Shown: positions 1 to 64,000, numbered from the stretch's first letter. The stretch: DNA of 64,000 nt from Methanomicrobiales archaeon (GCA_037137755.1 JBAXJR010000004.1:1-64000), one strand, 5' to 3'. Notes: generated from the letters alone by a model not told the origin. Numbers and translations are program-made.

Positions 1-91
1 GGGTTAAGGTACCGTTTATTGCAGTTGTTCGAACTTAAAAAGAGGGTAATGGGAACGAGGATTCAATAAAAAGGGATGGATCGGGATTACC

Positions 92-883
92 TTATAAATT
101 AAGAATGGTTACGGTATAAGTATTGATCACAGTCCGATCAACATTTTTAAGTTTCAACGTTGCCGGTTTCGATACCGAATCTAACGGGCCTAAAGGAAAA
201 ACTTGGGGATTATTGAAATAATTATACCATGCGGTTGAATATCCATCCCCCAAATCTTTATATTCAATTGTCACGTCGCCAGACCCCAGTTCAATCGGAG
301 TTCCCGCCGTGATATTCATTTGGACGGTTCTAATTCCACCCGATGTGCTCATCAAGTAGTCAGAAGTTATATTTACGATTGATATTACGAGTGTCCGCTT
401 ATTTGACTGATTGGTATCGAGGAACCACCTGGGCTCAGAGAGCATGGTTGATCCATCTGTCTGACTAAACCCGTTTGTTACCACGGCACCGTTTTGTAAA
501 CCGATGATGTTAGCGTCCGAAGTGGAATTGAATTGGAGTAACCCAGTAGAATAAGTACGTGGGGTCACACCCACTGTGATGACAAAATTAGATTTTGATG
601 GGCCTGGATTGGTATTAACTACGCTAAGTGTCCCCCCACTTATCTGCATCGTGGTTTCCGTATAGGGGACATTCCTGTATGCCAGGCCTTTCATATCATT
701 CTGGAGAACAATCATATTCTTCTCCATATTTTTGACATTCGCATTTTGCTGTTGCTGGAGGAGGACTGGATAACCATAGAGGGTAACAAGTCCAATCCCT
801 GTAATGACAATGCCAAGGATAAGGACAAAACCAATCGTTTCTGATACCCCGGTATTATTGAAAATTGACATGTTACTTTTCAT
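92..883 (-). CDS. Pilin-like protein with class III signal peptide (DUF7289-like)
   Basis: N-terminus NNTG/VSETIGFVLILGIVITGIGLV (short polar leader, Gly, hydrophobic helix); ATGA overlap with the upstream gene; last gene of a 5-gene operon. Confidence 0.75.
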   Translation of the reverse strand: MKSNMSIFNNTGVSETIGFVLILGIVITGIGLVTLYGYPVLLQQQQNANVKNMEKNMIVLQNDMKGLAYRNVPYTETTMQISGGTLSVVNTNPGPSKSNFVITVGVTPRTYSTGLLQFNSTSDANIIGLQNGAVVTNGFSQTDGSTMLSEPRWFLDTNQSNKRTLVISIVNITSDYLMSTSGGIRTVQMNITAGTPIELGSGDVTIEYKDLGDGYSTAWYNYFNNPQVFPLGPLDSVSKPATLKLKNVDRTVINTYTVTILNL

Positions 884-1356
884 ACCTCCCTGTCTGAATA
901 GTAACTCAACCGATTCAATCCCGATCCGGTCGTGTTCCCCTTAATGCCTAGTGTTGCACCAATACCAGATAGCGATGTTTTATGTTTAATACTGTCTGCT
1001 TCCACCGTTATCATTTCGCTTTCATTTATCCCTTCAATCCTTACATTGTAACTTCGCCCTGCCACAGAATCCGGGATGTCAAAATTCGACGTTATATTAC
1101 CAACAGGAGGGGCGATGATGTATATATCGACAATTCGTGTACTTATCCCGTTCCCGATATCAACAAATGCATCATCTCTTACCCGGTTCATCGGTTGCTC
1201 AACAAAAAATGAGTTCATCATTAACATGGTAATAATCATCACCGTTACAAGCACCCCGCTGATCATCAGGTATTCAATGGAAGTCGACACCCCTATGTCA
1301 TCAATCCTGTGTTGTTTTTTTGCATTATGTCTGATTGACGAAGACCATCGTTTCAT
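880..1356 (-). CDS. Pilin-like protein with class III signal peptide (DUF7266-like)
   Basis: DDIG/VSTSIEYLMISGVLVTVMII; start uncertain (see A7 tract finding). Confidence 0.72.
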   Translation of the reverse strand: MKRWSSSIRHNAKKQHRIDDIGVSTSIEYLMISGVLVTVMIITMLMMNSFFVEQPMNRVRDDAFVDIGNGISTRIVDIYIIAPPVGNITSNFDIPDSVAGRSYNVRIEGINESEMITVEADSIKHKTSLSGIGATLGIKGNTTGSGLNRLSYYSDREV

Positions 1357-1705
1357 TATACGCCGTCACTCCATTGTTGTAATGAACAGAAATATTTAGC
1401 AAACCTGGGCCATCCACTGGTTTGATATTTACTATTGCATGTTTTCGCAGTAAATATAATCTCTCAATATCAGGGGTACCGGCATTTATTACCGTTTTGG
1501 CGTTTAGCGGGTCGCTTTCGACAGTTCGGAGCATTTCGCCACGCAACCCCTGGATATCTGATTTGGAAAAGTCCAACACGCTTTCGGCAGTGGTCTGCCC
1601 AACAAGTACTGATTCGTTGATGATAACCGCAAGTGAGAACATACCGACGCAGACGATCAATCCAAGCAGTATGAGCCACTGGGCCTCGTCATTCAGGCTC
1701 GCCAT
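1325..1705 (-). CDS. Small pilin-like protein with class III signal peptide
   Basis: NDEA/QWLILLGLIVCVGMFSLAVII; GAGGTGA Shine-Dalgarno upstream. Confidence 0.7.
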   Translation of the reverse strand: MASLNDEAQWLILLGLIVCVGMFSLAVIINESVLVGQTTAESVLDFSKSDIQGLRGEMLRTVESDPLNAKTVINAGTPDIERLYLLRKHAIVNIKPVDGPGLLNISVHYNNGVTAYNETMVFVNQT

Positions 1706-2244
1706 AAGGTCACCTCAATTAAAACGTAACGTCTGTCGTTGGCTATGAAAGGGGGTATGGTTAATGGAGGATTGCCTGATGCAGGGACCGTGACCAGGAC
1801 AAGTCTCGAAACCGTTACGGCATGTTCCCTGCCGGTCATCATCTGGCCGGACGAGTTAAAGGGCACAGAGCCGACCACTGACCCCGTGCTGTATGTAACG
1901 TTTGCAGTGAATTGAAGGTTGGTATCTGGTTGCCCGTTCGTCTTAGTCCTGATATAATTCGTAAGGTTCGACCGGAAATACTGATCTCCAAATCCTGTAT
2001 CATTCTCAATATACTTGGAGAGGTTGCTTTTAAAAGGAAGGAATGTCGGTGAAGGTGCTGAATCGGGTGTATCCATCATTGTGAGTGCGTCATTCCCAAG
2101 TTGCTCGAGCTGCAAATCAACAACGTGTGCCCCTCCGGGTGTGAAAAGCGTAGTAGTACTCAGAATAATGTAGGCAGTGACGATCATGAGAATTGCAGCT
2201 GAAAGTCCTTCAATGGTATACAGCTGGCCTGAATCGTTCACCAT
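1693..2244 (-). CDS. Pilin-like protein with class III signal peptide (DUF7288-like)
   Basis: MVNDSG/QLYTIEGLSAAILMIV; start moved to ATG 2244, which follows GGAGGTGA. Confidence 0.75.
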   Translation of the reverse strand: MVNDSGQLYTIEGLSAAILMIVTAYIILSTTTLFTPGGAHVVDLQLEQLGNDALTMMDTPDSAPSPTFLPFKSNLSKYIENDTGFGDQYFRSNLTNYIRTKTNGQPDTNLQFTANVTYSTGSVVGSVPFNSSGQMMTGREHAVTVSRLVLVTVPASGNPPLTIPPFIANDRRYVLIEVTLWRA

Positions 2245-3269
2245 ATCTTCACCTCCAACACGGCAGGAATGAAACGGGGCCATGGCCAGTCCGGTTCATT
2301 TATATTACCTGGTCCAGGTGTAAAATTTGTTGTTGGTGTACTTCCACCCATTCCGTATCCGGGGCCTAAAAAGGTATACCTTATTTTAAAATTGCTTGAT
2401 TTACTTGCATAGGACTTAAAGAAACCTGGTTCTAATGTAAGATCAATCGTATTGACAACATCGTTCGGTGGGTGCTTCGAGGGGACTCCATCAATTGTTA
2501 CAAATTCATCGAGTGTTTGAATTGGGGCTGATTCTACGAGGCTGACTTGGCTAAGATGGGGAAGTCCAGATGCGTTCAGTGATGAAATGTTATTGATTCT
2601 GATAGTCACCGGGTCCTGCAATGGGTCAACAAGATAGGGAGCACTATAACTATAGAGTGCGGAGAAGTTCATTGGGATCTCATATGTTCCGCCAGCCACA
2701 GATGAGTTATGATAGTATGCATCGATATTGACAATGCCTGGCTCCCTTATTTTCACAACCCGGCGAATATAACCATACCCTTGGGGATCTCCAAGTGCAT
2801 TTGTTGCTGGAGGGTAACACGAACCCCCGATTTCACAAAGGCTTATATTATACCAATATGGTCTGTCCCCAAACATCAACCGACTTTGGTAATCATCTGA
2901 AACTGCGTTATTTCTGGTAGGAAAATATGTCTTGTTAAAAAACTTGGATACCTTTGATGACGAGAGGATATTAGGATAATTACGGGAAGCTCCGAGTGGA
3001 TCATCGGAATATGCAAGGCCGAATCTCAATATGTTGAACGTATGATCAATATCATTTAGTTCCCAGGATGTCTGGCTGTTCGCAGTATAACCTGGGTCTT
3101 CAACAAGGATCACACCCGTTCTATAGGCAATAGCATCATTATCGATAGTCCGGCTCTCTAGCCCGACAAAGTATCCGGAGATCATGGTGATGACGACAAT
3201 AAAGGCTATCATAAATATGGTAAACCCTGCGATAAAATCTATAGATAATAGTCCGGAATCGTTTCTCAT
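2238..3269 (-). CDS. Large pilin-like protein with class III signal peptide (DUF7287-like)
   Basis: MRNDSG/LLSIDFIAGFTIFMIAF; GAGGT before ATG; first gene of the operon. Confidence 0.75.
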   Translation of the reverse strand: MRNDSGLLSIDFIAGFTIFMIAFIVVITMISGYFVGLESRTIDNDAIAYRTGVILVEDPGYTANSQTSWELNDIDHTFNILRFGLAYSDDPLGASRNYPNILSSSKVSKFFNKTYFPTRNNAVSDDYQSRLMFGDRPYWYNISLCEIGGSCYPPATNALGDPQGYGYIRRVVKIREPGIVNIDAYYHNSSVAGGTYEIPMNFSALYSYSAPYLVDPLQDPVTIRINNISSLNASGLPHLSQVSLVESAPIQTLDEFVTIDGVPSKHPPNDVVNTIDLTLEPGFFKSYASKSSNFKIRYTFLGPGYGMGGSTPTTNFTPGPGNINEPDWPWPRFIPAVLEVKIW

Positions 3270-3509
3270 ACCTCAATTTTGGAATTAATGAGTTCTCACC
3301 AATCCCCGTCTCCAATAATGCCTTGTGATGCCTGATTATTAAAACGCTTTGATTCAGCAATAAATACCGCGCAAAGGTTAAATTTAGAACTACTCTAAAG
3401 GCAGATTACTTTCAATAGAAAAGGAAAACAGGTATTTGACAATCTTCACAAAATACCAGAAATGTTATAGCACCTACTTTTATCATGTGAAAAGTAATAC
3501 ATACCATTA

Positions 3510-6500
3510 ATGGTATACACTGCGGGGTCTCGGTCTCTATTAGGGGTAATTATCCTTCTCTTCCTACTGTCGTGCACGGCGGCGGCAATGGTCCCGGATA
3601 ATATCACCTTTAAATCTGAGGATAACTGGGTGGTGGCAAATGGGGCAGATAGTACCAGGCTAACGATAACCGTTTATAATCAGACCATACCGATGAATGA
3701 GACAAAAGTATCGTTCTTGGTAAATAGTTCGGAGTATGGAACTATCGAGTCGCCACAGGTTACCACAAAATTAGGGAAGGCAACAACCAATTTTACGACA
3801 GCATATAAATCGGGTACGGCCAGGATAACTGCAACCATATCGTACAGAACAAACGATACAGATTTATCCGAATTGGAAAAAACTGTTACATTGGATCAGA
3901 ATATTGATCACGATATAAAAATTACCTGTACCTATTTGTATAATTCCTCCGTAACTGTGGGGACTGGGACACCTATTACCTTTACATTCAGGGATCAGCA
4001 CGGGAATCCAATCGATAACCGGCGGAATGACGATACTCATGAAAGCCTTCCCCCCGAGCAGATGAAACTCGATGTGTCGCTACCCGATATGAGCCATGTA
4101 GACAGGGCCGGGTTCTGGGACGGTACACTCTATCATTTAAACTCGACGATAAACCTCGACCTGAATGGGACCGTTTCATCCATCCTATTTCTGGATACAA
4201 CGACGGGAACTCATTATCTGCATGCGACTCCCGCGAATTTCAAAGTTGCAGGATGGCAACCTGATGGTGCCACCTCATCGGATCACTTTTTCCTAATTCA
4301 TGGGATTGCCAATGGTGAACCGTGGTATTTAACACGGACCATTTTCCCATCGGTAAAGTGGGTTTATGCAGATGGTATACAGCATTTTACCATAGACTAT
4401 GTGTTGAAAGACCGATATGGCAACGGGTTAGAAAATTCAAGAATTGATGTGGATACCCTTGAAAGGATGGGTGGTGCTGAATCCAAATTCAATAGCTCGA
4501 TATATACGAACAGTGTGGGAGAAGCAACGGTCAGTTATGGTCCAAAACAGAAATTAACCTCCTGGGTTACATCCACAGCCGCTGGTAACATAAGTCTCAG
4601 GTATGTCGATGTTGTGGAATTTAAAAACACTACTCCTACGGATATGCTTCTTACTGCATCACCTCAAACACTTGCAAGTCGGGATGCAATAGCATGGTCA
4701 AATGCTACAGTATCTGCTAAAGTGATGGATTCACAAGGAGCAGGTACTTCTGGACAGACTGTGAACTTCACGCTGGTGACCCATAATTCATATCCTGCAG
4801 GTTCCATCATTACACAGTCTAAATTGAATGATGATTCTGGTGTGCATGATACATTGGCATCTGCAGTAACGGATGAAAATGGATATGCTACGATCGAATT
4901 CTACCCGGGATATTTCAACTCAAGTAAAAGCAAAGATTCCACCGAATATTCGGATGTTTATGCTGAATGGACAACACCGGATACAACAGATAAATTCAAT
5001 CTCTCCGTCAGGATATGGTGGAAGAATTATCCGTATTTAAGTGTGAGCACATCCATAAGTCCCACAACGGTAAATGTTACTGATACGGTTGATGTCACCA
5101 TCTATTTGAAAGGTGATGGTTATGCATTTACTCAGTTTAAACCGATTGACGTGATGTTATGTACGGATAGATCGGGGAGTATGCTCCAGAATACGACACA
5201 CCCACTAGATAGCATTAACAATGATGGTCATCATGTGAATGATTGGATTCCATCAAGTCAAAAAAATAATTTTTCGGCGGTTAAAAAAGAATCTACCGAT
5301 GATAGAATGGTACTTGCAATGCGTGCCCAGACGGCATTTGTCAAAAAAATGAATTCTGCACAAGATAAACTTGGACTGGTGACCTTTGGGACACAAACAG
5401 GAACTGTAAGTATTGCAAGTGCGGATGCGGATTATAAGCATTGGGCGGGTGCCGATTATGTCTGGGATTCTACTCATAGTGTATGGGTTGATGGAACTAC
5501 TGATGACGTCGCTTATATCTCCAAAAGTTATCCTGGGAATGGAATAGTATCATATTCCAACAATGGAAATCTCGATAAACCTTTAACGGGACTTTTCAGT
5601 GTCGGTCAAATGTGTGATGTCATAAATAAAACTGTTCCAGCTGGTGGAACACCTACAAGGGAAGGGATTTGGCGTGCTGTTAAGGAATTAAATTCCAAAT
5701 CCACAAATACAATACAGGCTGTTATCCTCCTTACAGACGGGGGGTGGAAAGATGGTGGAGACCCAAGAGGGTTGGTTGCTAAAGATTACACCGGGACAAC
5801 TCGGACTCTCACGAGTTTCACATCGGAAGGTGGACCTGCAGGTGGTGCAATAGATTCTAGTGGTAATAAGAGTGTCATTAAGTGGGCGGCTCAACATGGT
5901 ATAAAAATTTACACCATTGCCGTCGGGAATGAATCTTCAGTTACCCAACCTGAATTGCAGGCGTATGCGACTGAGACAAATGCAAAATTCTACAATGCAG
6001 CATCGGCAGATCAACTTGAGGGAATTTATGATGATATTGCGAAGGTATTGCAGGAAGAAGCGGGGGCTGATGTATATACAAATCTTACATTCGATGAGGT
6101 TAAGGTAGATACCATTATGGTCCCCGCTACGGACGAGTTCAGTTATGTCTCGTCGGACCAGTCTACAATGGTGAAGCAATTCCATGATAAAACCAGCATT
6201 TGGAATCAGAATCTTATCAATCAGAAAGCTGAGTGGGAAGCCGGATCAATGAATTTCAGTATTGGGAAAATGCTTGTTAATGACATCTGGCAGGCAACTT
6301 TCCGGTTAAGGGTGATCAATGAATCTGGTGGGAATATCAAAATATTCAGCCCGGACTATAAAGATTCATATATCAGTTTCGTAAATAATGGTGTTTTAAG
6401 TAAATTATATCTCCCTGATACCTATATTACCGCGAAAGCAGACCTGAAGAGCACCGGTATACAACAGGCAACTCTGGATTATGAATCATCCTCAGATCCC

Positions 6501-6833
6501 GTGACAGTGGTAACTAATGATAAACTCCGTTTTACATGGACCAGGAATTATACCGGGACGAAACAATTATTCGAATTGTACGAAGTATCTATCGATGGAA
6601 TGAACTGGTTGAAGATCGGTGAAAGAACATTATCCGGGGCTGATGCAAAGAATCCGAAAGGTGAATACATCCTTGATTTAACAAATCTCCCCTCAAATCT
6701 GGGTAGTTTGAAAACTGCCGGAGGAATCGAATTCAGGGTCACTGGAAGAGCACCAGATGTTGGTTCTCCTGAGTATTGGAAACCCCCACGTTTCATCCTT
6801 CAACAAGCACGAGGGAAGATTATCCTCGAATAA
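3510..6833 (+). CDS. Secreted Ig-like (Big_1/invasin-type) repeat plus von Willebrand A domain protein, putative adhesin
   Basis: Sec-type signal peptide; Big_1-like segments (ANGADSTRLTITV, ADGIQHFTIDYVLKDRYGN, TDENGYATIEF); MIDAS motif DRSGS, then GGTPT and ILLTDG; many NxS/T sequons. Confidence 0.85.
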   Translation: MVYTAGSRSLLGVIILLFLLSCTAAAMVPDNITFKSEDNWVVANGADSTRLTITVYNQTIPMNETKVSFLVNSSEYGTIESPQVTTKLGKATTNFTTAYKSGTARITATISYRTNDTDLSELEKTVTLDQNIDHDIKITCTYLYNSSVTVGTGTPITFTFRDQHGNPIDNRRNDDTHESLPPEQMKLDVSLPDMSHVDRAGFWDGTLYHLNSTINLDLNGTVSSILFLDTTTGTHYLHATPANFKVAGWQPDGATSSDHFFLIHGIANGEPWYLTRTIFPSVKWVYADGIQHFTIDYVLKDRYGNGLENSRIDVDTLERMGGAESKFNSSIYTNSVGEATVSYGPKQKLTSWVTSTAAGNISLRYVDVVEFKNTTPTDMLLTASPQTLASRDAIAWSNATVSAKVMDSQGAGTSGQTVNFTLVTHNSYPAGSIITQSKLNDDSGVHDTLASAVTDENGYATIEFYPGYFNSSKSKDSTEYSDVYAEWTTPDTTDKFNLSVRIWWKNYPYLSVSTSISPTTVNVTDTVDVTIYLKGDGYAFTQFKPIDVMLCTDRSGSMLQNTTHPLDSINNDGHHVNDWIPSSQKNNFSAVKKESTDDRMVLAMRAQTAFVKKMNSAQDKLGLVTFGTQTGTVSIASADADYKHWAGADYVWDSTHSVWVDGTTDDVAYISKSYPGNGIVSYSNNGNLDKPLTGLFSVGQMCDVINKTVPAGGTPTREGIWRAVKELNSKSTNTIQAVILLTDGGWKDGGDPRGLVAKDYTGTTRTLTSFTSEGGPAGGAIDSSGNKSVIKWAAQHGIKIYTIAVGNESSVTQPELQAYATETNAKFYNAASADQLEGIYDDIAKVLQEEAGADVYTNLTFDEVKVDTIMVPATDEFSYVSSDQSTMVKQFHDKTSIWNQNLINQKAEWEAGSMNFSIGKMLVNDIWQATFRLRVINESGGNIKIFSPDYKDSYISFVNNGVLSKLYLPDTYITAKADLKSTGIQQATLDYESSSDPVTVVTNDKLRFTWTRNYTGTKQLFELYEVSIDGMNWLKIGERTLSGADAKNPKGEYILDLTNLPSNLGSLKTAGGIEFRVTGRAPDVGSPEYWKPPRFILQQARGKIILE

Positions 6834-6874
6834 ATATTTTCTATTGAAATTTTTCGTAAAAGGGGAGTGATCTT

Positions 6875-7474
6875 TCACTCCGATCCTGACACGAACTCTC
6901 CTGAGTATGCATTAAATATGAACGTCTTCGATGTGGTCCCCGATTCAGATGAAATATAATAATATCCATCTCTGATCTCAACTCCATATTGTATATTATT
7001 AGGGTTCGAACCAACACCAGTTACCTTGGATTTCTGGAATTTGAATAAATCAACAGGCGGTATTATGTTATCCGTTTTGATCTCCTTTTCCGGGAGATCT
7101 CCATTCCAAATTCTTGTTGATTCACCATATGGTCCATATTCAAAAAAATAGTTTTGATTATTTACCCTCATCCCAATAATCCATTCACTTGCAAGTCCAT
7201 TGAGATCAACCCCCTGACCTTTAATGTACCGGATACTCGGTGTGGTTTTAGTGTCATTACTCAAATAAAAATATGAATTTGCTGATATTATTGCATCGGA
7301 AAATGAAATATTTCCCGGAATTTCCCTGTTAGTAATATCAGTGATCCCGATCCCTTGGGGGGTTTGTATAGTTGGTTGCTCAAGGAATCCGATACCACCC
7401 AGAAGAAGAAATCCGATCAAAACACCTGCTATCACAACGGGAATAAGGACCGCTGTCAATAATTTAATCTTCAC
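6875..7474 (-). CDS. Hypothetical membrane-anchored protein
   Basis: Likely GTG start at 7474 (MKIKLLTAVLIPVVIAGVLIGFLLLGG, one TM helix); C-terminal FNAYSGE resembles a PepSY-like end. The longer ORF call overlaps the GNAT gene. Confidence 0.65.
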   Translation of the reverse strand: MKIKLLTAVLIPVVIAGVLIGFLLLGGIGFLEQPTIQTPQGIGITDITNREIPGNISFSDAIISANSYFYLSNDTKTTPSIRYIKGQGVDLNGLASEWIIGMRVNNQNYFFEYGPYGESTRIWNGDLPEKEIKTDNIIPPVDLFKFQKSKVTGVGSNPNNIQYGVEIRDGYYYISSESGTTSKTFIFNAYSGEFVSGSE

Positions 7475-7562
7475 ACTAGTCCGTCTCGTCCTTAAGAACC
7501 TTAATACTAATGTTCGTGCGAAACCGGGATATTTATCACTCCTTCCCGACACAGGATCAATA

Positions 7563-8012
7563 ATGCCCAAAATGTCAACCCCCCCAATCACCCGCGAGCT
7601 TACCCATGCCGAATTCCCTCTCGTGAAAGAGGTATGGTACCACTACCACCAGCAGGAGGCCGATCCCACCGAAGACCGCATTTTCGGCACTTTTATAGAC
7701 GGGACGCTTGCCGCCGTCGCACGGTGCAGGCTTCATCCGGACGGGCACGAAGTCGATGGGGTCTTCACCCTGGAAGAGTTTCGCGGGCGTGGCCTTGCCC
7801 GGCTCGTCGTGCAGGCACTGATCGACGCCTGCGGGCATGAAGTGCTGTACATGCACTCGACCCTGCAACTCATCAGTTTCTACAAAACATTCGGCTTTGT
7901 GCCGATCCCCGAAGACCAGCTGCCGCAGATGATAAAGGACCGGTTCAACTTCTGCTTCGGTGAAATGGCCGGGTGCAACGTCTGCCCGATGCGGAGGGAG
8001 GCTGGGATTTGA
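7563..8012 (+). CDS. GNAT family N-acetyltransferase (copy 1, intact)
   Basis: Acetyl-CoA motif A VFTLEEFRGRGLAR and motif B FYKTFGF; ATG at 7563 or 7572. Confidence 0.85.
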   Translation: MPKMSTPPITRELTHAEFPLVKEVWYHYHQQEADPTEDRIFGTFIDGTLAAVARCRLHPDGHEVDGVFTLEEFRGRGLARLVVQALIDACGHEVLYMHSTLQLISFYKTFGFVPIPEDQLPQMIKDRFNFCFGEMAGCNVCPMRREAGI

Positions 8013-8082
8013 ATGGTATTGGTTGTGCCAGAATATAGTCAAAGAACAGAAAAAAAATTTCTGTTGTTCCGGCACGACGAGA

Positions 8083-8311
8083 TTATACGGTAACAGTTTC
8101 AATCCTCACCCGGCTGATAATGAACTCATCATCAAAACGGGACCCGTTCGTTATCCTCCCTTAAGCAGGCGATATGAAGCTCGATTGCGTCTTTGGTATT
8201 CGTAATCGTCTCCTCAACCGTCTCCCCCTGCGAGAAGCATCCAGAAAGCGCCGGAACTTCAGCACAGAATCCGCCTTCTTCAGCTTTGTGGATTATAATC
8301 GTATATTCCAA
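8083..8311 (-). pseudogene. hicB: HicB-family antitoxin, second copy, truncated by a 1-nt frameshift (not in ORF track)
   Basis: Manual translation from TTG 8311: MEYTIIIHKAEEGGFCAEVPALSGCFSQGETVEETITNTKDAIELHIACLREDNERVPF* (stop 8132-8134); removing one T continues DDEFIISRVRIETVTV* to 8083. Confidence 0.8.
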
Positions 8312-8350
8312 GGTACTGGCTCTATCAGGTTTAGAGATGAATGAGGATTC

Positions 8351-8575
8351 TCATAACGCGATCCATTCTTCCCGTGAAATCTCAATCTCCCTGATAATCT
8401 CGCGGATAAGTCCCACGCTGATATCATTACCTGAATGCATCGGGATCGGGATGAGCTTCTTCATTGTCATGTGGACCATCCTTTGATGCCTGCCTCCTGG
8501 GATAGGGCCAATAAAACCCAGTTTGCGAAGTTTTCTGATTACTTCATTTGTACTGAGTGGCGTCAGTCTCGACAT
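8351..8575 (-). CDS. hicA: HicA-family toxin (mRNA interferase)
   Basis: MSRLTPLSTNEVIRKLRKLGF..GGRHQRM..IPIPMH..DISVGLIREIIREIEISREEW; start moved to ATG 8575. Confidence 0.88.
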   Translation of the reverse strand: MSRLTPLSTNEVIRKLRKLGFIGPIPGGRHQRMVHMTMKKLIPIPMHSGNDISVGLIREIIREIEISREEWIAL

Positions 8576-8837
8576 ACTGGATAGTAATCCCCTTAATTGG
8601 TGGTATCTCAAAGCCGAGCTGAAGTGCGAGGAGGAGATTTCCTTCAATAACATCCCGTAAATTCTGTTCTGCCTCTTTTCGCGTATTCCCCTGTGCAAAA
8701 AATCCCGGGCATTCAGGTACCGTTCCAATAAAGATACCCTGGTCATCAGGATGATATTCTGCCCGTTTCAAAGCTTCTTCAACATAGCCAAGAAGGGGAA
8801 AGATCCGAACATTATGAATTGATGCCTGTGCAGACAC
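8544..8837 (-). CDS. hicB: HicB-family antitoxin
   Basis: GTVPECPGFFAQGNTRKEAEQNLRDVIE is the HicB N-domain signature; overlaps the hicA start. Confidence 0.85.
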   Translation of the reverse strand: MSAQASIHNVRIFPLLGYVEEALKRAEYHPDDQGIFIGTVPECPGFFAQGNTRKEAEQNLRDVIEGNLLLALQLGFEIPPIKGITIQYVETDATQYK

Positions 8838-8928
8838 GGTTACTCATTATAGTGTATGGTTATTTGTCCATATACATTCCCCTTCGAGCCACCATTAGGG
8901 GAATTGCACTTCATATCCCAGTCATATA

Positions 8929-9385
8929 ATGGATTCCTCTTTCCACAACCACAACCCCCCTGACCCGCGAACTCCCCCCCGCTGAATTCCCTCTCGTCAA
9001 AGAGGTCTGGTACCACTATCACCAGCAGGAGGCCAACCCCGAAGAAGACCGCATTTTCGGCACCTTTATCGACGGGACGCTTGTCGCCGTCGCACGGTGC
9101 AGACTTCACCCGGACGGGCATGAAGTCGACGGCGTCTTTACCCTTGAAGAATTCCGCGGGCGTGGCCTTGCCCGGCTCGTAGTGCAGGCATTGGTCGATG
9201 AATGCGGTCATGAAGAGCTGTACATGCACTCCACCCTGCAACTCATCAGCTTCTACAAGACATTCGGATTTGTACCCATCCCCGAGGACCAGCTGCCCAG
9301 GATGATCCGGGAACTGTTCCTCTTCTGCTTCGGCGAAATGGCTGGGTGCAACGTATGCCCCATGCGGAGGGAGGTGGGAGGGTGA
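8929..9385 (+). pseudogene. GNAT copy 2: body open, no in-frame canonical start at the 5' end
   Basis: Frame 8930-9385 is stop-free and reads LTRELPPAEFPLVKEVW...CPMRREVGG*; ATG 8929 is out of frame; in-frame TAA at 8927. Confidence 0.75.
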
Positions 9386-9496
9386 GTCAGGATGCAGTCA
9401 GATTGTGGTAAAAATGTGGCGTGAAAGACCGTGGGTAAACGGACAATCAGGGAAATAATTATTGTCAGGAGCGATAGAATATGAACTGGAGAACAG

Positions 9497-9790
9497 ATGA
9501 CACCCCGCGATGAAATCCTCGATCTCCTCAGATCATTACAAAGCGATCTTACCCTACGGTATAAAGTCCGAAGGATCGGAATATTCGGCTCTTTTGCAAG
9601 AATTGAGTCCAGGCCTGACAGTGATGTGGACATACTCGTTGATTTCAATCCCGGCGCGGATCTCTTCGATCTCATCGAACTCTCCCAGTATCTGGAGGAA
9701 AAAATCGGCAGGCATGTGGACCTGGCAACACCCCGGGCACTCAGGCCTGAGATACGGGAAAGCGTCTTCCGGGACGTTGTGTACGCATGA
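9497..9790 (+). CDS. mntA: Minimal nucleotidyltransferase (MNT) antitoxin
   Basis: GIFGSFARIESRPDSDVDILV matches GSx10DxD; 97 aa; ATGA-coupled to the HEPN gene. Confidence 0.9.
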   Translation: MTPRDEILDLLRSLQSDLTLRYKVRRIGIFGSFARIESRPDSDVDILVDFNPGADLFDLIELSQYLEEKIGRHVDLATPRALRPEIRESVFRDVVYA

Positions 9791-10125
9791 GAGAATACCG
9801 CCTTTTCCTGGTTGATATAATGAAGGCCGCGGAAGATATCGAGGTCTTCACCACGGGGATGTCTTTTGAAGAATTCGTTGATGATGATAAGACAATATCA
9901 GCCGTACTCTATAAATTCGCAATAATGGGTGAGGCCACAACAATGCTGACAGATCAGGTCCGTGCACAACATCCTGACATCCCTTGGCGAAGCATAGCAG
10001 GACTGCGTGACAAAGTGATTCATGGGTATATCGGTGTGGATTATGAACTTCTTTGGGAGACAATTGAGTTGAAACTTCCCGCGGTCATAAGAGCTCTTCA
10101 CACCATCCTTGAAAAAGAAAAATGA
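9787..10125 (+). CDS. hepT: HEPN (DUF86) RNase toxin
   Basis: IPWRSIAGLRDKVIHGY matches Rx4HxY. Confidence 0.9.
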   Translation: MREYRLFLVDIMKAAEDIEVFTTGMSFEEFVDDDKTISAVLYKFAIMGEATTMLTDQVRAQHPDIPWRSIAGLRDKVIHGYIGVDYELLWETIELKLPAVIRALHTILEKEK

Positions 10126-10336
10126 TGCAGGATAAATAATTTTGACAAATATCCCCTCTGGTCAACCGTGATCCAGGTCCAATTACTTCCTGAAACAGAA
10201 TTTCCAGAGCGGTAAATATTCAATCCAAACCACACTCTTACCAATGACTGTTTAATATCCTCGTAAGAATGAGAAGATTATGGTGCAAACAGCAGGGAAA
10301 TGAACCGTTTTGGTCTTCATGCATTCCTGTCATATA

Positions 10337-10789
10337 ATGAATTCCTCGTTCCCGGCCGCCCCTCACCCGCGAACTCACCGTATCCGGATTCCCCCTCCTC
10401 AAAGAAGTCTGGTATCACTATCACCAACAGGAGGCGGATCCCGCCGAAGACCGCATATTCGGCATCTTTATAGACGGGACTCTTGCCGCTGTTGCCCAGG
10501 TACCAGGCTTTATCCGGACGGGCACGAAGTCGACGGTGTCTTCACTCTTGAAGAGTTCCGCGGGCGTGGCCTTGCCCGGCTCGTGGTGCAGACGTTGATC
10601 GATGCATGCGGGCATGAAGAGCTGTACATGCACTCGACCCTGCAACTCATCAGCTTCTACAAGACATTCGGTTTTGTGCCGATCCCCGAGGACCAGCTGC
10701 CAAAGATGATCCGGGAACGGTTCCTCTTCTGCTTCGGCGAAATGGCCGGGTGCAATATCTGTCCCATGCGGAGGGAGGCTGGCGGGTGA
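10337..10789 (+). pseudogene. GNAT copy 3 with compensating frameshifts
   Basis: GNAT N-half is read in a different frame from ATG 10337; 2 extra nt at ~10494-10507 return that frame to the GNAT C-half. Confidence 0.75.
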
Positions 10790-11301
10790 GCCCGTCGCTC
10801 CAAATCTTGTCCCAGATCTTGGTCAATCTTGAATTTTAGTTTAGAGGTGAGGTGCATGGAATGTACTCCTGATAGCGGTTGTGTGGGAAATGGATTAAGA
10901 AATGCCGATTTATTCAGAATGTTCCATGGGTGGTCCCAATCTGGCATACTATTACAAAGTATAGTATGATGAAATACAGGTCAGTTGTGTGAAATGGAGC
11001 ATACCAGTCAGATATGCAGGGAATAGAAATAGCAGAACCGTTTAATACAGCAATCATACTAAAAAATGAGGGTGCCCGTCATTTCCGTGAGTACGATAAC
11101 AATCCATGGAACCTTCGAAAATGACCGGAGCAGGGCAGCTGCAAAGCGTCCACAGGAACTAGCGAAGGCGCTTAAATTCTAAACCAGGAAGATCATTCCT
11201 GCTGGGATTGATTTGGTTCTTTTATCTGGTTCTATTCAGATTGACCTTTTTTCCTTGTGCGGATAAGGAGGGAAGTGTCCGGCTCCGGGATTTCCAGGTA
11301 A

Positions 11302-11697
11302 TTATCGAATTCCGGCTGGAATGATCCGTTTTTTGTCCGTTCGGTCAAAATCAGAATCGAAGCTGACAAGCATCAGATCAAATTTTTCTGCAATAACATA
11401 CTGATAGGCATCATCGAAGTCGAGCCCGAACGCCGCTGCCACCTCTTCAACCTGCACGATATCCTCACTGCCTAGGGAGAGAATAGTGATCCCTCCCTCA
11501 CCAAAGAGATCGCAGGCTAATTCTGAAAAGAGGCGGGCTGCGTTTTTCTGGTAGAGAATGATCCCGATTGAATGAAATGCAAGATCGCTGATGTGAAGAT
11601 CTCTGGGAACTCTGGTATTGAACAGAGCCTGGACAGAAGCGGCTTCTTTCTGATCGAGTAACAGTTCGAGAAATATATTGGTATCAAGAAGGTACAA
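11302..11697 (-). CDS. vapC: PIN-domain (VapC-like) toxin
   Basis: YLLDTNIFLE...LDFDDAYQY...LVSFDSDFD with acidic catalytic residues present; TTG start. Confidence 0.9.
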   Translation of the reverse strand: MYLLDTNIFLELLLDQKEAASVQALFNTRVPRDLHISDLAFHSIGIILYQKNAARLFSELACDLFGEGGITILSLGSEDIVQVEEVAAAFGLDFDDAYQYVIAEKFDLMLVSFDSDFDRTDKKRIIPAGIR

Positions 11698-11701
11698 CGT
11701 T

Positions 11702-11914
11702 TCAGTCCCGCCAATCCTGTGCCTTATGCTGGAGCTCCACGGATGTTGTACTGCTTTTGAGGTGGGAGAGTCCCCCTGCCCATGTCAGGCTGAACTTTTT
11801 TGTGCATGTTTTTCTCTTCCGGCGGACTAGCTCTTCAATATAGTGGATTGCGTCCTGCCGGAGGTCAGGGGGGAGTTCGTCAATCATCCGGTACACGGTT
11901 TCTGAAGTGGTCAT
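11702..11914 (-). CDS. DUF2281-like antitoxin partner of the PIN toxin
   Basis: MIDELPPDLRQDAIHYIEEL...FSLTWAGGL...TSVELQH; start moved to ATG 11914; 4 nt upstream of the PIN gene. Confidence 0.8.
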   Translation of the reverse strand: MTTSETVYRMIDELPPDLRQDAIHYIEELVRRKRKTCTKKFSLTWAGGLSHLKSSTTSVELQHKAQDWRD

Positions 11915-12098
11915 GCAGGTTTCCTCTTCTCGTTCATTTAATAATTGGTATTCCTTGTGCAATAATATATAGTTCCTCTCACGCATTCCCAAAGTCGATA
12001 GTCCTCCATGGAATGCTCTCTGCATGAGTCCCTTAAACAACCCCCTAATCTCTTTCCCGACGCCCGCTTTCCGCAACCGATTGCGGGTTACTTGTGGT

Positions 12099-12439
12099 GG
12101 CCAACCCCGCCGAAGACCGCATATTCGTCACTTTCATCGACGGGACGAATTGCCTCCGCCGCACGGTACAGACTTCATCCTGACTGGCATGAAGCCGACG
12201 GTGTCTTCACGCTTGAAGAATTCCGTGGTCACTGACTCCCCAGGCTAGTAGTGCAGGCACTGATCGACACCTGCGGGCATGAGGTACTGTATATGCATTC
12301 AACCCTGTAACTCATCAGTTTCTACAAGACCTTCGGGTTCGTTCCCATCCCTGAATACCGGCTGCCGCAGATGATAAAGGACCGGTTCACTTCTGCTTCG
12401 GTGAAATGGCCAGGTGCAAACGGTCTGCCCGATGCGGAG
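12099..12439 (+). pseudogene. GNAT copy 4, 5'-truncated and degraded
   Basis: Homology starts at ~12099; TGA 12233-12235, TAA 12308-12310 (CAA in other copies), 1-nt deletion in CGGTTCA(A)CTTC. Confidence 0.85.
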
Positions 12440-12497
12440 TGTGGCGACTCCGCGATCAAGAAGAAAGATACTTTCCCCGATACAGGGATGAGTATAC

Positions 12498-12899
12498 ATG
12501 CGATCATCAACGACTGATCCACTCCGGATTACCCAGGAAGGGATTTCATCGTATTCCCGGCGTGTACTTGCCGTAGTCCTTGGAATAACGCTTCTTACCG
12601 GCTCATTGTTATCTACCGGCTGTACAACCCCTGGAAAAGATCCCGTTTCAGGCACATGGGAATGGTCGGATGGGAAAGGGTATACCGAGCGTTACACCTT
12701 CAATGCAGATCATTCATTTAACGCAAAAGCACTCGGTTCGGAGTTTAACGGCACATGGGAAACCGTCTCATCAGGACATTACCTGGTGACCTATAGAAAC
12801 CAGAATGACATGGGACAAAATGAGACACTCACCGAAGGACTCCTCTACGATAGTAGCACAGATGCGATTTACTTCCCTGCCCATTATCGGGTGGTGTGA
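12498..12899 (+). CDS. Putative lipoprotein
   Basis: Hydrophobic stretch ending in lipobox-like LSTGC; GTW beta-repeat motifs. Confidence 0.65.
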   Translation: MRSSTTDPLRITQEGISSYSRRVLAVVLGITLLTGSLLSTGCTTPGKDPVSGTWEWSDGKGYTERYTFNADHSFNAKALGSEFNGTWETVSSGHYLVTYRNQNDMGQNETLTEGLLYDSSTDAIYFPAHYRVV

Positions 12900-12961
12900 A
12901 GTGATGTTGCGAGTACAAGGGTTTTAATGAAAGAAAAAAGGTTGGGATGATGTTCCCCGGT

Positions 12962-13258
12962 TCATACTTTTGGTTTTCGTTTCTTTCCCGCCTGCGGTGT
13001 GGTTTTCTCATTTTTCGGAAGTGGTATGCATTCTTCATCCGGCCACTCATCTTCGAACATGAGGTCTTCTTCCATGCATTCAGCCATCCGAAGGACGTTC
13101 TGGACAACCTCCAGCCGTGCATTTGCGGCCAGGACACACATCCCCTGATCTATGTTAAACAACCCGCCTACAGGCAGTCCCGGTGTCGTTTCATCGTTTA
13201 TCCACATGGGGCAGTCCTCTTCGGCACAAGTTTGACTGAGATCTCGCCAGCACTTCAT
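12962..13258 (-). CDS. Hypothetical Cys-rich acidic protein
   Basis: MKCWRDLSQTCAEEDCPMW...GMCVL; acidic then basic tail; TATA-like TTAAAT on the minus strand upstream. Confidence 0.55.
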   Translation of the reverse strand: MKCWRDLSQTCAEEDCPMWINDETTPGLPVGGLFNIDQGMCVLAANARLEVVQNVLRMAECMEEDLMFEDEWPDEECIPLPKNEKTTPQAGKKRKPKV

Positions 13259-13510
13259 GATCAGTACCGTTCGATATTGAGCAATTTAATAATGAGTGCC
13301 TTCCGGTATCGTATTCAGATGAGAATGGTAGCAGGTTGAGTTTTGCTACACCGCCTTTCCTTCTTCCCGTTCTTTATCATTTTTTATCAGTAGAGGGAAA
13401 TATTTCATGAGGCCGTACCTTCCAGGTCAATTGTGAAATCCTCGCTTCATTTCACCTCCCTGTTCAAGATCAATCTCATCCTTCAAGTCCTTTGAAACAG
13501 ATATGTCACT

Positions 13511-14125
13511 ATGGTACAATCTCCAGCCCCGATACCGTCATTCTCTGATGCGGTTACGTTCCATGGTCATAGCTGTCCCGGTCTTGCGCTCGGTTACCGG
13601 GCTGCATTAATCGCCCTTGAAGAGCTCAGGAGTGATCCTTCGCACGACGAGGAACTGGTCGCAATCGTGGAGAACGATGCCTGTGGGATCGATGCACTCC
13701 AGGTCGTAACCGGATGCACCGCAGGAAAGGGAAACCTCATATTCCTTGACTACGGAAAACATGTCTATACCCTTTTCAACCGGCGGAACGGGAAAGCGGT
13801 CCGGGTTGCAACGAAAGCTTCATTCTCTACCGCATCTCTCGATCCGGCATTTGGCGATCTCAGGACAAAGGTGATGTCAGGGAACGCAACAGCCGAAGAA
13901 ATGGAACAATTCGAAAAACACCGTGATGGGGTTTGTCATGCAATCCTCACGGTCCCCTACCATGATATGTTTTCAGTCCGGCACACCGGGATGCAGGTCC
14001 CCGTCCCGGCGACGATATACAAATCCGTTCCCTGTGACTGCTGTGGTGAGATGGTATCAGAACACCGGGTAGTAACCGTTGGTCGGAAAACGCTCTGTAT
14101 CCCGTGTTCAGAGAAAAAAGAGTAA
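13511..14125 (+). CDS. FmdE/FwdE family protein with C-terminal zinc finger
   Basis: FHGHSCPGLALG, ENDACGIDALQVVTGCTAGKGNL, CDCCGE...CIPC. Confidence 0.9.
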   Translation: MVQSPAPIPSFSDAVTFHGHSCPGLALGYRAALIALEELRSDPSHDEELVAIVENDACGIDALQVVTGCTAGKGNLIFLDYGKHVYTLFNRRNGKAVRVATKASFSTASLDPAFGDLRTKVMSGNATAEEMEQFEKHRDGVCHAILTVPYHDMFSVRHTGMQVPVPATIYKSVPCDCCGEMVSEHRVVTVGRKTLCIPCSEKKE

Positions 14126-14294
14126 TCCTTATGCCCCTGCTGCTCCCAAGGATATCCCGGATGAGTATTGCCAGGCGTACAGAACCCCCTGAAGGTCAGC
14201 TCCCACACGGTAGCGGTTTCTAGTCAGGGATCGTAATAAACGGCAGCTATCATTCCGCACAGCGCCCGGCAAAAAGGAACGTAGTAAATCCTGC

Positions 14295-15023
14295 TTAAAA
14301 TTCAAGCAGGTCCATCGCAGTGGCAGGGTCCTCGCAGATTCCAGGGCGGGCCTTCAACAAACGCATCACTTTTCTTAACCGTGCTTTCAGCCGGCTGTTT
14401 TCTGCTTCCAGCCGTTTCATCCGCTGGTACATCGGCTCCCTGCCCCCGGCTCCGCAGAGGCTCGCCACGTACTGTTTGAGGAGGCGGTCGGCGGTGTTAT
14501 GCCGCCGTGGGATCCACTGGATCTCGATGGTTAATTCCTTTCCACGGATAAGGTCCTGGACTTCGACCGATTTTTTTACAAATGCAGGAGATTTTGACCT
14601 GCATTCGTCGGTCAGGTGCCAGACCACGGTCTGGCTGTCAGTGCGTATCCGGGCGTGTGACCGTGGTGGCAGGTTTTCAAGCGCGAGGATGATGGCATTG
14701 AACTCCGCTTCGTTATTCGAGGCCCCCTTCTCGTACATGAAGTAGACCTCTTCACCGGGGAACAGGGCCACGCTATGGCCATCCCCGCTCCCGTCGACCG
14801 TGATGTCCAGGCGCTCATGTGCCTGGGTGTCATCAGGGGATGGTATTCCCTGGAATCTTTGTTTTAGCGGATAAAAGGGGTGGAAAAGAGTGGTTCCGTC
14901 CGAAAAAAGTGAGAGTATGGGGAGAGAGGGGTTCCCATCAGGGAATTGGACCATTGGGGCATGTTCCCGTGGCAGCAGGTTATGACCTCCCCGAGACCTA
15001 TGATAGAATGATAGATTCACCAC
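14295..15023 (-). CDS. RNase HI-like domain protein with C-terminal coiled coil
   Basis: VDGS, SNNEAEFNA, RTDSQ, WIPRRHNTADRL; start uncertain and probably downstream of 15023. Confidence 0.75.
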   Translation of the reverse strand: MVNLSFYHRSRGGHNLLPREHAPMVQFPDGNPSLPILSLFSDGTTLFHPFYPLKQRFQGIPSPDDTQAHERLDITVDGSGDGHSVALFPGEEVYFMYEKGASNNEAEFNAIILALENLPPRSHARIRTDSQTVVWHLTDECRSKSPAFVKKSVEVQDLIRGKELTIEIQWIPRRHNTADRLLKQYVASLCGAGGREPMYQRMKRLEAENSRLKARLRKVMRLLKARPGICEDPATAMDLLEF

Positions 15024-15229
15024 ATATTTATTTATTTTGAAAAAGTGCCGGCTTAACAGTTTTAAATTTTATAATCACGATGATTGAACAACGATCTCTC
15101 CCGATAAATTATTGCAGTCATTGATTCAGCTGATTATCTACTGTCGGGAAAAACCGTGGAAAACAGATTATTGGTAAAAAATGGATTTTTCCGTTGCCAC
15201 ATGACCCTAAAACCCCGGAGGACCGGGGT

Positions 15230-16102
15230 TCAGCGTACAATCTTCGTAATGGGGATCTCGAGGATATCTTCTGCACCTGATGCCTTGAGCTTCGGAATGA
15301 GTGTGTTCACGAGGTTCTTCTGGACTACCGTCTCGATACTGAAGTAATCAATCCCGTGAAGCCGGGAAACGGTGGGTTTCTTCAGCGCAGGAAGGGTGGA
15401 GACCAATGATTCGAGCATCGCCGCGGGTACGTTCATTGTGAGGAGCACCTTGGTGCGTGCCTCGATCACACCCATCAGGAGTGTAACAATCTCTTCCATC
15501 TCCCTACGTTTTACCGGGTCCTGGAAGGATTCACTGTTCGCGATGATGACCGTGTACGACTCCATGATCTGGCCGATAATCTTGAGCCCGTTCTTCCGGA
15601 GGGTTGTCCCGGTTTCAGTCAGGTCGACCACCACGTCCATCAGGTCCGGGACCTTCGCCTCGCTCGCGCCATATGACGGGAACAGGCGGACGGGTATGCC
15701 CAGCTGACTGAAGAACTCCCGTGTCATCTCGGGGTACTCGGTCGTTACCCTGCTGTCCGGGCGGATCTCGTTCACGGTTGAGATCGGCTCATCACGGTGG
15801 ACTGCGACCACTATCTTGACGTTTCCCTGACCGGTCTTGCTGTAATTGAGTTTTGCAATCTCTTTGACTTTTGCACCCGATTCATGGACCCAGTCAAGCC
15901 CTGAAATCCCCATGTCGAAATATCCCATCTCGATATACGAAGGGATTTCCTGTGGCCTGAGGATTTTGACCTTTCCTATCCGCTCGTCATTGATCTGCGG
16001 GTTGTAATCACGGTCAGTCCTCCTGACCCCGAGATCAGCCTCCTTAAAGAGCTGGAGGGTCTGTTCCTCAAGGCTCCCTTTGGGGAGTGCGATATTGATC
16101 AT
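15230..16102 (-). CDS. hisG: ATP phosphoribosyltransferase (long form)
   Basis: IALPKGSL, LRPQEIP, VDLTETGTTLRKNGL, C-terminal ACT-like domain; start moved to ATG 16102. Confidence 0.95.
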   Translation of the reverse strand: MINIALPKGSLEEQTLQLFKEADLGVRRTDRDYNPQINDERIGKVKILRPQEIPSYIEMGYFDMGISGLDWVHESGAKVKEIAKLNYSKTGQGNVKIVVAVHRDEPISTVNEIRPDSRVTTEYPEMTREFFSQLGIPVRLFPSYGASEAKVPDLMDVVVDLTETGTTLRKNGLKIIGQIMESYTVIIANSESFQDPVKRREMEEIVTLLMGVIEARTKVLLTMNVPAAMLESLVSTLPALKKPTVSRLHGIDYFSIETVVQKNLVNTLIPKLKASGAEDILEIPITKIVR

Positions 16103-16143
16103 AGGAAATAGAAATAGCAGGGAATGGATTAAACCCTGACGGT

Positions 16144-17403
16144 TCAGTCGAGCAGGTGGACAAGGAGGCCCGAGAGCAGTTTTGGCTCGAACCATGTCGA
16201 TTTCGGGGGCATAATACATCCGGCATCGGCAATGGCAAGAACGGTATCCACGTCGACCGGCTGCATGGAGAACGCCGCCATAAACTCCCCGCGGTCAACA
16301 AGGTCTTCAAGGTCACCAACAGGCCTCGCCCCGCCGAGGTACTGGAGCCGCGTGTCCCCACGTGGGTCGGTGATCCCCAGCAGTTTTTCAAGTACCAGTT
16401 TCTGGAGGACTGATACGTCCAGTGACTCGATCGGCCCTGCAGCCTCTTCGTATGGCAGTGAGCACTCGTACCAGATGCCGTTCAGGTACATATGGAAGAC
16501 ATGGTGTGGCGAAAAGTAGAGGTCCCTCGTCAGGATCTGGTATGCAGTGGGATCGACGCCGGATATCGAGGTCACCTCGAACGTCTGGCTGATTTTCCCG
16601 AGCAGTGTTTCAGGAGGGACCTTCTTCTGCTGTGTGACGAGCCGGCTGTATCCATGGATGGTGACCTCCCGGTGCGAGAACAAAACGCCCATGAAATGCC
16701 CTGCCTCTTCCGATTTGTCTCCGTTTGCCTTTCTCTTTTCTGCGACGTTTACTGCCGACTTGGCACGGTGATGGCCGTCGGCGATATAGGCGTCGATTCC
16801 CTGGAACATTTCCCGGATGCGGTTATATGCTGCATCATCAGTAATCCGGAATATCTCATGTACCGCACCCTGTTCACTCCTTACTGTTGTAACAGGCGTT
16901 TGCCCCTTTGTGACCAGTGACTCGATAAACGGATAGATCCCGCCCGGGTCGTTATAAAGGAGGACAACAGGGCCCGTATGGGCGTTGACGGTATCGATAT
17001 GCCGTGTCCTGTCCTCCTCCTTGTCATAACGTGTCATTTCGTGACGCCTGATATGGTTTGATTGGTAATCTTCCACGTCGAGGCAACAGGCGAGGCCAAG
17101 GTAGCAGGTGTCCCCCTGGGTCACCCGGTAGAGATAGAGGGCCGGACTTTCGTCCTGGACCATTTGCCCGTTCCGGATCATCCCATGGAAGTTCTCCCTT
17201 GCCAGTTCATACACCGGCGGGTCATACGGTGAACCATCCGGTAGCAGTGCATCAGAACGGCTGACACGGAGGAAACTCCCGCTGTTTTTTCTGATACACT
17301 CCCGCGCCTCTTCTGCACTTACGACATCATAGGGTACGGCGGCTATCCCCTGTGCATGTGCTGGTGCAGGACGCACCGCTGAAAAACGAAAGATCCTAAC
17401 CAT
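16144..17403 (-). CDS. DUF1015 family protein
   Basis: PYDVV, IRRHEMT, YIADGHHR, MPPKSTWFEPKL. Confidence 0.9.
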   Translation of the reverse strand: MVRIFRFSAVRPAPAHAQGIAAVPYDVVSAEEARECIRKNSGSFLRVSRSDALLPDGSPYDPPVYELARENFHGMIRNGQMVQDESPALYLYRVTQGDTCYLGLACCLDVEDYQSNHIRRHEMTRYDKEEDRTRHIDTVNAHTGPVVLLYNDPGGIYPFIESLVTKGQTPVTTVRSEQGAVHEIFRITDDAAYNRIREMFQGIDAYIADGHHRAKSAVNVAEKRKANGDKSEEAGHFMGVLFSHREVTIHGYSRLVTQQKKVPPETLLGKISQTFEVTSISGVDPTAYQILTRDLYFSPHHVFHMYLNGIWYECSLPYEEAAGPIESLDVSVLQKLVLEKLLGITDPRGDTRLQYLGGARPVGDLEDLVDRGEFMAAFSMQPVDVDTVLAIADAGCIMPPKSTWFEPKLLSGLLVHLLD

Positions 17404-17489
17404 GGAAACCGGCACTCACGTTCTCATATAATTGGGCCCTGATTCTATATGATAGATATTATAGCAGTGACAAATGGTGATCGAGAGCA

Positions 17490-17954
17490 ATGGAAGGCGA
17501 CCAGGTTCAGATCAGGCGGGCACGAATCACCGATGTCGATGCGATCGCTTCAATAGAGGCGGAATCGTTCCCTGATCCATGGGGTGGGGATATCTTTTCG
17601 GAATCAGTCGCCTGCTTCCCCAGTACATTCTTTGTCGCATCTCAGGGTAACCAGCTCGCCGGGTTTGTTGTCGGGGGACTCGAGGACACCGGTGACGAGG
17701 TATACGGCCATATCTGCAACATCGCTGTATCAAAGGCATTCCGGAATGCAGGCCTCGGGAGACGGCTCGTCATGCGTATCGAGCACCAGTTTGCGCTGGA
17801 GTCAGCTTCCGGTGTCCAGCTTGAAGTCCGTGTCTCGAACCGGAAGGCCCAGAAGTTTTACCAGAAGCTCGGGTACCAGGACGTGTTCCGGATCGTGCAG
17901 TATTATGCGAACTGTGAGGACGCGTTCGTCATGATGAAATGGTTCAGGTTTTAA
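17490..17954 (+). CDS. rimI: RimI/Ard1-type N-terminal protein acetyltransferase
   Basis: GHICNIAV..FRNAGLG, LEVRVSN..AQKFYQKLGY, YYANCEDA. Confidence 0.88.
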   Translation: MEGDQVQIRRARITDVDAIASIEAESFPDPWGGDIFSESVACFPSTFFVASQGNQLAGFVVGGLEDTGDEVYGHICNIAVSKAFRNAGLGRRLVMRIEHQFALESASGVQLEVRVSNRKAQKFYQKLGYQDVFRIVQYYANCEDAFVMMKWFRF

Positions 17955-17961
17955 AAAAAGG

Positions 17962-18579
17962 TTATTTTTTTTGGGCTTCGGAAAGCCGCTTGTTCACGGC
18001 ATCCCAGTTCACGATATTCCAGAAGTTCTCAACATATTTTGCGCGGTCATTTTTATAATCTACATAATAAGCATGCTCCCAGACATCGAGCACCATGATG
18101 ATCCGGAACGGGTACGTATTGACCCCGTGCTTTTCCACCTGCATGATCAGCGGGCGCATCGTGGTCAGGCAAAGAGTGAGCGCTGCCCACCCTGATCCCT
18201 CCGTGCTGTTCGCAGCCTGGGTAAACTCCTTCCTGAAACGATCGAATGATCCAAATTCGTCTGTAATCATTTCCGCAACTTTTCCTGAAGGTGCCCCGCC
18301 CCCGCCCTTTCCGGCAGGGGCCATGTTCTCCCAGAACATCGTATGCATCCGGTTCCCGCCGAGATGGAACGCAAGTTCCTTTAATGTAGCTTTCATGTCA
18401 AGGTCAAGATTTGCCTTTCTTGCGTTGTCCAGCTTTTCAAGGACTGCATTCGCTCCATTGACATAGGCCTGGTGGTGCTTACTGTGGTGCAGCCTGAGCT
18501 GCTCCTCGGATATGGCGGGTGCGAGGCCTCCGTAGTCGTAGGGCAGTGCCGGAAGGGAATATAGTTTAGGTTCGGCCAT
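17962..18579 (-). CDS. sod: Fe/Mn superoxide dismutase
   Basis: [26 protein letters not shown]. Confidence 0.95.
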
Positions 18580-18679
18580 AGTGTGGGAGTGGTCGTGCAG
18601 TTATATAATTGTTGGGGGTGCGGTAGATTAGAAAAAAGTATGTAGAACAGGAAGGGGTACTTCCTGCTATCTCCGGTTA

Positions 18680-19888
18680 TTATCCGCGTCCGAGCTGCTG
18701 GTGGGCACGCGCAAGGTGTCGGGCGCCAAGTGCACCGAGAAGCGACAATTCCCCGGCAAGGACACCGGATGCCACGATCTCGGCAAATTTACGTGCATGG
18801 GAGCCAGGAGGGTCCCCGCCGCCGGAAACCCCAAGGAGCGAAAGGCATTCCGCCTGTGTGGCGATACCGGTACCCCCTCCGACCGTCCCGACGTTCAGGG
18901 AGGGAATAGTCACAGCAATGTAGATGCCTCCCGGTGCCTGGTCGACGGTCGTAATGCAGCTGCTCCCCTCAACGACATGTGCAGGGTCCTGGCCGCATGC
19001 GATGAACATGGCTGCAATCACGTTGGCCGCGTGCGCGTTGAACCCGAGTGAACCGGCGCGTGCTGAACCGACGAGGTTCTTACGGAGGTTCACCTCGGTA
19101 AGAGTCGCAGCATCGGTTTTTAAGACCTCGTGTATCAGCCCGTCCGGCAGGAATACTCCGGCAACCACGCTTTTTCCCCTGCCGCGTATCATGTTTATCG
19201 CTGCAGGCTTTTTATCGGAGCACATGTTCCCTGAAAGGGCAATAAGCCTCGCGGCCGTGGAATCTGCGATCAGGTCCGCGACTTTTGCACTGGCGATCGT
19301 GACCATGTTCATTCCCATCGCATCCTTGGTATCAAACTCCAGCCGGACAAAAACGCTGGTCCCGGTTACTGACGTCGTAACATCAAGGAACTTCCCGTGA
19401 GAAGTCGTGCTCTCTGCCACCTTGCGGATCTCCTCGCGGTGGGACGAGACCCAGTCCGCGATCTCCTTTGCATGGGCAACACTTCGTGCCGCAAAGACAG
19501 GTGCGCGGGTCATCCCGTCCCTTACAATCCGGACCTCTGCCCCGCCGGCCTTTGTGATCGCCCCGCAGCCCCGGTTGACCGAGGCGACGAGCGCTCCCTC
19601 GGTCGTCGCAAGCGGAAGAAAAAACTCCCCGTTTGCATATTCACCATGGACGGCAAGCGGTCCGGCAACACCCACCGGCACCTGCACAGCGCCAATCATG
19701 TTTTCGCAGTTTTTCCTGACAATATTATCGATCCCGATGGAAAAGGAACCGAGGCTCCGGAGGTCAGAACCCGTTACCTGCTCGATATATGTCCTCCGGA
19801 TGCGTACAGCTTCGGGCGGGGGAAGTTCCTTCTCGAGGGCATATAATTTAAGAGACCCGGACTTAAGTCTCTCAAGATAATCCTGCAT
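18680..19888 (-). CDS. hmgA: HMG-CoA reductase (class I, NADPH)
   Basis: CENMIG, PLATTEGALVAS, DAMGMNM, GTVGGGT; start ATG 19888. Confidence 0.95.
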   Translation of the reverse strand: MQDYLERLKSGSLKLYALEKELPPPEAVRIRRTYIEQVTGSDLRSLGSFSIGIDNIVRKNCENMIGAVQVPVGVAGPLAVHGEYANGEFFLPLATTEGALVASVNRGCGAITKAGGAEVRIVRDGMTRAPVFAARSVAHAKEIADWVSSHREEIRKVAESTTSHGKFLDVTTSVTGTSVFVRLEFDTKDAMGMNMVTIASAKVADLIADSTAARLIALSGNMCSDKKPAAINMIRGRGKSVVAGVFLPDGLIHEVLKTDAATLTEVNLRKNLVGSARAGSLGFNAHAANVIAAMFIACGQDPAHVVEGSSCITTVDQAPGGIYIAVTIPSLNVGTVGGGTGIATQAECLSLLGVSGGGDPPGSHARKFAEIVASGVLAGELSLLGALGARHLARAHQQLGRG

Positions 19889-19938
19889 GAGATAATGTTT
19901 CTTTTCCGGGGTAAATGATTTAGTGGTGGAGTGTACAG

Positions 19939-20856
19939 GTGAAGGTCGAACAATGGGCATTATTGGTCCCGAAAAAAAAGGGAGAAGAGAAACGGCAGAA
20001 GCTCATTGCAGACGGGCTGCTGGACGCCAGTCTTAAGCCATTTGTTGAAGGGGAAAACATTTTTTTCCCTTTGACCAGAAGTGGTGACGTGAGGTTGCGG
20101 GCATCATTCGACGCCCACGAAAAACAGTTGGCCGCGTTAGCACGCCATGAACTAATCGGTGGTATCGCGGTAATGCAGGAGGGCGACAATGCGGCTGCAG
20201 AGGCCCTGTTGGCATCACGGCCTGGGATCCATACGGTGCTCGCCACGACAAGCGATGTACAGGGAGAATATCGTACAAAGGAGTTTGAGGTCCTGGCGGG
20301 TATCCCCACCACCCGGACGAGTGTCCTGGAATACGGGCACCGTTTTACCGTCGACCTTTCGGAGGCCTACTTCTCTCCCCGGCTTGCCACGGAGCGTCAG
20401 CGGGTGCTCCACCTGATGGGGGGAGATGAGACCGTGCTCGATATGTTCGCCGGGGTGGGGCCGTTCGCAATTACAATGAGTAAATTCGCCCGGCTCGTCA
20501 TATCATCAGATATTAATCCTGCGGCAGTTATCCTGATGAAAGAAAACTGTCTCGATAACCGCTGTACCAATGTAATGCCCGTGCTTGCGGACTCCGGCAG
20601 GCTTTCAAAGATCCTGCCCTGGAAATTCGATCGCGTGGTGATGAACCTGCCCCTCCTTGCCCCACAGTTCCTGGAGGAAGCATTCCGGCTGTGCCGGCCG
20701 GGCGGGACTATTCATTGTTACGCGCTTGTGTCGTCCGTTGGGGAGCACCTTGAAAAAATCAGCACGTTTCAGCCTTCTGCGGTCAGGGAGCACACCGTAA
20801 GGTCGTATTCCCCTGGAAGATGGCATACCGTGTATGATATCACGGCTGGAAAATAG
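19939..20856 (+). CDS. trm5: Trm5/Met10-family tRNA methyltransferase
   Basis: YFSPRLATER, DMFAGVGPF, DINP, VVMNLP. Confidence 0.8.
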   Translation: MKVEQWALLVPKKKGEEKRQKLIADGLLDASLKPFVEGENIFFPLTRSGDVRLRASFDAHEKQLAALARHELIGGIAVMQEGDNAAAEALLASRPGIHTVLATTSDVQGEYRTKEFEVLAGIPTTRTSVLEYGHRFTVDLSEAYFSPRLATERQRVLHLMGGDETVLDMFAGVGPFAITMSKFARLVISSDINPAAVILMKENCLDNRCTNVMPVLADSGRLSKILPWKFDRVVMNLPLLAPQFLEEAFRLCRPGGTIHCYALVSSVGEHLEKISTFQPSAVREHTVRSYSPGRWHTVYDITAGK

Positions 20857-20873
20857 ACGGAAAAAGAGGTTCC

Positions 20874-21266
20874 TTATTCATCCGGCACATACTTCGTGCC
20901 GTAATAAATAACCCCGCTTGCACCGTCCGCCGCGATCCGGCGGAATGTTCCCTTCACGCGCATCCCGATCTTCACATCTTCGGGAGGACAGACGATCTGG
21001 GCGGTAATCCGCGGACCTTCATCGAGTTTGACAATTGCGAGGGCATAGGGTGTGAGGTCTTCAAACTGGTCACTCGCTGTCCTGATGATCGTGTGGGTCA
21101 CCACGGTCCCTGTACCCTTGAACTTATACTCCACGATCTCACCGCTGCGGCGGCAGTCGGGACAGAATGAACGTGGAGGGAAGAAATGCCTCCCGCATGT
21201 CTTACAGACCGTCCCAATCAGGTTATACCGCTGTGGGATCTTTCTCCAGAACCTTGCTACTGACAT
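20874..21266 (-). CDS. DUF35 Zn-ribbon/OB-fold scaffold of the thiolase-HMGS complex
   Basis: CKTC...FPPRSFCPDC plus OB fold; follows the thiolase gene. Confidence 0.92.
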   Translation of the reverse strand: MSVARFWRKIPQRYNLIGTVCKTCGRHFFPPRSFCPDCRRSGEIVEYKFKGTGTVVTHTIIRTASDQFEDLTPYALAIVKLDEGPRITAQIVCPPEDVKIGMRVKGTFRRIAADGASGVIYYGTKYVPDE

Positions 21267-21271
21267 GGCCT

Positions 21272-22435
21272 TTACACCCCGAAGATATGCACGGCAACCG
21301 TTGCACCGGTACCACCCACGTTATGGGTCATTCCAATCTTCGCTCCATCGATCTGGCGACGCTTGGCATCGCCGCGCAGCTGGGTCACAATTTCGTAGAC
21401 CTGCTTGATGCCCGTTGCCCCGACCGGGTGTCCGCAGGCCTTGAGGCCCCCGCTGGTATTGACCGGCAGGTCACCGTTCAATGCGGTCACACCTTCCATT
21501 GTCAGCATTCCTGCTTCACCTTTTTTACAGAACCCGAGGTCCTCAATTGCGCAGATCTCGGCGATGGTAAAGCAGTCATGCACCTCGACGAGGTCGATCT
21601 CTTTTGGGGTGATCCTGGCGGTTTTGAATGCCCGTTGTCCCGCGGCCACCGTGGCGTCGAGCGTCGAAATATCTCTCCTGTCGTGCAGGGTGATGGTGTC
21701 GCTTGCCTGCTCACTCGCGAGTACCCGTACAGGGGTATCGGTAAATTCACGGGCACGGTCCAGGGGCGCTACGATTACCGCTGCAGCCCCGTCCGTAATT
21801 GGTGAGCAGTCGAAAAGCCGCAGGGGATCTGCAACAAGTGATGACCTGAGCACCGTGTCGATCGTGATCTCCTGCTGGAACTGCGCAATTGGATTTCTTG
21901 CACCATTATAATGGTTTTTCACTGCGACCTGAGCAAGCTGTTCCCGCGTCAGCGGGTAGCGGCTCATGTAGTCAGTTGCGATCATCGCGTAGAGGCCGGG
22001 GAAGGTCGCTCCGACAAACCCCTCCCATTCACGGTCCGCTGCACCGGCAAGCGCATCCACGCTCGCACCAGTCCCGACGTCGGTCATCTTCTCGACTCCC
22101 GCCGCAACAACGATGTCTTCCATGCCACTGGCGACTGCGATCACAGCCTGCCGGAACGAAAGTCCGCCTGAAGCACAGGCAGCTTCAACCCGGGTCGACG
22201 GGATGTGCCGCGTGGAAAGGCCGGAGTAGTCCGCAATCAGTGCGCCGATATGCTCCTGCTCGATAAAACGACCGGCACTCATGTTTCCGACATACATCGC
22301 GTCAATGTCCTCACCAGACAGGTTTGCATCGTCAAGTGCGAGGGTGCCTGCCTCGACAAAGAGGTCGCGGAATGAACTTCCCCATTTTTCCCCAAAGGGA
22401 GTACAACCGATCCCGATAACTGCTACTTCTCTCAT
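21272..22435 (-). CDS. Acetyl-CoA acetyltransferase (archaeal thiolase)
   Basis: [31 protein letters not shown]. Confidence 0.93.
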
Positions 22436-23484
22436 TCCTGCATCACGATTTTCCCTTTGTGTTTTGCATACTGTGCATACTGGATATATACCGGGCTTTT
22501 CAGGAGCTGTTCTACCGAAGGGGCGGAAGCCCGGTTAAAGTCTGACGATTCGATTACATCTGTCACGGAGATATCGAATGCATCGCTTCCTGCCCCGGAA
22601 CCGAATGAACAGACAAATATCCTGTCCCCACCTTTAGCGATATCAAGGGTGGCAGCAAGTCCGATCATGCTCGAGCCACTGTAGGTATTCCCGAGTCTTG
22701 GGACAACAAGCCCCGGCTTTATCTGGTCCATGGAGAACCCGAGAGTTTTTGCGACTTTCTGGGGGAACTTCGCATTCGGCTGGTGGAACACTGCATAATC
22801 ATAGTCCTTTGCCGATTTACCGAGTTCTTCCAGCATGAGACGGCTGGCACCCTCGACATGTTTGAAATATCCCGGGTCACCGGTAAAACGGCCCCCGTGC
22901 CTTGGGTAGTCCTGCCCCTCCCTCCGCCAGAAATCCGGGGTGTCAGTGGTAAACGAGCACGTGTGATTGATCCGTGCAATGGGGTCCTGCCTGCCTACCA
23001 GGAATGCTGCGCCACCGGCTGCCGCGGTATATTCAAGTGCGTCGCTTGGGGCCCCCTGGGCCACATCGGAGCCGATTGCAAAGCCGTACTCAATCATGTT
23101 GCTTTTCGCAAGGCCCATGCAGGTCTGGATTCCGGCAGTCCCTGCCTTGCATGCGAACTCGTAGTCGGCTGCCATCATCCTCGGGGTTGCCCCGATCGCT
23201 TCACCGACCGTGCAGGCCGTTGGTTTCACCGCATAGGGATGTGATTCACTTCCGACATAGACTGCCCCGATCTTCTCCGGGTCAATATGCCGCCGTAACA
23301 GCGCATTCCTTGCAGCTTCCACCGCGATGGTTGCCGTGTCCTCATCGAGGTCAGGGACCGATTTTTCAAAAACTCCGAGGCCGCCGGTGATATCACTGGC
23401 ATTTGCGCCCCATACTTTGGCGATCTCTTCAACCTTAATGCGGTATCGCGGTATGTATACACCGTAGGTGATAATTCCTACCAT
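22432..23484 (-). CDS. Hydroxymethylglutaryl-CoA synthase
   Basis: [39 protein letters not shown]. Confidence 0.95.
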
Positions 23485-24188
23485 TTTTCTTCCCTCAATG
23501 CGCTTACGATTTTGTCAATGCTCATTTCTGTACAGAGTACCGTGATCCGGTCCTTTTCTGCCATTTTCGCCACAAGCGGGTGCACTTTCGACGCTTCGAT
23601 CCCCTGCAGCACTACGCACCTCGGTTTGAACGGTGTTACCCTGATGGCGACCATGGGTGATTTCCCGGTGGACACGTTGGTAAATATCAGGGCTCGTTCG
23701 GTGCTCCAGCCATAGATGCGGTTGAACTCGTTGGACGAGAGGTTCAGGATCGCGTTTAAGCTGTTGACGACCGTGTAGCCGAAGATCGTCTGGTCCATCG
23801 ACCCGCAGATTGGTGTGCAGGCAATTGCGCTGGAAAGCAACCCGAGCGGGACGGGGTTGGCGTAGTCGTGCATGTCATAGATGACATCCTCGTCAAAGTC
23901 GCTGTACAGCATCTTTGCAAACTTCTGAATGTTTTTGCCGCCGTTCGCCTCGTCAATCGAGAGGATTGTGTCGACAATTTTTCCGACAACGGCAGTCCCG
24001 GGGCTCTTTCTCCGCCCACTTTCGTAGTCACTGATGACCGAAGGTGAAACCTCAAGATGGTCGGAGAGCACCCCCTGGGGAATGTCAAAACTCATTCTCC
24101 ATTTCTTCAGGGCCTTTCCCGGAGAGTCCGATAGCGTAATTTCCCCAGCCATTTTTTCGGCCAGCTGATTCCGCAGTCCGGATTTCAT
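23478..24188 (-). CDS. XRE-type HTH transcriptional regulator upstream of HMG-CoA synthase
   Basis: [43 protein letters not shown]. Confidence 0.85.
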
Positions 24189-24482
24189 GGTCAAGTACGT
24201 AAAACTCAAAAGATATTATAATTAACGAATGTGACTTCGACATTTCACGAATTAATGGGTGGAAAAAATATCGTAAACAGTATGGAAAGAATACCGGTAT
24301 TTCATGGTTTCAAAAGACCCTCGCTTGTGACATTCTGGTTTTTTGGTACCGGAATTTTTGAACTCCTAACAATTTCAAAGCGAAAAATTGACGAAACGAT
24401 TCATGTTCCCCATGATTTTTTTCCGGTGCCGTTTCCGCATGATGCCAACTCATAAATAATAAGCATCTCAATTTTGATAAGC

Positions 24483-25145
24483 ATGATACCCCCTGAAGAC
24501 CTCCAGTGTCTCAAGGTAATAGCACTGCGGGGTGGTTGTAAAGGCCCCATCTTTGTTTCATCGCAGACCATAGGTGAGATGCTTGCAATAAGCCAGCAAA
24601 CCGCATCACGGCGACTGAAAGGACTCGAAACGCGTGGGTTCCTCACGCGGACGATCGTACCTGACGGCCAGCATGTAACCCTGACCGGGGCCGGGGAAGC
24701 AGAGCTCCGTAAGGAGTACCAGGAATACAGCCGGATTTTTTCCGAGCACAATAAGGGGTATGTCCTGAACGGGACCGTGGTCAGCGGTATCGGGGAGGGC
24801 AAATATTACATGAGCCTCGCACCTTACAAGGAGCAGTTCAATACTCACCTGGGGTTTGAACCCTACCCGGGCACACTCAACATCCGCCTCTCCTCCTCAA
24901 GCATACCGGTGCGCAAGAAGATCGATGCACTGGAGTGGATCCGGATCAAGGGATTTTCAACTGACGGCAGGACATTTGGCGATGCAAAGTGCCTCCCCTG
25001 CCGTATCGGGGAAATATCCTGCGGCATTGTCATGCCGGGGAGGACACACTACCCTGAGGACATCATAGAAGTGATCGCACCGATAGCCCTCCGCAGGAAA
25101 CTTGGTGTCGAAGACACCGACACGGTAACCGTTGAGGTGGAGTAG
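24483..25145 (+). CDS. ribK: CTP-dependent riboflavin kinase with N-terminal HTH (RbkR-type)
   Basis: SQQTASRRL HTH; GTVVSGIGEGKYY, PYPGTLN, RTHY. Confidence 0.92.
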   Translation: MIPPEDLQCLKVIALRGGCKGPIFVSSQTIGEMLAISQQTASRRLKGLETRGFLTRTIVPDGQHVTLTGAGEAELRKEYQEYSRIFSEHNKGYVLNGTVVSGIGEGKYYMSLAPYKEQFNTHLGFEPYPGTLNIRLSSSSIPVRKKIDALEWIRIKGFSTDGRTFGDAKCLPCRIGEISCGIVMPGRTHYPEDIIEVIAPIALRRKLGVEDTDTVTVEVE

Positions 25146-25822
25146 TGATCGATGAAGCGCTCAAAGCATTACGTGACGGCAAGTTCATCCTGCTCTACGA
25201 TTTTGATGACCGTGAAAGGGAGACCGATTTTGCAATACGGTCTGATGCGGTCACCCCGCGCCATATTTTCCAGATGAGGAAGGACGGTGGCGGACTAATC
25301 TGCACGGCGGTTCATCCGGTCGCAGCCCAGCGTCTCGGGCTGCCGTTTGCAAGCGACGCACTCAGGGCAATTGCCGTGGCGGAACGGGAGGGGGACATCC
25401 CGTACGACCGCAAGAACCATTCCTCCTTCTCTCTCTGGGTGAACCACCGCAACACGTTCACGGGCATCACCGACCGTGACCGTGCACTAACTGTCAACGC
25501 GATTGCGGAACAGGTGAAACAGGCACTGAATGGCGGGAACGTTAACTTCCACGAGGTTTTCCGCACCCCCGGGCATATGGCGCTCCTGAGGGCGGCGGAC
25601 GGGCTGCTCGACCGGCGGAAAGGCCAGACCGAGCTCTCGATAGCCATGGCAGAGATGGCAGGTGTCACCCCGGCAATCACCATCTGCGAGATGCTGGATG
25701 ATGAGTCCGGTTACGCACTGACAAAAACAGATGCAAGGATCTACGCAGAAACGCACGGCCTTGAATTTGTCGAAGGTCCCGAAGTGATGGAGCGGTGGGA
25801 AGAACAAAAAAGGCATCAATAA
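25145..25822 (+). CDS. ribB: 3,4-dihydroxy-2-butanone 4-phosphate synthase
   Basis: DFDDRERETD, DGGGLIC, TGITDRDRALT, FRTPGH, ICEML. Confidence 0.95.
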   Translation: MIDEALKALRDGKFILLYDFDDRERETDFAIRSDAVTPRHIFQMRKDGGGLICTAVHPVAAQRLGLPFASDALRAIAVAEREGDIPYDRKNHSSFSLWVNHRNTFTGITDRDRALTVNAIAEQVKQALNGGNVNFHEVFRTPGHMALLRAADGLLDRRKGQTELSIAMAEMAGVTPAITICEMLDDESGYALTKTDARIYAETHGLEFVEGPEVMERWEEQKRHQ

Positions 25823-26064
25823 CCCTTCATTTTTCCATTCTTTATGGCTGATAATGTTCAGAAATACCGCATTATTCATCAATTCATGCATTGCAATGCA
25901 GAACAACCTGTTTAAAACCCATATCCCGGGCCCTTTTAAGAACCCGCACTCGTGGGGCCACATGTACCGTCACATTAGCATGGATCCGTCTCATGACGAT
26001 GTGATCCGCCCGATTCATGGAGCATTCACAAAGATCAAATGCACCAAAACCCTAATGGTATGTA

Positions 26065-27666
26065 ATGCAAGACATTTCCCAGGCGCTCCATAACCTTGGA
26101 TACCCGGCATTCCGCCCGTTCCAGGAGGAGATTGTTCGGGATGTCCTGGCCCGGCGGGATGTATTGGGTCTTTTTGCGACGGGCGCCGGGAAATCTCTCT
26201 GTTACCAGCTTCCTGCAGTATTACTCGAGGGAGTGACCGTTGTTGTTTCGCCCCTGATCTCCCTGATGAAGGAGCAGGTTGGCACATTACAAAAAAAGGG
26301 TATCGCAGCTGCCTCGCTCAACAGCACCCAGTCGTACAGCGAGACAAAGGAGATCACAGAGGCAATTATTGCAGGGGACCTCAGGATCCTTTTTGTTTCC
26401 CCTGAAAAGATATCGACCAAATCTTTTTTTACGCTTATGCAGAAAGCTCGGATAAGCTTTTTTGCCATTGATGAGGCCCATTGCATCTCGACATGGGGCC
26501 ACCAGTTCAGGCCTGAATACCGGAACCTTTCAGTCTTGAAGGAAAAGTATCCCGGAACACCGATCATTGCTCTAACGGCCACGGCTGTGCCCGATGTGAG
26601 AAGGGATATTATCAACCAGCTCCATCTCGTGAACCCGAAGGTATACGTAGGCAGTTTTAACCGGCCGAACCTGTTTTACGACGTAAGGTTGACTCCCAAT
26701 ATTTACCGGCATATCACCTCCGATATCTCGTCACGAAGGAATGTAACGGGTATCATATACTGCCATACCAGGAAGGAGACAGAGACACTTGCGAAAAAAT
26801 TGCGAAATGACGGGTTTTCTGCCGCTGCATACCATGCAGGTCTTTCAGATGCGACCCGCACCCGGGTCCAGAATGCGTTCAACAAGGGTACAACGAAGGT
26901 GATTTGTGCAACGGTCGCGTTTGGGATGGGCATAGACCGGCCTGACCTCCGGTTCGTTATCCATTACGGGATGCCGAAATGCATTGAATCGTATTATCAG
27001 GAGAGCGGCAGGGCCGGAAGGGACGGGGGGCCTGCGGACTGTATCCTCTATTACCGGAAGTCCGACCGCCCCCGTTTAACTGCCCTCATCACGAAGGATT
27101 CCTCCTCGTACGAACTCCGGAAAAAGACCCTGGAGAAACTCGACCAGATGGCCCGTTATTGTGAGACAACCTGTTGCCGGAGGGCCGTCCTGCTCCGCTA
27201 CTTCGAAGAGGACTACCCTGGTAAGGTAGACCGGTGCTGCGATACCTGTAATCCGTCTGAACACCCGGTCATGGACACACCAGGCGAGGCGTCACCCGAA
27301 CCCCGGAAGGCCAGGCGGCGTTCTATCCGGCAGGCAGTTGAAGTAACTCTGGTCGCCCAGCTCATTGTGCAGGGTATTATCGACCTCGAAACTCCATACC
27401 CCGCGTCGTATATTGCCGGGGTCCTGACCGGTGCCGTTAATAAAAAAGTCACCGGGAATGGCCATGATAGACTGAAGAGTTACCGGACGGTCAGGGGCTG
27501 GACCGGGAAAAACCTCGCAGCCCTTATCCGTCACCTCGCGGAACAGGGGATTCTCCGTGAACTTGACGGTATACCAAAGAAGGTCACGCTGAACGAACGG
27601 AGCGGGGAGGTATTCCGGTCAGGGGCGAAGATACTCTATAAGATCTCTGTATCTGAATCAGGGTAA
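26065..27666 (+). CDS. recQ: RecQ family helicase (helicase core plus Zn/RQC, no HRDC)
   Basis: TGAGKSLCYQLP, IDEAHCISTWGHQFRPEY, ATVAFGMGID, YYQESGRAGRDG, CRR...CCDTC. Confidence 0.92.
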   Translation: MQDISQALHNLGYPAFRPFQEEIVRDVLARRDVLGLFATGAGKSLCYQLPAVLLEGVTVVVSPLISLMKEQVGTLQKKGIAAASLNSTQSYSETKEITEAIIAGDLRILFVSPEKISTKSFFTLMQKARISFFAIDEAHCISTWGHQFRPEYRNLSVLKEKYPGTPIIALTATAVPDVRRDIINQLHLVNPKVYVGSFNRPNLFYDVRLTPNIYRHITSDISSRRNVTGIIYCHTRKETETLAKKLRNDGFSAAAYHAGLSDATRTRVQNAFNKGTTKVICATVAFGMGIDRPDLRFVIHYGMPKCIESYYQESGRAGRDGGPADCILYYRKSDRPRLTALITKDSSSYELRKKTLEKLDQMARYCETTCCRRAVLLRYFEEDYPGKVDRCCDTCNPSEHPVMDTPGEASPEPRKARRRSIRQAVEVTLVAQLIVQGIIDLETPYPASYIAGVLTGAVNKKVTGNGHDRLKSYRTVRGWTGKNLAALIRHLAEQGILRELDGIPKKVTLNERSGEVFRSGAKILYKISVSESG

Positions 27667-27685
27667 CAGAAAAAAGGGATGATTT

Positions 27686-28279
27686 TTAGAATTTTAATTG
27701 TGACAGCGCATGGTAGACCATTTTCCGGTATGCGACCAGGTCGATATGGTATTTCTCGGTTGCATGCACTGAATCGGGGCCCGGAACCGGGTTGTCCAGG
27801 CGGTCTAAGGTGGCTTTTGCAGTGTCGAGGACCCATGTGTCCCTGATCTCGCGGTCTACAATTGTGATGGACTCTGCCCTGATCGAGACGAGGACCGTGC
27901 CATCAGGCGTCTCGTACATCGATGGTTTCCCAACGACTGCCACAAATGCAGGCGGCTCTATTCGGGCCATCTGCTGCATCGCCTCGGGCTGGTAACTCCC
28001 GGCAACGACAAAGAAGGTACCGGTTGGATCAACAATCCGTGCCCGGTAAAACATGTTCTGTTCACCCTGGCGCTTCTTTTCGGTCATAGACCCGACGAGG
28101 AATACCCTGTTGCACCGCTGCCCAGTGGGCAGGAGTACGTAGGAAGGACTCTTTTCATCGGTCCCATCGCGGAACTGTTCCCGAATCTCGCGGAGTTCTC
28201 CGGCAAACACCCTCCGGGCCGGTTCACGTTCGAACATGTTCTCCCTCTTGGGGAATCCGCCGGTTGCCGGGGTACTCAT
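27686..28279 (-). CDS. RPA-associated OB-fold protein (small RPA subunit)
   Basis: REPARRVFAGE, LLPTGQRCNRVF, ARIVDPTGTF; ATGA-coupled to rpa. Confidence 0.85.
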   Translation of the reverse strand: MSTPATGGFPKRENMFEREPARRVFAGELREIREQFRDGTDEKSPSYVLLPTGQRCNRVFLVGSMTEKKRQGEQNMFYRARIVDPTGTFFVVAGSYQPEAMQQMARIEPPAFVAVVGKPSMYETPDGTVLVSIRAESITIVDREIRDTWVLDTAKATLDRLDNPVPGPDSVHATEKYHIDLVAYRKMVYHALSQLKF

Positions 28280-29505
28280 GAAACCTCGCCTCCCGTGCGG
28301 TTTAATAATTCAGCCAGCAATGTCGGTTCGAAATGGATGGATTCACATGAGTTGACGATCAGCCTCCGGTCGATCTCTCTCCCCTCGCAACGCAGGTAGC
28401 GCCCGAGGATCTTCTCCCTCATGCGTAAAAACACCTCATCCATGCCGAGCGGGTTGTTCTCAGCAAGTTCCTTTGACACTTCCAGGGTCATACCCGTTAG
28501 CGACTCTACAACCTCACGCTGCACCAGCACCTCCTCGGTGCGGATCCCGTCATCGAGCCAGCCCTTGATCCGGAGGTCGTAGTTGAATTTTGGTTGCATT
28601 TCATGGACCGGGCAATAATTCTGCCGCGAAAGCACCCGGTTACACCCCTCGGCGGTGCATCGCTTGATCAGCCCTGAACCCGGGGCAATATGGACAAGTG
28701 CCCCCTGGAACGTGGTGGCCCCGGAAGAAACGGCTATATCTCCTTCTTCGGCGACAATATTTGCCGTATTCATGTTCAGTGAGTGACGCCCGTTGAACTC
28801 GTCCACAAGGGCGTAATAGATATTATACACCATTCCTGGTGTCAGGCGTTCTTTTCCCTCCTCTTTCCAGGTAACAAATTTTACGGTGCCCGTCTCATCC
28901 CCGAGAAGACCTGACTGCAGCATCCGGTCGTGGGTGACATCCCATTCCTGTATCATCTTCGCCCTGACGCTGGCAACACCTGCCGCCAGTTCGGCTATGG
29001 GAGTTATGACCGGGATTATTACCCCGTCACCTTCGAGCTCCTTCACGGTTGTCCCGGAGTGGACTTTCAGGCTGAGGGCCCCCTTGAACTCATCAACTAC
29101 CGCGGACTCAAAGCGGTACCACGAGTCCTTTTTGATCTCCGGTACCGATGCCTTTGACCAGACTACAAACCGGATCGCTCCTGAAGCGTCTGCGATAATC
29201 CCTGAGTAGGCGATCGATGGCGAGGGTGAACTGCCAAGTGCAACGACCTTCCCCTCAATAGTGACCCATTCTTCCGGGCTGACCGAGTTGATCTGCTTCT
29301 GATCACCGGGACCCGCGGCACCACCGAGCTGGATGCCATAATCGCGTGCAATATCGTACAATACGGTCCGCTCGGCATCAGCCGGCTGAACCCCGAACTC
29401 CTCAATAAGGCGGCGCAGTTTCTGCTCAATCTTTGCTTTATCTGCCGCATGTCCTTTTGACTCAATTTTTTGGGAGATTCTGTCAACAATCTGGGAAATA
29501 TCCAT
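28276..29505 (-). CDS. rpa: Replication protein A (OB folds plus Zn finger)
   Basis: DASGAIRFVVW, GDETGTVKFVTW, GSGLIKRC..CNRVL..CPVH, DLRIKGWLDDG. Confidence 0.9.
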   Translation of the reverse strand: MDISQIVDRISQKIESKGHAADKAKIEQKLRRLIEEFGVQPADAERTVLYDIARDYGIQLGGAAGPGDQKQINSVSPEEWVTIEGKVVALGSSPSPSIAYSGIIADASGAIRFVVWSKASVPEIKKDSWYRFESAVVDEFKGALSLKVHSGTTVKELEGDGVIIPVITPIAELAAGVASVRAKMIQEWDVTHDRMLQSGLLGDETGTVKFVTWKEEGKERLTPGMVYNIYYALVDEFNGRHSLNMNTANIVAEEGDIAVSSGATTFQGALVHIAPGSGLIKRCTAEGCNRVLSRQNYCPVHEMQPKFNYDLRIKGWLDDGIRTEEVLVQREVVESLTGMTLEVSKELAENNPLGMDEVFLRMREKILGRYLRCEGREIDRRLIVNSCESIHFEPTLLAELLNRTGGEVS

Positions 29506-29649
29506 TTTACATCTCCAGTTACATGTTCACCCGGTACCGCATATTAATGGTGGTCGGATGCGCAGGGTGAAACTGATCGGTACTACCTTCCGTGGAGATC
29601 ACCTGCCATAAGTCACAGGTTTAAGTACCGGAATAGTGAATAGTACCGT

Positions 29650-29841
29650 ATGACAATAACAGCAGACAGCACCATCTATGATCTTCTAAAAGCCAAACCA
29701 GAATCATCCGAGGTCTTATTCAAGTTTGGAATGGGTTGCGTCGGATGTGCGATAGCCCGCGGGGAAACGGTCCGTGAGGCAGCCGAGGCTCATGGTGTCC
29801 CGCTGGACGAACTCGTCGCAGCACTTGGGATCTCAAAATAA
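29650..29841 (+). CDS. DUF1858 (hybrid-cluster-associated redox disulfide) protein
   Basis: FGMGCVGC...ETVREAAEAHGV. Confidence 0.88.
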   Translation: MTITADSTIYDLLKAKPESSEVLFKFGMGCVGCAIARGETVREAAEAHGVPLDELVAALGISK

Positions 29842-30717
29842 ATCCTGTTTTTTAACCCTGTTTTGTTCATTTTTTTTCATCTCCCCAAGCGAGGCTTCCG
29901 GGTGACTCCGGAGATAATCTGCCTGTTCCGGTGAATGAAGAAGTGTGCATCTGCTGCAGTTCCAGACGGTGCCGCCGTTTGAACCGTTTACCCACTGGCC
30001 AAGGGTTTCATCTTTACAGGGGTAAAACGGGCAATAACAGTAATCACATCGCTGGCCGGGAAAATGGCACGGATAATAGGGGCATTCCCCGGGACGCCAC
30101 AGGACAAAGTGACCGCCTCCCAGCCGGGAATAAACATACAGGGCCGGACCGTTTCCACGGTCTTCCTTATGTAATGCATGCGGAAGACCGAACAGGATGC
30201 TCTCATACACGCGCCAACCCGCCTCTGATTGAAGTCCTGCCTCCTTGTGGCGGGACTCCCCTTCGGATGCCACCATGACATGGTCATCTGTTGTGGACGA
30301 TACCGGAAGCCCCATGTTGATGAGGGCCATCGCTTTTGCACTGGTTACGGTAACGATCATCTGCAGGAGTGCATTCTCTGCAAGTCCTTCCCCCGAATAT
30401 GCTATTATCGCGACCTGGTCCGGCTGGTCGTCAACACCGGCGGAGGCCTGGATAAAGACGGTGGTATAATCGTACTGGACAATACAAAGACGCCTGATAT
30501 CATTTCCCGCAACCAAGCCGAAAAAATCCACTGGAAGGCCCTCACGGCTGACCTGGCGTGTTATCTCCCTGCATGGGTCCCCATGCGGCACATGAGTCTC
30601 TCCGGGGCTGTAAAGTACTACCGTTGACACGGGACAAAGGCCACCGCAGGGTCCGGTACTCGCGGCAGAAAATGGGCCCCTGATAAAAAGAGTATCCTTC
30701 CTGGTATAATATCTCAT
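29833..30717 (-). CDS. CbiZ-like domain fused to a Cys-rich small domain
   Basis: N-terminal CbiZ-like fold (ASTG..GG, AKAMAL, TTDD); C-terminal CPYYPCH..CDYCYCPFYPC..WNCSRCTLLH. Confidence 0.7.
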   Translation of the reverse strand: MRYYTRKDTLFIRGPFSAASTGPCGGLCPVSTVVLYSPGETHVPHGDPCREITRQVSREGLPVDFFGLVAGNDIRRLCIVQYDYTTVFIQASAGVDDQPDQVAIIAYSGEGLAENALLQMIVTVTSAKAMALINMGLPVSSTTDDHVMVASEGESRHKEAGLQSEAGWRVYESILFGLPHALHKEDRGNGPALYVYSRLGGGHFVLWRPGECPYYPCHFPGQRCDYCYCPFYPCKDETLGQWVNGSNGGTVWNCSRCTLLHSPEQADYLRSHPEASLGEMKKNEQNRVKKQDLF

Positions 30718-30735
30718 GAAAACCCAGGGTTTCGT

Positions 30736-31098
30736 TTATGCTACGGTATAACGGACCCGGTCCTTCAATTCCTGCTGTTTACCCGCATTCCATCCGGAAA
30801 CGTCCTGGAGGTAACCGGTGACCCGGCTTATCTGGACGACATCGTGAGACCCGCATTCCGGGCAGACGGCGGCCCGGCAGAGCGGGCAATAATCGATCCC
30901 GGAAAGGATCTCGTGGGAGCAGTGACAGTGGTCAAGGGGGCACATAATTTCGAGGTGTTCCTCGCCACACTTCGGGCACGGTGTCTCATCGACAATAAGG
31001 TGGCAGGTATGACACTTGTATCTGCGTTCGGCTCCGGGAATATCTTCGAGGTGCGGGTATTTTTCTGCAATTTTTCTCTGGTCTGCGGTCCAATCCAT
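30736..31098 (-). CDS. Small NrdD-like protein: Zn ribbons plus glycyl-radical motif
   Basis: CHTC, CPKC, CPLC, CPEC and [20 protein letters not shown], as in class III RNR C-termini. Confidence 0.8.
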
Positions 31099-31205
31099 AC
31101 TATCAGATAGAATGCCATCCTTTTAAACTTTTAGACCGTTCAGGGAGAGTTTCCGCCTCAGTTAACTCATAGGGTTCATCTTTTTTTATCAGTCTTCCTT
31201 TCTCA

Positions 31206-31841
31206 TCATTGGCGGATACCTGCAAACTGTAATACAGCTTCTTCCGGATCTTCTGCTTCGTAGATAGCCCGGCCGATAATAATCCCATCCACAATCCCTG
31301 CAATTGATGAAATATCTCCTCCCTGTGCCCCTACACCAGGGGAATAAATTTTCAGATCGCCGATAAGCCCCTTCAGGGTAGCAACGCGCTCAGGCCTGGT
31401 TGCCGGGGCAATAATGCCCTCCGCCCCGCACTCTTTCGCGAGTACGGCAATCCTCTCTGCGATGCCACCATGAAAGAATTCTGTGGCCCCTGGATGGCTC
31501 ATCTCGGTCACCACGAAGCAGTCACCGCCGTACTCCCTGGCAACCTCAACGCACGCGGTGACGGAGTCACGGCCGGTAAAACCGTGGCTGATCAATGCGT
31601 CATAACCTGACGTGAATACCTCTTCTGCGATAAGCCTGCTGGTATTGGGGATGTCTGCAACTTTAAAATCTGCGATCAGGGGGAGGTCAAGGTCGCCAAG
31701 TTCTTCGGCAACTGAAAGCCCGGCTGCCAGGACGAGGGGATAGCCCACCTTCACCGCATCAATATGCGGTGCGCAGCGGGTGGCAATTGCTATTGCTTTG
31801 CGTTTGTCCGTCACATCGAGTGCGAGTATCAGCGAGGTCAT
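31206..31841 (-). CDS. pyrF: Orotidine-5'-phosphate decarboxylase
   Basis: LILALD, DFKVADIPNT, EMSHPG, PGVGAQGG, IIGRAIY; ATGA overlap at 31841. Confidence 0.96.
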   Translation of the reverse strand: MTSLILALDVTDKRKAIAIATRCAPHIDAVKVGYPLVLAAGLSVAEELGDLDLPLIADFKVADIPNTSRLIAEEVFTSGYDALISHGFTGRDSVTACVEVAREYGGDCFVVTEMSHPGATEFFHGGIAERIAVLAKECGAEGIIAPATRPERVATLKGLIGDLKIYSPGVGAQGGDISSIAGIVDGIIIGRAIYEAEDPEEAVLQFAGIRQ

Positions 31842-32782
31842 GATTCCAGCCTCTCGAGCACCGCTGCAACCATGAACGGGAGGAGGACCGTTGCATCGCC
31901 ATAGACCGTCACGGCTGATGCCTCCTCGGTGATCTTGCCCCATGAACGGGCCTCATCAAGCGTGGCCCCTGAAAGGCCGCCGAGGTCAGGGCGGTCACCT
32001 GTCAGCTGGACCGCGTGGGAGAAACCGTTCTCGGTCATAAGCATACTCTGCAGGATATAATTTTTCGGCACGCCACCCCCGACAAGCATTGCTCCTGCTT
32101 TTTTTGCCGTAAAGCAGCGGTCGAGCAACATCGGCATATCCTTAAACGCGTCCACGGTGACGTGTCCGGTCTGGGAAAACAACCAGTACTGGAGACCTAT
32201 CATGGAGTCCTGGATTGCAGGACAGAATACCGGGACCGATCTGTTTGAAGCTGTTGCAAGGATACCGGAGTCGAGACGCGACCCGATATGGGTGAGCAGC
32301 TCGCTTATTGAGACCGTTGTTCCCTCCGGGAGCTCCGAATAAATCCCCTGCATGAACTCTTCAAATTTGATAAACGCGTTGTTCGGGAGGTAGACATCGT
32401 AGATCCGGTTTATCTCCTCGTGCCTCAGTTCTACGTCCGAACATCCGGCATCGCCGTGGTAATGGCGGCAGCCGATCGCCTCGATAATGTCGTGGGTAAG
32501 GTTCGCGCCGGTCGAGACAAGGACGTCGATATGTCCTGCTTCTATAAGATCCCTGACTATCCCGCCCATGCCCGCAGGCACCATGGCCCCCGCAAGACCA
32601 AAAAATTTCGTTACATCGGGGTCACGGAGCATTTTTTCGTAAATGCAGACGGCACGGTACAGTGCACCGCCATTGTATGCTCCCGCCTGCCCCATCTGTT
32701 CGGCAAGTTCTCCTACGGTCATTCCTGCTTTCAGGCATACCTGCCTGACCGGCACACGGCATTCGTGACTCAATGGACTCAC
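31838..32782 (-). CDS. dys: Deoxyhypusine synthase
   Basis: STGANLTHD, GGGVPKN, GGLSGATLDEARSWGK. Confidence 0.93.
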   Translation of the reverse strand: MSPLSHECRVPVRQVCLKAGMTVGELAEQMGQAGAYNGGALYRAVCIYEKMLRDPDVTKFFGLAGAMVPAGMGGIVRDLIEAGHIDVLVSTGANLTHDIIEAIGCRHYHGDAGCSDVELRHEEINRIYDVYLPNNAFIKFEEFMQGIYSELPEGTTVSISELLTHIGSRLDSGILATASNRSVPVFCPAIQDSMIGLQYWLFSQTGHVTVDAFKDMPMLLDRCFTAKKAGAMLVGGGVPKNYILQSMLMTENGFSHAVQLTGDRPDLGGLSGATLDEARSWGKITEEASAVTVYGDATVLLPFMVAAVLERLES

Positions 32783-32852
32783 CAGATACTGGTGAATTTA
32801 TTGATCGCGTCCAAGCATAACACCTTCCCGTTTTGATGGCCTGCACCGGGGG

Positions 32853-34067
32853 TCACGGGCCCCGGCAGAGTGGTTTTGCCAGATGCCTGCGGGCGATTGG
32901 CGGGACTTCATACCACCCGGGGGTGATCGCCCGATCATGAAAGGTGATTTGTGGCTCTTTTTCATGTGCCCCGCATTTCCTGCACTTGTATCCTTTCTTT
33001 AAACCTGCACTGGTCATGCGGGCTCCACAGGAAGGACATATGGGTGGCCGCGTTGTCACGGCGGGTGCAAGTGTGAGAATGCAGAGCTTTTCGAGGTTAA
33101 TACTTCCCCCTTTATAGCTCCCGGTGACGAGGACCCGGTCCCCTGACCATAATGCACGAAGGACGTTCCGGAACCCCTTGGTCGGCTCATATGCCATGCA
33201 ACGGACAACTGTATCCCCGTTCCCGATCTCGATCGAGACATGTCCCCCTCTCCCCGTTTGTGAATGGGAACACACCGTACCACTTACACGATAGGAATAG
33301 CCCTCATTGAGTCCCCCAATCTTTCCCTCAACGAGGTGCGCATCGGTACCCTGGTTTGTAACAAAAATCTGTCCGACTCCTGTCGGCTCGGATTTCACCT
33401 GCATCCTTGCGAATGCAACCCACGACGGGCTCTCTCCACGGATCCCGAAGAGGACCGGGTCAGGTGTATGCGGGACACAGACTACGCAGTTATTTTCGAC
33501 ATCGACCGTATCCCAGGTGTGCGGGAAGGTGGACGCCTCGGCATCAAACAGGCTTTCCCGGTCGACAAATCTCGGGGTACCAAAGGTGTCGCTATCCCGG
33601 TATGCCAGGTATTCGTATGTCCTGTCCGGGACCACACTGCATACCGCAGCGGTTGCCCCGATAAGTCCCCTGCCATTTTTAAAGCCTTTATAGCGGGCCC
33701 CTGCGGCCTCGAGGACTGCCACCGCTTCTTCAGTGGTACAGAAGTCCCGCACTGCTTTCCAGTAAAAATCCGGTGCAGGGCGATTTTCCACGGCCACTAC
33801 ACCGGGATTTGTATTTTCGTGTGAAAAATGGGCAAGTCCGGCTACCATATCGCAGGCGATCTCAAACACCCGGTCTGTATCTCCATCTACCTCCAGGCAG
33901 ATCGCTGCATTTCCCCGCGTCTTGTAGATCACGTTCGGGTTCAGGCGGAGGAGCCTTGCTTCCCGTACTGGCATATGCATTGTTATCAGTCGCCTGGCCA
34001 GCAGTGCCCCGAGATAGGTGGTGCACATGCCGGAAGGTGAATCCGTATCGTCAACGCCGAGAAGCAT
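32853..34067 (-). CDS. tiaS: tRNA(Ile2) agmatinylcytidine synthetase
   Basis: GVDDTDSPSGMCTTY, RLNPNVIYKTRGN, TNQGTDAH, C-terminal Zn ribbon, RRHLAKPL. Confidence 0.95.
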   Translation of the reverse strand: MLLGVDDTDSPSGMCTTYLGALLARRLITMHMPVREARLLRLNPNVIYKTRGNAAICLEVDGDTDRVFEIACDMVAGLAHFSHENTNPGVVAVENRPAPDFYWKAVRDFCTTEEAVAVLEAAGARYKGFKNGRGLIGATAAVCSVVPDRTYEYLAYRDSDTFGTPRFVDRESLFDAEASTFPHTWDTVDVENNCVVCVPHTPDPVLFGIRGESPSWVAFARMQVKSEPTGVGQIFVTNQGTDAHLVEGKIGGLNEGYSYRVSGTVCSHSQTGRGGHVSIEIGNGDTVVRCMAYEPTKGFRNVLRALWSGDRVLVTGSYKGGSINLEKLCILTLAPAVTTRPPICPSCGARMTSAGLKKGYKCRKCGAHEKEPQITFHDRAITPGWYEVPPIARRHLAKPLCRGP

Positions 34068-34120
34068 GCAAATAACCTATTATTTATTGTATCACGTACT
34101 AAATCCATTCCTAACGGTAA

Positions 34121-35035
34121 ATGACACAGGACCGGCTCCTCCAGATGGTCATCAGCGTGATGATCTCGGGGGGTTATCTCGTCTCCGAACGGTTCAGCAT
34201 GCGGCCGAGGAGTTTTGATCTCATCGCGAGCAACGGGAAGATGACGCTCGCGATAAAAGTCGTGTCCCACATTGATAGTGTCAGCGAGGATACAGCTTCC
34301 GACCTTGAGCTGGTCGCACGCCATCTCAAGGGTTCTGCGATTATTATCGGAGAGCGGGCAAGGGATGCGGAACTCGAGCGTGGCGCCGTATATCTCCGGT
34401 ACGGGATCTATGCGATCAGCGTTTCAACGCTCTACGATTACGTGGTCGAGGCGATCCCACCACTGATTTATGCATCGCCCGGGGGGCTTTACGTCGCGAT
34501 TAATGGAGATGCACTCCGTGAGCAGAGGGAACGGCGTTGCATGTCGCTCGGGGACCTCGGCCATCTCCTCGGGGTATCCAGGCGGACGATCAGCAAGTAT
34601 GAAAGCGGTATGGGGACAACGCTCGAAGTTGCCCAGAAGATAGAAGAACTGTTCGACAGCGGGCTCGTGCAGTCCATCGACCTGCTTCAGCCGCACGGGG
34701 AGTCCAAAGAACGGGTGGAAAACCCTGTCAGGGAGGTGCCGATGAGTTTCCTCGAGCAAATCGGGATGAAACTGCATACCCTCCAGCGGGCACCGTTCCA
34801 GGCCCTCATCACCTTCCATGACCACACGATCCTGACAGGATATGGCACGGCTGATCGTGTAGTAAGGCGCGCTGCATTGATCGGGAACATCTCACAGGTG
34901 ACTGGTACCAGGGCCATGTGCGTCCTCACCGATTACTATAAACAGAAAAAAATCGGGAAAACCCTGGTTATCGGTGAGGAACGCCTCCATCACATTGCAG
35001 ACGGCGAAGAACTGATCGAAATGATCGATAAGTGA
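34121..35035 (+). CDS. Conserved archaeal HTH transcriptional regulator (COG1395-like)
   Basis: [32 protein letters not shown]; usual position between tiaS and the thermosome gene. Confidence 0.85.
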
Positions 35036-35040
35036 CAATG

Positions 35041-35048
35041 TTTATATA
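35041..35048 (+). promoter_or_regulatory. TATA box of the thermosome gene
   Basis: TTTATATA ~45 nt upstream of ATG 35090; GGTGA Shine-Dalgarno at 35080-35084. Confidence 0.65.
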
Positions 35049-35089
35049 GAACCACAAACCAACTTTTACCGCTCAAAGTGGTGAAAACT

Positions 35090-36745
35090 ATGTCACAACA
35101 GCTTGGAGGACAACCGATTCTGATTCTAAAAGAGGGTAGTTCACGTACCCGCGGCCGCGATGCCCAGGGCATGAACATTACTGCTGCCAAGGCAGTAGCA
35201 AGTGCAGTACGCACCACTCTCGGTCCAAAAGGAATGGACAAGATGCTCGTCGACACCATCGGGGATGTCGTCATCACCAATGACGGTGTGACCATTCTCA
35301 AAGAGATGGACATCGAGCACCCAGCGGCAAAGATGATGGTCGAGGTCGCGAAGACCCAGGATGACGAAGTAGGCGATGGGACAACCACAGCCGTCGTTAT
35401 AGCAGGCGAACTCCTGAAACGTGCGGAAGACCTCCTTGAACAGGACGTCCACCCAACCGTTATTGCAGCAGGGTACCGCATGGCCGCCGAAAAGGCACAG
35501 GAGATCTTAAAAGAGATTGCCATCACCATCAAGCCCGGTGACATTGCAATGCTCAAGAAGATCGCCGAGACCGCCATGACCGGTAAGGGCGCAGAAGCAT
35601 CAAAAGACAAGCTCTGTGACCTCGTCGTCAAGGCAGTCACTATGGTTGCGGACGCAGACGGCACAGTCGACACCGATTATATCAAGGTGGAGAAGAAAGT
35701 CGGCGGTTCAATCGACGATTCCGAGATTGTTGAGGGAGTCCTGATTGACAAGGAGAGAGTCCACCCTGCAATGCCCAAGAAGGTAACCAAGGCAAAGATC
35801 CTCCTCCTTAACGCAGCAGTCGAGTTCAAGAAGACCGAAGTCGACGCAGAGATCAATATTACAAGCCCCGACCAGCTCCAGGCATTCCTCGACGAAGAGG
35901 AACGCATGATCCGGAACATCGTCGATAAGGTTGCAGCGAGCGGCGCAAACGTGCTCTTCTGCCAGAAGGGTATCGATGACATCGCACAGCACTACCTCTC
36001 AAAGGCAGGTATCTTTGCGGTACGCCGTGTCAAGAAGAGCGACATGGAGAAACTCGGTCGTGCGACAGGTGCAAACCTTGTCTCAAGTATCGATGCCATC
36101 TCCAAGGAAGAGCTCGGACACGCCGGCCTCGTCGAGGAGAAGAAGGTATCCGGCGAAGAGATGATCTTTGTCGAACAGTGTAAGAACCCGAAGGCAGTAT
36201 CGATCATTATCCGCGGTGGCACTGAGCATGTCGTCGACGAACTTGACCGTGCCATGGAAGATGCACTCCGCGTCGTCAGCGTTGTCGTTGAAGATGGAAA
36301 GTGCGTTGCCGGTGGCGGAGCACCCGAGACAGAACTCTCGCTCCGTCTCCGTGAGTATGCCGCAAGTGTTGGTGGCCGTGCACAGCTCGCCATCGAGGCA
36401 TTTGCAAATGCACTCGAGATCATCCCGAGGACTCTTGCAGAGAATGCAGGACTCGACCCGATCGACATGCTTGTCGAGATCCGTGCAGCCCACGAGAAGG
36501 GCAAGAAGACTTTCGGCCTCGATGTATTCGAAGGCAAGACTGTCGACATGCAGAAGGCCGGCGTCGTCGAGCCCCTGCGTGTAAAGACCCAGGCAATTGC
36601 CAGCGCTGCAGAAGCAGCCATCATGATCCTCAGGATCGATGATGTAATCGCCTCATCCAAATCTGCAGCCCCTGAAGGCATGCCACCAGGTGGCATGGGT
36701 GGAATGGGCGGCATGGGTGACATGGGCGGAATGGGCGACTATTAA
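35090..36745 (+). CDS. thsA: Thermosome (group II chaperonin) subunit
   Basis: [28 protein letters not shown]-rich C-tail. Confidence 0.97.
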
Positions 36746-36801
36746 ATCCATTTCCCTAATATCTTTTTAATCCTGACTGTTACCGGTACCAGACCGGATT
36801 T

Positions 36802-37560
36802 TTAATTTTTTGCAACAGGTTGAATTTCCTGCAAAACTTTTCGCGACAGATAACTGGCGTAAATATCAGGACATATAAAAATTCCTGTCAATCTACCGTT
36901 ATCTTCCAGGACCGACAGGGACTCCCGGCGGTCAGCCATCAATAACAATTTCATCGAGAGCCCGATGTTTTCTCCCTCTTCGTGTTGAAAGAGGGACACC
37001 GCAATATCACTCCCGCCAACATAGCATTTTATTGGAGCAAATCCGGCAAGTTCCTTTCTTCCGACAACAAGATACACAGGAACCCGTTTTGCCGCACGTG
37101 AAATATCACGGCCATACCTGGTGAGAAATTCTTTATCGTTGCAGAGCAGGATAATTTCTGATTTCGCCCGACGCAGGATCATCCGAATCTGATTGTCCCT
37201 GGTCCACTCTGTAAACAGTTTATATCCCTGCATGAGCGGTTCCGGGGTTTCGGTTTCCAGGGCTTTCAGCCGCTCATACAATCCTTCAAGAGACCTCACA
37301 GATTCCCGTCTAAGCCGCTCAAACGTCTGGATGACATCAACAGGCGAGTACCGCACTGGCGACTTACTGGAAGCGACAATAAACCCTTTCCCGCCTAACG
37401 AGGTAAGTGTTTCATAGATTCTGCCACGGGGGATTTTCGTCTGTTCGTGAATTTCACGGGCACTTGCCACCCGCAACGCTGAGAGAATCACGTACACCTT
37501 CGCCTCGTATTCACTCATCCCTATCCCTTTTAGTTGCGAAAGTAACGAGTCATCAATCAT
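36802..37560 (-). CDS. TrmB-family transcriptional regulator
   Basis: GMSEYEAKVY...IPRGRIYETLTSL..KGF; divergent from the MFS gene. Confidence 0.88.
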   Translation of the reverse strand: MIDDSLLSQLKGIGMSEYEAKVYVILSALRVASAREIHEQTKIPRGRIYETLTSLGGKGFIVASSKSPVRYSPVDVIQTFERLRRESVRSLEGLYERLKALETETPEPLMQGYKLFTEWTRDNQIRMILRRAKSEIILLCNDKEFLTRYGRDISRAAKRVPVYLVVGRKELAGFAPIKCYVGGSDIAVSLFQHEEGENIGLSMKLLLMADRRESLSVLEDNGRLTGIFICPDIYASYLSRKVLQEIQPVAKN

Positions 37561-37623
37561 ATTCTTAGCTACTATATTCAGGAGCACTTTCTTAATATCC
37601 TGTCCTTGGCGATTAGATAAGAC

Positions 37624-38880
37624 ATGATTGCCACCCGGTTTAAACCAACAAAATGGACATTGCTTTTTCTCATGCTTGCAGCCATGATGATTCTCATGGG
37701 GGGTGCAGCGGTTGCTCCGGCTTTGCCATTAATCAGCCAGGCATTTCCCGACACCACTGATGCCTCAATCTCCTTAATTGTAACGCTTCCCGCTCTTGCA
37801 ATTGCGATCACGGGAATATTCATCGGGGTTCTTTCGGATAAAGTCGGCAAAATTCCCGTCCTTGTCACCTCAGTTGTTATCTTCACCATCGCGGGAAGTT
37901 CCGGATATTATCTCACCACGATACCTGCAATATTAGCTGGCAGGTTTATCCTTGGGATCGGCATTGCCGGTATCATCTGCACCACCTCGGCCCTTATTGT
38001 CTGTTATTACGAGGGGACTACCCGCGCCCAGGTCCTCGGTTACCAGGCCGCTGCAATGGGTGTCGGGGTATTAATTCTTGAAACAAGCGGGGGATTACTT
38101 GCCGGTATTTCCTGGCGTTCATCGTTCCTTATTTACCTGCTTGGCATAGTCATTCTCGCCGGGATTCTCTTAACGATGAAAGAGCCCGCCCGGCCGGTCA
38201 TTCTGGAGGGAACGGTAGAACCCGGTGAAACAGTGGCTGAAGCCAAGGAAACCATCCCTGTTATCCCCCTCGTCCTGGCAAATGCAACCCTGTTCATAGG
38301 TAACCTGCTCTTCTTCCTGATGCCTACCAAGTTCCCCTACCTGATTGCAAATATGGATGCAGCACGGATATTAGGCGAAAATACCGCACTTACTGCCGGG
38401 TTATTCCTGGGAATCGGGGGCTGTGCCTCAGCAGTCCTGGGGATCTTTTATGGGAGAATTGCCTGGAGATTCCACCGGTACACGATCCTCACTGTTACCC
38501 TTCTTGCCTTTGGACTCGGCCTGTGCATTCTTGGGTTTGCCACGTCTCTTGTCATGGTCGGGTGCGCAGTGATCCTGGTCGGTATCGGTGAGGGCCTTCT
38601 GATGCCGACGATCTTAACCTGGATTGCCGCAATCACACCACGGCAGTTCCTCGGGAGGGCAATGGGCGGGTTCTCAGTATCCCTTAACCTCGGCCAGTTT
38701 GCCTCCGCAATTGCCGTAGTGCCCGTCATCGCTCTTGTGGCAACATACAGTACTATGTTCATTGCATTCGGATGTGTGGCGTTGGTGCTCGCAGTGCCGT
38801 ATTTTCTAGCGAGGATAAAGGAAAAATATCACCTGGCACAAGCAAGCCAAAATAACCTGCCACTGGTAGCCCAAAAATAA
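37624..38880 (+). CDS. MFS transporter
   Basis: About 12 hydrophobic segments; motif A GVLSDKVGK; GRFILGIG. Confidence 0.9.
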   Translation: MIATRFKPTKWTLLFLMLAAMMILMGGAAVAPALPLISQAFPDTTDASISLIVTLPALAIAITGIFIGVLSDKVGKIPVLVTSVVIFTIAGSSGYYLTTIPAILAGRFILGIGIAGIICTTSALIVCYYEGTTRAQVLGYQAAAMGVGVLILETSGGLLAGISWRSSFLIYLLGIVILAGILLTMKEPARPVILEGTVEPGETVAEAKETIPVIPLVLANATLFIGNLLFFLMPTKFPYLIANMDAARILGENTALTAGLFLGIGGCASAVLGIFYGRIAWRFHRYTILTVTLLAFGLGLCILGFATSLVMVGCAVILVGIGEGLLMPTILTWIAAITPRQFLGRAMGGFSVSLNLGQFASAIAVVPVIALVATYSTMFIAFGCVALVLAVPYFLARIKEKYHLAQASQNNLPLVAQK

Positions 38881-39036
38881 AAGTGAAAATGGCCGGCATT
38901 CAGTATCCCATAGTATTCACCAATTTCTTTAATCCTGCGTTTCAGGTAATCATGGTCTACACTGGTTTTCGATAAAGACAAAAAGATGAAAGAATAATAG
39001 ATTATCCGGAAAAACCCATAGTTATCCGGAATTGTA

Positions 39037-39282
39037 TTACTTTTCTTCGCGGACCATTGCAATTGCCTTCTTCGGGCACTCATTGGCGCAAATTCCGCAC
39101 CCTTTACAGAACCCAAGGTCAATTTCGAACTCCTTGTTAATTGCCTGGTCAGGGCAGTACATCTCGCAAAGCCCGCACTGGTTACATTTTTCCTTGTCTA
39201 CGACAGGCCGGAATACCCGCCATGAACCTGTCTTGCCGCACGCACCAACCACCGGTTTACTCACCGCAAGCCGCTGCCTCAT
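39037..39282 (-). CDS. porD: 2-oxoacid:ferredoxin oxidoreductase delta subunit
   Basis: TGSWRVFRP, CNQCGLCEMYCP, CKGCGICANECP. Confidence 0.9.
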   Translation of the reverse strand: MRQRLAVSKPVVGACGKTGSWRVFRPVVDKEKCNQCGLCEMYCPDQAINKEFEIDLGFCKGCGICANECPKKAIAMVREEK

Positions 39283-39806
39283 AGGACCAGCTCCTGGTAC
39301 GCAGCCTCTGCAGCCTTCACGTTCCTGTCATCCGAAAACATTTCCGAGATCGCAAGCTTTGCCGAGTCCATGGATACAATCCCCATCTTTGCAAGTGCAC
39401 CGATTACCGGGGTGTTCAGGATCGGGCTACCCGCAACCACCAGGTTCAGGCGGAGTGCAATTGTGGTCAGGTCTACCGACAGTGTCTTGAAACCTTTCAT
39501 ATCATGCGGCAGGGTGCCGTTCAGGAGCACTTCCCCGCCAGGCTTAAGACCCTGCAGGACATCGACAACGTCCATGATGCTGTTATCGAGGACGACAATG
39601 AGGTCCGGTTTTTTGATCTGGCTGTATACCCTGATCGGGCTCTCGTCAATCCTCACGAACGAGACCACCGGTGCACCCCGTCGTTCCGCCCCGTAAAACG
39701 GGAAGGCTGTGGCGTACTTGTGGTCCCTGAACGCAGCAAGTGCGAGCAGCTTCGCAGCGGTGACACCGCCCTGTCCGCCCCGTGAATGGATGCGTATTTC
39801 ATACAT
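39279..39806 (-). CDS. porC: 2-oxoacid:ferredoxin oxidoreductase gamma subunit
   Basis: EIRIHSRGGQGGVT, FYGAERRGAPV. Confidence 0.9.
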   Translation of the reverse strand: MYEIRIHSRGGQGGVTAAKLLALAAFRDHKYATAFPFYGAERRGAPVVSFVRIDESPIRVYSQIKKPDLIVVLDNSIMDVVDVLQGLKPGGEVLLNGTLPHDMKGFKTLSVDLTTIALRLNLVVAGSPILNTPVIGALAKMGIVSMDSAKLAISEMFSDDRNVKAAEAAYQELVL

Positions 39807-40911
39807 CAGGGGTCACCCCGAACCAGGACTCTTCCCCGGGACGCCTGCCCCGGATGAACCCTGCAATATCGTCATAGGTCACTTCCTGACCACCAAGCCC
39901 GGCGATCACGCTGTACGGGTCAGCCCTGCACTTTGACCTGACGGCATCGGCAAGAATTCCTCCATACCCAAAGGAATAGTCGCGGTCTATCACGACGACG
40001 TCCCGGCCTTTAAGGTCAAGCTTCGGGAATGGCCGTAACCAGCGGATACGCATCGACCCGGCCTTAATTCCTTCCTTCCTTAGCAGATCTATTGAGACTT
40101 CTGCTTCTTTTCCGAGCGTCCCCATCGATACGACGACTACGTCGGCGTCCTCGCACTGGTAATCGTCGGTGACACCGTATGAACGTCCGAACCGCCGGGA
40201 AAATTCATTTTCCGTGGACTCGATGACCTTAACTGAATCACGCATCGAACGCTCGATATCCCAGCGAAACTTGAAATATTCTTCAGGTCCGGTCAGGGGG
40301 CCGTATCCCCTTGGGTTCTTCACATCAATTGCGTGAGGGAGGCGTAATGGGGGTATAAAATCTCCTAACTCCACGGTTTCAAGCGACTGGTTGATATGGG
40401 AGAGAGAAAAACCGTCAAGGTTCACCATCACCGGGAGGAGGACATCATTGTGTTCCGCGATCCGGAAGGCCATCAGGGTCGTATCATAGGCCTCCTGCAC
40501 CGTGCTGACATACACCTGCAGCCATCCCGTATCACGTTCCTGCATGGAATCGGTATGTTCGGCCCAGATGTTCCACCCTGGCCCAAGTGCCCGGTTCACA
40601 TTTGCCATGACAATCGGGAGGCGTCCGCCAGCTGCCCAGTTCACCATCTCGTGCATGTAGAGGAGACCGTGTGAACTGGTGGCCGTAAACGTCCGTACAC
40701 CGGTAATACTCGCCCCGATGCAGGCTGCCATCGCGGAATGCTCGCTCTCGACCGGGATATACTGGCTTTTCAGCTCGCCATTCGTGACATATTCGGCTAT
40801 CTGCTCGACAATTTCCGTCTGGGGGGTGATCGGATAGGCCGCAATCACTTCCGGCGAGACCTGTTTTACTGCGGCCGCCACTGCCTTGTTTCCGGTTGCA
40901 ATCGTCAGCAT
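39799..40911 (-). CDS. porA: 2-oxoacid:ferredoxin oxidoreductase alpha subunit
   Basis: AYPITPQT, VESEHSAM, TATSSHGL. Confidence 0.9.
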   Translation of the reverse strand: MLTIATGNKAVAAAVKQVSPEVIAAYPITPQTEIVEQIAEYVTNGELKSQYIPVESEHSAMAACIGASITGVRTFTATSSHGLLYMHEMVNWAAGGRLPIVMANVNRALGPGWNIWAEHTDSMQERDTGWLQVYVSTVQEAYDTTLMAFRIAEHNDVLLPVMVNLDGFSLSHINQSLETVELGDFIPPLRLPHAIDVKNPRGYGPLTGPEEYFKFRWDIERSMRDSVKVIESTENEFSRRFGRSYGVTDDYQCEDADVVVVSMGTLGKEAEVSIDLLRKEGIKAGSMRIRWLRPFPKLDLKGRDVVVIDRDYSFGYGGILADAVRSKCRADPYSVIAGLGGQEVTYDDIAGFIRGRRPGEESWFGVTPDV

Positions 40912-41786
40912 AGACCTTCCTCCTCTTGTGACAGTCGTTTTGCATTCCTTCTTGCGAGCGAGACCAGGGAATCGACTGCTTCCTTACTGATTCCTTTAAA
41001 CCGTCCCTGTGGTCCGAGGTATTCCTCAACAGGGTGTGGTTTTATCATCGCAGCCTTGGATGGCCCGTTTATCGTGACCTTCCCGTACTCACGCTCGAAG
41101 AGGACCCACATACCCGTTTTCACGGCGAGTTTTCCCATCTCGACCGTCTGCTCGGTCGGGTAACGCCACCCGGGAGGGCATGGTGCGAGCACATGGATAA
41201 ATTTGGGGCCCCGTATTGAGAGGGCTTTTGTTACCTTTTTAAAGAGGTCCTGGGGGTATGCACTGCAGGCGGTTGCCATGTAGGGCGGGTCATGGGCTTC
41301 CACGATCCTGTCGATATCCTTTTTCGTATCCGGTTTTCCACCGGGAGTGGTAGTGGTCCTTGCACCGGTGGGTGTTGCACCTGACCTCTGCATCCCGGTA
41401 TTCCCGTATGCCTCGTTGTCATAACAGATATAGAGAAAGTCCGTCCTGCGTTCGAAGGCACCGGATAACGCCTGGATACCAATATCAACAGTCCCCCCGT
41501 CACCAGCATAGACGATGACATTGGTGGCTTTCTTCCCTGCCCGGAACGCGGCACTCATTCCGGAGGCACAAGCCGCTGCTGCAGCAAATGCCACGTTATA
41601 GACCGGGACATTCATTGCAGTATTCGGATAAATACCCTGGATCACACTGGTACAACACGCCGGCATTACAAGGACGGTATCGGGGCCAGCCGCCTTGAGG
41701 ACATACCGGAGCACCAGTGAAGAGCTGCACCCGGCGCAGGCCGAGGTACACTTGAAAAGATACTCCTCTTTTGGGATTTCCGTCAT
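40905..41786 (-). CDS. porB: 2-oxoacid:ferredoxin oxidoreductase beta subunit
   Basis: ACAGC, ACC, GDGG...DNEAYGNTGMQRS (TPP binding), PCPPGW. Confidence 0.9.
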   Translation of the reverse strand: MTEIPKEEYLFKCTSACAGCSSSLVLRYVLKAAGPDTVLVMPACCTSVIQGIYPNTAMNVPVYNVAFAAAAACASGMSAAFRAGKKATNVIVYAGDGGTVDIGIQALSGAFERRTDFLYICYDNEAYGNTGMQRSGATPTGARTTTTPGGKPDTKKDIDRIVEAHDPPYMATACSAYPQDLFKKVTKALSIRGPKFIHVLAPCPPGWRYPTEQTVEMGKLAVKTGMWVLFEREYGKVTINGPSKAAMIKPHPVEEYLGPQGRFKGISKEAVDSLVSLARRNAKRLSQEEEGLC

Positions 41787-41858
41787 TATGTTCAGTATAA
41801 TAGTTGTTGATTATCCGGTATTAACTTATTAGTACGAGGAAAAGGGTGATTTCCGTCG

Positions 41859-42344
41859 TCAGGAATTGTATAATTCAACGGTATAGCCTGCATCTTCAAG
41901 GACCGATTTCACTTTCATGTCCCACTGTCCGTCCTCCTCGATCCCGAGCAACCTGATACGGTCATTCCATAAAGTTTCGAGGTCAGCGTCCGTGCTGGAA
42001 AGGCTCCGCCTTCCTTTTATTGTCCCGGCAAGGTTTTTTCCGTCATGATATATCCGCATCCGGCAGCATCTGAACTCCCTGCATGATAAGGGGCGGGTGT
42101 TGTATACCACACAGGAATATCCCTCCGGTGTCCTGACAAGGAAGTGGCATTGGGCGTTTTCTTCCAGGTATCCCCCTTTATCCCTGAATCCCGGCAGGTA
42201 GGGGGATTCCACGTGGGCCATGACGAGGTTGTTTGAGATTAAATCCCGGCAATAATAGTCCCTCTCCCCGAGCTTCCGTTCGATACGGATGTGCTTTCCC
42301 GATACCATACAGCATTTTCCGCACCGGGTGCAGTCAAATTTCAT
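41859..42344 (-). CDS. YkgJ-family cysteine-cluster protein
   Basis: FDCTRCGKCC...CHFL...CVVYNTRPLSCREF. Confidence 0.85.
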   Translation of the reverse strand: MKFDCTRCGKCCMVSGKHIRIERKLGERDYYCRDLISNNLVMAHVESPYLPGFRDKGGYLEENAQCHFLVRTPEGYSCVVYNTRPLSCREFRCCRMRIYHDGKNLAGTIKGRRSLSSTDADLETLWNDRIRLLGIEEDGQWDMKVKSVLEDAGYTVELYNS

Positions 42345-42443
42345 TATGGTACCAATACACCTCATCAGGTATTGTATTCTTTCGCACGAAACTGCCACTT
42401 ATCGACAGAATTCAATGGTTTGGGAAAATATCAGCTATCCTGA

Positions 42444-43274
42444 TTACCGTGAGTAAGGTTCAGAAAATATACCGCAGATCGTGGTCATAACCCGGTGGTA
42501 GCCGTGCCAGTCGTTTATGGTCCCCAGTCTTCTCCCTTCCTGGGGTAATGGAGTGAACTGCAAATCGTACGATACATCCCAGAGTACAAGTCCCTCCGGA
42601 GGAGCAGGGTGGATGCCACCTGAATAATTCCCTTCGAGTCTCCCCGTAATGCTCTCCATCTCGCAGGTACCCATGCCCACATCACGCAATGCCATTGCGA
42701 TACAGCGTACCATGTGCCACAGGAAACTCTCTGCGGTGATCTCAAGGTATACTATTCCGTCATCTTTTCCGATTGACGCTGAGAGGACTTTCCGCCTGGG
42801 GTTTTTGTTGTCTACACGTGCAAAACCCGAAAAGTCATGGACTCCCTGGAAGAGCGTCGCTGCTGTTTCCATCCGGGAAACATCAAGGTCCTGCTCGCGG
42901 AAGAAATACCGGTAGGTCCTGGATTTTGCATCATAGCGGGGGTGAAACCCAGGCCAGGTGACTGAATACCCACTACACCAGCAATCCGGGGGGAGCTGGT
43001 AATTCAGGGCCGCAACAGCACGGTCCGGAATCCCTGTCAGGAATGAAAAGACCTGGCCCGTAGCATGCACACCCCTGTCCGTCCGCCCGGACGCAGAAAA
43101 ATGGGCCTCCCTCCAGTCAGTGAACAGCCCGAGGCGCAGGCATGCTGCGATGAATTCTCCTTCGACGGTCCGGCAGCCGGGCTGCATCTGCGACCCGGCG
43201 AAATTGTCACCACGATAGGCAACCCTGAATGCCAGTTTTACTTGTGGTATACCCGGCGTTTCAGTTTCTTCCAT
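42444..43274 (-). CDS. truA: tRNA pseudouridine(38-40) synthase
   Basis: GRTDRGVHA, FHPRYDAKSRTYRY, SFLWHMVR; start uncertain. Confidence 0.93.
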   Translation of the reverse strand: MEETETPGIPQVKLAFRVAYRGDNFAGSQMQPGCRTVEGEFIAACLRLGLFTDWREAHFSASGRTDRGVHATGQVFSFLTGIPDRAVAALNYQLPPDCWCSGYSVTWPGFHPRYDAKSRTYRYFFREQDLDVSRMETAATLFQGVHDFSGFARVDNKNPRRKVLSASIGKDDGIVYLEITAESFLWHMVRCIAMALRDVGMGTCEMESITGRLEGNYSGGIHPAPPEGLVLWDVSYDLQFTPLPQEGRRLGTINDWHGYHRVMTTICGIFSEPYSR

Positions 43275-43906
43275 GTGTTTCTCAGCGACTGGCGGGTATA
43301 GGTACGGAGGGGCGTCTTCCTTCCCGTGGCAACTGAATCCCCGCTCCGGATTGCTTCAAGAATTGAGGTAATATTAGGTTCAGCGTTGATAAGGGTCTTC
43401 CCATATCCCACGTAACGGGCATTATGCGCATCGCTCCCTCCAACACAGGGTTTTCCCAGTTTGGTTGCAAATTTTGCGGCTTTCCGGTTCGCTGAGCCCA
43501 CGATATACCTACTATTAAAGACCTCTATGGCGTCCACCGAGCTGAGGGCACTCCTGAAATGAAGCCCTACACCATGCCGCATCATGTGAAACGGGTGAGG
43601 AAGTATGAGAAGTGCCCCCTGTTCATGCGCAATTGCGATAGTTTCAAGGACATCCAGCCCTTTTGGAAATTCTGTCAATATGCCGAGGGCGATGAGGTGC
43701 CCCTGTTTTGTTGAGATCTCGATCCCCGGAATAATGAGGACCCTTGTGGGGATTTTCAGGGCAGCCCTTGCCCCCTCTATCGTATCATGATCGGTGATTG
43801 CAATGGCATCGAGTCCGATGATTTCCGCACGGCGTATGATATCTTCTATACTGCTTTCCCCATCCCGGGAATAGTTAGTATGAACATGGAGATCGCAGGT
43901 GAGCAT
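43238..43906 (-). CDS. PHP-domain metal-dependent phosphoesterase
   Basis: DLHVHT, AITDHD, PHPF, GGSDAH. Confidence 0.9.
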   Translation of the reverse strand: MLTCDLHVHTNYSRDGESSIEDIIRRAEIIGLDAIAITDHDTIEGARAALKIPTRVLIIPGIEISTKQGHLIALGILTEFPKGLDVLETIAIAHEQGALLILPHPFHMMRHGVGLHFRSALSSVDAIEVFNSRYIVGSANRKAAKFATKLGKPCVGGSDAHNARYVGYGKTLINAEPNITSILEAIRSGDSVATGRKTPLRTYTRQSLRNTWKKLKRRVYHK

Positions 43907-44298
43907 ATAACCATATCAATTTTTAATCTCCATGATATTAAGGGAACCTGACTTTACCCAGGGTAGTACATCATGGCAGTTCCAGGATCCGGAATCTCAA
44001 TTCTTCAGAATGTTGATTTTAACAACCAGTCCCCGGATTTTTCTTAATAGTAGCAATGGTGCGGGGTCCTGATCATTATTTATCCATTATGTTTTATTCC
44101 GGAAATCTACCAATGGAACCCAAATAACCACTGGGGTCAAAGAAGAAGATCTTTCACCAATCTTTTATTTTTCTCTGGTGTTGTCAGATCTATTTGATAA
44201 GGGTTCCTGTTGTGAATGATTTTCCGGTTACCGTGACCATGAAGAGCAATCACTTTTATCAATTATGAAGCAATAGCATTGCCATAAAGGTATACACC

Positions 44299-45480
44299 GT
44301 GAAAAAGGAATCGGTACTGATAGTTGAGGATGACTTCATCGTTGCAAAAGTCATTGAGAAAAACCTGATAGATCTCGGCTATGCGGTTGTGGGACTGGTC
44401 GCAACAGGAGATGAGGCCATAGCGAAGGTTGGGAGTGAGAGACCTAATCTTGTGCTTATGGACATCCAGCTTCAGGGGGATATGGATGGTATTAGTGCAT
44501 CTGAAAAGATTCATGCGGCATTCAATATCCCCGTAATATTTCTCACCGCACTTTCTGATAAGCAGACTTTTGACCGGGCTCTTGTCACCGCACCCTACGG
44601 ATATATTATCAAGCCATTCTCTCAAAATACCCTTTCCGCCACGATCCGGGTGGCCCTGAACAAGAAGCAGGCTGACCAGAAAATTACCTACCTGCATGGC
44701 TGGCTCGATAGTACCGTGAGTTCATTGCCGGAGGGGATCCTCACCATCAACGCAGCGGGAAAGATCGTCCTGGTCAACCCATCTGCAGAAATGATGACCG
44801 GGTGGACGAACAGGGAGGCATTTGAGCAGCCACTTGATACCGTGTTGACATTTATTGATCCCATCAGCGGGCAATCCTTTCACTACTACCTGACACCGAT
44901 TATTCAGGAGGGTATAATCGGTACAATCCCCAACGACTCATTTGTCCTTTCAAAGAACATGACCCGTATCCTGATTGAAGATAGTTTTGCCTCGCCCATC
45001 AGGGACAACATGGGAGAAATCAGCGGGGCGGTCATAGTACTCTATCCAAAGAGTACAACACCCCTATCGGGAAGCCAGGTTCAGGATACCGATCTGCCTG
45101 ATACCCCGGTTAGGGAGATCAGTATTGCGTTTCAAAATCAGAAAGGGCGGGTCCCGGAACCGTCCCGGCCTTTCGATGAGGCCGGGTGGTATGATCGCGG
45201 TAACTACCTCCTCTTCCTTCGGCGGTTCAGGGATGCCATCAACGCTTATGAGAATGCTATCTCAATGGGCTCGTTAAATTACCAGTCCTGGTATGGAAAG
45301 GGTATTGCACTTGAAAAACTCGGAAAATCACAGGAGGCACTGCTTGCCTTTGAGGAGGCCCTCTCAATTCACCCCCAAAATTCGAGGATCCTGTACTCAA
45401 AAGGGACACTGTTGAAAAAAATGGGTAAAGACGGCGAAGCTAACCGATGTTTTGAGCTGGCACGCCACTATAACATATAA
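44299..45480 (+). CDS. Response regulator REC-PAS-TPR
   Basis: LIVEDD, LMDI, FLTA, IIKPF; PAS (VNPSAEMMTGW); three TPR-like repeats (WYDRGN, WYGKGIAL, LYSKGTLL). Confidence 0.88.
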   Translation: MKKESVLIVEDDFIVAKVIEKNLIDLGYAVVGLVATGDEAIAKVGSERPNLVLMDIQLQGDMDGISASEKIHAAFNIPVIFLTALSDKQTFDRALVTAPYGYIIKPFSQNTLSATIRVALNKKQADQKITYLHGWLDSTVSSLPEGILTINAAGKIVLVNPSAEMMTGWTNREAFEQPLDTVLTFIDPISGQSFHYYLTPIIQEGIIGTIPNDSFVLSKNMTRILIEDSFASPIRDNMGEISGAVIVLYPKSTTPLSGSQVQDTDLPDTPVREISIAFQNQKGRVPEPSRPFDEAGWYDRGNYLLFLRRFRDAINAYENAISMGSLNYQSWYGKGIALEKLGKSQEALLAFEEALSIHPQNSRILYSKGTLLKKMGKDGEANRCFELARHYNI

Positions 45481-45611
45481 CTGTCTTGTAACTCCCGCCG
45501 TGCTTCGCCTCATTAAATATAGTGCAGAGATAGCAGGTAGGAGTTGTCGTTATACCCGGAAGAAAAAACTGGATTTAACGGGATGGTTAATGGATTGGGT
45601 ACCAGGATAGA

Positions 45612-46952
45612 TTATCTGGAATCTGGTGGACAGGGAAACCTGATAACAAATGTGGTTCCATTTTCCCTTTGGAGTTCGACAGTTCCCCGCATCTGGTGTG
45701 TAGCCAGCCCGTTTATGATCTGGAGTCCAAAAGATGTCGTGTTCCGGAAATCAAGGCCTGGAGGAAACCCAACTCCATTGTCGCTCACCGTGAACTCACA
45801 CTCTTTCTCACTTGCATTTACCAGCCTGATTGAGATTATCCCATGCATACCCCCGGGAAATCCATGCTCTAAGGAATTTGAAATGAGTTCATTAGCAATG
45901 AGGCCACAGGGAACTGCGATATCCATGTTCATGTGGACAATCTGAAGTTGGATATCTACAGAAATCTCATCACGGGTCCGCCCGTAAGAAGAGAGCAAAT
46001 ATGAAATTAATTCATTGAGATAGATGGAAAAATCAATCCGAGCAAAGTCTTTCGAACGGTACAGGCTTTCATGAATAAGTGCCATGGCCTTTATTCGTTC
46101 ATAGCTCTCCTGTAAGAGGCGGTGTGTATCTGGATCGGTTATTTGTGCAGACTGGAGTTCAATCAGACCCGAAATCACCTGCATATTATTCTTCACCCGA
46201 TGATGCACTTCCCTGAGCAGGATCTCTTTCTCGATAAGTGACTTCTGAAGATGGTCTTCAGAAATTTTCCTGTCGCTGATGTCCATAATGTTTAAAATAA
46301 CTATATCGTCAGGCATCCGTGAACCTGAGATCAGGACGGGAATGGTTGTCCCATCCTGCCTGAAAAGAGTAAATTCTTTGATCATTGGTTGACTATCCTT
46401 CTGAATATGGTCTATCAGAAGGTGACGGAAGGTGGGATCCGGTAATACCCTCGAAAGGGTTTTTCCGGTTATCGTATCCGTTCCAAATCCAAGAATTGAA
46501 AGAAGCTTTCCGTTCACCTCAATGACTGTGTAATCATCGTTTTTTATTTCTGCAAGCAGAATTCCGATCTCCGAATAGTCGAAAACCCCGTGATATCGCA
46601 CTTCCTGGATCTTCAGATTACGGGTCAATGAAGAGATGATAAGGGTCACGGAAACAAGGACGTAAAAACTTGCAGTTGCGGTTGTAAATGACAGGTCACG
46701 GATACCGGGGTAGCTGTAAAGATATACAAAGAGGATATTTATGGCACTAATAACAACGGCAAAGAGTATTGCCCGTTTAGGGAACCAGTATGCAGTAACA
46801 ATAACAGGAATATAAAAAAGGAGCGGGGTGATAATCATGATATCCCTGAGCAGACCCAGCAGGATAACACAGAATGCAAAAGTGAGTGAAATTATAATAA
46901 TGATCAATTTAATGTCGGTTGTGGTAATTGATTCATACCAGTTTGATGTCAT
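45612..46952 (-). CDS. Membrane sensor histidine kinase (TM-PAS-HisKA_2-HATPase)
   Basis: REVHHRVKNNMQ, NELISNSLEH, DNGVG, SFGLQII; start ATG 46952 or 46982. Confidence 0.9.
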   Translation of the reverse strand: MTSNWYESITTTDIKLIIIIISLTFAFCVILLGLLRDIMIITPLLFYIPVIVTAYWFPKRAILFAVVISAINILFVYLYSYPGIRDLSFTTATASFYVLVSVTLIISSLTRNLKIQEVRYHGVFDYSEIGILLAEIKNDDYTVIEVNGKLLSILGFGTDTITGKTLSRVLPDPTFRHLLIDHIQKDSQPMIKEFTLFRQDGTTIPVLISGSRMPDDIVILNIMDISDRKISEDHLQKSLIEKEILLREVHHRVKNNMQVISGLIELQSAQITDPDTHRLLQESYERIKAMALIHESLYRSKDFARIDFSIYLNELISYLLSSYGRTRDEISVDIQLQIVHMNMDIAVPCGLIANELISNSLEHGFPGGMHGIISIRLVNASEKECEFTVSDNGVGFPPGLDFRNTTSFGLQIINGLATHQMRGTVELQRENGTTFVIRFPCPPDSR

Positions 46953-47309
46953 CGAGTTCCCCTGATACCTGTTTTTATCCATACTTCGCGGCTGACGATT
47001 TAACGACTGCGGCGAAAATACACAGTGTTGGTTAAAAGTGATTATAGGAGAACTGATTATTACATCTTTTTCGACAACCCCCGTGGGCATTTCCACCGGC
47101 CCTGCACCGAGGCAGTTCACAACAAGAATTCCCAACCTTTGATATATCAGGTACGGTCAGGGAAACTGTGTAAATCTGGTACAGCAATGTAAATCTGCAA
47201 ATTCAAGTGTTATCCGGAATTTTAAGGTAATATCGGGCCTAATGAGGACAAGTCTGATCCCGGTGGATTAAACCAATTATTTATTTTGTTATTATTAACA
47301 AGGGAACTT

Positions 47310-48725
47310 ATGCGTATTCTCCTCCCGACAGGTGCAGCAACATATGAGGCAGTACTGAACGCTGCAGCCGGTTTTGACGCCGAAGTAGTGGTCACCGGGG
47401 AAATTGCCTCGTTTTTAACCCCCGGAAAACTCCGCGAGCTGATACAAAATGGGGAGTATGATATGGTGATCGTATCCGGAATGGTGACTGCCTCGTTCCG
47501 CGAGGTGGAGGAGGAGACCGGTATCCCGGTTTATCTTGGTCCACGGCATGCTGCGGACCTTGAAAAGGTGCTTTCCTTGCTGGATACCCTGCCGCTTTCA
47601 AGATCGATCCCGGCAGATGAATTCATGACAGCAGTAAAACGCGAAGAGGCCTGGAGGAAACTCGATGAACTCGAACAGGGTGCTTCGTATGACTACTGCA
47701 TAAGGGGTGTCAGGATCGGGGGCACCTCAAGGATAAAAGTCCTCGCCGAAATCATGGATGCCCACCGGCACGAGGACTTAAAAACGGCCATCCGGAAGGC
47801 ATTCCAGTCAGGGGCCGACATTGTCGACCTGGGCTTTGGGTTTGATGCGACAACTGACGATGTTATCCGGTGTTTTTCCCAAGTAGCTGATGAGCCGGGC
47901 CCCCTTGCGATTGACACGCAGGAACCGGCCCTGATTGCGGCAGGTCTTTTCCGGGCCGATCTTGTGCTGAGCCTTCATGATGGCAATATACCCGCTATCG
48001 GGAAGGCAGTAGCGGATGCAGGTTCAGCAGCAGTTGTGGTACCGTGCCAGCATACCCTTGAGGAGAACCTTCTGATGGCCGATCAGGCAGGAATCGCCTG
48101 CCTCATTGCCGACCCGCTTCTCCAGCCGGTTGGTTCCGGTTTTGTCCGGTCCCTTGCAGCATTTCCGGAACACTTCCGGTATCCGCTCTTTTTCGGGGCA
48201 GGGAACGTCGTGGAATTATTGGATGCCGATTCTCCAGGGCTGAATACCCTTCTCGCCGGAATTGCAAAAGAGATCGGGGCATCGGTAATTTTTACGAGTG
48301 AACACAGCGACAAGACAAAAGGCTCTGTCCGGGAGATGCGGACTGCCACAGAAATGATGGCGCTTGCCATAGACCGGCCCTACCCGAAAGACCTTGGAAT
48401 CGATCTCCTCCTCCTCAAGGAAAAAAGGAGGAGAAGGGAACCCCCCCTGTCCTACAATTCCCTGACCCATGCCAGCCTGCATGGAGAGGAACTCCGGTAT
48501 GACCCAAAAGGTAATTTCAGGATCGGGGTGGAAGACGACCAGATCGTGGCAGTCATTAATGGCCGGGCAGTGCAGGGCCGGACATGGATGGCCGTTTTTG
48601 AAGAAATTTTAAAAAATGGCGATGTGTCGCTGCTCGATCATGCTGCGTACCTCGGGAAAGAGCTGTACAAGGCAGAACTCGCCATCCGTTTCGGCAGGAG
48701 TTTTGTGCAGGACGGAGATTTTTAG
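47310..48725 (+). CDS. Dihydropteroate synthase-like protein with C-terminal DUF4346
   Basis: GADIVDLG, FFGAGNVVELLDADS, YPKDLGIDLL, DPKGNF, LDHAAYLGKEL. Confidence 0.88.
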   Translation: MRILLPTGAATYEAVLNAAAGFDAEVVVTGEIASFLTPGKLRELIQNGEYDMVIVSGMVTASFREVEEETGIPVYLGPRHAADLEKVLSLLDTLPLSRSIPADEFMTAVKREEAWRKLDELEQGASYDYCIRGVRIGGTSRIKVLAEIMDAHRHEDLKTAIRKAFQSGADIVDLGFGFDATTDDVIRCFSQVADEPGPLAIDTQEPALIAAGLFRADLVLSLHDGNIPAIGKAVADAGSAAVVVPCQHTLEENLLMADQAGIACLIADPLLQPVGSGFVRSLAAFPEHFRYPLFFGAGNVVELLDADSPGLNTLLAGIAKEIGASVIFTSEHSDKTKGSVREMRTATEMMALAIDRPYPKDLGIDLLLLKEKRRRREPPLSYNSLTHASLHGEELRYDPKGNFRIGVEDDQIVAVINGRAVQGRTWMAVFEEILKNGDVSLLDHAAYLGKELYKAELAIRFGRSFVQDGDF

Positions 48726-48838
48726 GCCCTTAAAAGTCATTCAAACCTTCCGCGGAGAGTAAGATCTGCCTGAAAAGTTCCTTGTAATTCCTGTCAACCC
48801 CGTAACCTTTTTAGAACGCACACTCCTTTACTATACGT

Positions 48839-49120
48839 ATGGTACGACAGGTGCATGCAGCACATATCCTGGTCAGGACCGAAGACCAGGCACGGGACAT
48901 GCAAAAAAGACTGAATAACGGCGAGAACTTTGACGAACTGGCAAAAAAGTTTTCCACGTGCCCTTCAGGGAAGAAATGCGGTGACCTTGGCTGGTTCGGG
49001 AAGGATATGATGGTACCCGAATTCGAGAAAGCTGCGTTTGGAGGGAAAGTAGGAGACATCGTTGGGCCCGTTAAAACGCAGTTCGGGTACCACATGATTA
49101 AAATCCTCGGCCAGAAATAA
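48839..49120 (+). CDS. ppiC: Parvulin peptidyl-prolyl isomerase
   Basis: AAHILV, FSTCPSG..GDLGWF, MVPEFE, VKTQFGYH. Confidence 0.93.
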   Translation: MVRQVHAAHILVRTEDQARDMQKRLNNGENFDELAKKFSTCPSGKKCGDLGWFGKDMMVPEFEKAAFGGKVGDIVGPVKTQFGYHMIKILGQK

Positions 49121-49191
49121 CACCCGAATAGGCCGTATCCCGGGAAACCTGCATATTTTTAATCATATCTGACAAAGGACCTGATACCACC

Positions 49192-49563
49192 ATGAACATC
49201 CGGGGAGTACGTCTTGAATTGCTGGACCTTATGTGCCAGATCGCTATTGAGAGCCATCCCAACGAATTTGTTGCGGTACTGCTCGAGAAAGATGGCATCA
49301 TAGCCGAGCTGAACCTCCTCCCCGGCACCACGAGTGGAGAGAGCCATGCGAACCTGCACTATGACATGATGCCACTTGACCCGCACGTTGCCGGCAGCGC
49401 TCACAGCCACCCAAACGGCGCACTCCAGCCCTCTGATGCAGACCTCCGGTTTTTCCCCAGCATCGGGCGGTATCATTTCATCATCGGGTCTCCTTACACC
49501 CTGTCAGACTGGCGGTGCTACCATGCAAATGGCGCTGCTGCAATTATGGAGGTGATCTCCTGA
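49192..49563 (+). CDS. JAB/Mov34 (MPN+) metalloprotease
   Basis: HPNEF...HSHPNGALQPSDAD matches the JAMM motif. Confidence 0.9.
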   Translation: MNIRGVRLELLDLMCQIAIESHPNEFVAVLLEKDGIIAELNLLPGTTSGESHANLHYDMMPLDPHVAGSAHSHPNGALQPSDADLRFFPSIGRYHFIIGSPYTLSDWRCYHANGAAAIMEVIS

Positions 49564-49994
49564 CCCGCGTCGTGGCAACCGGGACATTTGACCTGTTACA
49601 CCCGGGCCACATCTACTATCTTGAGGAGTCACGGAAGCTCGGGGACGAACTCTTTGTCATCGTGGCCCGGGATGCAAATGTCAGGCACAAGCCCCGGCCT
49701 GTAATCCCTGAAGAACAGCGGCGGTGCATGGTCGCAGCCCTTCGTGCGGTTGACCATGCGGTCCTTGGTGATCCAACCGATATGTTCAGGCCGGTCAGGG
49801 AGATCCGTCCCGACGTGATAACCATCGGGTTCAACCAGCACTTTGATTCGGAAATACTGGTAGGACAACTTATGGAACAATCTCTTGGTGCCCGTGTAGT
49901 CAGGATAAACAGGTACCCCGAGGGGGCAATCTGCAGTTCCCGCCTGATTGTAAAAGAAATTATCAGGCGATCAGGCTGTGACCCTGACAAATAA
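49560..49994 (+). CDS. ribL: Archaeal FAD synthase (cytidylyltransferase family)
   Basis: ATGTFDLLHPGH, VIVARD, CSSRLI; probable CTG start at 49560 after GGAGGTGA. Confidence 0.85.
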   Translation: MTRVVATGTFDLLHPGHIYYLEESRKLGDELFVIVARDANVRHKPRPVIPEEQRRCMVAALRAVDHAVLGDPTDMFRPVREIRPDVITIGFNQHFDSEILVGQLMEQSLGARVVRINRYPEGAICSSRLIVKEIIRRSGCDPDK

Positions 49995-50108
49995 CCCCTC
50001 ATCATGGGTTAAGTAATTTTTCAACCCTCTCTGGTAGTATGGGTATTCATCGCATACCCGGACCCGGAGAGTACCATTCCCCGGGATTCTACAAGAATTC
50101 ACATTTTT

Positions 50109-52430
50109 CTAAAGTTCGGATTCCCCGGATACGCCACAAACTAGCGGGCAGGTCGAATCCGGGTCTCCACGGAAGCGTAAGTCCTGTAATGATTCAAGCA
50201 GGATTACCGTTGCATGCTTGTCAAGGGGCTGGTTATCGTTTCCACATTTGGGTGAATAAATACAGGACGGGCATCCCGTTTCACACCTGCAGTCCCGGAC
50301 CAGGCTGGTAGTCATCGTTATGATCTCTTCAAATTTGGAAAATGCATTTTCAGCAAGGCCGATACCTCCCGGAAACCCGTCGTATATGACAACCGTTGGT
50401 TCACCCGACCCGGGGAATGCAGGGGAAGAGAAGCCCCCGATATCCCTGCGGTCACACATTACATGGAATGGCATCACGGCAATCAGCGCATGCTCGGCAC
50501 CATGGAGCCCTCCCCCAAAATCCAGCATGCGGCCCTCGATATCTGCAGATACCCCTGGGGGTGCAGTAAACCATAATGCCCGTGTATTGAAGGTGACCGG
50601 GGGCAGGGAAAGCGGCTCGACACTGATGATCGTATCATAGAGCATGACCCGGTACGAAGTACAATGCTCGGTGACGGTCACCTCTCCAAAGGAAAGCCTG
50701 CTGTTCCCAACCATCCGGTTCGTCTCCTCCCTGATAATCCTGACATCCACCGACCGGAGTGGTTTTGTGTAATAATCGACATCGGTACGTTCAACCCGGA
50801 TGACATGGCGGTCGAAATCCATCGAGAGGACCTGGTATTTCTCCCCCTGGTGGTAGAGTATGGCCCCTTCATGGGCCTCCCGGAAGGCCTGTGACTGGTC
50901 CAGTGTCTCGAGTATCTCACCATCACACATAACCTTAAACGTGATCGTGGGGATTGCCGAAAGGCTGGCCAGTTCAACCGGTCTCCGGCTCCCCGAGTAG
51001 ATATAACCTCTCCGTGTTATGCTGAGAAGGTGCTCCCCTGCAAGTGAGGAAAGGACATTCCCCAGTTCTTTTCCAAAAAATCGGTCATCATTGCCTGTTG
51101 TTACCGGCAGTTCGGCGGCGGCACAGAGTACCTGGCCCGAGAGGATGTAGGGATTGTCCAGGTCTATTATCGCATGTTCGTGGCGGGACTGGAAAAATTG
51201 ATCCGGGTGGTGCATAAAATACTGGTCAAGCGGGTCTGCATGTGCGACCAGGATAGCAAGTGAATCCGCAGTGGTCCTCCCAGCCCTGCCAGCCTGTTGC
51301 CAGGTGGACATGATCGAGCCGGGAAACCCTGTCATGATGACGCCATCGAGGCAGCCGACATCGATGCCGACCTCGAGGGCATTGGTCGAGACAATACCTC
51401 GTAAAAATCCTCGTTTCATCCGGTCTTCAATCTCTCTCCTCTCTTCCGGGAGGTACCCTGCCCGGTACGCGGAGACAAGGGCCGGGTCTGCGTTGTCCTT
51501 TCGGATAAGGTCATCACGAACCTGCAGGGTGATGAGTTCGGTAAGTTTCCGTGAACCCGTAAAACATAACATCCTGAGGTCATGGTTCATGCACATCCGG
51601 AGAATTTTAACGCTTTCATGGTAGGTTGTCCCTGACATATCGCCACCCCGGAATGGGTTATAAATGACAAAGTTTTTTGTCCCGCGCGGGGAGCCGTCAG
51701 ACGAGATGCAGGTGACAGGTTTTCCGGTGAGGCGACTCCCAAAATCCTCCGGATTTGCGATTGTTGCCGATGAAAGGATCATCAGGGGGTCAGTCCCGTG
51801 GTGTGCACAGATCCTCCGGAGGCGCCTGATAACAAATGCCATGTTTGAGCCGAATACCCCCCGGTACTGGTGGGCTTCATCGATCACCACCGCGGTAAGA
51901 TTTTTGAAAAAATCTGACCACTGGTGATGCCAGGGGAGGATTGTATGAAGCTCATAAGGATTGGAGAGAATGATACGGGACCCTGACCTGATAAGGGGTC
52001 GTCGCCCGGCCGGAGTGTCCCCGTCATATACTGCCGGGTGTAAAGAGATCCCCGTGTTCTTCTCGATATCCTGCAAGGTCTTCAGCTGGTCATGGCAAAG
52101 GGCCTTGGTGGGGTACAGGTAAAGGGCCGTGGCTTCAGGTTCGTTGAAAAGACGTTCGATAATGGGGAGAGAGAAGGCAAGTGTCTTCCCGGAGGCGGTG
52201 GCGGTGGTAAGGATCAGGTCCTCCCTGTTACGAATGGACTCGATCGCATCGCACTGGTGGGTATAGAGGGAAAACCCGCGACCCGAAAGGTAAGTTTCCA
52301 GCGGCCCGGGCAGGGGTTTTGTTAATACGCTTTGTACCGCATCCCGGGCCGGGATAGTCTCGATATGTGCCGTGTGTTCACTGTATTCCGGGTCGTTTTG
52401 TAACGAGGTGACCACATCTCCCATGGTCAT
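50109..52430 (-). CDS. DEAH helicase with DUF1998 (MrfA/Hrq1-like)
   Basis: TASGKT, DEAH, SAT, QQAGRAGR, C-terminal CRCETGCPSCIYSPKCGN. Confidence 0.92.
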   Translation of the reverse strand: MTMGDVVTSLQNDPEYSEHTAHIETIPARDAVQSVLTKPLPGPLETYLSGRGFSLYTHQCDAIESIRNREDLILTTATASGKTLAFSLPIIERLFNEPEATALYLYPTKALCHDQLKTLQDIEKNTGISLHPAVYDGDTPAGRRPLIRSGSRIILSNPYELHTILPWHHQWSDFFKNLTAVVIDEAHQYRGVFGSNMAFVIRRLRRICAHHGTDPLMILSSATIANPEDFGSRLTGKPVTCISSDGSPRGTKNFVIYNPFRGGDMSGTTYHESVKILRMCMNHDLRMLCFTGSRKLTELITLQVRDDLIRKDNADPALVSAYRAGYLPEERREIEDRMKRGFLRGIVSTNALEVGIDVGCLDGVIMTGFPGSIMSTWQQAGRAGRTTADSLAILVAHADPLDQYFMHHPDQFFQSRHEHAIIDLDNPYILSGQVLCAAAELPVTTGNDDRFFGKELGNVLSSLAGEHLLSITRRGYIYSGSRRPVELASLSAIPTITFKVMCDGEILETLDQSQAFREAHEGAILYHQGEKYQVLSMDFDRHVIRVERTDVDYYTKPLRSVDVRIIREETNRMVGNSRLSFGEVTVTEHCTSYRVMLYDTIISVEPLSLPPVTFNTRALWFTAPPGVSADIEGRMLDFGGGLHGAEHALIAVMPFHVMCDRRDIGGFSSPAFPGSGEPTVVIYDGFPGGIGLAENAFSKFEEIITMTTSLVRDCRCETGCPSCIYSPKCGNDNQPLDKHATVILLESLQDLRFRGDPDSTCPLVCGVSGESEL

Positions 52431-53500
52431 GTCTGGCCCTCCCAAAAATGAAACAGTAATTTTGCGAGACTGGTGACGTCTTCAAGGTTATGCTGCACAA
52501 TTGGCACAAGAGGGCCCGGGTTTCCCGATTGAAGGTAGGTCTCGTAGAATTCAGGTACCATACTCCCCGGGAGGTCATGCGATCTTGAGGATCCAAGGAG
52601 GTGCTGTTCAATGGTACTGAGCCTGCAGTCCTGAAGCAGGCGTCCTGCGTTACGCCGGGATGCGTGGAGCAGGTCAACATGGTGGCATGGTCTCTCCATC
52701 ATACCTCCATAGAATGCAGATCTTGAGATAAGGTAGGGAATATCAAACGTTTTCCCATTATATGAAATCACGACCGGTTTTTCCCGCAGGTGCTGAAGGG
52801 TCAGGTCAAGTGCTGGTAATTCTTCTTCCATGGTACGGACAAGGAACTGGCGCACTACCACACGCTGTTCCTCGATTGTTGCAATCCCGAAAAGGATGAT
52901 TGGTCTTGAGAAAAATCCCATGGTTTCCAGGTCGAGGAAGAGATAGGAATCACGCCCGAATAATCCAGATGCCAGGATTGATAACGGGTGGGATGGAGAA
53001 TGACGGCGTTCAATGAACGAGACAATTTCGTCCGGCTTACCGTTTAGGATCCTGTTGACACATTCCTTTGCCCCGTCACGGAAACGCCGGTGAGGGATCA
53101 GGTCTTCTATCGTCCTGTGCCCCTTTTTTCCCAACCGTCCGGCTGTTAACGGGCCGATACCCCGGACAAGCGTGAGGTCTTCCAGAATCCTCCGTTTTAC
53201 CTGATCCGGGTCAGGGCGAGGTACCGGAATAGCAGTAGTGGTAACAATCTCGAAACATTCTCCTTCAGGGGTAGCTCTGGTCCTGCCATTAAATACATCC
53301 TCAACGGCCATCCCCTCATGTCTGGTCATGAAAGTGGCTTTTATATCACGTGCCTTATGGTATTCAGATTCAAGAACAGAAGACCCCGAAAAACCAGCCC
53401 TGAATACCGAATCGTTCCTCACTACAGAGAAATCATGCGACTCACCAATCTTTGATCGCCATTGCCTGCTGACCACATCATAAGACGATTTGGAGATCAT
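52427..53500 (-). CDS. RNase_H_2/YprB (MrfB-like) exonuclease with helix-hairpin-helix
   Basis: FLDLETMG, SYNGKTFDIPY, HVDLLH, HNLEDV; LTLVRGIG HhH; ATGA-coupled to the helicase. Confidence 0.88.
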   Translation of the reverse strand: MISKSSYDVVSRQWRSKIGESHDFSVVRNDSVFRAGFSGSSVLESEYHKARDIKATFMTRHEGMAVEDVFNGRTRATPEGECFEIVTTTAIPVPRPDPDQVKRRILEDLTLVRGIGPLTAGRLGKKGHRTIEDLIPHRRFRDGAKECVNRILNGKPDEIVSFIERRHSPSHPLSILASGLFGRDSYLFLDLETMGFFSRPIILFGIATIEEQRVVVRQFLVRTMEEELPALDLTLQHLREKPVVISYNGKTFDIPYLISRSAFYGGMMERPCHHVDLLHASRRNAGRLLQDCRLSTIEQHLLGSSRSHDLPGSMVPEFYETYLQSGNPGPLVPIVQHNLEDVTSLAKLLFHFWEGQT

Positions 53501-53727
53501 GCTGATCCAACATAGACTCCCCTCTTTTCAAAGGTATGCCGCGGGGGGTGAAAGTGAAAGATCCAGTAAGGATAACAAATTTTCATTTCCTTTTGTTGCG
53601 CCAGATGAACACCCCGGGATATAATTTCGCAGGTATTTGGGGGCATTCAGGTTCAGCGATCACATTTCCCAAAAAAGGAACAGGGAAAAATGCATTAAAG
53701 GACGTGCCCTAAGAATATTCTGCCGCA

Positions 53728-54387
53728 ATGATCGCACTATACCAGCATGGGGCCGGAGAGCCGCCAGGATATATCCTGGGACTGATCAGAGAAAGAAACC
53801 TGGAATACAAAATTATTCCCATGTTTGAAACAGGCGAGGTGCCGGGAGGAATTAATGCCACCCACATGGTATTCCTTGGAGGGCAGATGAGTGTCAACGA
53901 CAATAAGGAATACCCCTGGCTTCTCCAGGAGAAACAACTTATTCGTGAAGCAATCAAATCAGGGACTCCTGTTCTCGGCATTTGCCTCGGTGCCCAACTG
54001 ATCGCCTCGGCTCTAGGGAAAAAAGTGTTTCGCTGCCAGGAAGAGAGAGGTTGGTGTGGAATAAGGAAAAACCTGCCACCCTGTTTTCCTATGCCCGGGA
54101 AGAACCTGACTGTGTTCCAGTGGCATGGCGAGAACTTTGAACTCCCGGACGGGAGTCTGTTGGTATACCGGGGCGACCTCGTTCAGAACCAGATGTTTAC
54201 CTTTGGATCTGCAACGGGTGTCCAGTTCCATCCGGAAGTTACCGAAGAGATTATTCATGACTGGTTTGCACCCTTCGGGCGAAAAGAGCAGGACGAAATC
54301 ATGTTGAAGACTTCCCGTTATATGAAAGACAGTAACCAGGTTTGCAGGTCTTTATTTACCTGTTTCCTTGCGGGGTCAGCCGTATGA
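53728..54387 (+). CDS. Class I glutamine amidotransferase
   Basis: LGGQMSV, GICLGAQL, QWHGE, QFHPE. Confidence 0.9.
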   Translation: MIALYQHGAGEPPGYILGLIRERNLEYKIIPMFETGEVPGGINATHMVFLGGQMSVNDNKEYPWLLQEKQLIREAIKSGTPVLGICLGAQLIASALGKKVFRCQEERGWCGIRKNLPPCFPMPGKNLTVFQWHGENFELPDGSLLVYRGDLVQNQMFTFGSATGVQFHPEVTEEIIHDWFAPFGRKEQDEIMLKTSRYMKDSNQVCRSLFTCFLAGSAV

Positions 54388-55151
54388 ACGTGAAGGGTGT
54401 ATTACTTGACCTTGACGGGGTGCTCTATACAGGCGACAACCCCATACCCGGGGCACCCGGGGCCGTCCGGTACCTGAAAGAACGTGGATATATCATACGG
54501 TTCGTTTCAAACAGCACCAGGAAAACCCGGGCCTCAATTGAGTCCCGCCTTCAGGCGTTTGGATTCGATATCGGGAAGGATGAGATCTTTACACCTTCCG
54601 TTGCAGCAATTAACTATATTGTTGGCACAGGTCTGAAACGGGTCCATCTCCTGACAACAATGGACCTCCATTCAGAATTCGAAGCAGCAGGGCTTTTTCA
54701 CCGGGAATCTCAGGCAGACTGGGTTATTGTAGGTGACGCAGGGGATAATTTCAACTACGATACGATGAACCAGGTATTCCGGCAGGTCCAGGGGGGGGCT
54801 GGGATAATCGCCCTTGAGAAAGACCGGTACTGGATGGGAAATGACGGGCTGATGCTGTCTGCCGGTCCGTTTGTCTGCGGGATTGAATATGCCACAGGAA
54901 AACCTGCGACTTTGGTGGGCAAACCTTCACCGGATTTTTTCGGCATGGCTCTTCGGGACATGGGCCTGAAACCCTGTGATGCAGTAATGATCGGGGATGA
55001 CGTGGTGACCGATACCGGGGGTGCCATGAAAGCAGGGATGCAGGGCATCCTGGTTAGAACCGGAAAATTCAGCCCGGAATCGCTAGCCGGTGCAGACCCG
55101 GCTCCTACGAGGGTTGTCGGTTCGATTGCAGAAATCCATAAAATCCTGTGA
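54384..55151 (+). CDS. HAD-superfamily IIA hydrolase
   Basis: DLDGVLY, SNST, GKPS, MIGDD..TD, VRTGKF; ATGA overlap. Confidence 0.9.
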   Translation: MNVKGVLLDLDGVLYTGDNPIPGAPGAVRYLKERGYIIRFVSNSTRKTRASIESRLQAFGFDIGKDEIFTPSVAAINYIVGTGLKRVHLLTTMDLHSEFEAAGLFHRESQADWVIVGDAGDNFNYDTMNQVFRQVQGGAGIIALEKDRYWMGNDGLMLSAGPFVCGIEYATGKPATLVGKPSPDFFGMALRDMGLKPCDAVMIGDDVVTDTGGAMKAGMQGILVRTGKFSPESLAGADPAPTRVVGSIAEIHKIL

Positions 55152-55229
55152 TCGTTCCGGACTAACCGGACCAGCCATTTTTTTCTATTCGTGCTACCGG
55201 TTGGATCTGGCGGGTGCCTATTCTAACCA

Positions 55230-56147
55230 TTACAAATGGATTATCTCCGGGGACTGATCTCCGGATGAAGTGGTGGGGGCCGGGTCTAAGTTTTTAATCC
55301 TCCGCAGGGCACATTCGCAGTAATCTTCCGAAATATCGATGCCAATAAACCGTCTCCCCAGTTTCCAAGCGACGAGCGATGTTGTCCCGGCGCCGTTGAA
55401 CGGGTCCAGGACAATATCTCCCTGGTATGAGAAGAGTTTCATCAGCCGTTTCGGTAATTCCTCCGGGAACATTGCAGGATGACCGTAATCTTTCATCCGG
55501 ATTTCCGGGGGAAATGACCATTTTCCGATTACCCATTCTTTGAACTCTGTATCGGTAATATCGATCCGTTCCCTGTCCCCCGCTTTTTTATGGGTCTCCT
55601 TGTCAAACACCTCGATAAATTCCCAGGTGTACTTCAGGTATGGCATTGAAGGTGACTTCCAACTCCCCCATGCCGTGTATTTCGCGTTATAATTATTTTT
55701 CTCCCACAATATCTCGGCCTTCCAGAGGAAACCAAGGGTCATGAGCTGGTTGGAAATTACGTGGTGTGTCGGGATATAGTCTGAGAACAGCGGCTGGACA
55801 TTGACGGTCATTCGGCCACCGGGTTTCAGCAGACGGTAGCACTCGGCCCAGATCCCGTTAAGGGTCTTGAAATATTCATTCCATTCCCGGGTATCATCAC
55901 GTTCGTCCTGGGCATAGGCATGTCCGAAATTATAGGGTGGTGAGGTGATCACGATATCGATGCACCGGTCAGGCATGGACCGTAATGCATGAAGTGCATC
56001 ACCACAGATTATCCGGTTCACGTACCTTGCGATTTCCGGGGGATCCGGGGACACAATCAGGTCTTTTCTGGATCCCGTACCCCTCCTGATCTTTGCTTTA
56101 CCCGGTTTGTCCTGCACCTTGTCGGTTCTCCCGTTCAGAGGGACCAT
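55230..56147 (-). CDS. Beta-class N4/N6 DNA methyltransferase (orphan)
   Basis: Catalytic TSPPY precedes HPAMFP and SAM motif DPFNGAGTT. Confidence 0.9.
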   Translation of the reverse strand: MVPLNGRTDKVQDKPGKAKIRRGTGSRKDLIVSPDPPEIARYVNRIICGDALHALRSMPDRCIDIVITSPPYNFGHAYAQDERDDTREWNEYFKTLNGIWAECYRLLKPGGRMTVNVQPLFSDYIPTHHVISNQLMTLGFLWKAEILWEKNNYNAKYTAWGSWKSPSMPYLKYTWEFIEVFDKETHKKAGDRERIDITDTEFKEWVIGKWSFPPEIRMKDYGHPAMFPEELPKRLMKLFSYQGDIVLDPFNGAGTTSLVAWKLGRRFIGIDISEDYCECALRRIKNLDPAPTTSSGDQSPEIIHL

Positions 56148-56357
56148 TTACTGTATATAATCGCTTATTACGGTTATATTCTCTCGTCTAACCCGCAAGG
56201 GGTGTAATTACCTGGATACGGGAGACCCCTTACTACGTTGTGGCAGCCCCTAAGGAACCGGAATCAGCCGGAATCTGTATCAGGGATAAATCATCTGGAT
56301 TAGCTCTTTGAAAAGCGTTTAATGGTTCGGTTGCCATACACTCTACCTGACTTGATT

Positions 56358-57089
56358 ATGCTCGATATTGAAGATCTCCATGTGAGGGTAGGGGACCGGG
56401 AAGTCCTCCATGATGTCAACCTCCGGATAAAGGAAGGTGAGACCCATGTGCTCATGGGGCCGAACGGCTCAGGGAAGAGTACATTGCTTATGACAATAAT
56501 GGGTTTTGCAAACTACACGGTCACAAAGGGGAGAATATCATTCAAAGATCAGGATATTACCCACCTTCCGATTCACGAACGGGCAAAACTCGGCATAGGA
56601 ATTATGTTCCAGAGGCCGCCTACCATATCCGGCCTGAAACTTGGAAAACTTCTTGTTGCGACATCGGGCAATAAAACAGAAGAGGTCAATGAGTACGCGA
56701 AAAAGATGCATATGGACCGGTTCCTCGAGCGGGATATCAATAAGGGTTTTTCCGGCGGGGAGATCAAGAGGAGCGAGGTACTCCAGCTGATGGTGCAGAA
56801 ACCGGACTTCGTTATGCTCGATGAACCCGAAAGTGGTGTCGACCTGGAAAATATTACCCTGATAGGGGCTGCCATAGGGGGCCTTCTTGAGAAAGAATCC
56901 CACCTGATGAAGCGGAAAAAAAGCGGGCTTGTCATTACACATACCGGGTATATCCTCGATTATCTTGACGCGGATAAGGGCCATGTCATGTGCGACGGGG
57001 AGATCCGGTGTCATGGTAACCCGAGAGAGATCCTAAAAGATATCAAAGCACGTGGTTACAAGGAGTGTCTCGAATGCCGGCAGAACTAG
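56358..57089 (+). CDS. sufC: Fe-S assembly ATPase SufC (SmsC-type)
   Basis: GPNGSGKST, GFSGGEIKR, LDEPESGVD, C-terminal CLEC. Confidence 0.92.
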   Translation: MLDIEDLHVRVGDREVLHDVNLRIKEGETHVLMGPNGSGKSTLLMTIMGFANYTVTKGRISFKDQDITHLPIHERAKLGIGIMFQRPPTISGLKLGKLLVATSGNKTEEVNEYAKKMHMDRFLERDINKGFSGGEIKRSEVLQLMVQKPDFVMLDEPESGVDLENITLIGAAIGGLLEKESHLMKRKKSGLVITHTGYILDYLDADKGHVMCDGEIRCHGNPREILKDIKARGYKECLECRQN

Positions 57090-58192
57090 GGAGAGATCTT
57101 GGTCTTTCAGCGGAAGACAGGGAACGCCTGGCCCAGTCAGGAATTGACCTTCACATGGGTAACCGGTGTGGCAGCTATATCCAGATGAACCAGGATGTTG
57201 TTCAGGAGAGTTGCGTTGAAGAGGGTATTGAAGTCCTCTCCATCGGGAACGCCCTGAAAAAGTACGAATGGATAAAGGATTATGTCTGGAATCTGGTACC
57301 GAAGGATAAGGATGAATATACCAGGTATGTTGGAGAAGCCACTGATCCGAAAGGTTACGTAATTATCGCCCGCAAAGGTAGCAAAAATATCCTGCCTGTT
57401 CAGGCATGTCTCTATCTCGGCCGGGAAAAAATCCAGCATGTCCATAATATTATCATTGCAGAGGAGGGCTCTGAACTGCATATCGTGTCCGGCTGTGCAA
57501 GTGGCCAGCATGTGGGAAAAGGCGGGGCACACTATGGTATCAGCGAATTTTACGTGGGAAAAAATGCAAAGATCAGTTTTACCATGATCCATACCTGGGG
57601 GGAAGATATCGATGTTTATCCCCGGAGTGCCGCAAAAATAGAGGAAAATGGGGTATTCTTATCGAATTATGTCTGCATGAAACCAGTACACAAAGTCCAG
57701 ATGTACCCTACCGCTCACCTGGTCGGGGAGAATTCAGTAGCGAGGTTTAGCAGCGTTGTCATCGCGACGCCGGGCTCACACCTCGACTTAGGCTCCCGTG
57801 CAATCCTTGGTGCGAAGGGCGCAAGCGCTGAACTGGTTACCCGTGCGATCACCAAGGGTGGTACGATCATCTCCCGCGGCCATATCCTCGGGAAAACCGA
57901 GGGGACCAAAGGCCATCTTGAATGTAAAGGGCTGATCCTGAAAGACGGGACAATTTATGCTATCCCTGAAATAGAAGGGACCGTTGTCGGGACAGAACTC
58001 TCCCACGAGGCAGCGGTTGGAAAAATTGCAAGGGATGAAATCGAATACCTGATGGCCAGGGGACTTGATGAGGAGTCCGCGACTGCAACAATCATCAGGG
58101 GTTTCCTCGATGTCAAGATTGCCGGGCTACCGGACGCACTCCAGAAACAGATAGATGCGGCCATCGATGTCGCGGAAAAGGCCGGTTTCTGA
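57074..58192 (+). CDS. sufB: SufB/SufD-family scaffold (SmsB-type)
   Basis: GISEFYV, GHLECKGL, LSHEAAVGKI, EYLMARGL. Confidence 0.9.
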   Translation: MPAELGRDLGLSAEDRERLAQSGIDLHMGNRCGSYIQMNQDVVQESCVEEGIEVLSIGNALKKYEWIKDYVWNLVPKDKDEYTRYVGEATDPKGYVIIARKGSKNILPVQACLYLGREKIQHVHNIIIAEEGSELHIVSGCASGQHVGKGGAHYGISEFYVGKNAKISFTMIHTWGEDIDVYPRSAAKIEENGVFLSNYVCMKPVHKVQMYPTAHLVGENSVARFSSVVIATPGSHLDLGSRAILGAKGASAELVTRAITKGGTIISRGHILGKTEGTKGHLECKGLILKDGTIYAIPEIEGTVVGTELSHEAAVGKIARDEIEYLMARGLDEESATATIIRGFLDVKIAGLPDALQKQIDAAIDVAEKAGF

Positions 58193-58227
58193 GCCTGCGG
58201 AGAAGAAGGAGGACGAGGAAAAAAACG

Positions 58228-58878
58228 ATGTCTGAGAACTTTCGGACAGAAGAACGTCATCGGATGGTCCGGGACCAGGTCGAAGCCCGGGGTGTTGAAG
58301 ACAGGAGGGTGCTTGATGCGATGCGGGAAATACCCCGGCACCTTTTCGTCCCCGATGACTTCGGGGTCGCTGCATACCATGACCGTCCTCTCCCGATCGG
58401 CAGTGGGCAGACAATATCCCAGCCCTATATTGTAGGGCTGATGACTTCCCTGCTCGAATTGAAACAAAATGACAAGGTACTCGAAATCGGGGCCGGGAGC
58501 GGGTACCAGGCCGCCATCCTTTCAAAGCTTGCCCGGATTGTGGTATCCGTAGAACGGCTGCCGGAAATTGCGACGAAAGCAAAGGGTATGATGCAACGTC
58601 TTGGAATTTCCAATGTAAACGTGGTGGTGGGAGATGGTACCCTGGGTTACCCCCCGGATGCCCCTTATAACGGGATTATCATCACTGCTGCGTCACCGGA
58701 TATACCACCACCGCTGATAGATCAACTGGCAGATAAGGGGAGACTGGTCGCACCTGTAGGATCGCGTGACCTGCAACAGCTTGTCAGGATTAGAAAGCAG
58801 GGTGACCTGATCAGCCGTGAAACGTTTGGTGGTGTGGTGTTTGTACCCCTGTTAGGTTGCCATGGCTGGCAGGAATGA
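58228..58878 (+). CDS. pcm: Protein-L-isoaspartate O-methyltransferase
   Basis: GQTISQP, VLEIGAGSGYQ, GDGTLG, FVPLLG. Confidence 0.95.
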   Translation: MSENFRTEERHRMVRDQVEARGVEDRRVLDAMREIPRHLFVPDDFGVAAYHDRPLPIGSGQTISQPYIVGLMTSLLELKQNDKVLEIGAGSGYQAAILSKLARIVVSVERLPEIATKAKGMMQRLGISNVNVVVGDGTLGYPPDAPYNGIIITAASPDIPPPLIDQLADKGRLVAPVGSRDLQQLVRIRKQGDLISRETFGGVVFVPLLGCHGWQE

Positions 58879-58882
58879 TAGC

Positions 58883-59515
58883 ATGAAAGCGTTCTACGAT
58901 ATAACCCATGAATTATCTGAAGAGACCCCGGTATATCCCGGGGATATTGAACCCCGATTTTTCCCTGAGGATTGCGGGCAATACCTGCTGACCGGGCTTC
59001 GGATGAGTACGCACTCCGGAACACATATCGATGCTCCATCTCACTACCTGAAAAACGATGAGAGTATTGACCGGATCCCTGTCGCTGCGCTGATCGGGCC
59101 GTGCAGGGTGCTCGACCTATCTGACGTAGCAGGGGAAATTTCCGGGGACGATCTGAAAGGCAGGATCGATGGAGTCTCACGGATATTATTAAAAACCGGG
59201 TGTAATTTTTGCGGGAGGTTTGATCCTGGATACACCGGCCTCGGTATATCTGCAGCACGAGCAATCTCGGCAAGGGGAATAATTGCTGTCGGCATCGATT
59301 CCCCGTCCATCGAAAAATTTCATGGGACAGGGGAGGTACACCTCGAGCTCCTGGGAAAGGGAATCGTGGTGATGGAGTTTCTTGACCTTGAACAGGTCCC
59401 CGAAGGCGATTACCAGATGGTTGCCCTGCCCCTTCGTCTCCGTGGACTTGATGGATCCCCTGCGCGAGTGATACTTTACGACTCCGGGTTGCCGGACAAC
59501 AAAATATTCCACTGA
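58883..59515 (+). CDS. Cyclase family protein (kynurenine formamidase-like)
   Basis: HSGTHIDAPSH, GIDSPS, DGSPAR. Confidence 0.9.
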   Translation: MKAFYDITHELSEETPVYPGDIEPRFFPEDCGQYLLTGLRMSTHSGTHIDAPSHYLKNDESIDRIPVAALIGPCRVLDLSDVAGEISGDDLKGRIDGVSRILLKTGCNFCGRFDPGYTGLGISAARAISARGIIAVGIDSPSIEKFHGTGEVHLELLGKGIVVMEFLDLEQVPEGDYQMVALPLRLRGLDGSPARVILYDSGLPDNKIFH

Positions 59516-59539
59516 AAAATGGTACGAAGGTGAAACAAA

Positions 59540-60145
59540 ATGGGTGTTATTGAAGAATCGGTCCATCTCCTGGAAGAGCAAATCCAGGGTTCAGGCTGCG
59601 AAGACGGGATAGTAAATCTCCGTGTCGATCCTGATAGTACTAAATGCCCGTATGAGCATGGTGTGTGCATGGTGGCGACATTTGGTGGAAAATCAGCAGA
59701 ATTTGTCACCAGTGACCCGACACGGGCAACGACGAAACTATCGTTTATGTTCGGGGCAACATTTGAAAATCCACGGATAAGGGCTGCGGCCTGCGCGATA
59801 ATCAATGCCCTGACCGGATTTCTCTGCATTAACCGGATCAGCCACTCGTGCTCTCCCGGGTGCCACCAGCCATGCCTGGCTGAGTTGAAAGAAAAGATAA
59901 ACGGACGTACTGTCTCCCTAATCGGCTCCTCTCCCGGACTGGAAATGGAGTTGAAGGCATTTTTTGTAGAAAAGATGGAAGATGCTGAGGTTATCGTTAT
60001 AAACGGGGATGGCCTGGTATCCGATGTGGCTGTCCGGTCAATTACCTGCCCGTATCCCGGCAAGGAAATATTTTTTATCGGCCCCTCAACATCCGGGGTG
60101 GCGGGCATGAAAAAAATCCAGCATTGGTGCCCGTACGGGAGATGA
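59540..60145 (+). CDS. Hypothetical protein (DUF364-like)
   Basis: RAAACAIINA, IGPSTSGVA, WCPYG. Confidence 0.6.
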   Translation: MGVIEESVHLLEEQIQGSGCEDGIVNLRVDPDSTKCPYEHGVCMVATFGGKSAEFVTSDPTRATTKLSFMFGATFENPRIRAAACAIINALTGFLCINRISHSCSPGCHQPCLAELKEKINGRTVSLIGSSPGLEMELKAFFVEKMEDAEVIVINGDGLVSDVAVRSITCPYPGKEIFFIGPSTSGVAGMKKIQHWCPYGR

Positions 60146-60393
60146 CGACTTTTTTCGCTGGAAGACCGTATTTATTGAAAAATAATTGCAATATCGGCGG
60201 GTTAATATCGGGACAGATATCGAAAGAGATTATGGTCGGGTTTCAAAAAGGAAACCAAAAAATTCATGCGACGTTCGCCCACATTAGTATTAAAAACCCG
60301 TGATTCATTTGCGAGTAACGAAAAATGGTGATTTCCCCCCACTTTTCAGAGTAAGTACAGAATGTTCGAATATTTGGATAACATGACCCGATA

Positions 60394-61566
60394 ATGAAAA
60401 TAGACGCCCGCGTTCAGAAAGTAGTAATCCTTGGCCCCTCCCTAAGATTTCTCTCCGGTATCAGCTATGTTACCCTGCTTCTTTCGAATTCTCTGGCAGA
60501 TTATTTTAGCGTTACTGCGCTATTGTTCCGGAATATGCTCCCGAAAAAACTTTTCCCGGGATATAAAAGGGTTGGAGAAACCCTGGCAGATTGTAGTTAC
60601 CGGCAAGATATAACTGTGGTTGAGTTGCTCGACTGGTATAATCCCCTTACATGGGTACAGGCCTCAAAATATATTCGCCGGGGTGACGTGATTATTTTCC
60701 AGTGGTGGACCTCAAGTGTTGCTCACATGTATCTTGCAATTGCGCTCATGAATATGAAGAAAAAGCCGATAGTAATCGAATTTCACGAGATAGTTGATCC
60801 TCTGGAACACGGCTTTTTTGTTCTTCGCCTTTATTCAAAAATTATGGGGACCCTGATACGGCGTCTGGCAACATTTTATATTGTACATTCAGAGATCGAT
60901 CGACAATTAATCAGTTCACATTATGAGATAGATCTCAGCAGAGTCCGGGTAATCCCGATTGGACTTTTTGATCAATATAAGAAAATTGACAGGGGCCTGG
61001 CAAAAGACCATCTTGGGATCAGGGAACCAAATGTTATTCTCTTCTTTGGACTGGTTCGTCCCTATAAAGGTGTTAAATATCTGGTCGAAGCCTTCGAAAG
61101 GCTTCCACCCGGTTTCATCCAGGAATCACGCCTGTTAATAGTCGGGGAAGCATGGGAAGATAAGGAATTGGGGAAAATCATCGAGAGATCCCCTGTTAGA
61201 TCTCATATCTCCCTTATTGATCGATATATTGGGGACTCCGAAATCCCACTTTATTTTTCTGCAGCGGATGCACTGGTAATGCCCTATATTAGGGCTTCCC
61301 AGAGTGGAGTTGCCCATATTGGTATGGAATTTGGAATTCCAATCATTGCAACGCGGGTTGGTGGGCTTGAGGAGAGCCTTGGGAAGTATGAAGGAACATA
61401 TTTTATCAATCCTATGGATCCCGATGAACTCGCAAGGGTTATCGAGCAAACATTATCAGACAAAAAACTATTCGAGCCGCCGGGAGAATTGAGATGGGAT
61501 GTGATTGCAGGACAATGGAACGATCTTATCAAAAACCTCCAAAGCGATAAATATCGGGAAGAATGA
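60394..61566 (+). CDS. GT4-family glycosyltransferase
   Basis: FFGLVRPYKG, PYIRASQSGV, ATRVGGL. Confidence 0.9.
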   Translation: MKIDARVQKVVILGPSLRFLSGISYVTLLLSNSLADYFSVTALLFRNMLPKKLFPGYKRVGETLADCSYRQDITVVELLDWYNPLTWVQASKYIRRGDVIIFQWWTSSVAHMYLAIALMNMKKKPIVIEFHEIVDPLEHGFFVLRLYSKIMGTLIRRLATFYIVHSEIDRQLISSHYEIDLSRVRVIPIGLFDQYKKIDRGLAKDHLGIREPNVILFFGLVRPYKGVKYLVEAFERLPPGFIQESRLLIVGEAWEDKELGKIIERSPVRSHISLIDRYIGDSEIPLYFSAADALVMPYIRASQSGVAHIGMEFGIPIIATRVGGLEESLGKYEGTYFINPMDPDELARVIEQTLSDKKLFEPPGELRWDVIAGQWNDLIKNLQSDKYREE

Positions 61567-61946
61567 AAACACTGCGATAATCGGTATCGAGGCCGGGGAT
61601 AAAAAGATCTCCAGATGCTACTTGTGTTGGATGGCTGACAATTATTCAAATTCATTGTTTCGATTGTTCATTTTTACAAATGAATGCTCGAATCAGACAA
61701 AAATGTCTGATTATCCTGAATTTTTAAAAACCATTACCCGGTTTGCTGTATTTTATCGTAGGCACATTTTGGTAACGCGATCCTGGCAAATTCTGTAAAT
61801 TAAACCGCCACAAAATCTTATCTCCCCTCTTCCACAGGTCGTATGTTAAAAATAATATTTTTTTGAATTGCTTACTGACGAAGGTAAGTGATATCATGCA
61901 ACATTTGATATTGGGGTTGTATAACACCTTATCAGGTGATCGCACA

Positions 61947-62240
61947 ATGGTTGGAGGAGTAATAGAGGCAGGGATGCGGGTCCGTTATACAGGGACAGGG
62001 ACCACGGGGACCATAGTCAGGTTCGAACGACAGGAGGGAAAAGAATTTGCAGAACTCGATTCAACACACCTCCTTTACCTGACTGACAAACTAGTCCCGG
62101 CGGAGGCTGGAACTGAAAAGAAATACCAGAAAAAGGAAGATATTAAGAAAACAATTGAAGAAGAAAGAGAGTTTATTTCAGGCTCTGCATTCCAGGAATC
62201 CCTCAAAAATATTGACCAGAGCTGCGAAGGCGGCGGGTAA
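61947..62240 (+). CDS. DUF2098-like methanogen protein
   Basis: VRYTGTGTTG, LDSTHLLY, C-terminal CEGGG; GGTGA Shine-Dalgarno before ATG 61947. Confidence 0.75.
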   Translation: MVGGVIEAGMRVRYTGTGTTGTIVRFERQEGKEFAELDSTHLLYLTDKLVPAEAGTEKKYQKKEDIKKTIEEEREFISGSAFQESLKNIDQSCEGGG

Positions 62241-62498
62241 TATTATTTTTAGGTTTTTCCATCCCGGACAACCCCTTGCCTGTAGTCTGGACACTTCAGT
62301 TGATTTTTCTCTCTTCTGAACTTTCCGGTGGGATGATCACTAGTAACCCGCAATTTGTAAATCAGGATTGATTCGGACAAATCCGGCAGGAATAACGTGA
62401 ATTTTTTTGTCTTCCGAAAGCGCCTAAAAAACGAATTGGTTTTACTGATTACGTATAAGTAGGATCATTATATATTCAATAGGGAGGTTTGATCACAT

Positions 62499-63734
62499 TT
62501 GCGTGATGTAACAATTCCAAGTGTCAACATAGGGGTTGTCGGACATGTGGACCATGGAAAGACAACTCTGGTGTACGGGCTAACTGACACCTGGACGGAT
62601 CGGCATAGCGAAGAAATTAAGCGCGGTATCTCGATCCGTCTCGGATATGCAGATGTGACGTTCTATAAATGTCCCGGTTGCGAAGGGCCGGACGCATTTT
62701 CTCCAAAGCCGGTATGTACGGTATGCGGGTCTAAAGCGGTACCATTCCGCTCTGTTTCGTTTGTCGATGCACCGGGCCATGAGACCCTGATGGCGACCAT
62801 GCTTTCCGGGTCAGCACTGATGGATGGTGCAATGCTCGTTATTGCTGCAAACGAGGTATGCCCGCAGCCACAGACGAAAGAGCACCTCATGGCGCTTGAG
62901 CTGGTGGGAATTAAGAACATAGTCATAGTCCAGAACAAGATCGATGTGGTCAGTGCCAAAGAGGCAAGGGCCCATTATGACCAGATAAAAAAATTCATCA
63001 AGGGTACAATCGCTGAAAATGCCCCCATCATTCCTGTATCTGCCCAGAAAGGCATTAACATCGGGGCACTAGTTGAAGCGCTGGACCAGACCATTCCCGA
63101 ACCGGATCGTGACCCCGAAGCAAAGCCGATGATGCTGATTGCACGGTCCTTTGATATAAATAAACCCGGGTGTAACTGGAAAGAAGTAAAGGGCGGGGTT
63201 ATCGGGGGTTCACTTATCCGAGGTGAATTCAAGGAGGGTGATGATATCGAAATCCGCCCCGGCCGGCAGAAACAGGTCGAGAACCGGATACGATGGGACC
63301 CGATTGAAACAAAAATCACCTCGATTAACGCCGGCTCAAAGAAAGTGCTGGAGGCATCCCCCGGCGGGCTTCTCGGAATTGCCACCAAGTTAGACCCTGC
63401 CCTTACGAAAAGCGATGCGCTTGCAGGACAGGTCGCAGGTCATGTGGGTTCACTGCCCCCGGTCTGGGATAAATTAAAATTCCGGGTTATGCTAATGGAG
63501 CGTGTTGTAGGGGCATCGAACGAGTTAACGATTGAACCATTAAAGCACAACGAACCACTGATGCTATCAGTTGGAACTGCTGTGACCGTCGGTGTCGTGA
63601 CCAATACCAAGAAAGACGCGGTTGAAGTGACCCTGAAGAGGCCCGTATGTGCAGAGCTGGGTGGAAGAATTGCGATTAGCCGGCAGGTGGGGGCAAGATG
63701 GCGGTTGATCGGGATGGGAATCCTCACCGAGTGA
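62499..63734 (+). CDS. eif2g: Translation initiation factor aIF2 gamma
   Basis: GHVDHGKTT, RGISIRLGY, DAPGHE, QNKID; TTG start after GGAGG. Confidence 0.97.
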   Translation: MRDVTIPSVNIGVVGHVDHGKTTLVYGLTDTWTDRHSEEIKRGISIRLGYADVTFYKCPGCEGPDAFSPKPVCTVCGSKAVPFRSVSFVDAPGHETLMATMLSGSALMDGAMLVIAANEVCPQPQTKEHLMALELVGIKNIVIVQNKIDVVSAKEARAHYDQIKKFIKGTIAENAPIIPVSAQKGINIGALVEALDQTIPEPDRDPEAKPMMLIARSFDINKPGCNWKEVKGGVIGGSLIRGEFKEGDDIEIRPGRQKQVENRIRWDPIETKITSINAGSKKVLEASPGGLLGIATKLDPALTKSDALAGQVAGHVGSLPPVWDKLKFRVMLMERVVGASNELTIEPLKHNEPLMLSVGTAVTVGVVTNTKKDAVEVTLKRPVCAELGGRIAISRQVGARWRLIGMGILTE

Positions 63735-64000
63735 CCGTCCTCCTGGATACCAATGCGCTTATGATGCCATCGCAGTTCAGGATAGACCTCTTTGAAGAGC
63801 TAAGGGATCTCCTTGGCTCCTATGAACCGGTTGTCCTTGCCGAAGTGGTGGAGGAACTGAAGCGCCTGTCCGCAGGACATGGAAGAGATGCCGCGGCTGC
63901 AAGGCTGGGCCTCGAAATGTCCCGGAAGTGCACTATCGTGGAGAGTGGTTCAGGCGAAGGTACCGTGGATGAACGGATTTCAGGTTATGCCGGACAACAC
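63731..64000 (+). CDS. PIN-domain protein (Fcf1/Utp24-like), runs off the window end
   Basis: Manual translation from GTG 63731 (GTGA overlap): MTVLLDTNALMMPSQFRIDLFEELRDLLG; usual neighbour of eif2g. Confidence 0.85.
   Translation, partial: MTVLLDTNALMMPSQFRIDLFEELRDLLGSYEPVVLAEVVEELKRLSAGHGRDAAAARLGLEMSRKCTIVESGSGEGTVDERISGYAGQH

Follow-up and report, generated by a model that had tools for sequence, protein, structure and literature searches.

Repeated copies of a GNAT acetyltransferase gene separate predicted toxin-antitoxin modules at a variable locus of a lake methanogen and its relatives

In an uncultured lake methanogen (Methanomicrobiales archaeon, GCA_037137755.1 JBAXJR010000004.1, from a genus within the Methanoregulaceae), toxin-antitoxin (TA) pairs of unrelated families lie between direct copies of a single GNAT acetyltransferase gene, and the locus raises the question of whether the repeats take part in the gain of this cargo or are idle beside it. 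The window, by which we mean the whole stretch of 64 000 nucleotides that was analysed, belongs to contig C4 of a metagenome bin of 106 contigs (genome G000), and C62, another contig of that genome, carries further copies. An initial annotation had described the repeats and their cargo and had proposed that the gene serves as a homology landing pad for TA cassettes in an integron-like array.

Repeat and profile searches bear out the description, with four direct GNAT copies between 7563 and 12447 (7571-8012, 8943-9385, 10350-10789 and 12035-12447 by profile search) that are 83-87% alike (83-86% over 240 nt in the repeat search), are spaced by 1373, 1404 and 1665 nt and enclose the HicAB, MNT/HepT and PIN/DUF2281 pairs (Table 1). 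No inverted repeats of 30 nt or more were found in 5500-15000. Copy 1 scores above the Pfam cut-off, placing it in the GNAT family (Acetyltransf_1, 46.5 bits with a cut-off of 20.7; Acetyltransf_10, 34.0 bits; Acetyltransf_7, 32.6 bits); its nearest solved structure is 3ec4_A (9.9e-08), and a search of IMG/VR found no relative. The four copies are in the states first assigned to them, namely intact, startless, frameshifted and truncated with stops, and their decay with distance from copy 1 is true of the window and roughly so of the related genome G010. Copy 2 retains 88% amino-acid identity to copy 1, and its ATG, upstream of a C6 run, misses the frame by one base. Copy 4 is matched by the profile from 12035, but clear blastn homology begins only at 12096, equivalent to reference nt 93.

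Table 1. Features of the GNAT/TA locus in the window, with profile matches given as E-values.
Feature	Position	Strand	Size	Match	Remarks
Left flank gene	6875-7591	-	238 aa		Cluster 5 (cl5); adjoins first GNAT copy in relatives, 9 loci
GNAT copy 1	7563-8012	+	149 aa	Acetyltransf_1 5.1e-12	Intact ORF, native upstream region
hicB'	8132-8311	-	59 aa	HicB_lk_antitox 3.2e-13	Truncated HicB-like antitoxin; profile 1-56 of 123
HicA toxin	8351-8575	-	74 aa	HicA_toxin 1.8e-12	From internal ATG, ORF open to 8746; positions 2-58 of 58
HicB/UPF0150 antitoxin	8544-8837	-	97 aa	UPF0150 2.5e-17	
GNAT copy 2	8943-9385	+	148 open codons		Without in-frame ATG/GTG/TTG
MNT nucleotidyltransferase	9497-9790	+		NTP_transf_2 4.3e-13	Antitoxin of HepT pair
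Duplicated stretch/assembly node	9553-10779	+			MNT/HepT and most of copy 3; 100% identical to C62:3590-4817
HepT (HEPN) RNase toxin	9787-10125	+		HepT-like 5.4e-24	
GNAT copy 3	10350-10789	+			+2 frameshift near codon 55, also in other copies and species
PIN-domain toxin	11302-11697	-		PIN 4.4e-14	
DUF2281 antitoxin-like	11702-11914	-	70 aa	DUF2281 1.5e-11	From internal ATG, ORF open to 12076
GNAT copy 4	12096-12447	+			5'-truncated; 1 TGA, 1 TAA, frameshifts; adjoins native right flank
Right flank gene	12498-12899	+	133 aa		No family match; directly 3' of GNAT in single-copy relatives
Right flank FmdE-domain gene	13511-14125	+		FmdE 1.4e-45	Cluster 12, kept in 7 loci

All cargo genes of the window exceed their Pfam cut-offs for type II/VII TA domains (HicA, 47.6 bits with a cut-off of 27; UPF0150/HicB, 63; NTP_transf_2, 49.9; HepT-like, 84.7; PIN, 53.6; DUF2281, 45.1 bits). 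They are arranged as two-gene operons, with an overlap of 4 nt between MNT and HepT, a gap of 4 nt between PIN and DUF2281 and an overlap of 32 nt between HicB and HicA if the latter starts at 8575. HicAB, MNT-HepT and PIN-DUF2281 are predicted type II/VII TA modules, and the orientation of the Pfam-labelled genes is -,+,-, as had been noted.

The locus keeps one layout in the genus: the cl5 gene, whose product has no match in Pfam or NCBIfam, is followed by the GNAT gene or array and then by FmdE and RNase H-like genes, these flanks being common to G000, G010, G007, G001, G004, G009 and G011. The order in L102 and L103 is GNAT, 133-aa gene, FmdE. Within G000, the joins from left to right and the order of copies across the node are unphased because C4 and C62 share the identical 1.2 kb, which occurs twice in the genome, has about double the depth of its flanks (45-61 versus 24-29 in public runs X1 and X2) and is also where two independent metagenome contigs break. 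C62 carries four further GNAT copies and its first 3589 nt recur at its end; with C62 as the interior, the array may hold eight copies in all, and the window probably shows only part of it. Read-level evidence, in the form of short Logan contigs from public runs, includes a single 3650-nt contig from run X2 that spans 11155-13400 with zero differences and junction-spanning pieces at single-copy depth from four runs in four studies. Run X7 contained two odd joints, one linking 7568 with 8946 and the other leading from 10302 back to 8955 (one contig each, depth 3-9).

That relatives should differ in copy number and cargo had been set beforehand as a test, and they do. The gene is present in all 12 same-genus genomes. 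Across the records its number at this one locus runs from one without cargo (G009, L102 and L103) to at least six (G010), and the number, content and order of the cassettes vary by species. A survey of 56 records (19 genome loci and 37 of 80 metagenome loci) gave 64 inter-copy intervals, 45 of them distinct at 97% identity; every distinct interval contains a labelled gene, 43 a TA-family gene and two an AAA14/DUF4143 ATPase alone, amounting to more than 15 cargo types in both orientations. Since these counts take in related records, the events are far fewer than the copies. Several records have two modules within one interval. G007 carries two MNT/HepT modules behind a single GNAT gene, without any GNAT remnant in between, and in G001 and L177 TA modules stand between other genes of the locus. 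The site as a whole is thus a hot spot for TA genes, which do not require GNAT repeats to land there.

The copies have a marked polarity, counted here without dereplication. Every anchored first copy with both ends in view (12 in all) is full length. Later copies are mostly dead, yet usually keep their 3' end (84 of 91) and the DNA behind it, with starting points that vary: of 78 such copies, 45 begin at or before profile position 25, 21 at 26-60 and 12 farther in. Seven copies are cut at the 3' end, and of these five are the last seen on their record. The junction to the following GNAT copy is specific to each cargo type and conserved across species, and the last copy lies next to the native right flank in G000, G004, L127 and L177. 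Junctions are spread between 45 nt ahead of the start and positions past nt 340, and no common core sequence was found at them. Disabling lesions also recur in several copies and species: the +2 shift at codon 55 is shared by copy 3 and three C62 copies (C62_a, C62_b and C62_c), while G003_200 and G012_187_2 have a comparable insertion at that place, and a +2 shift at codon 139 is found in seven copies of G000, G010, G003 and G012.

The promoter-proximal copy remains a working gene. Copy 1 of G000 and that of G010 share 95% amino-acid and 87% DNA identity, with 0.03 changes per site at codon positions 1 and 2, and among first-copy orthologues 78-89% of the differences fall at third codon positions. 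The corresponding fraction is 0.57-0.74 for non-first copies, and copy 2 of G000 compared with that of G010 gives a p12 of 0.055 versus a p3 of 0.31; such a bias does not fit long-dead scars and needs either conversion from a live copy or copies that are currently or recently functional. The GNAT copies do recombine among themselves: over nt 121-345 C62_c agrees with copy 3 at 218 of 227 positions, over nt 346-450 it agrees with copy 1 at 99 of 105, and the five near-complete G010 copies form one clade (support 97/90). Cargo is more alike than the flanks between G004 and G010 (HicB 99.1% and HicA 96.4% versus 86.5-87.5%) and between G000 and G001 (about 88% versus 71-78%), suggesting that it has been exchanged between species. 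The G004-G010 tract of high identity ends near the cargo edges and not clearly inside the GNAT copies, so this exchange need not have used GNAT homology.

These observations lead us to regard as moderately probable an array of cassettes at a single conserved chromosomal site, in which GNAT copies are the repeats and TA modules the cargo, and which would have been built and shuffled by recombination on these repeats, without a recombinase of its own, while addiction modules retained the intervals. The GNAT copies seem to act as recombination handles for the growth and reshuffling of the array. We infer the following steps. A new unit, consisting of a GNAT gene or its 3' part together with the module behind it, would be copied or recombined in at the first copy, from a sister chromosome or from the DNA of a relative, and illegitimate joining close to the old copy's 5' end would seal its other side, so that the old copy would be displaced downstream and lose its start. 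Unequal crossing-over and gene conversion on the 430-nt repeats could then duplicate, delete and reorder cassettes, and intervals with an addiction module would survive because looping out would kill the cell; a dedicated recombinase would be unnecessary. The landing-pad proposal stands in part: the mosaic copy, the 100% duplicate stretch and the reordered cassettes agree with it, whereas the modules without GNAT separators in G007, G001 and L177 do not. Against our preferred explanation, the 82-90% identity of the G000 copies among themselves is low for efficient homologous recombination, TA genes gather at the locus without separators and non-first copies show the third-position bias.

A site to which TA modules come by an unrelated route, with tandem duplication making the repeats and the TA genes resisting deletion, would leave the GNAT copies as idle scars. 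This reading is the less likely one, though the most probable of the alternatives: apart from the unseparated modules, the G010 copies cluster by genome (as, more weakly, do five of the eight G000 copies), the two identical 1.2-kb MNT/HepT stretches look like a plain recent duplication and the cross-species tract stops at cargo edges. Duplication in place would by itself yield repeated cargo, however, and not 45 distinct intervals with their many cargo types; nor does it account for the differing order of cassettes among species that share them or for the exchange within repeats recorded by C62_c. A recombinase encoded elsewhere might instead dock cassettes near the GNAT 5' end, each insertion leaving a gene copy, much as integrases dock at tRNA genes and serine recombinases inside coding genes. 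About half of the junction classes do lie within 60 nt of the gene start, beside a run of 5-8 C, and other contigs of the genome contain 11 tyrosine-recombinase (PF00589) matches and one serine-recombinase match. We nevertheless consider it rather improbable in view of the wide spread of the junctions, their lack of a common core, the duplication of almost the entire 430-nt gene where a short att core would be expected, and the lack of inverted repeats of 30 nt or more; profile searches with PF00589, PF00239, PF01609 and PF07282 gave no match on C4 or C62, in keeping with the first reading of the window as free of integrases and transposases, and no recombinase was found in the G010 array region.

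If each GNAT copy worked with its adjacent TA pair, for instance with the toxin, the antitoxin or their target as the substrate of acetylation, the open frame of copy 2 and its protein-like substitutions in G000 and G010 would be explained, and the nearest relatives in other families are fused to two Usp stress domains. Such three-part modules are very improbable, given that non-first copies are mostly frameshifted or truncated, that the cargo families are unrelated and face both ways, and that the gene has no TA neighbours in G009, L102, L103 and other genera. We give still less credence to the dead copies being donors that rewrite the expressed gene, as pilS copies rewrite pilE by gene conversion: one copy is mosaic and the substitutions are third-position biased, but copy 1 is strongly conserved, the opposite of a variable antigen. 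An equally slight chance attaches to strain variants of a single GNAT locus having been merged into repeats by the assembly. The 106-contig bin, the node common to two contigs and the recurring start of C62 would suit such merging; the copies differ by 13-18% with unique cargo on either side of each, arrays of this kind are found at the locus on contigs of G010 (52.7 kb) and G004 (193 kb), 2-5 copies are carried by 27 of the 37 metagenome contigs analysed and the junction pieces come from four studies at single-copy depth, all of which argue against it.

The array, as we prefer to read it, resembles several known arrangements in part. Integrative elements accrete in tandem at the ends of tRNA, tmRNA or protein genes, and every arrival leaves the gene end duplicated; the repeats are short att cores or gene ends, from tens of nucleotides to about 150 nt long, and are made by the integrase that each element carries. 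Serial arrivals at one gene, an intact copy at one end and displaced partial copies marking older arrivals are features in common, whereas here almost the whole GNAT gene is repeated and the units lack an integrase. Homology-facilitated illegitimate recombination, which combines one homologous anchor with one illegitimate join and is familiar from bacterial transformation experiments, would yield the asymmetric units of the array, whose 3' side is constant while the 5' junction varies, but is not known as the builder of a standing array.

The nearest counterparts are the orphan-cassette arrays of Rhs/CDI systems and TA-rich integron arrays. Passages of PMC3967940 describe orphan toxin/immunity cassettes behind the rhs and cdiA main genes, in which each unit starts with a 5'-truncated, startless main-gene fragment that offers a few hundred bases of homology for recombination with the main gene, and cassettes are exchanged between strains; in these arrays the repeated fragment runs in frame into the variable toxin, followed by the immunity gene, and recombination switches the toxin expressed. 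The GNAT array likewise has a full head gene followed by startless or 5'-truncated copies (beyond the first, 33 of 78 copies begin past profile position 25). It differs in that the GNAT copies end at their own stop, and the cargo consists of separate ORFs, often on the other strand, that form independent TA operons of two genes, facing either way. The repeated gene here encodes an unrelated cytoplasmic acetyltransferase, and the array belongs to an archaeon.

Integron arrays, including archaeal and TA-rich chromosomal ones, are treated in PMC9668308, parts of which define them by the IntI tyrosine recombinase and by short attC sites that fold, with most cassettes facing the same way; its reference list cites work proposing that addiction modules stabilise arrays. 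A long run of small modules with a repeated separator, at one site, with variable content and addiction modules, is common to both, and the integron-like label holds for this layout alone: no IntI-type recombinase is encoded on C4 or C62 (all 11 PF00589 matches being elsewhere), cargo faces both ways, and the separators are 430-nt gene copies with varying junctions. As to attC, the separators seen are these GNAT copies and Rfam gave 0 matches, and the inverted-repeat search of 5500-15000, which covered lengths of 30 nt or more, found none; short attC sites may lie inside the intervals. Unlike the GNAT toxins of TacT/AtaT-type TA systems, the repeated GNAT gene stands alone beside FmdE in G009 or beside the 133-aa gene in L102 and L103, without a small antitoxin partner. 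The cargo in L115 and L146 includes a different GNAT-toxin-like gene, accompanied by a 55-aa partner.

Repeat searching, reading-frame states and Pfam matching confirm four direct copies of one GNAT gene at 7563-12447 of the window, 83-86% identical over 240 nt and with spacings of 1373, 1404 and 1665 nt, together with the state of each copy and the cargo of each gap, that is, each interval between consecutive copies. The initial annotation, which described a four-copy GNAT array with three toxin-antitoxin (TA) modules, is therefore correct. The repeat search of the array region revealed no inverted repeats of 30 nt or longer, and Rfam gave no match across the whole window. NCBIfam provided no specific name for the GNAT gene, whose best score of 17.8 bits fell short of the cut-offs (above 150), and left three of the flank genes without a match. 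A sigma-70 promoter/terminator scan (11 promoter-like sites against 6.7 expected) was dropped, as this model is not meaningful for an archaeon.

GNAT copies and intervening cargo in the window
Feature	Position (nt)	Strand	State or content	Pfam
GNAT copy 1	7563-8012		Intact 149-codon ORF	GNAT families matched
GNAT copy 2	8943-9385		148 codons open, in-frame start absent	
GNAT copy 3	10350-10789		Two-base insertion at about codon 55	
GNAT copy 4	Clear homology from 12096		First ~90 nt missing; two stops and frameshifts	
Gap 1 cargo		minus	hicB'/HicA/HicB	Above cut-offs
Gap 2 cargo		plus	MNT/HepT	Above cut-offs
Gap 3 cargo		minus	PIN/DUF2281	Above cut-offs

The genome that carries the window (G000) is a 106-contig bin, 90.6% complete, and a second contig of this bin, C62 (10,993 nt), holds four more GNAT copies (loci L003, L005, L007 and L008). 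The cargo between them comprises HicB, HTH-MNT/HEPN, a second MNT/HepT pair, a PRiA4-like gene, DUF2281/MazF and a decayed HicBA. Positions 3590-4817 of C62 are 100% identical to 9553-10779 of the window, with the sequence on either side merely 80-95% alike, and in two public runs this stretch of the window has a depth of 45-61 compared with 24-29 for its flanks. Two independent metagenome contigs (L172 and L113; 99.97-100% identical to the window or C62) both end at this shared 1.2-kb node. On the simplest reading, a single genome has two occurrences of the 1.2-kb stretch, which comprises one cassette and most of a GNAT copy, and C62 forms the interior of the same array, which would give eight GNAT copies. 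Alternatively, C62 could be a strain variant or a circle of 7.4 kb. Its first 3589 nt are repeated at the contig end with 100% identity, so that the unit between repeats measures 7404 nt and carries four GNAT copies. The circle was not adopted, since a loop in the assembly graph explains the terminal repeat equally well; no circle-specific junction was found, and the Logan contigs of the public runs are too short to show circles or to phase the node. At the right end of the array, PIN, copy 4 and the right flank are contiguous in one 3650-nt contig of sequencing run X2. Two joints (7817 to 10598 and 7817 to 10607), in which one side spans just 20 nt, were discounted as one GNAT copy matching another. 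The proposal that the array is an assembly artefact is contradicted by specific results.

The GNAT gene is present in all 12 other genomes of the genus and was matched at E ≤ 1e-10 in 53 of the 61 genomes searched; outside the genus it is single-copy. It occupies the same place in G000, G010, G007, G001, G004, G009 and G011, with a 238-aa gene and a large Big_1/VWA surface protein on the left and an FmdE-domain gene and an RNase H-like gene on the right, some genomes having 133-aa and 98-aa genes in between. The site is empty in G009, where 135 nt separate GNAT from FmdE, and in loci L102 and L103, where the order is GNAT, 133-aa gene, FmdE. Six GNAT copies lie on a 52.7-kb contig of G010 and three on a 193-kb contig of G004. 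Nine lake-water and freshwater metagenome runs each contained at least half of the sampled words. The left-flank surface-type protein of the window (3510-6833; 1107 aa, Big_1 domains and a weak VWA match) has an identity of only about 30% from one species of the genus to another, and the right flank is far less diverged. The closest GNAT relatives outside Methanoregulaceae, in other Methanomicrobiales families, are C-terminal domains of Usp-Usp-GNAT proteins of 436-464 aa (L025:625-1935 and L021:1480-2874). The fusion of these relatives to two universal stress protein (Usp) domains suggests that the acetyltransferase may be linked to stress.

Cargo was surveyed in 19 genome loci and in 37 of 80 metagenome loci, the latter chosen as carrying copies of genus level or fragments of such copies; the 43 left out were mostly single genes of 50-66% identity from other genera. 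Two to five copies were found on 27 of the 37 metagenome contigs, and within any record all GNAT copies lie on one strand. The 64 gaps reduce to 45 distinct gaps at 97% identity, all of which contain a labelled gene and 43 of which contain a TA-family gene, each label being a family assignment rather than proof of an intact pair because labels were propagated by BLASTP from Pfam-tested seeds. The Pfam-supported families are HicAB of several kinds, MNT/HepT, HTH-MNT/HEPN, PIN/DUF2281, DUF2281/MazF, Phd/ParE, ParE- or RelE/YafQ-like genes and a GNAT-toxin-like gene with a 55-aa partner. The last of these (L115:1124-1829 and L146:1681-2389), which matches Pfam GNAT models weakly and is preceded by a 55-aa gene without a family, places a different, GNAT-type toxin module between housekeeping GNAT copies. 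The sole cargo of the two remaining distinct gaps is an AAA14/DUF4143 ATPase (L030, 12155-13429; L107, 1742-3050), and such an ATPase also lies directly upstream of the single GNAT gene in a genome of another genus (L027, 111-1145).

The array is polar. Of the first copies (those adjoining the left-flank 238-aa gene), all 12 that are anchored to this flank and have both ends in view span the full length, and the 3' end is retained in 84 of 91 other copies; the 5' start of non-first copies falls within the first 25 profile positions in 45 of 78, at positions 26-60 in 21 and later in 12, counts that overstate the number of events as they were not dereplicated. Five of the seven copies cut at the 3' end are the last copy seen on their own record. 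In G000, G004, L127 and L177 the last copy is followed directly by the native right flank. The junction to the following GNAT copy is specific to each cargo type and identical across species: after HicBA the next copy begins at nt 27, and after HTH-MNT/HEPN the HEPN stop overlaps a TTG start. About 45 nt of upstream sequence is common to the copies that follow hic (HicAB-type) cassettes and MNT/HepT.

Disabling lesions recur across copies and species, so dead copies have been passed on already disabled. Four G000 copies have the same +2 at codon 55, where a single copy in G003 and another in G012 carry a similar insertion; seven copies across G000, G010, G003 and G012 share a +2 at codon 139, and a gap of about 50 nt (split profile match 140/190) occurs in G003, G012 and L106. 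At codons 5-8, the length of a C run varies from 5 to 8 across copies. The ATG of copy 2 is one base out of frame and is the sole nearby ATG in both G000 (window 8915-8985) and G010 (L030, 9640-9700); a run of 6 C in G000 and 5 C in G010 comes directly after it, and the GNAT frame beyond stays open and evolves in a coding-like manner. Between these two genomes, copy 2 differs by 0.055 changes per site at the first two codon positions and by 0.31 at the third. Third positions account for 0.57-0.74 of the differences between non-first copies and for 0.78-0.89 of those between first copies of different species. This bias led us to reject the view of copies 2-4 as plain neutral fossils; either gene conversion from the live copy may keep refreshing the others, or some non-first copies may be translated now or have been so recently.

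Copies have recombined with one another. One of the C62 copies (C62_c) is a mosaic: across nt 121-345 it agrees with copy 3 at 218 of 227 positions and with copy 1 at 200, and across nt 346-450, where 105 positions were compared, it agrees with copy 1 at 99 and with copy 3 at 86. A tree of 27 copies, with three short fragments left out, leaves 12 of 24 inner branches unresolved and gives no order of events; copies cluster by genome in G010, whose five near-complete copies form one clade (support 97/90), and in G012 together with G002, and the G000 copies are mutually as distant as they are from those of G010. Import of copies 2-4 whole from distant lineages was rejected on their weak grouping with own-genome copies in this tree. 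Cassette order varies among genomes with cassettes in common. The order hic, GNAT, MNT/HepT is found in G000, L100 and L107; MNT/HepT and hic share a single gap in reversed order in L040, L105, L109 and L146, and three other cassettes separate hic from MNT/HepT in G010.

Cargo genes show higher identity between species than do the housekeeping genes of the flanks: HicB is 99.1% and HicA 96.4% identical between G004 and G010 (flanks 86.5-87.5%), HicA 97.5%, HicB 96.6% and MNT 96.9% between G000 and G010 (flanks 85-94%), and cargo is about 88% identical between G000 and G001 (flanks 71-78%). The high-identity tract between G004 and G010 spans the two cargo genes and drops near their edges. The locus thus shows recent interspecies exchange, whose crossovers need not have lain in GNAT copies. 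Viruses were discarded as carriers after IMG/VR, scanned with the GNAT sequence, yielded 21 pattern matches and no relative.

The array is a genuine feature with good support from several species: host-gene repeats at one locus, an intact first copy and a variable number and order of cassettes are established together. We infer that the array grows at the first copy, where a new unit, GNAT plus the module behind it, would be copied or recombined in. One end of the unit would be homologous and the other an illegitimate join near the 5' end of the old copy, which would thereby be displaced downstream; the C run at codons 5-8 is a conjectural candidate for a fragile spot. The repeats would subsequently drive unequal crossing-over and conversion, and gaps with an addiction module would survive since losing them would kill. 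Polyploidy and gene conversion are known in archaea. A bolder version, tentative and in our estimate less likely than not, is a recombinase-free archaeal 'homology integron', in which TA units carry a conserved host-gene copy as a homing arm between species, insert by host homologous recombination and break repair, displace the older copy to a downstream position and guard the new interval by addiction; dead copies would then be working recombination sites and not mere scars.

If the copies were instead passive scars in a TA hot spot, TA modules without GNAT separators would be accommodated, and such modules occur at the locus in G007, G001 and L177; however, the different cargo in nearly every gap stays unexplained. 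In two of these cases MNT/HepT is intergenic, lying between FmdE and the RNase H-like gene in G001 (L032, contig C5, 5611-6299) and between the 133-aa gene and FmdE in L177 (1458-2200), and thus TA genes also land elsewhere in the locus. A site-specific system acting in trans is disfavoured, as junction positions are scattered and share no common core; neither the window's contig nor C62 has a match to four recombinase/transposase families (PF00589, PF00239, PF01609 and PF07282). Specific results also contradict the readings of the units as functional GNAT-TA triplets and of the copies as a silent-copy store.

We rate the array as a variation on a known cassette-array type. The closest analogue in form is the rhs/cdiA orphan-cassette array, in which startless gene fragments head displaced toxin/immunity units and recombine with the main gene (PMC3967940); those arrays fuse the toxin to the gene fragment, whereas the GNAT array does not. 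Integrons, archaeal ones included, are defined by IntI and attC and share layout and addiction cassettes with the GNAT array (PMC9668308), but IntI was found on neither the window's contig nor C62. A word search of the literature found no published account of archaeal TA modules interleaved with host-gene copies.

TA modules are very numerous in archaea, and how they move and accumulate in chromosomes without visible mobility genes is a long-standing question, in archaea above all. The locus offers a natural series that begins with the empty site, passes through a single cargo-bearing copy and ends in arrays of at least six units, and this series carries dated scars (shared frameshifts, truncation points and a mosaic copy) from which the order of events is readable. 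If host recombination on a repeated gene suffices for an integron-like platform, other genes should be searched for similar arrays, and a concrete role would fall to TA addiction in stabilizing tandem repeats otherwise prone to collapse. Beyond the window's contig and C62, a genome-wide search of G000 for other arrays of this kind returned only tandem paralogues and internal gene repeats. On contig C18 of the same genome, a 235-nt direct repeat (43017-43251 and 44554-44788; 90% identical, 1.5 kb apart) adjoins a tyrosine-recombinase match (42461-42943) and may represent the ends of a small integrated element.
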